Shown: positions 1 to 8,378 of the stretch, one piece after another | How positions within the stretch are numbered: the first letter of the stretch is position 1 | How the letters are laid out: each line of letters begins with the position of its first letter | Notes under the pieces: model-generated | What the model was told of the DNA's origin: nothing | Database searches by the model: none | The model's input: only the letters and a program-made list of their open reading frames with translations | DNA from: a virus | Lineage: Duplodnaviria > Heunggongvirae > Uroviricota > Caudoviricetes | Reading direction: 5' to 3' (one strand) | IMG/VR virus record: IMGVR_UViG_2703718799_000022 | Length of the DNA: 8,378 nt | Position numbers and translations under genes: made by a program

Positions 1-32
1 GCGCTCGTCTGATGTAAGAGATAAAGAAAGCG

Positions 33-284
33 ATGAGCGAAGTAATCATGATTGTCTCTCCCGGCAAATGGGTATCCGAAGAGCAGTTAATTGCGCTGAA
101 AGGAATAAAAAAAGGTACGTTAAAAAAGGCCCGGGAAAAATCGTTTATGGAAGGAAGGGAATATAAGCATGTCGCTCATGACGGTATGCCATGGGATAAC
201 AGTCCATGCTTTTACAACCTGGAAGAAATTGATCGCTGGATTGAGCGCCAGGCATCTGCAAGACCAAGACGTCATCTTGCTTGA
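33..284 (+). CDS. xis: Excisionase-like small DNA-binding protein (recombination directionality factor; resembles the DUF1233 putative-excisionase family of enterobacterial prophages)
   Basis: 83-aa ORF ending 20-35 nt upstream of the integrase start, same strand. The motif 'VSPGKWVSEEQL..GIK.GTL..AREKS..EGREYKHV..DG.PWDNS.C.YNLEEID.WIE' matches my recollection of small prophage excisionases. It is not lambda Xis. Start could be ATG 33 or ATG 48. Confidence 0.7.
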   Translation: MSEVIMIVSPGKWVSEEQLIALKGIKKGTLKKAREKSFMEGREYKHVAHDGMPWDNSPCFYNLEEIDRWIERQASARPRRHLA

Positions 285-318
285 CTAAAAGCAACACGAA
301 CCAATGAGAGAAGCTGAA

Positions 319-1599
319 ATGAAATATCCGACAGGCGTGGAAAACCATGGAGGGAAATTACGTATCTGGTTTGTTTATAAAGGTGTAAGAGTCCGGGAAA
401 ATCTTGGGGTTCCTGACACAGCAAAAAACAGGCGCATTGCAGGTGAGCTACGCGCCTCTGTTTGTTACGCAATAAAAACTGGCGCTTTCGACTATGCAAA
501 ACAGTTTCCCGCCTCACACAATCTGGAAAAATTTGGTGAGGCCCGACAAGATTTAACCATAAAAGAACTGGCTGAAAAATTTCTGGCACTGAAAGAAACT
601 GAAGTCGCAAAAACGTCACTCAACACGTACCGTGCCGTCATCAAAAATATTCTGAGCATAATCGGTGAAAAAAATCTTGCATCATCGATTAATAAAGAAA
701 AATTGCTGGCGGTACGTAAAGAGTTACTGACTGGATACCAGATCCCCAAAAGTAACTATATTGTTACACAACCAGGGAGATCGGCTGTTACCGTAAATAA
801 TTACATGACAAATCTTTACGCCGTGTTCCAGTTTGGTGTTGATAACGGTTATCTGGCAGACAATCCATTTAAGGGGATCTCACCATTAAAGGAGTCGAGA
901 ACCATCCCGGATCCACTTTCGCGGGAGGAGTTTATCCGCCTTATTGACGCGTGCAGAAATCAGCAAGCCAAAAATTTATGGTGTGTTTCCGTTTATACTG
1001 GGATTCGCCCTGGTGAACTCTGTGCGCTTGGGTGGGAAGATATAGATCTGAAAAATGGAACAATGATAATCAGAAGAAATCTGGCAAAAGACCGTTTTAC
1101 AGTACCAAAAACACAGGCGGGAACCAATCGTGTGATTCACCTTATTAAGCCCGCAATCGACGCTCTCCGGAGTCAGATGGCACTAACGAGACTGAGCAAA
1201 GAGCATATCATCGATGTTCACCTCAGAGAATTCGGCAGAACAGAGAAACAAAAATGTACCTTTGTTTTTCAACCTGAAGTGTCAGCGAAAGTAAAAAATT
1301 ATGGTGACCATTTTACCGTTGACTCAATAAGGCAGATGTGGGACGCAGCGGTAAAGCGTGCCGGAATCCGCCATCGCAAATCGTATCAGTCGAGACACAC
1401 TTATGCCTGCTGGTCGTTAACAGCAGGAGCTAACCCGGCATTCATTGCAAACCAGATGGGCCATGCAGATGCGCAAATGGTGTTTCAGGTGTACGGGAAA
1501 TGGATGTCAGAAAATAATAATGCGCAGGTAACGCTGTTAAATACACTGTTAAGCGAGTTTGCCCCAACCATGCCCCATAACGAAGAGATGAAAAGTTAA
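319..1599 (+). CDS. int: Phage integrase, tyrosine site-specific recombinase
   Basis: ORF 304-1599; ATG 319 preferred because GAGAAG lies 5 nt upstream, while ATG 304 has no Shine-Dalgarno. C-terminal catalytic signature present: R in 'GIRPGEL', 'SRHTYAC' (R-H box) and 'GHADAQMVFQVYGKW' (catalytic Tyr). Sits immediately downstream of xis. Sequence is unrelated to lambda Int. Confidence 0.9.
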   Translation: MKYPTGVENHGGKLRIWFVYKGVRVRENLGVPDTAKNRRIAGELRASVCYAIKTGAFDYAKQFPASHNLEKFGEARQDLTIKELAEKFLALKETEVAKTSLNTYRAVIKNILSIIGEKNLASSINKEKLLAVRKELLTGYQIPKSNYIVTQPGRSAVTVNNYMTNLYAVFQFGVDNGYLADNPFKGISPLKESRTIPDPLSREEFIRLIDACRNQQAKNLWCVSVYTGIRPGELCALGWEDIDLKNGTMIIRRNLAKDRFTVPKTQAGTNRVIHLIKPAIDALRSQMALTRLSKEHIIDVHLREFGRTEKQKCTFVFQPEVSAKVKNYGDHFTVDSIRQMWDAAVKRAGIRHRKSYQSRHTYACWSLTAGANPAFIANQMGHADAQMVFQVYGKWMSENNNAQVTLLNTLLSEFAPTMPHNEEMKS

Positions 1600-2000
1600 T
1601 TTTTTATTTATCAATTAGTTAGATTGAATGACTCTTGAAATCCATAATTCACAGGTGTTTTTTCCCATCCTGTGGTTTCCTTGGCGTTTTCTAGGTTTTT
1701 TCAGATAGTTGCATTTTTTTAAAAGCATCCTAAGTTCGATCTCAGTGTCTATCTGGGGCCTATTTCTGTCCCATATATGCCCCAAAAAACTCCCCAACAG
1801 ATAAGTAGTTTTTTCATGGATTTACGCGTAAAATCAATAACGGCTGGAAATCATTCAATACTCGCACTATCGAAAAATTTACCAGCCAACCGCAGCACGT
1901 TCTTGCATAAGGTGTGTCTGCGGTTTTTCAACTATTCAGATACATCACTCCCATCACATTCATTCCTCCACATCAAAGGCATATAGGCTATATCACCTTG
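1600..2000. other. Candidate attP region (core not identified)
   Basis: By analogy with lambda (xis then int then attP), the attachment site is expected within a few hundred bp past the integrase stop. The region is AT-rich with no credible ORF. I could not pinpoint a core or arm-type repeats by eye. Confidence 0.3.
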
Positions 2001-2247
2001 ATATTTTTCTTTTTCAGATAAAAACTGTTATCTATGTATACTTTTAAACCCAATCCGTGTAGAGTCTCTGCATAAGATAGTTTGCAGTTGCCGCTTCAGC
2101 TTGCGCCATAAACCGCCTGATTTTTGCTGCCACCTGTTAGCATTCCTGTATACCTGAAACGACAATGTTTATCTACGAACTTTAAGAACACCCAAGATAA
2201 AAATTGTCAACTATATCATATATAACACATTACTAATTCGAGGCTAT

Positions 2248-2361
2248 ATGAACAGCATACTGATAATCACTTCTCTCCTTATCATATTCAGCATTTTTAG
2301 TCATGCCCTAATAAAATTAGGGATTGGCATATCCAATAACCCAGACAAAACCGATGTATAA
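2248..2361 (+). CDS. Candidate 37-aa small hydrophobic peptide ([37 protein letters not shown]), predicted single transmembrane helix with polar C-tail
   Basis: ATG at 2248 preceded by GAGG at 2240-2243 (4-nt spacer). Open frame to TAA at 2359-2361. Not in the supplied ORF track (below its length cutoff). AT-rich, with five rare ATA Ile codons, so chance occurrence is not excluded. Lies 68 bp upstream of and co-directional with the 77-aa ORF. Confidence 0.3.
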
Positions 2362-2429
2362 GTCAACATATCCTGAATCAGACATACAATATCGCAATGA
2401 AAATCAATAATATTTTAAGGAATATCTTC

Positions 2430-2663
2430 ATGAAATCAAAAGACACCCTAAAGTGGTTCCCTGCGCAGCTTCCTGAAGTAAGAATTATCCTAGGGGATGC
2501 TGTAGTGGAAGTAGCAAAACAGGGAAGACCTATCAATACCAGAACATTGCTTGATTACATTGAAGGAAACATAAAGAAAAAATCATGGCTGGATAACAAA
2601 GAATTATTACAAACAGCGATATCAGTTCTTAAAGACAACCAAAATTTAAATGGTAAAATGTAA
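2430..2663 (+). CDS. Hypothetical 77-aa protein of unknown function
   Basis: The track ORF 2397-2663 has no RBS at ATG 2397. The in-frame ATG at 2430 is preceded by AAGGA (2417-2421) with an 8-nt spacer. No family recognised from the sequence (MKSKDTLKWFPAQLPEVRIILGDAVVEVAKQGRPINTRTLLDYIEGNIKKKSWLDNKELLQTAISVLKDNQNLNGKM). Confidence 0.5.
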   Translation: MKSKDTLKWFPAQLPEVRIILGDAVVEVAKQGRPINTRTLLDYIEGNIKKKSWLDNKELLQTAISVLKDNQNLNGKM

Positions 2664-2979
2664 TATAATAAACTTACTTTTTTATCATTTTTCCACTTTA
2701 ACAACATTTTGCTCCACTTTTCCACGACCAAACAACTTGAAATCTGGTTAAAATAACACGCAACACTATTCTTCTTCCTTGAGTCCGCCCGGAACTCGAA
2801 AAACAAACCGAGTTAAAGCCATTTTTCACAAAATCGATTTTGGGTCTCACCAAAATTACGGGGTTGCATACGCATTCGTTTATTTTCGAACGTGTACATA
2901 CAAATATGCACAAAAATAATCAAAATTATTTTCTGAGATGCATTATGATATGAACACCAATTTCGTATAGAGTCTCACT

Positions 2980-3570
2980 ATGTCTCGAATTTTTGCTTAC
3001 TGTCGGATATCAACGCTGGATCAGACCATCGAAAATCAACGCCGGGAAATCGAAAGTGCAGGTTTTAAAATCAAACCTCAGCAAATAATCGAAGAACACA
3101 TTAGCGGCTCAGCAGCAACCAGTGAGCGTCCTGGTTTTAACCGGTTGCTTGCTCGCCTGAAATGTGGTGATCAATTGATTGTGACAAAACTGGATCGCCT
3201 TGGTTGTAATGCAATGGATATCAGGAAAACAGTGGAACAACTGACCGAAACAGGTATCAGAGTGCATTGCTTAGCATTGGGGGGCATTGACCTGACCAGT
3301 CCAACAGGAAAAATGATGATGCACGTAATTTCAGCAGTCGCTGAATTTGAACGAGACCTTTTACTTGAACGCACTCATTCCGGGATAGTAAGAGCCCGCG
3401 GCGCAGGGAAACGTTTTGGTCGACCACCTGTGTTAAATGAAGAACAGAAACAGGTGGTATTCGAACGAATTAAGTCAGGTGTAAGTATAAGTGCCATTGC
3501 CCGGGAATTCAAAACCTCGCGGCAAACCATTTTAAGAGCCAAAGCAAAACTTCAGACACCTGACATATAA
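2980..3570 (+). CDS. pin: Serine DNA invertase of the Pin/Hin/Gin/Cin family
   Basis: 196-aa ORF with the N-terminal resolvase catalytic motif '[11 protein letters not shown]' (active-site Ser) and a C-terminal helix-turn-helix '[17 protein letters not shown]'. Near-identical, as far as I recall, to E. coli prophage Pin proteins (PinR/PinE). Located next to tfa as in Rac and e14. Confidence 0.93.
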
Positions 3571-3667
3571 AAAATAATCTCGGTGTGAGATGCTTTACGT
3601 CTTCCAAGCCCCCTTCCTTGCCGTAAATGGAAAGATACATCTAATTATAGAATTTATATGTTTTACC

Positions 3668-4243
3668 CTACGGCAGTGCTGGCCATTCAATATCCTGTGC
3701 AGTTGACGTATCAACACGGTTCAGCAACACCCGATACTTTTTCCAGGCTTCCAGCAATGAGGTTTCTTCCTCCGTTGCGATTTCCAGATCTACAGCATCC
3801 TGAAGTGGCGCAATATGCTCACTGGCTACCTGCATCAGGCTGTTTTTTGTTTCTTCCGCCTCTCGGATCCGGAACAGTTTTTCTGCTTCTGCATCTTTCA
3901 CCCAGGCTGTGCCGTTCCACTTCTGAAACTCCCCTTCCGGCGATAACCAGGTAACATTTTCCGGTAACGGACCGAGTTCAGAAATAAATAACGCGTCCCC
4001 TGACGCTACGTCATAAACCGTTTTACCCCGATGGTCTTCAACGAGATGCCACGATGCCTTATCACTGTTGAAAACAGCCACAAAGCCAGCAGGAATATCT
4101 GGTGGTGCAATATCGGTACTGTTTGCTGGCAGACCTGTATGAGGCGGAATATATGCGTCACCTTCACCAATAAATTCATTAGTTCCGGCCAGCAGATTAT
4201 AAATTTTTATGGTCCGTGGTTGTTCACTCATTCTGAATGCCAT
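3668..4243 (-). CDS. tfa: Tail fibre assembly protein (chaperone for Stf)
   Basis: 191-aa ORF starting [24 protein letters not shown]..., matching lambda Tfa as I recall it. The start ATG (4243-4241) overlaps the stf stop TAA (4245-4243) in the sequence TAATG. Confidence 0.93.
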
Positions 4244-7002
4244 TATGCAAGCCTCACAATATAGTTAAATGCGATGTTTTTGACGGTGTTTTCCGCGTTA
4301 CCAGCAGCGTTAACGGTGATGGTGTGTCCATGTGAACCAATCGCAACGGAGTGCGTATGAGCACCAATACCGACAGTATGCGCGTGTGCACCTGCAGATG
4401 CTGCTGTGCCGGACAGTGAATGGCTATGATTACCATCTGTACTGGTATTCGCTAACCACCCCGTAGACATACCTACTGAGCCTTGTACACCCCAGGTATT
4501 TTGACCTGAGCTTGTATAACCATATTGATAAGTATCTTTAAAAACACTGGGGTTAAATCGACGGCCATCTCTATGGCTGTGATTACCAGCTGCATTCGTG
4601 CTGCCACTTAAACTATGGGTATGCGCACCAGTGTTATTCGTGGATTTAGTGCCGTAATCAAACGACGATGTGGTTTTCGTCCCCAAATCCGTACTGGATG
4701 CGCTGGCGCTGTGGGTATGCGATTTAATGCCGTCCTGTTCCTGAGACAATACGGCCCGACCACTGGCAGGTTTGCCCTTAATCGTCCAGCCACGCATATC
4801 AGGGATCACGCCTGACGGATAAGCCGCTGCAAGTTTCGGGTATGCAGATTTGTCAAAAGCCTGCCCCTGCATCAGGGCATAGCCAGACGAATAAATATCG
4901 TAAGTATCACCAGATGTATTAACCCAGGCAAAATTTGTAAACCCTGTCAATGTGCGCTGCCATAAAGCACCAGTAATCCCCTTCGGATTACCATTACCTG
5001 CACGTAAAACAAGTTCAGATATACCTGCCTGTTGAGGTGACCCCACGTTAAATCCAGCGCCACCAATCAACGTAATTGAAACAACAGAACTCGCCTGTGG
5101 CATGGTTACCGTTGCTAATTTGAACCAACCAGCACCACCGCTGAATGACATTGTTGTTGAGTTAAGCGTACCAATATCTTTCGGCGTCAGTGTTATATCC
5201 GCTGAAAGCGCCTTACCATTCACCTTACGGGCAGAAGGTACCCGACCATTCGCATTGTCATTAGCTGCTTTCACTGCTTTCGGTGTCGCAGCAAGCGTTT
5301 CAGATGTGCTGTTGGTTGCACTACTGAGCTGGACAATTCCTTTTTGTGCTGTCGTAGCGTCCTGTGCGGTGTATTTCCCGTTAGCCAGGTCATACGCGGC
5401 CTTAACGGCTTTTGGCGTTGCCGCCTGTGACTCGGAAGTGCTGTTAGTCGCACTGCTGAGCTGAACTATCCCTTTCTGTCCTGTCGTTGCATCCTGTGCG
5501 GTGTATTTCCCGTTAGCCAGGTCATACGCGGCCTTAACGGCTTTTGGCGTTGCCGCCTGTGACTCGGAAGTGCTGTTGGTCGCACTGCTGAGCTGTACTC
5601 CCCCCTTTTTCGTCGTGCTCGCATCCTCAAGCGCCACGGCGGATGCAATATCCTCTGCACGTTTTGCCGCTGTCTCAGCGCGCGTTGCTGCGGATTCTGC
5701 CGTACTTTTGCTCTGTGCTGCCGCTGCCGCACTGCCAGCAGCCTCTGTCGCCTTCGTGGATGCCGTCGTGGCGCTGCCCCTCGCTGCTGACGCCTGTCTG
5801 GTCGCCTCATCTTTTGAAGCAGACGCAGATGATGCCGATGACGCCGCCGAACTGGCGGACGATGCGGCAGCCGTTTTTGAGGATTCTGCGCTGGTTTCCG
5901 ACGCTTTCGCGTTCGTTTCGGATGTCTTCGCTGCGGAAGCAGACCTCGCTGCTGCGCTGGCCTGTTCAGTGGCTTCGCCAGCCTTCGTTGTGGCTGTTGA
6001 AGCGGATGATGCGGCGCTTTCTGCCGATTTTCCGGCGGCGGTGGCACTGACTGCTGCCTCCTCTGCCTTAATGGACGCCTCACGGGCCGATGATGCAGCT
6101 GCTGTCTCAGAGTCTGCCGCAGCTGAGGCGCTCTGTTCCGCTGCCGTTTCAGAAGACTTAGCATTCGTCTCGGACGTTTTTGCCGCCTTCACGGAATTTC
6201 CTGCCGCCATTGCCGAGGAGGCTGCACTGCTGGCGCTTGTGGAGGCGTTCGTTTCTGATGATTTTGCCGCCTCTTTGGAGGCCGCCGCATCTCTGGCTGA
6301 AGTGGCGGCTTCTGACGCTTTCGTCGTCGCAGTGGATGCAGAAGTGGCTGCTGATTTTTGTGACGCTGCAGCATTCGTTTCTGACGTTTTCGCGGCACCG
6401 GCACTGGTGGCCGCCGCGCTTTTTGAGGACTCTGCAGCGGCAGCACTTTTTGATGCTTCTGTGGCCTTTGTTGATGCTGTTCCTGCGCTGGAAGACGCTG
6501 ACTGAGCCGACGTCGCGGCCTGCCCGGCTGATGTGCTGGCTGCACGTGCTGAGCCTGCAGCATCAGTCGCATGGGTTGCCGCCTCACGGGCTGATGTGCC
6601 GGCATCGCCGGCTGACTTCTTCGCGGCTGCCGTGTTCTGTGCCACCGCGGACGCGTTACGCGCCACCTCTTCCACCATCAGCTCAAAACGGCGCAGTGCC
6701 TCCGGACGGGCATCATCCTCCGTCATGGCACCGAGAAAATCATTCAGCGTACCGGGTCGGGAATCTTCATACACGGTGATGGTCCCGGCATGTGACGGCG
6801 GGAATCCTTCCACCAACAGAATAACGCTGTACTGACCGTACTCAACGTCCATACTGTAACGCCCGGCTTCATCCGGATTTTCTGAGGCCAGCGTGTTCAC
6901 CACCACCGTGGTGCTGTTACGTTTTGCTTTCAGCTGGATTGTGCAGTTCTGTACCGGTTTTCCTGTGCCGTCTTTCAGTACACCTGAAATCTTTACTGCC
7001 AT
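4243..7002 (-). CDS. stf: Side tail fibre protein (lambda Stf-like), apparently intact
   Basis: Track ORF 4243-7008 begins at a GTG; the ATG two codons in (7002-7000) gives [26 protein letters not shown]..., the lambda Stf N-terminus as I recall it. Long Ala/Ser/Thr-rich shaft, three tandem 44-aa repeats, His-rich HxH motifs near the C-terminus, and the C-terminal '[18 protein letters not shown]' typical of Stf and T4 gp37-type fibres. Confidence 0.93.
5240..5606 (-). repeat. Tandem direct repeat, 132-bp period, about three copies, inside stf
   Basis: 'ctgagctg' recurs at 5324, 5456 and 5588 (spacing exactly 132). Copies 5341-5463 and 5473-5595 are nearly identical at DNA level; the third (lowest-coordinate) copy is more diverged. 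Encodes the 44-aa unit '[44 protein letters not shown]'. Confidence 0.85.
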
Positions 7003-7011
7003 ATTCACCCC

Positions 7012-7040
7012 ACAAAAAAGCCCGCCTGAACCGGCGGGCT
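7012..7040 (-). terminator. Rho-independent terminator downstream of lom, immediately upstream of the stf start
   Basis: Minus-strand sequence agcccgcc-ggttca-ggcgggct forms an 8-bp GC-rich stem with a 6-nt loop, followed by ttttttgtgg. About 10 nt separate the T-tract from the stf ATG. Confidence 0.7.
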
Positions 7041-7066
7041 GTCATAACACTGTGTTACCTGGCTAA

Positions 7067-7666
7067 TCAGAATTTATAACCGACACCCACGATGAAACTG
7101 TTGGTACGCCAGTCACCGCTGCCGGAGCCTTCATAAGCGACGTCAACGGCCACGGATTCGGTCGGGTTAAACTGCACGCCAGCTCCCCACGCCAGAGACG
7201 TGTTGCTGTGGCGACCGTCATCACTTCCGGTCAGCACATCGTGCGTTTTCCCCTTGTTGTCAGTTACGCGGATATAATCTCCGGAGAAAGTCGAAACACG
7301 GCTGTAAGCCATACCCGCCATCGCATACGCGCTGAACCATTCATTCACGCGCACAGACGGCCCCGCCATCACGCTGAACCAGCGGTTACGCACGGAATCT
7401 TCATGCCAGCGGGTATCGCTGTAATGCGTTTTTTGCTCATCTTCAGCGTTGGCATAACTGAATGACGTAATCAGCCCCAGCGTGTCCGTAAACTCATAAC
7501 GGTATTTCACGTTAATCCCGTTCAGATTATCGCTGCCGGGAGCGTTCGTACGGGCATGAAGATACCCTGCGCTCAGTGTGGCCTGCTGCTCAGACGCCCA
7601 TGCAGGCGCACCGGATACGGCCAGACAGATGGCTGCGGACAAAATGGCTGCACAAACTTTACGCAT
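7067..7666 (-). CDS. lom: Outer membrane beta-barrel protein Lom (Ail/Lom/PagC family)
   Basis: 199-aa [29 protein letters not shown]... with a signal peptide and the C-terminal 'FIVGVGYKF' beta-barrel end; matches lambda Lom as I recall it. GAGAGG lies 6 nt upstream of the ATG. Sits between J and stf as in lambda. Confidence 0.95.
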
Positions 7667-7690
7667 AATTACCTCTCGCTTTTCTGCAAT

Positions 7691-7720
7691 AAAAAAGGCG
7701 TCATTCCTGACGCCCTTTAT
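7691..7720 (-). terminator. Rho-independent terminator between J and lom
   Basis: Inverted repeat ggcgtca-ttcc-tgacgcc (7-bp stem, 4-nt loop). On the minus strand it is followed by ttttttattg; on the plus strand by ctttattgg, so it may act in both directions. Confidence 0.7.
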
Positions 7721-7736
7721 TGGGGTTATAAATATT

Positions 7737-8378
7737 TCAACGAATACTGATGCCGGAAGCAGCTTTTTTGGTCACAATCACCGTACAATCGGTGATATTG
7801 CCTGCCCCCTGATTGCCTTTCTGGAAAATCTTAAACTCCAGAGTGACGCTACCACCACCACTAGGCATATCAATAACTGCACTGTAACTACCGGGAATGG
7901 CCCCTTTAGTTTCTCTGGATGCGATTAATACGCCGTTTTTGCGAACTTCAAAACCATAACCCGTGTATCGCGTGCCTCCTGGGTTATTTCCGCTCCCCGG
8001 ATCGTCATACGCTATACCGTTAAAAATAATGGGCGGAATAATAATCTGGCGGTCAAAGTTATGATCATCGCTGATGGTGACTGTAACCGTACCGTTTGGT
8101 GTTTCCGTGTTACCCCACGTACCGACTTTTTTCGGGAAGGCTTTTGATACAGCTTTAACGAAATCCCCTCTGACCTGGGTCGCCTCCAGCATGCCCTTAA
8201 TCGTACAGTTCTGGTTAATCGTGACATTGTTGAGCGTTCCTGAGTTCGCATTCACACTGCCACTGATATCCGCATTTTTAGCGGTCAGCTTTCCGTCTGA
8301 TGTCAGGGAAAATACCGGAGGACTGCCACCGCTGGTAATGGTGGGGGCCGTCAGGCGCTTCAGGAACACGTCGTTCAT
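7737..8378 (-). CDS. J: Tail tip host-specificity protein J, C-terminal ~213 aa only (5' part of the gene lies beyond the window end)
   Basis: Synteny J-lom-stf-tfa as in lambda. The motif 'LTAKNADISGSVNANSGTL.NVTI..NCTI.G' and terminal '...KKAASGISIR' resemble the lambda J C-terminal region as I recall it. The ORF reaches the window edge, so it is partial. Confidence 0.8.
   Translation of the reverse strand: MNDVFLKRLTAPTITSGGSPPVFSLTSDGKLTAKNADISGSVNANSGTLNNVTINQNCTIKGMLEATQVRGDFVKAVSKAFPKKVGTWGNTETPNGTVTVTISDDHNFDRQIIIPPIIFNGIAYDDPGSGNNPGGTRYTGYGFEVRKNGVLIASRETKGAIPGSYSAVIDMPSGGGSVTLEFKIFQKGNQGAGNITDCTVIVTKKAASGISIR

Follow-up and report, generated by a model that had tools for sequence, protein, structure and literature searches.

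The 8,378-nt stretch of DNA considered here (the window) is in all likelihood, and we would put the probability at roughly 85%, the joint in the middle of a tandem prophage array at the ydfJ (Qin) attachment site of E. coli. Its integrase and tail-fibre genes lie side by side, which an earlier note had taken for phage or excised gene order. That reading is probably wrong. The adjacency is unlikely to come from a free or excised phage, because the matches at about 100% identity are all to closed chromosomes, where each module is part of its own ydfJ prophage; two lambda-like prophages lying head to tail are the probable source. Such an arrangement at ydfJ is ordinary and already described, prophage clusters and tandem prophages at this locus (PPydfJ) having been reported in STEC/EPEC (Nakamura et al. 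2021, PLoS Pathog, PMC8112680). The only new thing is an in-frame deletion of 201 bp in stf, which is unique to the window, and no new biology comes from the window.

All the genes that the earlier note named are where it had placed them, as judged by open reading frames and Pfam domains, with int stopping at 1599 and tfa at 3668. On the plus strand the xis-like gene of the left-hand, nleC-carrying prophage (33..284; PF06806, DUF1233 excisionase, E = 1.6e-31) is directly upstream of the int of the same prophage, which encodes a tyrosine integrase of the ydfJ/Qin type (304..1599; PF12167 and PF00589; an alternative start at 319 gives 426 aa). Beyond the attachment site, also on the plus strand, come ynfT (2248..2361), for a YnaM-like small protein (PF23676), and ydfK (2430..2663), annotated as encoding a cold shock protein, their products being 100% identical to K-12 YnfT and YdfK, and then pin (2980..3570), a serine DNA invertase gene with Resolvase and HTH_7 domains and the orthologue of pinQ; a Pin invertase between att and tfa was correctly recognized from the outset. 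The minus strand carries tfa, for the tail fibre assembly protein (3668..4243; PF02413, Caudo_TAP), stf, for a side tail fibre of 919 aa (4243..7002; phage_tail_N, three Phage_fiber_2 repeats and Collar), lom, for an Ail/Lom outer-membrane protein (7067..7666; PF06316, E = 1.4e-125), and, cut by the window end, the part of J encoding the C-terminal 213 aa (7737..8378; PF12421), the receptor-binding part of the tail tip protein.

More than 15 closed E. coli O26 chromosomes match the window at about 100% identity, and at least 80% of it is covered in one place in 83 genomes. In the O26 chromosomes positions 1-1634 are the xis/int end of a lambdoid prophage carrying nleC, with DinI and nleC at the end far from int, and positions 1652-8378 are the ynfT-ydfK-pinQ-tfa-stf-lom-J end of another prophage, Qin-like and complete; complete prophages are seen on both sides of the joint in chromosomes that are about 100% identical. 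Strain 07_3986 displays the array in full. Its left prophage runs from ydfJ' through DinI, nleC, tail, head, lysis and early genes, exo and xis to int, and its right prophage from ynfT, ydfK, pin, tfa, stf, lom and J through tail, head and terminase to Qin lysis and early genes, with xisR::IS66 and int2 at the far end, next to rspB.

Each half is also found alone beside host DNA, with the break exactly at the core of the attachment site. O26 strain 11368 has the second prophage only, and its match to the window begins exactly at 1634, beside ydfJ'. The window's Int, identical across all 431 aa, adjoins three different right-hand neighbours. With DNA at least 99.9% identical over 1-1651, it is followed by rspB host DNA in four of the loci checked by blastn, where the break is at 1651; loci L010 and L018 have a window-type arm after it, whereas L011 and L016 have a DinI-nleC arm there. 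The description of the window as a modular recombinant holds for the mosaic of lambda-like stf/tfa with non-lambda int/xis/pin, a patchwork that is ordinary lambdoid mosaicism; it does not hold for one phage genome, what is joined being probably two prophages, at a site-specific-recombination joint.

An attP had been predicted between int and the tail-fibre genes, and a complete attP-type (P-O-P') site is indeed there, between int and pin, with the P arm on the int side and the P' arm opposite. Its core, TTGAAATCCATAATTCA (1635..1651), was defined by aligning the B-O-P', P-O-P' and P-O-B' junctions and is P-type on both sides; genome-wide, chromosomal matches end at 1634-1637 or at 1651, and across the core the window runs collinear with the attP of free phages. 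The junction alignments place the predicted strand-exchange region within the shared GAAATCCATAA of the core. TGCCCCA occurs only three times in the window, always in the same orientation and flanking the core: twice in the P arm, at plus-strand positions that fall within the 3' end of int (1560..1577, starting at 1560 and 1571), and once, at 1778, in the P' arm of the right-hand Qin-like prophage (1652..1800), which also has CTCCCCA at 1790. The motifs are conserved, the two of the P arm in every P arm aligned, and the TGCCCCA copies are candidate arm-type Int sites. The stretch of the P' arm at 1634-1784 is 81% identical to the P' arm of the other prophage, the two diverging thereafter. No tRNA gene was found in the window, and therefore attB is not a tRNA gene; the attB as reconstructed, 302 bp in length, is present within ydfJ at 100% identity, full length and uninterrupted, in 2009 of the 5426 complete E. 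coli genomes, and 277 of the 5426 have the P-O-P' joint at the ydfJ att, so that tandem arrays at this locus are common. What this analysis documents directly is the core, all three kinds of junction, an intact attB and the fact that the two halves can occur apart. The att of ydfJ prophages has been given as 18-19 bp, and the PPydfJ of O26:H11 strain 11368 was used to sequence the attP region (PMC8112680).

How might the joint have arisen? The two phages use integrases that are about 95% identical and the same 17-19 bp core; one would integrate into an att site flanking the other, with Int-mediated exchange within GAAATCCATAA, and the outcome would be three sites, B-O-P' on the ydfJ side, P-O-P' in the middle (the window) and P-O-B' on the rspB side. 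A tandem array, by the way it is built, has an attP-type site at its central joint, just as a tandem dilysogen of lambda has attP in the middle. Int would on this scheme have catalysed the joining. Homologous recombination between related prophages, by RecA- or Rad52-type exchange, is conceivable given the 81-93% identity between the two prophages in their P and P' arms, but in every comparison identity switches within the 17-bp core (at 1634-1637 on one side and at 1651 on the other), and the B- and P-type polymorphisms flanking GAAATCCATAA segregate as site-specific exchange would give. With the breakpoints confined to the core this origin was rejected, and it seems to us scarcely credible.

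The window serves mainly as a caution. Where int and tail-fibre genes adjoin and an attP-like site separates them, the DNA need not be that of a free or excised phage; tandem lysogeny at a single attB gives exactly the same picture. A single temperate phage, whether as virion genome or as excised circle, with the order J-lom-stf-tfa-pin-ydfK-attP-int-xis is nevertheless a real architecture: the four phage records mEp460_ev081, Tritos, HannyBb and PhiR42_1 have the same order across the whole window and a genuine, complete P-O-P' attP with the same core and arms. The core of the window is P-type on both flanks. The window's stf allele is absent from all 5426 complete genomes, which means that its source is not among the genomes that define the tandem context. 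A single phage is still not the best explanation for the window's sequence. When the whole window is compared with phages and bacteria, matches at about 100%, on both sides of the core, are found only in chromosomes, the chromosomal arrays, whereas the four free phages are only 93.5-96% identical, and among phage records none combines a match above about 97% in the int half with a match to the right half. The Int of these phages is the Qin-like allele (98.8% identical to Int2) and not that of the window, to which the Int of mEp460_ev081 is only 95.5% identical (the Xis of the window is 98.8% identical to the mEp460_ev081 Xis). Because the mEp460_ev081 Int is nearer to Int2, the window unites int from one prophage lineage and the P' arm from a second, just as the arrays do. 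All told a single phage is improbable, and the joint of two prophages in tandem is the reading that we prefer.

The tail-fibre block is where the window stands apart. Relative to every chromosomal match, stf lacks 201 bp at 4889/4892, where 2 nt of filler are found; the deletion is in frame and removes 67 aa, including the start of the collar domain, of which the first 11 profile positions are missing. The 919-aa product that results has no record in a large gene index. Could the adjacency itself be an artefact, a chimeric contig joined via the shared att core and the homologous P' arms? The matching strains are rich in lambdoid prophage repeats, which lie at 15-22 places per genome, and a deletion with filler found in no complete genome could hint at a draft-assembly problem. 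However, the same joint recurs base for base in many complete-genome assemblies and in independent draft assemblies, and the stf deletion is 3.2 kb from the joint and unrelated to it; an artefact of this kind is accordingly very improbable.

In other respects the block is of a familiar kind, having the make-up of a lambda-type stf-tfa module: a prophage tail fibre N-terminal domain, fibre repeats and a collar, then the Tfa chaperone. The earlier view of these genes as lambda-like was well founded, with Tfa 95% identical to lambda Tfa (and 97% to TfaQ) and Stf 80% identical to its lambda counterpart towards the N-terminus and 71% towards the C-terminus. Lom and its lambda namesake are 43% identical, and the C-terminus of J is 50% identical to lambda J residues 925-1131. 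Lambda has the same module order, J-lom-stf-tfa-b region-attP-int-xis, and its stf and tfa are homologous to those of the window (86-93% in blocks at the nucleotide level), but its b region is replaced in the window by ynfT-ydfK-pinQ, apart from a 96-bp remnant, and its attB is at gal-bio, whereas that of the window is in ydfJ.

Among the closest known relatives are the PPydfJ arrays (PMC8112680), which share the ydfJ locus and the 18-19 bp att and consist of lambda-like, effector-carrying prophages in tandem; the PPydfJ of strain 11368 carries the right half of the window at about 100% identity, and the private 201-bp stf deletion is the only difference of the window from these arrays, which are one documented route for STEC to gather effector- and Stx-carrying prophages. 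K-12 Qin is another. Positions 1634-4439 are 98.1% identical to its ydfJ'-ynfT-ydfK-pinQ-tfaQ-stfQ end, and towards its 3' end int is 92% identical to the K-12 intQ pseudogene, as far as the core. Qin, however, has decayed to a remnant that lacks J and lom and whose stfQ is truncated, whereas the window has lom, J and, the 67-aa deletion aside, a full-length stf, and its P' arm is joined to the int of another prophage instead of to ydfJ'.

The int and xis of the window had been judged unlike those of lambda, and protein comparison agrees. Lambda Int has only remote superfamily similarity to the window's Int (24% identity over 84 aa, E = 8e-5), lambda Xis, of a different family, gives only a 3-residue match (E = 9.4) to the window's Xis, and attB is in ydfJ; they are not the lambda proteins. 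Int has an Arm-DNA-bind_2 domain (PF12167) at residues 9-71 (84 bits) and a Phage_integrase domain (PF00589; 69 bits), and is 95% identical to the Qin-like Int2. Its R235 aligns to lambda R212 and its G386-H387 to lambda G332-H333; an R364-H-T box and Y397 are discernible by eye, and the first His of box II appears, on motif inspection, to be replaced by Tyr (Y361).

If the joint is live, and it may still be recombination-competent, it could serve in trans as a substrate for the intact Int and Xis of the nleC prophage, and the neighbouring Qin-like prophage could then be excised or co-excised, with new phage combinations in prospect; the Qin-like prophage's own xis is broken by IS66 in one sister strain, 07_3986. 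That the hybrid P-O-P' joint is a live attP enabling trans excision, and, as a separate matter, that the 67-aa deletion makes a genuine fibre variant of Stf and is no assembly error, is offered as a tentative and rather doubtful proposal. In situ cos-to-cos packaging across the joint, by which a hybrid phage would combine the structural genes of the second prophage with the early genes of the first, was considered and set aside as unlikely, because the packaging and head modules of the two prophages differ: by annotation, one has the lambda-type pair of small and large terminase, its decoration and capsid proteins being separate, and the other DUF1441 and large terminase with a ClpP-capsid fusion. 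The cos and terminase specificities of the two probably differ also.

An Rfam scan of the window found a single family, 'IS009', which falls within the tfa coding sequence, besides two chance hits below threshold. Pin is 98% identical to K-12 PinQ and 38% to PinE, and its catalytic R9-x-S11 motif is conserved with both. Only one stf-tfa set is present in the window, in which a gix/pix-type crossover site (AAACCnnGGTTT core) had no match at up to 1 mismatch, the e14 pix site had none at up to 3, and there is no long inverted repeat suited to an invertible segment; the same search approach recovered the e14 control crossover sites. A Pin-controlled tail-fibre switch in cis within the window was rejected, there being no crossover sites and no suitable inverted repeat. 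PinQ itself has been described as acting in trans, on the P segment of e14 (PMC12529663).

Open reading frames called in six frames, together with Pfam scans, recover every gene that the earlier note had named. The plus strand carries a DUF1233-family excisionase (33-284), a tyrosine integrase whose N-terminus is an arm-binding domain (304-1599), small genes identical to K-12 ynfT (2248-2361) and ydfK (2430-2663), and a serine invertase (2980-3570); the minus strand encodes tfa (3668-4243), stf (4243-7002) and lom (7067-7666), as well as the final 213 codons of J (7737-8378). No tRNA is present in the window. In minus-strand direction the genes run J-lom-stf-tfa-(pin, ydfK, ynfT)-att-int-xis, which is the vegetative gene order of lambda. 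The adjacency of integration and tail-fibre genes had been taken as phage or excised order: the observation itself, the attP-type site and the mosaic composition stand, the phage origin probably does not, and the adjacency most likely comes from tandem prophages at ydfJ, the E. coli chromosomal site also used by the K-12 cryptic prophage Qin. Tandem prophages at ydfJ are already a known phenomenon.

The att site was located by aligning the window with the left and right junctions of the O26 strain 07_3986 and of K-12, with the junction of O26:H11 strain 11368 and with the free temperate coliphage mEp460_ev081. With host arms B and B', core O, and phage arms P (int side) and P', the B-O-P' junctions (07_3986 left, 11368, K-12 left) consist of AACTGGAAATCCATAATTCA and then the P' arm, the P-O-B' junctions (07_3986 right, K-12 right) of the P arm and then CTCTTGAAATCCATAAATTCAAGC, and both the window and mEp460_ev081 have the P arm, TTGAAATCCATAATTCA and the P' arm. 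On this alignment strand exchange has to fall inside the shared GAAATCCATAA. The core thus placed at 1635-1651 is supported in three further ways: a 302-bp attB reconstructed by joining both host arms occurs 100% identical and uninterrupted within ydfJ in 2009 of 5426 genomes; genome-wide matches to a 401-bp probe over the joint, whose P-O-P' form is carried by 277 genomes, end at 1634-1637 or at 1651; and the result agrees with the 18-19 bp att that PMC8112680 gives for prophages at ydfJ. The motif TGCCCCA has just three copies in the window (1560, 1571 and 1778), and a related CTCCCCA at 1790 makes a fourth; the four flank the core, share one orientation, are conserved among related P and P' arms, and are candidate arm-type Int binding sites.

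A comparison with 5426 complete E. coli genomes gives 100% identity to the window, save for one stf indel, in more than 15 O26 chromosomes; in 83 genomes a single place accounts for at least 80% of the window. That the joint is an assembly chimera is unlikely, as the identical joint recurs in many complete-genome assemblies. In 07_3986 it is the point where two lambdoid prophages, both complete and arranged in tandem, meet, and the window spans it. The array opens with ydfI and a ydfJ' lacking its N-terminus; the first prophage runs from DinI, nleC, a short fibre, lom, J, tail and lambda-type head and terminase genes through lysis, Q, early genes, dicB and exo to xis and int; the second from ynfT, ydfK, pin, tfa, stf, lom, J, tail, a ClpP-capsid-fusion head and terminase through Qin-type lysis genes with cspB and cspF, Q, relBE, dicB, exo and xisR::IS66 to int2; and rspB closes it. 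The xis of this Qin-like prophage is interrupted by an IS66-family element (locus L004, 17456-20414). In 11368 the first prophage is absent here and the match starts exactly at 1634, straight after ydfJ'. Many otherwise identical O26 chromosomes have IS600 (IS3-family) within the matching region and an integrase annotated twice, which suggests that IS600 splits int in these sister chromosomes; the window's copy is intact.

Origin of the window from a single phage is possible. Its attP and gene order recur in four phage records, the top match among 50,697 phage records being mEp460_ev081 (95.8% identity, same gene order), but the four are 94-96% identical to the window as against 100% for the arrays. 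The two halves are moreover separable. A look-up in a large contig index gave loci with an identical 431-aa Int, whose DNA over 1-1651 is at least 99.9% identical and whose right-hand neighbour is of three kinds: host DNA of the rspB side, breaking at 1651, in four of the loci checked by blastn (L009, L012, L013 and L017); the window-type ynfT-ydfK-pin-tfa-stf arm (L010, L018); or a DinI-nleC arm (L011, L016), whose P' arms are homologous to 1784 and divergent beyond. The right half of the window shares 98.1% identity with the end of K-12 Qin that lies next to ydfJ'. The window Int is 95% identical to Int2 of the Qin-like prophage and that of mEp460_ev081 98.8%, so the window pairs the int of one prophage lineage with the P' arm of another, a pairing to be expected of a tandem joint and not of a single excised phage.

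The comparisons demonstrate that the junctions are of three types with one core, that an intact attB exists elsewhere and that the breakpoints are limited to the core; a joint made by homologous recombination is disfavoured, since the breakpoints stay within the core. For tandem prophages, an incoming phage with a ydfJ-type Int would recombine its attP with an att flanking a resident ydfJ prophage, and the exchange would yield B-O-P', P-O-P' and P-O-B' sites.

The description of the DNA as part lambda-like and part not is correct, and the mosaic is ordinary for lambdoid phages. Protein comparison with lambda gives 95% identity for Tfa, 80% and 71% for the N- and C-terminal parts of Stf, 43% for Lom and 50% for the J C-terminus; Int has 24% only, over 84 residues, and Xis no meaningful match. 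DNA homology to lambda is limited to tfa/stf blocks, the J 3' end and a 96-bp b-region remnant just beyond the P' arm (1828-1923; 83% identical to lambda 24162-24256, between ea47 and ea31). On motif inspection Int residues 361-366 are YQSRHT, with Tyr for the first His of box II HxxR, as in the Qin-like and mEp460_ev081 integrases; here the automatic alignment to lambda Int was shifted. At 1450-1647 the int 3' end and the P arm match the termini of many Stx2a-converting prophage records with 99% identity; those records end at the att core, and Shiga-toxin phages therefore also carry this Int/att module.

Relative to all chromosomal matches, the minus-strand stf lacks 201 bp in frame at 4889/4892 (203 bp replaced by AA); the product loses 67 aa (VAIGNY...PIPWPSDTVP), and its tail collar domain lacks the first 11 profile positions. 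This allele is in none of the 5426 complete genomes, and its 919-aa product has no record in the gene index; a private mutation and an assembly error are both possible. Elsewhere in stf, the 44-aa Phage_fiber_2 repeats are encoded by three tandem 132-bp repeats (5246-5641), of which the later two share 76% and 61% identity with the first, and the Ala/Ser/Thr-rich part upstream is about 60% GC with numerous short repeats.

The invertase, 98% identical to PinQ and 38% to PinE, with catalytic Ser11 conserved, is the PinQ orthologue. A search that recovers the sites of e14 found no gix/pix-type crossover site in the window, nor is there an alternative fibre segment in it. According to a 2025 paper (PMC12529663), PinQ of K-12 acts in trans to invert the P segment of e14; by homology this would be the likeliest role of the window Pin as well. 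Finally, Rfam IS009 (RF02111) matches at full length (226.7 bits; 3702-3900, minus strand) wholly within coding sequence at the 3' end of tfa and on its sense strand, and this 'sRNA' family may just describe conserved tfa coding sequence.

Follow-up and report, generated by a model that had tools for sequence, protein, structure and literature searches.

The AT-rich segment between the integrase gene and a pin-type invertase gene in this stretch of Caudoviricetes DNA (hereafter the window, the whole 8,378 nucleotides that were analysed) carries two small open reading frames, and it raises the question of what these frames encode and what their products could do for a phage or for the bacterium that harbours it as a prophage.

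The accessory island and its two-gene cassette

The features of the locus, in window coordinates, are as follows.

1600..2979 (no strand assigned): AT-rich accessory island between integrase and pin, equivalent of the lambda b-region
1600..1640 (no strand assigned): candidate attP/crossover neighbourhood, with the start of Qin homology at 1634
2195..2667 (+ strand): core cassette that moves as a unit, shared with Salmonella prophages
2240..2243 (+ strand): Shine-Dalgarno GAGG of ynaM/ynfT, 4 nt before the ATG
2248..2361 (+ strand): 37-aa ORF, ynfT/ynaM, predicted single-pass membrane peptide
2362..2429 (+ strand): AU-rich spacer, 68 nt, 27.9% GC
2417..2421 (+ strand): Shine-Dalgarno AAGGA of ydfK, 8 nt before the ATG
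2430..2663 (+ strand): 77-aa ORF, ydfK (Rac paralogue ynaE), all-helical, cytoplasmic, with a predicted AriR/YmgB-like fold
2893..2920 (+ strand): promoter-like site of pin, TGTACA-16-AATAAT, adjoining the cassette and outside it
2980..3570 (+ strand): pin-type serine DNA invertase (Pfam Resolvase and HTH_7; RefSeq annotation)

The composition of the island agrees with the sequence-only reading, which had seen an AT-rich segment here: its GC content is 35.3%, compared to 44-45% in the flanking genes (int 44.0%, pin 44.8%) and 47.6% in the whole window. The proposed location in the lambda b-region, where accessory genes gather, was likewise borne out, as the gene order of the window is that of phage mEp460, with int/attP as left-hand and pin-tfa-stf-lom-J as right-hand neighbours of the island. 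Similarity searches revealed 100% identity over the island in many O26/STEC genomes and about 98% identity in the phages mEp460, HannyBb and Tritos. Homology to K-12 Qin, as determined by blastn against loci of NC_000913, begins at window position 1634, which corresponds to the annotated left end of Qin; judging from the sequence, 1600..1640 is probably the attP or crossover neighbourhood. No convincing second crossover site for Pin emerged when inverted repeats were sought.

Of the whole island, only the core cassette recurs in Salmonella prophages (78.7% nucleotide identity), and these prophages carry a different, Mu/P2-like baseplate-type tail module. Among the complete E. coli genomes, 5426 in number, about half (2807) contain the cassette. 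Conservation of the pair across related phages, which the earlier reading had named as a check, is pronounced: among 109 IMG/VR viral contigs found by a degenerate DNA motif for YnaM, 107 have the pair intact with ydfK 68-74 nt downstream. Other cargo nearby in Qin and in the Salmonella prophages includes true cold-shock-domain proteins.

The two ORFs are co-directional, 68 nt apart and each preceded by its own Shine-Dalgarno sequence, with coordinates as first read. The site of ynaM is also present, as GAGG/GAGGA, in the aligned Salmonella copy, and that of ydfK is kept in all copies aligned. The chance background is considerable, the window holding 105 ORFs of 25 aa or longer. Comparison of synonymous and non-synonymous changes, a pattern by which the ORFs could have been exposed as non-coding DNA, gave a coding signal against the Salmonella copies for both ynaM (dN/dS 0.09) and ydfK (0.085). 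On the basis of these values, the matches to profile models and the published detection of the proteins, ynaM and ydfK are genuine protein genes under purifying selection.

The peptide matched Pfam PF23676 over residues 1-37 of 37 in the peptide scan (96.2 bits, cut-off 27) and the NCBIfam YnaM/YnfT model NF041477 (63.9 bits, cut-off 35), and is 100% identical to the 37-aa K-12 peptides YnfT (Qin, b4748) and YnaM (Rac, b4744), which are also encoded directly upstream of ydfK/ynaE and pin, as here. The 77-aa protein, described earlier as lacking a recognisable family, turned out to be K-12 YdfK (Qin, b1544; 100% identity), from which YnaE (Rac, b1375) differs only by K51T; the K-12 proteins have the same length of 77 aa and the same neighbours. 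YdfK matched PHROG 2718 (E=1.8e-47), and the precomputed label PF27475 (YnaE) stands on nearly all homologue clusters, including those with 99-100% identity. The identity of the genes as the ynfT(ynaM)-ydfK(ynaE) cassette is thereby practically certain. The pair is already annotated in K-12 and its products have been detected, and it is not new. The copy described here lies beside intact integrase and excisionase genes in a phage-like setting resembling that of mEp460, whereas the K-12 copies sit at the ends of decayed prophages.

Both products have been observed in K-12. Intact masses of YdfK and YnaE were reported by LESA-MS, with peaks appearing after refrigeration (PMC5594050), and they equal the computed masses of the 77-aa proteins. 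An alternative 88-aa form of YdfK, starting at 2397, is without a Shine-Dalgarno sequence. The published intact mass of YdfK, 8772.78 Da (PMC5594050), agrees with the monoisotopic mass computed for the 77-aa form including its methionine (8772.80) and differs from the value for the 88-aa form (10129.57). SPA-tagged YnaM has been seen on immunoblots (PMC6001520; bioRxiv 10.1101/511675), and the tagged chromosomal peptide reached a comparatively high level in normally growing cells, above that of most small proteins (bioRxiv 10.1101/511675). A rare cluster of ydfK-expressing cells has been described under tetracycline or chloramphenicol (PMC10522482).

A probable distant relationship of YdfK to AriR, YmgB and YcgZ

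The RefSeq name of the 77-aa protein, 'cold shock protein YdfK', reflects induction only. Similarly to members of the CspA family (PF00313), YdfK is small and cold-inducible; in contrast to them, it showed no cold-shock domain in the Pfam scan, is predicted to be helical rather than a beta-barrel, and comes without a detectable 5' UTR thermoregulator of the cspA type.

The only new point of our analysis is the likeness of YdfK to AriR and YcgZ. The AF2 model of YdfK, built from a shallow alignment of 19 sequences (pLDDT 76), is all helical and forms a three/four-helix bundle that carries the helical core fold of 2OXL, on which it superposes at 1.6 Å. The best Foldseek match of this model was AriR (2oxl_A; target TM 0.83, probability 1.00), whereas every other match had a target TM of at most 0.39. 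The sequence identity between YdfK and the AriR/YcgZ family is only about 14-22%, and single-sequence hhalign comparisons of YdfK with YcgZ, AriR and YmgA gave low probabilities, so a comparison of family against family was needed. The alignment of the YdfK family with the YmgB/YcgZ family reached a probability of 75% (P=2.4e-5) over 37 columns covering helices 1-2, with the common motif LGxAVxEvxkxGRxiNxrtL. Its score of 31.0 stands about 10 standard deviations above that of 150 column shuffles (10.5 +/- 1.9, maximum 16.5), and a reversed-alignment control scored 11.8; the profile result is supportive, though short of what commonly counts as proof. The sole NCBIfam match of YdfK was the YcgZ_fam model NF040640 (E=0.012; 15.9 bits, cut-off 80), and Pfam PF10798 gave no match at E<=0.1, while the positive controls YcgZ and AriR matched both models. 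A search of PDB sequences with the YdfK profile yielded nothing significant (best E=0.45). We consider YdfK to be probably a distant relative of AriR/YcgZ.

The proteins of this group (AriR/YmgB, YcgZ/YmgA; PF10798) are of similar size, 78-90 aa as against 77 aa in YdfK. They differ in setting: AriR, YcgZ and YmgA are encoded in the BluR/BluF-controlled host operon ycgZ-ymgABC, which is reportedly induced by many kinds of stress, whereas ydfK is prophage-borne, between attP/int and pin, and follows a gene for a membrane peptide that has no counterpart in the host operon. In AriR, R74 is required for binding of SpoT, and in a by-eye alignment of the last helix this residue falls on L60 of YdfK; the apparent replacement suggests that the partner of YdfK may differ.

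In an alternative view, YdfK would not be a connector that binds proteins but a DNA-binding transcription factor with direct control over a small cold-shock regulon. The name 'DNA-binding transcriptional regulator' stands on some homologue records, and a network inference treated YnaE as a putative regulator of cold-shock genes and pinR with a shared target motif (PMC1764438). That annotation is computational only, co-expression of cold-shock genes and the adjacent pin can account for the inferred regulon, the Pfam scan of YdfK detected neither an HTH nor any other domain for DNA binding, and the only good structural match of its helix-bundle model is AriR. Direct DNA binding by YdfK is accordingly regarded as improbable.

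The peptide YnaM, the leader and the phage context

The single transmembrane helix attributed earlier to the 37-aa peptide holds as a prediction, with a maximal 19-residue Kyte-Doolittle mean of 2.52 at residues 4-22. After this hydrophobic helix YnaM ends in a short polar tail, and ydfK follows 68 nt downstream. Such a layout could be that of a pore-forming or depolarising membrane toxin, to which YdfK or an antisense RNA would be the antidote, in a system of plasmid-like addiction, superinfection exclusion or abortive infection. Type I toxins such as PepG1, Hok and TisB are likewise short peptides with one hydrophobic helix; YnaM is tightly linked to ydfK, the cassette lies in a phage accessory hot spot adjoining tail-fibre genes, and a promoter-like site in antisense orientation occurs at 2439-2412, at chance level. 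The one toxin model that YnaM matched was PepG1, with very weak similarity (E=0.055; 13 bits, cut-off 70). In contrast to type I toxin genes, no significant model match and no antisense RNA family was found for YnaM, none of the Rfam antitoxin or sRNA families matched the island, and the ynaM mRNA is not predicted to form the kind of stable structure that typically blocks translation of type I toxins. Tagged YnaM builds up in healthy growing K-12 (bioRxiv 10.1101/511675), and YdfK homologues are widespread without the peptide. Furthermore, the 12-residue polar tail of YnaM is conserved and subject to purifying selection, a pattern that points to a specific interaction more than to mere damage of the membrane. 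The toxin-like interpretation proposed at first thus found no positive evidence, and we assign it little likelihood.

YnaM-like peptides, with a TM helix and an ISNNxD-type tail, are encoded directly upstream of YdfK homologues of about 55-60% identity in Pantoea eucrina and Superficieibacter. Among the chromosomal YdfK homologues of about 60% identity, from Enterobacter, Klebsiella, Raoultella and other genera, most lack an upstream ORF resembling ynaM, indicating that YdfK does not need YnaM.

The region of ynaM could also act in cis, as a peptide or 5' UTR leader of ydfK that senses cold or ribosome stalling, with the peptide itself being functionless. Temperature-dependent read-through at the ydfK/ynaE leaders is said to have been observed by Raghavan and colleagues (Genome Res, 2011). 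The RNAs 'ttcC-ynaE' and '5' UTR-ydfK' bind Hfq by co-immunoprecipitation (PMC4152368), and a passage of the same article ascribes to Raghavan et al. 2011 the earlier proposal that both are riboswitch-like leaders. Induction of ydfK by cold (PMC5594050) and by ribosome-targeting antibiotics (PMC10522482) would suit such a leader, as would a short AU-rich spacer in which the promoter/terminator scan of the island found no terminator-like site between the two ORFs. Against a cis-acting role stand the properties of the peptide and of the RNA. The sequence of YnaM, including its non-hydrophobic tail, is selected (with the low dN/dS given above) and recognisable in Pantoea and Superficieibacter, and the peptide accumulates as a stable protein (PMC6001520; bioRxiv 10.1101/511675). 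The spacer varies in length from about 22 to 76 nt (68-74 in E. coli and Salmonella, about 25 in L010, 22 in L076). Neither the spacer nor the full leader folds more stably than shuffled sequences do (z +1.23 and -0.57), for which reason a structured thermosensor in the leader was dropped as a candidate. Rfam models, run over the full window with a limit of E<=1, had no match in 1600-2979, and the cspA thermoregulator was among those not found. We regard a pure leader function of the ynaM region as quite improbable. Elsewhere in the window the Rfam scan matched IS009 inside tfa and gave two further matches at chance level.

Signals for transcription in the island are close to the background, with 7 promoter-like sites found against 5.7 expected by chance. 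The spacer contains one of chance-level quality (TCAACA-16-TACAAT, 2363-2390) and a Fur-box-like stretch at 2393-2411; a Fur cluster has been predicted in PMC2189734. The promoters listed for ydfK and ynaE by genomic SELEX (PMC3946193) were set aside, as they are located outside the prophage in K-12 and absent from the window. Among the promoters of that list only the pin motif occurs in the window: the hexamers given for pinQ/pinR (PMC3946193) are those of the promoter-like site at 2893..2920.

The phage context raises one more alternative, namely that the cassette consists of anti-phage defence or anti-defence genes unrelated to stress regulation in the host. The b-region, proximal to the tail-fibre genes, is a common place for such cargo, and the occurrence of the cassette in unrelated phage backbones and its AT-rich, foreign-looking DNA would fit this assumption. 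On the other hand, PADLOC-DB returned 0 families at E<=1 for either protein, the PHROG families matching the pair have no assigned function, and YdfK is induced by cold or by translation inhibitors, whereas infection is not known to be an inducer. The YdfK product is kept in the long-dead prophages Qin (100%) and Rac (K51T) and at apparently non-prophage chromosomal sites of many Enterobacterales, and this retention fits a host-beneficial regulator better than a defence gene. The suggestion of a defence or anti-defence role therefore found no support, and its probability appears low.

A possible stress-regulatory role in lysogens

The readings of the cassette as toxin, as defence system or as RNA thermometer found no support. 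The evidence favours a role of YdfK in stress regulation instead. We propose, with about even confidence, that ynfT-ydfK is a prophage moron that encodes a stress-induced regulator of the connector type together with a membrane peptide partner. The cassette is an accessory pair of the lambdoid phage b-region, found also in the cryptic prophages Qin and Rac, and would be expressed in the lysogen rather than serve phage growth. Both genes would be co-transcribed from a promoter upstream of ynaM.

YdfK itself may act in the cytoplasm as a small connector: by binding a signalling protein of the host, as members of the AriR family do, it may retune stress, biofilm or sigma-S-linked expression in a lysogen under cold or with slowed translation. 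The partners known for AriR are RcsC of the Rcs relay (cytoplasmic part) and SpoT (regulatory domains), and those of YdfK are envisaged by analogy. [quoted passage not shown] This connector mechanism is tentative, and we hold it slightly less probable than its opposite. YnaM, made from the same transcript, could be a membrane-anchored partner or modulator of YdfK; the odds that the two are functionally coupled seem balanced.

The most specific form of the proposal, in which YdfK/YnaE is a phage-spread offshoot of AriR/YcgZ that together with YnaM plugs prophages into Rcs and/or SpoT-(p)ppGpp signalling upon chilling or ribosome stalling, is speculative and on the whole rather unlikely. If true, it would represent a prophage rewiring of the envelope-stress and stringent responses, assign a function to two y-ome genes and be a case in which prophages disseminate a modified signalling connector of their host. 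The resemblance to AriR/YcgZ in fold and profile, together with the concordant overexpression result given below, turns the label 'cold shock protein' of ydfK/ynaE, genes that are carried by many temperate phages, into a specific and cheaply testable hypothesis, namely that YdfK may bind Rcs components, SpoT or the YcgZ/YmgA/AriR complex and that YnaM may take part.

A functional coincidence with YcgZ, and an indirect hint at an action on Rcs or SpoT, comes from a pooled overexpression screen of the ASKA library, in which 29 clones were picked out of about 40,000 and 8 of these lowered ytfK'-lacZ (PMC8600398). Both ydfK and ycgZ were among these 8 in the primary screen (PMC8600398).

The ynaM/ynfT-ydfK/ynaE pair and its genomic setting

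The feature under study is real and already known: it is the ynaM/ynfT-ydfK/ynaE gene pair, carried by E. coli K-12 as ynfT and ydfK in prophage Qin and as ynaM and ynaE in prophage Rac. The two ORFs proposed by the sequence-only reading were found in place, 68 nt apart and each with its own Shine-Dalgarno, within the following layout.

33-284: excisionase
304-1599: tyrosine integrase
between integrase and invertase: stretch of 1.4 kb without large genes
2248-2361: 37-aa ORF (ynaM), Shine-Dalgarno GAGG 4 nt ahead of its ATG
2430-2663: 77-aa ORF (ydfK), Shine-Dalgarno AAGGA 8 nt ahead of its ATG
2980-3570: Pin-type serine invertase
minus strand: tail-fibre assembly gene tfa (3668-4243), long tail fibre, lom and end of J

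The 37-aa product matched Pfam PF23676 over its full length (96 bits) as well as NCBIfam NF041477, and is letter for letter K-12 YnaM and YnfQ (now YnfT) as printed in VanOrsdel et al. 2018 (PMC6001520). It is hydrophobic, as had been claimed, with one strongly hydrophobic segment (19-residue Kyte-Doolittle mean 2.52). A membrane toxin encoded together with its antidote is an unlikely reading of this arrangement, about on a par with the three other alternatives weighed below; for none of the four does positive support go further than architecture or older computational annotation. Every residue of the 77-aa product agrees with K-12 YdfK (Qin), a 100% match, and against YnaE (Rac) there is the one difference K51T. 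In RefSeq the product is called 'cold shock protein YdfK', and clusters of its homologues are labelled with the newer Pfam PF27475 'YnaE', a family without known function; the earlier statement that the protein has no recognisable family was therefore wrong.

The GC content of the island at 1600-2979 is 35.3% versus 44.0% in int, 44.8% in pin and 47.6% in the whole window, in agreement with the AT-richness previously judged by eye. Phage mEp460 has the same gene order as the window, as does one O26 E. coli chromosome that is 100% identical across 1600-2979. This shared order places the island at the lambda b-region position, between the tail-fibre genes and attP/int, where it had been located before. 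Homology to Qin starts at window 1634, the exact annotated left end of that prophage, so the attachment site probably falls just past the integrase stop codon. The ~300 bp 5' of the core of the pair (1886-2194) are ~99% conserved across E. coli phages and in the two K-12 prophages, are missing from the Salmonella version and carry no annotated RefSeq gene; this segment could contain the promoter of the pair or a long 5' UTR.

Distribution, selection and expression

Of 5426 complete E. coli genomes, 2807 carry the 601-bp core (2150-2750), and 2646 of the 2808 matching records are at least 99% identical to it. Conservation of the pair in related phages, which the sequence-only reading had left to be checked, was confirmed: among the 109 IMG/VR loci with the YnaM motif GIGISNNPD, 107 have a ydfK ORF 68-74 nt 3' of ynaM. 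In Salmonella the pair adjoins a tail-fibre assembly gene, in a phage whose baseplate module is Mu/P2-like, and homology to the window is confined to 2195-2667, which thus moves as a cassette. A metagenomic variant (YdfK 72% identical) has the pair with only ~25 nt of intergenic sequence. Distant YdfK homologues (55-64% identity) occur as a single copy in many Enterobacterales, most without an upstream peptide gene; in Pantoea eucrina and Superficieibacter, a 39-43-aa ORF encoding a TM helix followed by '...SNN(N/Q)D...' lies 5' of the ydfK homologue. YnaM is essentially never found without YdfK; YdfK can stand alone.

Distant ydfK copies neighbour other small stress-type cargo genes, as seen in Enterobacter (L002/L003) and Limnobaculum (L004/L005), where the homologues lie amid genes for YnfU, GnsAB toxin, DUF892 and BON domain proteins. 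Cargo serving defence or anti-defence is a doubtful reading of the pair. The Limnobaculum homologues sit between the lysis and the terminase genes of a phage; members of the YdfK family are thus not limited to a single moron slot. A second YnaE-family gene (70 aa), followed by an overlapping 137-aa ORF without a Pfam match, stands just 5' of ynaM-ydfK in a Salmonella prophage (L007 4143-4765) and likewise in L008 and L009, indicating duplication of the family inside one phage. Contigs assigned to MAGs of Caldithrix, Alistipes and Draconibacterium and to one Chryseobacterium assembly (L015, L017, L020, L072) hold ydfK 99-100% identical to E. coli, the first three with an identical ynaM as well, which almost certainly reflects mis-binning or contamination with E. 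coli.

Both genes are real and expressed. Relative to the Salmonella copy (78.7% nucleotide identity), dN/dS was 0.09 for ynaM and 0.085 for ydfK, a synonymous/non-synonymous pattern that identifies both ORFs as coding, a point the sequence-only reading had left to this comparison. SPA-tagged YnaM has been detected by immunoblot at levels above most newly found small proteins (PMC6001520; bioRxiv 10.1101/511675). Top-down LESA-MS assigned 8772.78 Da to YdfK and 8745.75 Da to YnaE, with peaks appearing once colonies were refrigerated (PMC5594050). Monoisotopic masses computed for the 77-aa forms with Met retained (8772.80 and 8745.75) match these values, which fixes the ydfK start codon at 2430. 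An alternative 88-aa form starting at 2397 was rejected, as it is without a ribosome-binding site and mismatches the published intact mass. Tetracycline and chloramphenicol mimic cold shock. Under these two antibiotics, a single-cell study found a rare cell cluster expressing ydfK (PMC10522482).

Published hints on regulation include an Hfq-bound 5' RNA that has been proposed as a riboswitch-like leader (PMC4152368). A purely cis-acting leader is an improbable explanation of ynaM, since strong selection on the peptide argues for more than such a role. No Rfam family matched the island, the spacer and leader RNA folded no better than shuffles, and the length of the ynaM-ydfK spacer is not conserved. 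A terminator scan detected no terminator-like site between the genes, and their co-transcription is inferred. Promoter-like sites in the island occur at chance frequency. A Fur-site cluster has been predicted near the ydfK start (PMC2189734), a Fur-box-like stretch lies at window 2393-2411, and H-NS flags appear in a table of constitutive promoters (PMC3946193).

Probable relationship of YdfK to AriR/YcgZ and a proposed role

YdfK/YnaE is probably distantly related to AriR/YcgZ/YmgA. The AlphaFold2 model of YdfK, built from a 19-sequence alignment, is helical (mean pLDDT 76), and Foldseek singled out AriR/YmgB (2OXL) in the PDB with a target-normalised TM of 0.83 and probability 1.00, all other matches having a target TM of at most 0.39. 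A YdfK-family profile including remote members from a search of 1.84 billion proteins was compared by hhalign with one built from YcgZ and AriR homologues, giving a probability of 75% (P=2.4e-5, 37 columns) and the common motif L-x3-LGxAVxEvxkxGRxiNxrtL. The score of the real pair was 31.0 versus 10.5 +/- 1.9 (maximum 16.5) for 150 column shuffles of the YmgB-family alignment and 11.8 for the reversed alignment. The sole NCBIfam match of YdfK was the YcgZ family (E=0.012, far under cut-off), and YdfK falls under the HMM thresholds of both the YmgB/AriR and YcgZ families, being a member by neither. Our literature search found no published link between YdfK and the YmgB family.

The ycgZ-ymgABC operon encodes AriR/YmgB, YmgA and YcgZ, all of them small and cytoplasmic. 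Of these, YmgB switches on the Rcs phosphorelay with no need for RcsF or the RcsC periplasmic domain (PMC11709261); it also binds the SpoT TGS/helical domains and raises ppGpp (PMC10704370). A caution for the role proposed below is that YdfK, in a by-eye alignment of the last helix, apparently does not conserve AriR residue R74, needed for SpoT binding (PMC10704370). An independent hint comes from a screen for altered ytfK'-lacZ in which about 40,000 clones of a pooled ASKA library were overexpressed. Of the 29 clones picked, 8 lowered expression, and these eight initial screen picks included both ydfK and ycgZ, left unconnected by the authors (PMC8600398).

As the most likely mechanism, we propose that the prophage moron would make YdfK, as a connector-type regulator, under cold or translation stress, that YdfK would act through binding a host signalling protein, and that YnaM may be its co-translated membrane partner. 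The proposal builds on gene identity, expression, selection, linkage and fold resemblance, which are shown; the binding partner and the part played by YnaM are, like co-transcription, inferred. Direct regulation by DNA binding is a poor candidate for YdfK, in which Pfam detected neither a DNA-binding nor a cold-shock domain. Two widespread genes without a known function thereby gain a functional hypothesis that can be tested.

Other observations in the window and its O26 relative

The Pin-type invertase is intact and accompanied by a single tfa gene (2980-4243). An inverted-repeat search found no convincing pair as Pin crossover sites; as in Rac and Qin, the tail-fibre segment that Pin would invert seems to be missing or degenerate. 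A full-length match to Rfam RF02111 'IS009' (226.7 bits, E=2.3e-56) at 3702-3900 (-) lies wholly within the coding strand of tfa, so that RF02111 may just model conserved tfa coding sequence. A weak Trp_leader match (21.7 bits, E=0.9) at 7012-7094 (-), between lom and the tail-fibre gene, is mostly due to a GC-rich hairpin and U-run (AGCCCGCCGGUUCAGGCGGGCUUUUUU), most likely an ordinary intrinsic terminator and not a leader. In E. coli O26 RM10386 (L001, regions 9438-12000 and 14705-15861), IS600 copies break the integrase and separate tfa from the tail-fibre gene. This chromosome is otherwise identical to the window, and int-attP-ydfK-pin-tail is contiguous there; this is the order of a phage, not of a prophage, and suggests that the prophage is tandem or rearranged. 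At 5300-5600 (- strand coding), translation of the tail-fibre ORF revealed near-identical repeated blocks, e.g., a 42-letter block present three times, which come after a long Ala/Ser-rich region.

Follow-up and report, generated by a model that had tools for sequence, protein, structure and literature searches.

The window, by which is meant the whole 8,378-nucleotide stretch of viral DNA analyzed here (IMG/VR record IMGVR_UViG_2703718799_000022), carries a small serine recombinase gene of the PinQ/PinR type, pin (2980..3570, plus strand; 196 aa; Pfam Resolvase and HTH_7). It is followed on the minus strand by the tail fibre assembly gene tfa (3668..4243; 191 aa; Pfam Caudo_TAP) and the side tail fibre gene stf (4243..7008; 921 aa; Pfam phage_tail_N, Phage_fiber_2 and Collar). 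Two plus-strand genes upstream of pin were named from the annotation of a 100% identical record (NZ_CP074921.1), namely a small ynfT/ynaM-like ORF (2248..2361; YnaM/YnfT family) and a ydfK/ynaE-like gene (2430..2663). The latter is the constant upstream neighbour of pin, and its distance from pin was the same in all Escherichia/Shigella loci examined using tblastn. An earlier description made from the letters alone (the sequence-only reading) had the gene calls and coordinates right, with pin and tfa convergent across a 97-bp gap (3571..3667). The gap consists of 8 bp, a relic of a transposon terminal repeat and 54 bp of phage DNA, and is also 97 bp long in the Rac and Qin prophages of K-12 and in the phage lineage L029. 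The order ynfT/ynaM-ydfK/ynaE-pin-(97 bp)-tfa-stf is common to the window, Rac and Qin, and in Escherichia coli O26:H11 11368 the module stands at the Qin attachment locus ydfJ. The 11368 chromosome is rearranged relative to K-12 in the icd region. The ynfT-ydfK-pin-tfa-stf run is a widely exchanged block that carries the recombinase along.

A second fibre set was sought in the window by tblastn using the window's own Tfa and Stf C-terminus, the TfaP, TfaE and StfP proteins of e14, and U, U' and Sv of Mu as queries. Matches were confined to 3671-4243 and 4244-5200, with no piece of another tfa or stf in the window, in keeping with the earlier observation of a single set. Very probably this stf-tfa set is a fixed fibre module that does not switch, and the recombinase is its passenger.

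Over pin, the gap and the 3' end of tfa, the window was ~99.4% identical in DNA to pinR of K-12 Rac and pinQ of Qin. The encoded protein, 196 aa in all three, differed from PinQ and PinR at 3-4 residues. The "Pin invertase" is the known PinQ/PinR gene of lambdoid prophages. The sequence-only reading had started from an invertase of the Mu/P1/e14 type, expected to flank a fibre switch; this premise does not hold, since the gene lies outside the Din clade, Pin being 38% identical to PinE and to Gin, two proteins that share 79% identity. The best PDB sequence match of Pin was Gin (E = 1e-29), with Tn3/gamma-delta resolvase weaker (E = 1e-22), and NCBIfam gave sub-threshold matches only (e.g. Mpi invertase, 87 bits vs a cut-off of 272). 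Sorted by identity to Pin, the phage collection contained 11 records at 95% or above, 1 at 60-80% and 508 below 60%. The nearest other relatives were 196-aa plasmid proteins (239 records at 80-90% and 1521 at 60-80%), and relatives outside Escherichia/Shigella had no tfa or stf nearby.

Din crossover sites have the form TTC...AAACC-NN-GGTTT...GAA and lie as an inverted pair beside the gene; they were sought on both strands using a 26-bp weight matrix built from 14 published hix/gix/cix/pix/mix/bix sites (Table 3 of PMC3241671), which themselves scored 18.8-36.1 bits. The best score in the window was 6.1 bits, so that no hix/gix/cix/pix-like site is present, which bears out the earlier statement that a convincing hix/gix-like site is missing near pin; in 500 first-order-Markov randomisations of the window the best score was 8.5 +/- 3.1 bits on average, and 77% of them reached 6.1 bits. 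Phage Turner encodes a Pin identical to the window's, and no paired Din sites occurred in its complete 48-kb genome (best 14.2 bits vs a chance maximum of 11.5 +/- 2.5). An inverted-repeat search of the window likewise gave no convincing repeat bracketing tfa or the stf 3' region, and the longest generic pairs (71-90% matches) lay at unrelated places. A second matrix was made from TGTMCGAAA half-sites taken from the relatives of Pin, and dyads of these were scanned with spacers of 4-18 bp. The best family-type dyad in the window scored 10.6 bits, against a chance maximum of 12.8 +/- 2.9 and 25-31 bits in the relatives, the latter values being partly circular as these control loci are the ones that built the matrix. 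In Rac, Qin and Turner no family half-site dyad rose above chance. Neither scan placed a site, Din-type or resolvase-type, inside stf, which is uninterrupted. The absence of a Din site is expected once the gene is classed as resolvase-derived.

The closest non-phage relative of Pin is the tnpR product (84% amino acid identity) of an intact Tn3-family transposon on the O26 plasmid pRM10386-2. The element is 3814 bp long (positions 2824-6637 of locus L027), is bounded by perfect 38-bp terminal inverted repeats (GGGGTCCGCTTGGAAAACGGAAAATATCCCACGCTAAG) with a 5-bp TTTTA target duplication, and encodes a 914-aa transposase (DUF4158 and DDE_Tnp_Tn3) divergent to tnpR. The 160-bp tnpA-tnpR intergenic region contains two dyads of TGTMCGAAA half-sites, 26 and 32 bp long, which, judging from their symmetry and conservation, are putative res subsites. 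Relatives in Photorhabdus, Erwinia, Mycoavidus, Oxalobacteraceae and Parasedimentitalea had the same dyad layout conserved upstream. As a half-site, TGTCCGAAA is similar to TGTCYNNTA, the resolvase motif of gamma-delta res, and the plasmid TnpR and the window Pin have nearly the same DNA-binding (recognition) helix.

Homology to this transposon extends beyond the gene on both sides, window positions 2900-3609 aligning to transposon positions 3096-3807 of 3814 at 82% identity. Upstream of pin, alignment to the plasmid tnpA-tnpR intergenic region delimited a decayed res/promoter region of the ancestral element (2884..2979, plus strand). Here TTTCGAACG (2884-2892) is what is left of the right half of res site I, at whose position the family half-site matrix found no dyad in the window. 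Site II has a degenerate homologue at 2905-2938 (9.4 bits by the same matrix vs 28.8 in the plasmid), a -10-like TATGAT follows at 2944-2949, and a single half-site, TTTCGTATA at 2961-2969, is well preserved (12.4 bits). Downstream of pin, the decayed remains of the 38-bp terminal inverted repeat (IRR) occupy 3579..3613 on the minus strand, where the sequence reads GGGG..GCTTGGAAGACGTAAAGCATCTCACACCGAG. This relic matches the perfect plasmid repeat at 27 of 35 aligned positions and carries a deletion of 3 nt, and the phage-plasmid homology stops at its outer end. No tnpA remnant was detectable in the window by tblastn with the plasmid TnpA (no match below E = 0.07).

Of 5426 complete E. coli genomes, 2705 contained the pin 3' end together with the terminal-repeat relic, and in 2184 of these the pin-gap-tfa junction was covered at 80% or more. 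Partial junction matches that were sampled proved to be tfa allele mosaics or pin-less prophages, and no alternative junctions were seen among them. In the pin-less prophages homology to the window tfa begins at 3677-3681, a few bases beyond the tfa 3' end, which is the pattern of an insertion and not of a deletion.

As a whole, these data are very probably best explained if pin is a stranded Tn3-family tnpR, an orphan without a substrate in cis. A small cargo-less Tn3-family transposon would once have inserted just downstream of tfa and then decayed. Only its right end would survive, from about 2884/2900 to 3613, comprising the decayed part of res, tnpR and the decayed terminal repeat, while tnpA, encoding the transposase, and res site I, the crossover subsite, would have been lost. 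No recombination substrate lies beside pin and, if pin is such a leftover transposon end lacking tnpA and res site I, none would be expected.

The catalytic residues of Pin were compared with the Tn3 set (Y6, R8, S10, D36, R68, R71). The TGT codon at 3205..3207 (plus strand) encodes Cys76, which in alignments falls at the conserved catalytic Arg position of the DRLGR motif and corresponds to R71 of gamma-delta/Tn3 resolvase (residue 71 of chain 2gm4_A). All 13 full-length phage-type copies of the gene that were compared have Cys at this position, as do 14 of 15 cluster members that were read and the divergent phage lineage L029/P0038; Arg was found in 125 of the 148 proteins retrieved. Locus L030 is a putative case of reversion of the Arg-to-Cys change by gene conversion. 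The O26 strain RM10386 carries a prophage copy plus two plasmid copies, the latter retaining Arg. Elsewhere in the set Pin keeps Tyr7, Arg9, Ser11 and Arg73, and the D36 position is Glu across its whole family. In Tn3 resolvase the R71A and R71K substitutions abolished resolution in vivo and lowered cleavage about 1000-fold (PMC2794168). Extrapolation from these mutants to the Arg-to-Cys change raises doubts about direct catalysis by Pin, and we infer a protein that is at best a weak catalyst and mainly retains DNA binding.

Counting against the relic view, thousands of genomes keep an intact ORF, and dN/dS between two Cys-bearing phage lineages was 0.39 at dS = 0.22, which is not neutral; the protein is therefore probably kept for some role and is not a mere fossil. 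Copies that are ~99% identical differed by 0-2 synonymous and 2-4 non-synonymous substitutions per pair, too few for a dN/dS reading. Loci L022 and L023, apparent pseudogenes with 55-72% protein identity but 94-95% DNA identity, were left out. Single-base gaps are numerous in both and may stem from indel errors in the assemblies.

If Pin has a biological effect, it would have to be exerted in trans, either on the P segment of e14, as reported for PinQ, or at the res sites of related transposons that resident plasmids carry. Cross-complementation is established among the Hin, Gin, Cin and Pin invertases, and this counts in favour of Pin being a functional orphan invertase whose Din-type target sites lie in trans, in another part of the host genome (e.g. 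an e14-like pix), where it would switch fibre-like genes, a reading we consider possible but doubtful. The sequence-only reading had likewise offered an orphan acting in trans. The orphan part stands, there being no cis substrate in the window or in Turner; action in trans is a published report for the ~99%-identical PinQ and PinR (PMC12529663). Kirigo et al. (PMC12529663; NAR 2025), who treated PinR as equivalent to PinQ, reported that over-production of PinQ increased the share of e14 P segments in the inverted state, about 30% before, to about 88%, that deletion of pinQ lowers P-segment inversion, that survivors of T2 infection carry the inversion, and that deletion of stfP, stfE or e14 abolishes the PinQ effect. 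These results carry weight for the window Pin, only 3-4 residues different, and PinQ-driven inversion, if direct, would imply catalytic competence despite Cys76. Against this reading, Pin has no Arg equivalent to R71, its recognition helix is nearly that of a TnpR with TGTMCGAAA dyads upstream, and the pix half-sites scored 4.3 bits vs 12.8-15.7 for real family half-sites, their register also being different. Moreover, deletion of pinE, by which the enhancer in cis is lost too, locks the P segment despite the presence of pinQ and pinR, and the study reports neither a catalytic-serine mutant nor an in vitro assay (PMC12529663). Action as an invertase in trans is compatible with a transposon origin, the point at issue being whether Pin itself catalyses.

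It is rather improbable, in our estimate, that PinQ/PinR-type proteins are catalytically crippled resolvase derivatives kept by lambdoid phages as trans-acting DNA-binding factors and not for recombination. Were this so, they might modulate recombination catalysed by a true invertase such as PinE, a role that would explain why deletion of pinE locks the e14 P segment with pinQ and pinR in place. They might also bind the res of related Tn5403-like plasmid transposons, repressing the transposon's own resolvase or poisoning it in mixed oligomers. An intact ORF in half of the complete E. coli genomes and the dN/dS of 0.39 are compatible with a retained non-catalytic function.

A local inversion or deletion system using an unrecognised type of site within the window is extremely improbable. 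The best generic inverted repeat, 18/20 (1499-1518 / 2925-2944), and TCTCAC-type motifs recurring around pin speak for it, but the 1499-1518 arm lies in the integrase gene of a neighbouring prophage that O26:H11 11368, Rac, Qin and Turner do not have; this arm is outside the module, most carriers of which lack that integrase gene. No family half-site dyad exceeded chance, the junction was invariant across the E. coli genomes sampled, and Kirigo et al., querying with Qin and Rac sequences, found inversions only in e14 (PMC12529663). The sequence-only reading's other proposal, that pin is the relic of a deleted invertible segment whose ancestor (stf-tfa-tfa'-stf'-pin) lost its second set and crossover sites, appeals only to the position of a recombinase beside tail-fibre genes, as in Mu, P1 and e14, and is scarcely credible: the gene is outside the Din clade, its flanks are Tn3-family relics (partial res upstream, terminal repeat downstream), so that the gap holds a transposon end and not half a crossover site, the window has no second tfa/stf fragment, no relative at 55-92% identity stands beside a two-set fibre segment, and the tfa homology start in pin-less prophages is that of an insertion.

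The label "Pin" or "DNA invertase" on so common a prophage gene prompts a hunt for a non-existent invertible fibre segment, and for annotation a stranded Tn3-family tnpR would be the better description. The PinQ/PinR gene itself is already known, and the findings are modest additions to it, not a new system; the transposon origin, the loss of res, the poor pix match and the Arg-to-Cys change were not met in the literature searched. A 2025 paper based a phage-defence mechanism on PinQ as an invertase acting on another prophage. Because of the probable transposon origin, the lost res, the poor match to pix and the fixed Arg-to-Cys change, direct catalysis by PinQ should be treated as a question and not as an assumption.

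Among known systems, the Din invertases Hin, Gin, Cin and Pin(E) are like the window Pin in the small serine recombinase fold and C-terminal HTH, and their position next to phage tail-fibre genes is similar. Din invertases are further marked by a Fis-dependent recombinational enhancer in the 5' part of the gene. The window differs from them in that 26-bp dix-type sites, an invertible segment and another fibre set are all missing, and in the relatives of its Pin a res of several dyads precedes the gene, as is the arrangement for resolvases. PinQ (Qin) and PinR (Rac) belong to the same module, but in the window the module is part of a fuller lambdoid prophage that keeps lom and J, and it abuts the xis-int of a second prophage. 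The plasmid transposon (tnpA-res-tnpR, 3.8 kb, on IncF/I/K plasmids such as pRM10386-2) has a tnpR with 82% DNA identity to pin, and the window is also homologous to its right terminal repeat and to the part of its res nearest the promoter. Unlike it, the window has no tnpA, no res site I, no intact site II and no intact terminal repeat, and its Pin has Cys in place of the catalytic Arg. In organisation the plasmid transposon resembles cargo-less elements like Tn5403, a likeness by which no name is assigned; one published annotation labels the resolvase beside Tn5403 "pinR" (PMC13253593). Tn3/gamma-delta resolvase is of the same family, and its tnpA <- res -> tnpR layout is that of the closest intact relative of Pin, although the subsite lengths differ, being 26 and 32 bp in the plasmid element and 28 and 34 bp in Tn3/gamma-delta res.

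The window covers the tail-fibre end of a lambdoid prophage from an EHEC O26-type E. coli and is matched at 100% by several O26 chromosomes, e.g. NZ_CP074921.1. Gene calls placed xis (33-284), int (304-1599), a ynfT-like ORF (2248-2361), ydfK (2430-2663) and the recombinase gene pin (2980-3570; Pfam Resolvase and HTH_7) on the plus strand, and tfa (3668-4243; Caudo_TAP), stf (4243-7008), lom (7067-7666) and the 3' end of J (7737-8378) on the minus strand, with a 97-bp gap between pin and tfa. The coordinates and description of the pin/tfa/stf region in the sequence-only reading agreed with these calls and Pfam matches. The xis and int genes (window 1-1640) come from a different prophage than the pin-tfa-stf module, which in O26:H11 11368 is located at a truncated ydfJ, the Qin attachment locus. 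In that genome the match to the window begins at 1634 with this host gene to its left, where the window's own lineage has an exo-xis-int arm abutting the module, and this indicates two tandem prophages at the ydfJ (Qin) site with a junction at approximately 1600-1640. IS600/IS3-family insertions split the region into 3-5 aligned pieces, with the integrase annotated twice, in several O26 strains otherwise identical (100%) to the window (hits H1-H3, H6-H8 and H10), so the prophage pair is polymorphic for insertions. The stf gene has a long repetitive middle rich in Ala and Ser, plus three repeats of about 44 aa, and the repeats give long spurious ORFs on the opposite strand (e.g. 5501-6505). Its length varies between otherwise identical strains (921 aa in the window, 986 aa in NZ_CP074921.1), and the NZ_CP074921.1 match is about 200 bp longer than the window.

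Searches with Tfa and with the C-termini of fibre proteins, taken from the window, from e14 and from Mu, matched only 3671-4243 and 4244-5200; the window has just the single stf-tfa set reported before. A 26-bp weight matrix for the sites of Din-family invertases was constructed from 14 published sites (hix, gix, cix, pix, mix and bix; Table 3 of PMC3241671), and its e14 and Mu entries were cross-checked against retrieved sequence. When both strands of the window were scanned the top score was 6.1 bits; known sites score 18.8-36.1 bits with the same matrix, and the maximum for randomised sequence averages 8.5 ± 3.1. No inverted repeats of note bracket tfa or the stf 3' region in the window. 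Given the low matrix score and the lack of a bracketing repeat, the absence of a hix/gix-type site, noted near pin in the sequence-only reading, is real. An 18/20 inverted repeat pairs 1499-1518 (AATGGATGTCAGAAAATAAT), in the 3' end of int, with 2925-2944 (ATTATTTTCTGAGATGCATT), which overlaps the decayed homologue of res site II upstream of pin; it is probably due to chance, since the int in question is missing from most carriers of the pin module. In the isolated lambdoid Escherichia phage Turner (PP925837) the top match to the Din matrix, TTATCGCAAATCAAAGGTTTTAATTG at 42216-42241 (L037), scored 14.2 bits, within the chance range (11.5 ± 2.5, maximum 20.7), and no partner site was found. Dyads of a second matrix, built from the TGTMCGAAA half-sites of pin relatives, did not rise above chance in the window, the E. 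coli K-12 cryptic prophages Rac (pinR) and Qin (pinQ), or the complete Turner genome.

The closest non-phage relative was found on pRM10386-2, which is a plasmid from an O26 strain that also has the window, at 100%, in its chromosome. Here a 196-aa gene, 84% identical to Pin, lies inside a 3814-bp element (L027 2824-6637) bounded by perfect 38-bp terminal inverted repeats (GGGGTCCGCTTGGAAAACGGAAAATATCCCACGCTAAG) and flanked on both sides by the 5-bp direct repeat TTTTA. A divergently transcribed 914-aa ORF carries DUF4158 and DDE_Tnp_Tn3 domains. The 160-bp intergenic region holds dyads, all of TGTMCGAAA-type half-sites: a 26-bp dyad (8-bp spacer) closest to the transposase gene, a 32-bp dyad (14-bp spacer), then a half-dyad adjoining the recombinase gene. 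From their symmetry, spacing and conservation we infer that these are res subsites, and the element has the tnpA <- res -> tnpR organisation of Tn3-type transposons. In one published plasmid annotation 'pinR' directly adjoins Tn5403 (PMC13253593), which fits a transposon origin and makes Tn5403 a candidate name for the plasmid element. Plasmid relatives of Pin form a dense series, with 239 records at 80-90% identity and 1521 at 60-80%. The same upstream dyad layout is conserved with relatives of 61-77% identity in Photorhabdus, Erwinia, Mycoavidus, an Oxalobacteraceae MAG and Parasedimentitalea, near which neither tfa nor stf was found. Erwinia oleae (L019 1268-2652) has two paralogous PinQ-family genes back to back, at 71% and 77% identity to Pin; the 203-bp intergenic region that they share is full of mirrored TGTMCGAAA dyads.

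The window contains the right end of a Tn3-family transposon of this plasmid type. Positions 2900-3609 align at 82% identity to 3096-3807 of the 3814-bp element. A relic of the terminal repeat lies at 3579-3613, 3' of the pin stop codon, with 27/35 aligned bases identical and a 3-nt deletion, and phage-plasmid homology stops at its outer GGGG; this relic accounts for most of the gap sequence in which a crossover site had been sought. Upstream, identity is 90% in the last 45 bp before the ATG, approximately 60% over 2876-2935, and at random level farther out. With this decay the window counterpart of the 32-bp dyad reaches 9.4 bits, against 28.8 in the plasmid element, no dyad is left where the 26-bp site, presumed to be the crossover site, would lie, and the sole well-kept half-site is TTTCGTATA at 2961-2969 (12.4 bits). 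No transposase remnant was detectable in the window.

The second Arg of the DRLGR motif is Cys76 in the window protein (TGT, 3205-3207); its counterparts in the alignments are residue 71 in gamma-delta resolvase and the equivalent Arg in Gin. Cys was present in 13/13 full-length phage-type gene copies compared, in 14/15 cluster members read, and in P0038/L029, a divergent lineage also in phage context (84% amino-acid identity, same 97-bp gap). Arg was present in 125/148 retrieved proteins, including every plasmid copy examined. Tn3 resolvase R71A and R71K gave no in vivo resolution, and cleavage was roughly 1000-fold lower (PMC2794168); by extrapolation, Pin with Cys76 may have suffered the same loss. 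The gene is not simply decaying, as dN/dS was 0.15 between phage and plasmid copies and 0.39, at dS = 0.22, between the two Cys-bearing phage lineages, and as one prophage-context pin (P0037; L030 6001-6591, E. coli GCA_910593615.1) has had its core swapped for plasmid-type sequence, with Arg restored. This copy is 95-100% identical to plasmid tnpR over a stretch that starts about 45 bp before the ATG and ends near nt 555, and its flanks are phage-type. The pattern indicates that plasmid transposon and prophage copies have undergone gene conversion, and it shows ongoing exchange. An IS66 element splits the adjacent tfa. In O26 strain RM10386, which has the window at 100% in its chromosome, plasmids NZ_CP028124.1 and NZ_CP028125.1 each carry an Arg-bearing, 84%-identical homologue, so that a single cell contains both the Cys-type protein of the prophage and the res sites presumed to be cognate to it.

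From the homology, relic boundaries, site absence and residue change observed, we infer reduced catalytic capacity and the following, most likely history. A cargo-less Tn3-family transposon would have inserted just past tfa in an ancestral lambdoid phage, and the transposase half and crossover site would have been lost afterwards. The leftover tnpR and its promoter would then have spread within a ynfT-ydfK-pin-tfa-stf block exchanged among lambdoid phages. With no substrate for pin in cis, stf-tfa would be a fixed fibre module.

Pin had also been proposed as an orphan acting in trans. The orphan part holds, and published evidence supports a possible role in trans: Kirigo et al. (NAR 2025, PMC12529663), who treat PinR as equivalent to PinQ, reported that over-produced PinQ shifts the P segment of e14 into its inverted orientation and that the resulting chimeric, fibre-like protein blocks adsorption of T2. 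In their BLAST searches inversions were found only in e14 and none in Qin or Rac. The sequence counsels caution, as Pin lacks the R71-equivalent Arg, its recognition helix is nearly that of plasmid TnpR, and pix half-sites score 4.3 bits under the TnpR-family matrix versus 12.8-15.7 for real half-sites. In the same study no catalytic mutant or in vitro reaction was reported, and pinE deletion locked the P segment despite the presence of pinQ and pinR; this last result is not decisive alone, since deleting pinE may take a cis enhancer away as well. The suggestion of a relic of a deleted invertible segment is contradicted by the flanks of pin, which derive from a transposon end and not a fibre switch. 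The premise of a Mu/P1/e14-type invertase was wrong: Pin shares 38% identity with each of e14 PinE and Mu Gin, against 79% between those two, its dense series of relatives lies on plasmids, and among 520 phage records matching Pin 11 were at ≥95%, one at 60-80% and 508 below 60% identity, leaving almost nothing in that collection between the Pin clade and true invertases.

The gene itself is already known and annotated, and it sits where it usually does, in the PinQ/PinR module; the transposon-relic anatomy and fixed Arg-to-Cys change, neither found in the searchable literature, are modest additions. The pin 3' end and downstream 50 bp were present in 2705/5426 complete E. coli genomes, 2184 of which had the pin-gap-tfa junction covered to at least 80%. 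Sampled partial matches were either tfa allele mosaics with the break inside tfa, or pin-less prophages with homology starting a few bases past the tfa 3' end, at window 3677-3681; none showed an alternative pin-tfa junction. Copies of the ydfK-pin-tfa block, 97-99% identical, on short contigs of assemblies labelled Alistipes, Draconibacterium, Caldithrix and Nocardioides (L009, L012, L013 and L026) are almost certainly E. coli contamination, as may be the trematode record named as a PinQ carrier in PMC12529663. Phage Turner encodes an identical Pin in the same arrangement with one stf-tfa set. In K-12 the gene order is stfR-tfaR-pinR-ynaE-ynaM in Rac and ynfT-ydfK-pinQ-tfaQ-stfQ in Qin; the window differs from each at about 5/776 aligned bases (upstream region, pin, gap and tfa start), and both have a pin of 591 nt, a tfa of 576 nt and, like the window, a gap of 97 bp.

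Follow-up and report, generated by a model that had tools for sequence, protein, structure and literature searches.

Tandem Phage_fiber_2 repeats and their copy number in a lambda-type side tail fibre gene of an Escherichia coli prophage

Repeats in described tail fibre proteins

Duplications between His-box motifs in the tip of phage T4 gp37 are reported to expand host range (Tetart et al. 1996, J Mol Biol). The side tail fibre gene (stf) analysed here resembles the T4 gene in that recombination between short conserved motifs of a fibre gene would duplicate a structural segment in tandem and in frame. The two systems differ in the motif, the unit and the position of the duplication (adhesin tip versus rod/distal junction), and of the two it is T4 for which an effect on host range is reported as demonstrated.

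The Phage_fiber_2 family (Pf2; Pfam PF03406) was first recognised in the Stf protein of phage lambda (PMC3368898). In the Ur-lambda model of 2025, the proximal coiled coil of Stf comprises aa 102-393 and the hinge comprises aa 394-422 (PMC12617516); the single unit of lambda (aa ~358-393) therefore lies directly before the knee. The core of the units described below is nearly identical to aa 358-386 of lambda Stf and to both units of P2 gpH, and aa 113-155 of Mu S match a profile of these units with an E value of 2e-22. Lambda Stf and Mu S contain one unit each and P2 gpH contains two, in contrast to the three units of the allele analysed here, the middle one of which is a recent chimera resembling the first unit. 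In the lambda sequence (J02459), one unit was found in orf-401 and none in orf-314, which bears out the statement in the earlier note that lambda Stf has a single copy of the 25-residue core motif.

Searches of the PDB by sequence and by profile found the Pf2 unit only in the Mu tail fibre S (5yvq, 8ju3 and 9ki1), and in the Mu virion paper only the N-terminus of gp49 was built. An AlphaFold2 monomer model of aa 445-640 of the present protein, calculated from a 45-sequence alignment, had a mean pLDDT of 32 and a pTM of 0.20 and is unusable; its one weak hint is that each unit has a strand at VQL, along with a short helix over an 11-residue stretch.

Length polymorphism has been described for the collagen-like and coiled-coil segments of Stf-like proteins encoded by prophages of EHEC (Ghosh et al. 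2012, PMC3368898). These proteins belong to the same family (PfN ... Pf2 ...), and the length of their repetitive segments differs from allele to allele by complete structural periods, in multiples of either 3 or 7 aa, so that frame and fold are kept. The variable elements there are Gly-X-Y and heptad repeats, whereas the 44-aa Pf2 unit varies in the present case. Full-text literature searches with motif strings (such as a 15-residue string of the unit) found no papers, and searches on tandem repeats or unequal crossing in tail fibres yielded no paper about the copy number of Pf2.

The stf gene and its repeat array

The window, i.e. the whole stretch of 8,378 nt that was analysed (IMG/VR record IMGVR_UViG_2703718799_000022), contains on its minus strand the terminal part of a lambdoid tail operon and then other prophage genes. 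The minus-strand genes comprise the C-terminus of J (7737-8378; Ig_GpJ_C), lom (7067-7666; Ail_Lom), stf (4243-7008) and, directly downstream of stf, the gene tfa (3668-4243), which encodes the tail fibre assembly protein (PF02413 Caudo_TAP, E 3e-44). The order J - lom - stf - tfa on this strand and a PF08400 N-terminus identify the protein as a lambda-type Stf. The plus strand encodes an excisionase (33-284) and an integrase (304-1599), both assigned from open reading frames and Pfam, and a pinQ-type serine invertase/recombinase (2980-3570; Pfam). An AT-rich stretch of the window carries ynfT and ydfK. An excised-phage order of the window was considered and rejected, since positions 1-2000 are contiguous in many O26 chromosomes. 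The O26:H11 strain 11368 of E. coli has a Qin-like prophage that is 99.97% identical to positions 1634-8378, the whole three-unit array included.

The open reading frame of stf encodes 921 aa from a GTG at 7008, and the start of the RefSeq homologue corresponds to the ATG at 7002. The Pfam domains of the protein are the N-terminal PF08400 domain involved in tail attachment (aa 3-136, E 7e-72), three matches to PF03406, the Collar domain PF07484 (aa 707-743) and PF03335. The PF08400 domain is followed by an Ala/Ser-rich rod, the three Pf2 units, a distal beta-rich segment, the Collar domain and a tip that is rich in His-boxes, like the tips of lambda Stf and T4 gp37. The rod, which is rich in Ala, Ser and Thr (aa ~110-463; 5620-6681, minus strand), contains short periodic DNA repeats and abuts the array upstream, and the array is located between this rod and the distal part of the protein. 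Its counterpart in lambda Stf is the segment aa 102-393, modelled as the proximal coiled coil. By analogy with the Ur-lambda model (PMC12617516), this Stf probably forms a trimeric, jointed fibre. Two long plus-strand open reading frames over the array (5102-5464 and 5501-6505) are of the kind commonly seen antisense to genes rich in Ala and GC and were taken for artefacts. An Rfam search of the repeat region found no family.

A repeat search of the window detected a 132-nt direct repeat in three copies in register (5246-5377, 5378-5509 and 5510-5641), and TRF reported a period of 132, 2.2 copies, 92% matches and zero indels (score 511). In codon register, the array occupies 5224-5619 of the minus strand and consists of three in-frame units of 132 nt within stf. 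The repeat search, TRF and the translation agree with the earlier note, which had placed three in-frame 44-aa units in the stf shaft at 5240-5606, within the limits of this array. When the window was shuffled with its dinucleotides preserved (n=100), the longest exact direct repeat was at most 16 nt (mean 12.5), and the triplicate repeat is thus confirmed as real and far above chance expectation.

The three units are all encoded on the minus strand. R1 (5488-5619; aa 464-507) is of the proximal or "first-unit" type, and R3 (5224-5355; aa 552-595) is of the "last-unit" type and continues into the distal module. R2 (5356-5487; aa 508-551, marked by a 12-residue and a 15-residue stretch) is a chimera: its first ~25 nt belong to the middle/last-unit type, and everything after them is identical to R1. 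R1 and R2 are identical at 117 of 132 positions, and R2 and R3 at 82 of 132. The exact tract common to R1 and R2 is 86 nt long (5360-5445 = 5492-5577) and extends to 104 nt with one mismatch, between a distal copy at 5360-5463 and a proximal copy at 5492-5595, and to 108 nt with two. The two copies had been called nearly identical over ~120 bp, a description that overstates the match a little and is in essence correct. The units share a conserved core of 25 residues, and a fixed linker of 17 residues stands between non-terminal units.

Each of the three units is a PF03406 Phage_fiber_2 repeat of a tail fibre protein. The stf product matched the PF03406 HMM in three separate stretches with a total of 176.7 bits (gathering cut-off 22; E 5.6e-53), the best of which, aa 508-548, covers profile positions 1-41 of 42. 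Repeats of this family, ~40 residues long, are found alone or as tandem arrays in tail fibres of phages, and the units here likewise lie in tandem in a tail fibre. In the window, successive units start at intervals of 44 aa, and the interval is the same in 196 pairs of neighbouring units from 240 homologues.

Copy number and unit composition among related alleles

The copy number of the Pf2 unit was compared among related phages and prophages, as the earlier note had proposed, and it varies from one to four units instead of being invariably three. Two units occur in P2 gpH, with the same 17-residue linker as in the window, and also in PhiR42_1 and four other sequenced phages. Among full-length Stf homologues (n=120), 67 have one unit, 48 have two and five have three, and the spacing is always 44 aa. 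P2-type fibres contain up to 4-5 units with 44-aa spacing, and other fibre types contain up to seven Pf2 cores spaced by 56 or 100 aa.

Of 5,426 complete genomes of E. coli, ~1,230 contain the flanks on both sides of the array. Two samples drawn from these at even spacing gave 37 informative rows, in which three units were found in 30, two in four, four in two and one in a single case, a disrupted gene; many of the counted genomes are clonal, so that the rows should not be read as one independent event each. Three units are thus the modal state for this distal module and are not peculiar to the window. Relative to the three-copy span, the spans differed by -264, -132, 0 or +132 nt, i.e. in frame and by exact multiples of 132 nt. 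The copy number was verified in the sequences of FDAARGOS_943, OkiPb01696 and SC477 (two units), 19AR1321 and ZJ3920 (four units), 31B19CPO012 (one unit) and O157 AR-0428 (three units). Alleles with the same flanks and one, two, three or four units, always offset by 132 nt, bear out the proposal that the copy number changes in 44-aa steps without a break of the frame.

Eight alleles were compared unit by unit and base by base, and three types of unit were distinguished across them: first, middle and last, the latter continuing into the distal module. The four-copy alleles of 19AR1321 and ZJ3920 consist of the O157-type three-copy array and one additional unit. This additional unit, the third of the array, combines a 5' part of the last-unit type (48-nt exact tract) with a 3' part of the middle-unit type (93-nt exact tract), and its sequence is exactly what would be expected from in-register unequal exchange between a last and a middle unit. 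The reciprocal kind of fusion is found in the two-copy allele of OkiPb01696, in which R2 has a middle-unit 5' part and a last-unit 3' part, and the single unit of 31B19CPO012 has a first-unit 5' part and a last-unit 3' part. FDAARGOS_943, with two copies and flanks 99.4% identical to those of the window, corresponds to the window minus 132 nt, with five mismatches in 384 nt. Its last unit is 100% identical to R3 of the window, and the R1/R2 identity tract offers 91 equivalent placements for the 132-nt indel.

Whole-unit variants and in-register chimeras were thus found in one-, two- and four-copy alleles, as in arrays that evolve by unequal crossover or slippage, and chimeric units of this kind are the hallmark of slippage or of unequal exchange between homologous sequences. 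These units support the suggestion in the earlier note that the array expands and contracts by recombination or slippage. RecA exchange, annealing by phage Red/RecET and replication slippage would leave products indistinguishable by sequence, and any of these could have supplied the enzyme responsible. The 5' end of R2 in the window agrees with O157-type middle units and departs at ~6 positions from R3 of the same array, which argues for inter-allelic exchange or gene conversion and against simple self-duplication. R2 is best read as the product of inter-allelic exchange, or of gene conversion by R1, acting on a middle unit that already existed.

The array very probably represents three tandem Pf2 structural repeats of a trimeric fibre, the copy number of which was changed by misaligned homologous pairing offset by one unit. 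The units lie where the long Ala/Ser-rich rod gives way to the distal, putative receptor-binding part of Stf. Because the units share a core and a fixed linker, pairing misaligned by one unit would add or remove exactly 132 nt in frame. The tract 5360-5463 / 5492-5595 is the candidate substrate of such in-register exchange. The pairing partner may come from the same array or from another of the several stf alleles present in most E. coli genomes; the number of places per genome that match stf has a median of two and reaches eight. The outcome would be a fibre longer or shorter by one 44-aa module, with a chimeric unit at the crossover, and the array of the window would be one such product that became fixed in the O26:H11 lineage.

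A different account is that the copy number is inherited together with the distal module, with the Pf2 core serving as a linker for swaps, including swaps between lambdoid and P2-like fibres, and with changes in number as a by-product. The last unit is the exact point at which one and the same proximal rod is joined to differing distal modules (in PhiR42_1 and lambda versus the window), P2 gene H has 83% DNA identity to the units, and the 5' end of R2 derives from another allele type. The ~1,230 genomes with the distal flank of the window are, in addition, mostly three-copy, whereas the 120 protein clusters mostly have one or two units, and the junction type AANDNANSRV (the 10 residues after the last unit) occurs mostly with one unit among these clusters. 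However, another 10-residue junction type is found in 40, 46 and five protein clusters with one, two and three units, respectively, and the copy number varies among alleles that have the same distal module and both flanks 95-99% identical (FDAARGOS_943, OkiPb01696, SC477, 19AR1321 and ZJ3920). Inheritance with the distal module is therefore quite improbable as the explanation of copy number, and as a view of how modules are traded it complements, and does not exclude, unequal exchange between units.

Stability of the array and its possible role

Among the best 60 flank matches, 58 keep the three-copy span, including 51 of the 51 with 100% identical flanks; the exceptions are FDAARGOS_943 (-132 nt) and UTAK-15 (+7 nt). 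This bears on whether the differences in copy number, or the three copies as such, arose only in assembly, where a repeat present in several prophages per genome may collapse or expand. Many tail-fibre proteins in databases are "partial" and end inside Pf2 arrays on ~1-kb contigs, which indicates that short-read assemblers break at these arrays, and genomes contain up to eight stf-like places. Such an origin is nevertheless extremely unlikely. The 58 complete genomes with the identical three-copy array come from many laboratories, and the R1/R2 exact tract of 86 nt (104 nt with one mismatch) is shorter than common read lengths. The chimeric units of the variant alleles are coherent and have diagnostic substitutions of their own, and the four-copy structure is common to two unrelated assemblies, 19AR1321 and ZJ3920.

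The retention of three copies in 58 of the best 60 records indicates that changes in copy number seldom occur on a clonal timescale. The presence of a long tract of perfect tandem identity within a host-range gene, together with copy numbers that differ among alleles, would suit a programmed, fast-switching locus of the contingency type, in which fibre length would be heterogeneous within a single lysogen or lysate. This is very improbable here, because repeat number does not differ among the identical-flank records, the unit is 132 nt and not a short simple-sequence repeat, and no dedicated machinery was recognised. The adjacent pin invertase lacks inverted-repeat partner sites around the array: the repeat search of the window found no pair of inverted repeats bracketing the array or the 3' end of stf and tfa, and only 97 nt separate pin and tfa, so that there is no room for an alternative tfa'/stf' segment. 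The features of tail-fibre variation driven by an invertase of the Pin/Gin/Cin type are thus absent from this array, and Pfam searches of the window found no reverse transcriptase or other DGR components. The sequences point to an array that is labile over evolutionary time and neither hypermutable nor fast-switching.

The number of units would be expected to alter the length of the fibre or the geometry of its hinge, and through this it might influence host range. In a more specific proposal, selection acts on the number of Pf2 units as a "spacer/hinge" setting, and the deeply conserved DNA of the core also serves recombination across families, as a linker for the exchange of distal modules between lambdoid and P2-like phages. 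Each unit would then lengthen the fibre by a constant amount directly ahead of its knee, and alleles with one to four units would be tuned to the depth of O-antigen or capsule that the distal module has to cross. This proposal is regarded as unlikely.

The gain or loss of in-frame repeats is expected behaviour of fibre genes, and the importance of the locus is accordingly low. Pf2 arrays are of practical concern as places at which short-read assemblies break or may miscount. The natural series of one to four units on identical flanks indicates that the fibre tolerates insertion and removal of whole units. For the engineering of chimeric Stf proteins in phage-based delivery, the series suggests permissive points for in-register fusion and possible control of fibre reach.

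The repeat family, the gene and the exact array are already known, the latter from more than 50 public O26:H11 genomes. The stf gene of O26:H11 11368 (WP_001448491.1) and those of other O26 genomes contain the same three-unit array. Within the array, the window differs from the 11368 gene by one substitution in R1 (position 5600; a Gly codon instead of Val). The two genes are 99.97% identical outside a deletion of 201 bp (67 aa, in frame) in the distal domain of the window's stf, a segment that is present in every related genome. At the deletion, the window has 2 nt (4890-4891) in place of 203 nt, and the protein junction reads DIY|SSGY. The junction sequence had zero matches in 5,426 complete E. 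coli genomes, IMG/VR contigs and GTDB representative genomes. In flank-only BLAST, the flank-to-flank spans exceeded expectation by 201 nt because of this deletion in the window and not because of the repeats.

Loss and substitution in the stf gene

In the distal domain of the side tail fibre gene stf, at 4889-4892 of the window, 201 bp that are present in all related stf alleles are absent. Comparison of the sequences showed that 203 nt of the Qin-like prophage of E. coli O26:H11 strain 11368 (L008 5741-5943) are replaced by 2 nt in the window. The loss is in frame, removes 67 amino acids (VAIGNYATGVNIQWDY...PIPWPSDTVP) and leaves the junction DIY|SSGY, and no clean microhomology was found at its endpoints. 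Searches with a 60-nt sequence spanning the junction, against 5,426 complete E. coli genomes, IMG/VR and the GTDB representatives, gave no match. The loss could be a genuine deletion private to this sequence, or it could have arisen as an artefact when the source was assembled.

The sole further difference from strain 11368 between 4892 and 8378 is at 5600, a C/A substitution within a C6 run in codon 7 of R1, one of the three 44-aa Pf2 (Phage_fiber_2) repeat units of stf. The window has a Gly codon (GGA) at this position and 11368 a Val codon (GTA), whereas every other allele examined has Ile (ATA).

Pf2 arrays and repeats in the stf rod

Most of the database proteins matching the repeat region (P0121-P0240) are labelled 'partial' and are encoded on contigs of about 1 kb that start or end inside Pf2 arrays, which shows that such arrays are a common break point of short-read assemblies. 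Some of these proteins carry wrong names, such as 'short-chain fatty acid transporter' and 'antitermination protein'. Several other E. coli tail fibre proteins (P0164, P0179-P0182, P0142, P0154 and others) contain 4-7 Pf2 cores, whose spacing is either alternating 56/44 aa or a regular 100 aa; their linker architectures are unlike that of the 44-aa array of the window. Strain UTAK-15 (H156, NZ_CP169018.1; 99.2% identity) exceeds the other three-copy records by 7 nt in the span between the two flanks of the array, which may reflect a small indel between the flanks, possibly a frameshift.

A repeat search of the Ala/Ser-rich rod of stf, which lies upstream of the array, identified families of short, degenerate direct repeats at 5800-6620. 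Many of these repeats are spaced by a multiple of 21 nt (63, 84, 126, 231, 252 or 546 nt), and a 9-nt micro-array is located at 5822-5846. The rod varies in length among Stf homologues, with the first Pf2 unit beginning between aa 313 and 469.

Invertase gene, xis-int junction and small features

A pinQ-type serine invertase gene (Resolvase and HTH_7 domains; 2980-3570, + strand) is separated by 97 nt from the end of the tail fibre assembly gene tfa. O26 11368 shows the same arrangement in its annotated pinQ-tfaQ neighbourhood, and a PinQ/PinR-type recombinase also adjoins tfa in phage PhiR42_1. Neither an alternative tfa'/stf' segment nor inverted crossover sites were found at the invertase gene in the window.

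The xis-int pair (33-284 and 304-1599) borders the prophage on its pin side at about 1634, where identity to O26 11368 ends and that strain has a ydfJ pseudogene. Many other O26 chromosomes have this junction as one contiguous stretch, and some of them carry IS600/IS3 insertions inside it. The arrangement suggests that the ydfJ site holds prophages in tandem or next to each other.

An 88-aa ORF (2397-2663, + strand) had no match in Pfam and contains the cold-shock-like Qin-prophage gene ydfK (2430-2663), which is annotated in O26 11368; ynfT is located at about 2248-2361. The 3' half of tfa includes a full-length match to Rfam IS009 (RF02111) at 3702-3900 on the minus strand, scoring 226.7 bits against a gathering score of 117.

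Follow-up and report, generated by a model that had tools for sequence, protein, structure and literature searches.

The window examined here (the whole 8,378-nt stretch of phage DNA that was analyzed) ends within gene J, which encodes the tail tip or central tail fiber, and the sequence of this J fragment identifies its distal part as the host-range allele of phage 434 (h434). Based on the evidence outlined below, we propose that the fragment belongs to a lambda-family J tip carrying the 434 allele, that this tip would use the porin OmpC rather than LamB, and that engagement of the porin would drive opening of the tail tip; we put the probability of this reading at roughly 0.85. The outer-membrane protein that a lambda-like phage requires is set by the J tip, which hence determines the strains that a prophage, including Shiga toxin phages with such a tail, can reach.

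The 3' end of J occupies positions 7737-8378 on the minus strand. According to the list of open reading frames, it comprises the last 213 codons of the gene (codons 925-1137) and the stop codon; the 5' part lies beyond the edge of the window, and the first codon, right at that edge, is the internal Met925 of J proteins. Both peptides quoted in the first-pass annotation of this DNA are present in the translation. Read against lambda J (NC_001416; protein NP_040600), the fragment opens with a conserved stretch (8242-8378, minus strand; codons 925 to about 970) in which nucleotide identity is about 93% and residues 1-50 match lambda residues 925-974 at 46 of 50 positions (92%) in a pairwise alignment. 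This stretch is part of the shaft, a trimeric beta-prism that stands above the receptor-binding domain; the domain names are those of the paper on the lambda structure (PMC11101478). Similarity to lambda then decays across a mosaic junction (8199-8241, minus strand; codons about 971-985), which was placed from the mismatch positions in a pairwise DNA alignment: identity is 140/150 over 8378-8229, 22/30 over 8228-8199, and about 45% over the remainder to the stop codon, so that it drops from 93% to about 45% across 8241-8199. Beyond the junction lies the Ig-like C-terminal receptor-binding domain of the 434 type (7743-8150, minus strand; fragment residues 77-212; Pfam PF12421).

The first-pass annotation had described a lambda-like upstream part followed by a divergent C terminus at 7737-8200, and both halves of that description hold. 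In pairwise alignments, the last 130 residues are identical to lambda J at only 44 of 129 positions (34%), with several indels, and extending the comparison to the last 150 residues, over which high identity to lambda had been named as the observation that would argue against divergence, raises the figure only to 37% (55/149). What needs correction is the boundary: the first clustered mismatches to lambda start at 8241, some 40 nt further upstream in the gene than position 8200. The position of the junction agrees with residue 964 of lambda gpJ, described as the "last stretch of identity" and used as the fusion point for engineered gpJ chimeras (PMC11338833). The divergence is not noise, given that the same region is 98 to 100% identical to the J proteins of other phages and matches the family of J receptor-binding domains.

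When 50,697 phage records were searched in translation, 261 gave a match, 74 of them at 90% identity or more and 186 below 60%. Over the 213 residues, identity was 100% to mEp460_ev081, 98.1% to phage 434, and 97.7% to the hybrid lambda h434 imm21; many Stx-converting and ECOR-derived phages were also among the matches. Direct alignment likewise gave 213/213 to the J protein of mEp460_ev081 and 209/213 to residues 925-1137 of phage 434 J, with 126 of the last 130 residues identical to the latter. The four differences from 434 are N1019 (D in 434), I1108 (V), Q1110 (H), and G1115 (R). The likeness to phage 434 (GenBank OL657226) extends to the same junction with lambda-like sequence and the same downstream terminator, and the 3' end of J, lom, and the start of the side tail fiber gene stf (6653-8378) share 95% nucleotide identity with that phage; the side tail fiber past its start and the rest of the downstream region differ, as do the four J residues. 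Escherichia phage mEp460_ev081 (LR597641) matches most of the window, from J to xis, at 95 to 97% nucleotide identity in the same gene order, and its side tail fiber gene differs in repeat content. A literature search for receptor data on mEp460 and related phages gave only genome-annotation mentions. The 464-nt divergent segment is found in 2,106 of 5,426 complete Escherichia coli genomes (about 39%), and related alleles are spread over many E. coli lineages. The allele is long known and extremely common, and there is nothing new about the J tip itself; the first-pass annotation missed this point, along with the fact that a receptor can be named for such an allele.

Divergent as it is from lambda, this part of the protein is still a J receptor-binding domain. 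The Pfam family Ig_GpJ_C (PF12421) matches fragment residues 77-212 with an E value of 3.4e-26 (92.4 bits, against a cutoff of 26.2) and covers profile positions 1-134 of 135. In the PDB, the sequence matched lambda J (E 1e-53) and the construct A8 gpJ 713 (E 7e-63), both over residues 1-212. For structure prediction, the homologues obtained with the divergent part by itself were nearly all 434-type fragments and assembly chimeras, and a search that included the conserved shaft brought in the other J types used for the alignment. The resulting AlphaFold2 model, a monomer for which 26 aligned J tips served as input, is all beta and has a mean pLDDT of 75.6; block means are about 73 to 95 over the domain, and the first 20 residues are poorly modeled. 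The top four Foldseek hits are all gpJ tips (9wca, 8xcj, 8xck, and 9wcb; E 1e-16 to 1e-19), with a target-normalized TM score of 0.71 to 9wcb_F. These structures comprise free and LamB-bound lambda gpJ713 as well as free and OmpC-bound A8 gpJ713, and A8 gpJ is the best PDB match both by sequence and by fold. Across the J types, the alignment resolves into an invariant framework and four hypervariable stretches at about residues 83-95, 120-142, 154-165, and 183-196. Four receptor-contacting loops have been described for lambda, in a paper whose text gives no residue ranges for them (PMC11101478), and the four hypervariable stretches may correspond to these loops. Comparison with lambda J (PDB 8iyk, 8xck, and 8xcj) reveals a common family, domain order, and fold, a shaft segment that is 92% identical, and conserved framework residues within the receptor-binding domain, whereas that domain as a whole is only 34% identical, with indels in the variable stretches. 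The conserved J shaft precedes the domain, which lies in a tail gene block of the order J-lom-stf-tfa: lom, stf, and tfa follow downstream in the window, and in a chromosome with 100% identity to the window, further tail genes are found upstream. By analogy with the lambda and A8 structures, the domain would form a trimer at the tail tip.

Which receptor would such a tip recognize? Hantke (1978) and Fuerst and Bingham (1978) are reportedly the primary sources for the use of OmpC by 434 and h434. The C terminus of gpJ sets host specificity, and lambda whose J gene has been replaced by that of 434 binds OmpC, which 434 itself also uses as its receptor (PMC3509688; PMC11101478). With a domain that is 98% identical to that of 434, OmpC has the best support as a receptor, and we infer that OmpC, not LamB, is the likely receptor of this tip. 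The suggestion in the first-pass annotation that a replaced C terminus points to a different outer-membrane receptor is therefore supported, in that the replaced segment matches, at 209 of 213 residues, an allele whose J gives OmpC use. One could argue that the tip still uses LamB in spite of its divergence. The fold and framework residues that it has in common with lambda J would fit such an idea, as would the example of phage 21, which uses LamB and whose J is reportedly 94% nucleotide identical to that of lambda (PMC11336670). However, a receptor-binding domain with so little identity to that of lambda and with indels in its variable stretches, together with the OmpC use that a 98%-identical 434 J confers once placed in lambda, makes continued LamB use the least probable of the alternatives that we considered, and a very remote one.

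It should be emphasized that the type of domain alone is no predictor of the receptor, given that the tip is 39% identical to the OmpC-binding A8 tip and 34% identical to the LamB-binding lambda tip. A8 gpJ is a natural prophage variant (PDB 9wca, closed; 9wcb, with OmpC) that has been shown by experiment to bind OmpC (PMC11338833), and it is identical to the tip described here at 50 of 129 positions over the last 129 residues. On these alignments, A8 is a separate tip type rather than the same allele, and the tip in the window belongs to neither the lambda type nor the A8 type. We also considered whether the tip is the same allele as another OmpC-binding variant, 1A2, and rejected this possibility: the C terminus of 1A2, taken from the machine-read supplement of the paper and containing some letter errors, is clearly of a different sequence type. 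The J proteins of 1A2, phi330, and Gifsy-1 are also of the lambda family with swapped C-terminal domains, and each has been shown experimentally to need OmpC. For phi330, 434, and lambda, the reported pairwise identities of the receptor-binding domains are 35 to 40%, and in its C-terminal region, Gifsy-1 J reportedly shares just 18% identity with lambda J. Several unrelated-looking J tips (A8, 1A2, phi330, and Gifsy-1) all use OmpC.

Could the four substitutions relative to 434 shift the specificity of the tip, either to other OmpC alleles, such as the ones carried by O26 and further STEC hosts instead of the K-12 allele, or to an added or replacement porin such as OmpF? Some observations would be consistent with this idea. 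Three of the four differences (J1108, J1110, and J1115) sit in one variable stretch, and among 30 cluster representatives of the 434 type, polymorphism recurs at the same few positions (J1004, 1008, 1009, 1019, 1049, 1099, 1108, 1110, and 1115); the substituted residues, J1019 included, lie in variable and probably receptor-facing stretches. There are also precedents elsewhere in the family, in that single J substitutions add OmpC use in phage 21 (PMC11336670) and the A8 and 1A2 gpJ proteins accept different OmpC alleles (PMC11338833). Nonetheless, the substitutions are small in number and for the most part conservative (I/V, Q/H, and N/D), the identical tip occurs in an isolated phage, mEp460_ev081, related alleles occur across many E. 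coli lineages, and no data point to a receptor switch within the 434 type. We therefore regard a shift in specificity as unlikely, and retuning of the tip by the residues at J1019, J1108, J1110, and J1115 toward certain OmpC alleles or a further porin is, to our minds, a long shot. Were it true, sub-variants of the 434 type would set different host ranges among STEC prophages. As a side observation, the nine polymorphic positions of 434-type tips fall within fragment residues 80-191 (about 7806-8141 in the window), and at one of them, the G1099 common to the window allele and 434 is R in 24 of the 30 representatives.

Returning to the 434-type, OmpC-using tip as the preferred reading, we can posit a mechanism by analogy with the opening described for lambda and LamB (PMC11101478). 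In this model, three J chains would form the central tail fiber, and the C-terminal Ig-like domains at its distal end would offer their variable loops to a trimeric outer-membrane porin, which, given the near-identity to phage 434, would be OmpC. The trimeric tip would place its loops into the mouth of the porin, and the three domains would move apart at the bottom; this spreading would twist the shaft above and flip the helical bundle, and the consequent release of the fibronectin-like domains would open the tail tip for DNA ejection. We infer this opening mechanism from related tips, and the solved complex of A8 gpJ with OmpC in the open state indicates that the same scheme could apply to an OmpC-binding tip. 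Possible uses of such a reading include the prediction of receptors for STEC prophages and the choice of gpJ modules for engineered lambda particles.

An alternative is that the J gene is a relic of a defective prophage and no longer serves adsorption; the window holds no more than the 3' end of the gene, the STEC chromosomes in which the region lies are rich in prophages, and IS600 interrupts the matched region in some strains. However, the J frame is open to its normal stop codon, an E. coli chromosome with 100% identity to the whole window has an intact, annotated J of 1,137 amino acids preceded by a complete tail and head gene set, and a phage genome record (mEp460_ev081) encodes the same protein end without a difference. 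Based on these findings, we consider a relic improbable, and a working tail tip remains the preferred interpretation.

The whole window is 100% identical to E. coli O26 and other STEC chromosomes, and it carries integrase and excisionase genes on the plus strand. Read along the minus strand, the order is J, lom, stf, tfa, recombinase, a ydfK-like ORF, int, and xis, which is the vegetative (attP-containing) order. In E. coli O26 chromosomes (NZ_CP074921, 1-48579), the window is nevertheless contiguous, flanked on one side by early and lysis genes and on the other by genes for the tail, head, and terminase. The combination of a vegetative gene order with contiguity in chromosomes that have phage genes on both sides suggests a tandem arrangement, and the window likely spans the point where two lambdoid prophages, integrated in tandem at a Qin-type site, meet.

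The exchange relative to lambda is not confined to J. The lom gene (7067-7666, minus strand), which encodes an Ail/Lom outer-membrane beta-barrel (Pfam Ail_Lom, E 1e-125), is also of the 434 type; its product is 43% amino acid identical to lambda Lom, and DNA identity to lambda does not rise again until about 7126-7007, where the 3' end of lom gives way to the start of stf. Judged from these comparisons, the segment swapped relative to lambda is the J tip plus lom, and lom and the J tip move together as a single exchanged unit. Such a 434 host-range module in an E. coli O26-type prophage is textbook modular exchange, an instance of lambdoid mosaicism that opens no new question. Between J and lom lies a stem-loop with T-runs (7691-7720, minus strand), built on the hairpin GGCGTCA/TGACGCC at 7697-7714; the scan called this hairpin on the plus strand only, and on the J (minus) strand, TTTTTT comes next. 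We consider the stem-loop a probable intrinsic terminator after J, and phage 434 has a terminator annotated at the equivalent place. A second stem-loop with T-runs follows lom at 7019-7040.

The remaining neighbors were assigned from the ORF list and Pfam. The tail fiber assembly gene tfa (3668-4243, minus strand) is adjoined by a gene for a Pin-like serine recombinase (2980-3570, plus strand), an arrangement that raises the possibility of an invertible tail fiber segment. We rejected this possibility: a scan of the window gave no convincing flanking inverted repeats of at least 18 nt around the recombinase gene, and the crossover site of the e14 P segment is absent beside it. The recombinase may instead be an orphan invertase that acts elsewhere, as reported for PinQ. 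Further along, an 88-amino-acid ORF (2397-2663, plus strand) is without a Pfam match; in the matching chromosomes, RefSeq annotates the gene overlapping this ORF as the cold shock protein YdfK and places a small gene of the YnaM/YnfT family just upstream. The side tail fiber gene stf (4243-7008, minus strand) encodes 921 amino acids, with an Ala/Ser-rich low-complexity middle and a His-rich C terminus, and contains three 132-nt tandem repeats at 5246-5641 (Pfam Phage_fiber_2). In some chromosomes, the match to the whole window is about 200 nt longer, and the annotated stf measures 2,961 nt, compared with 2,766 nt here; this difference in length suggests variation in repeat number.
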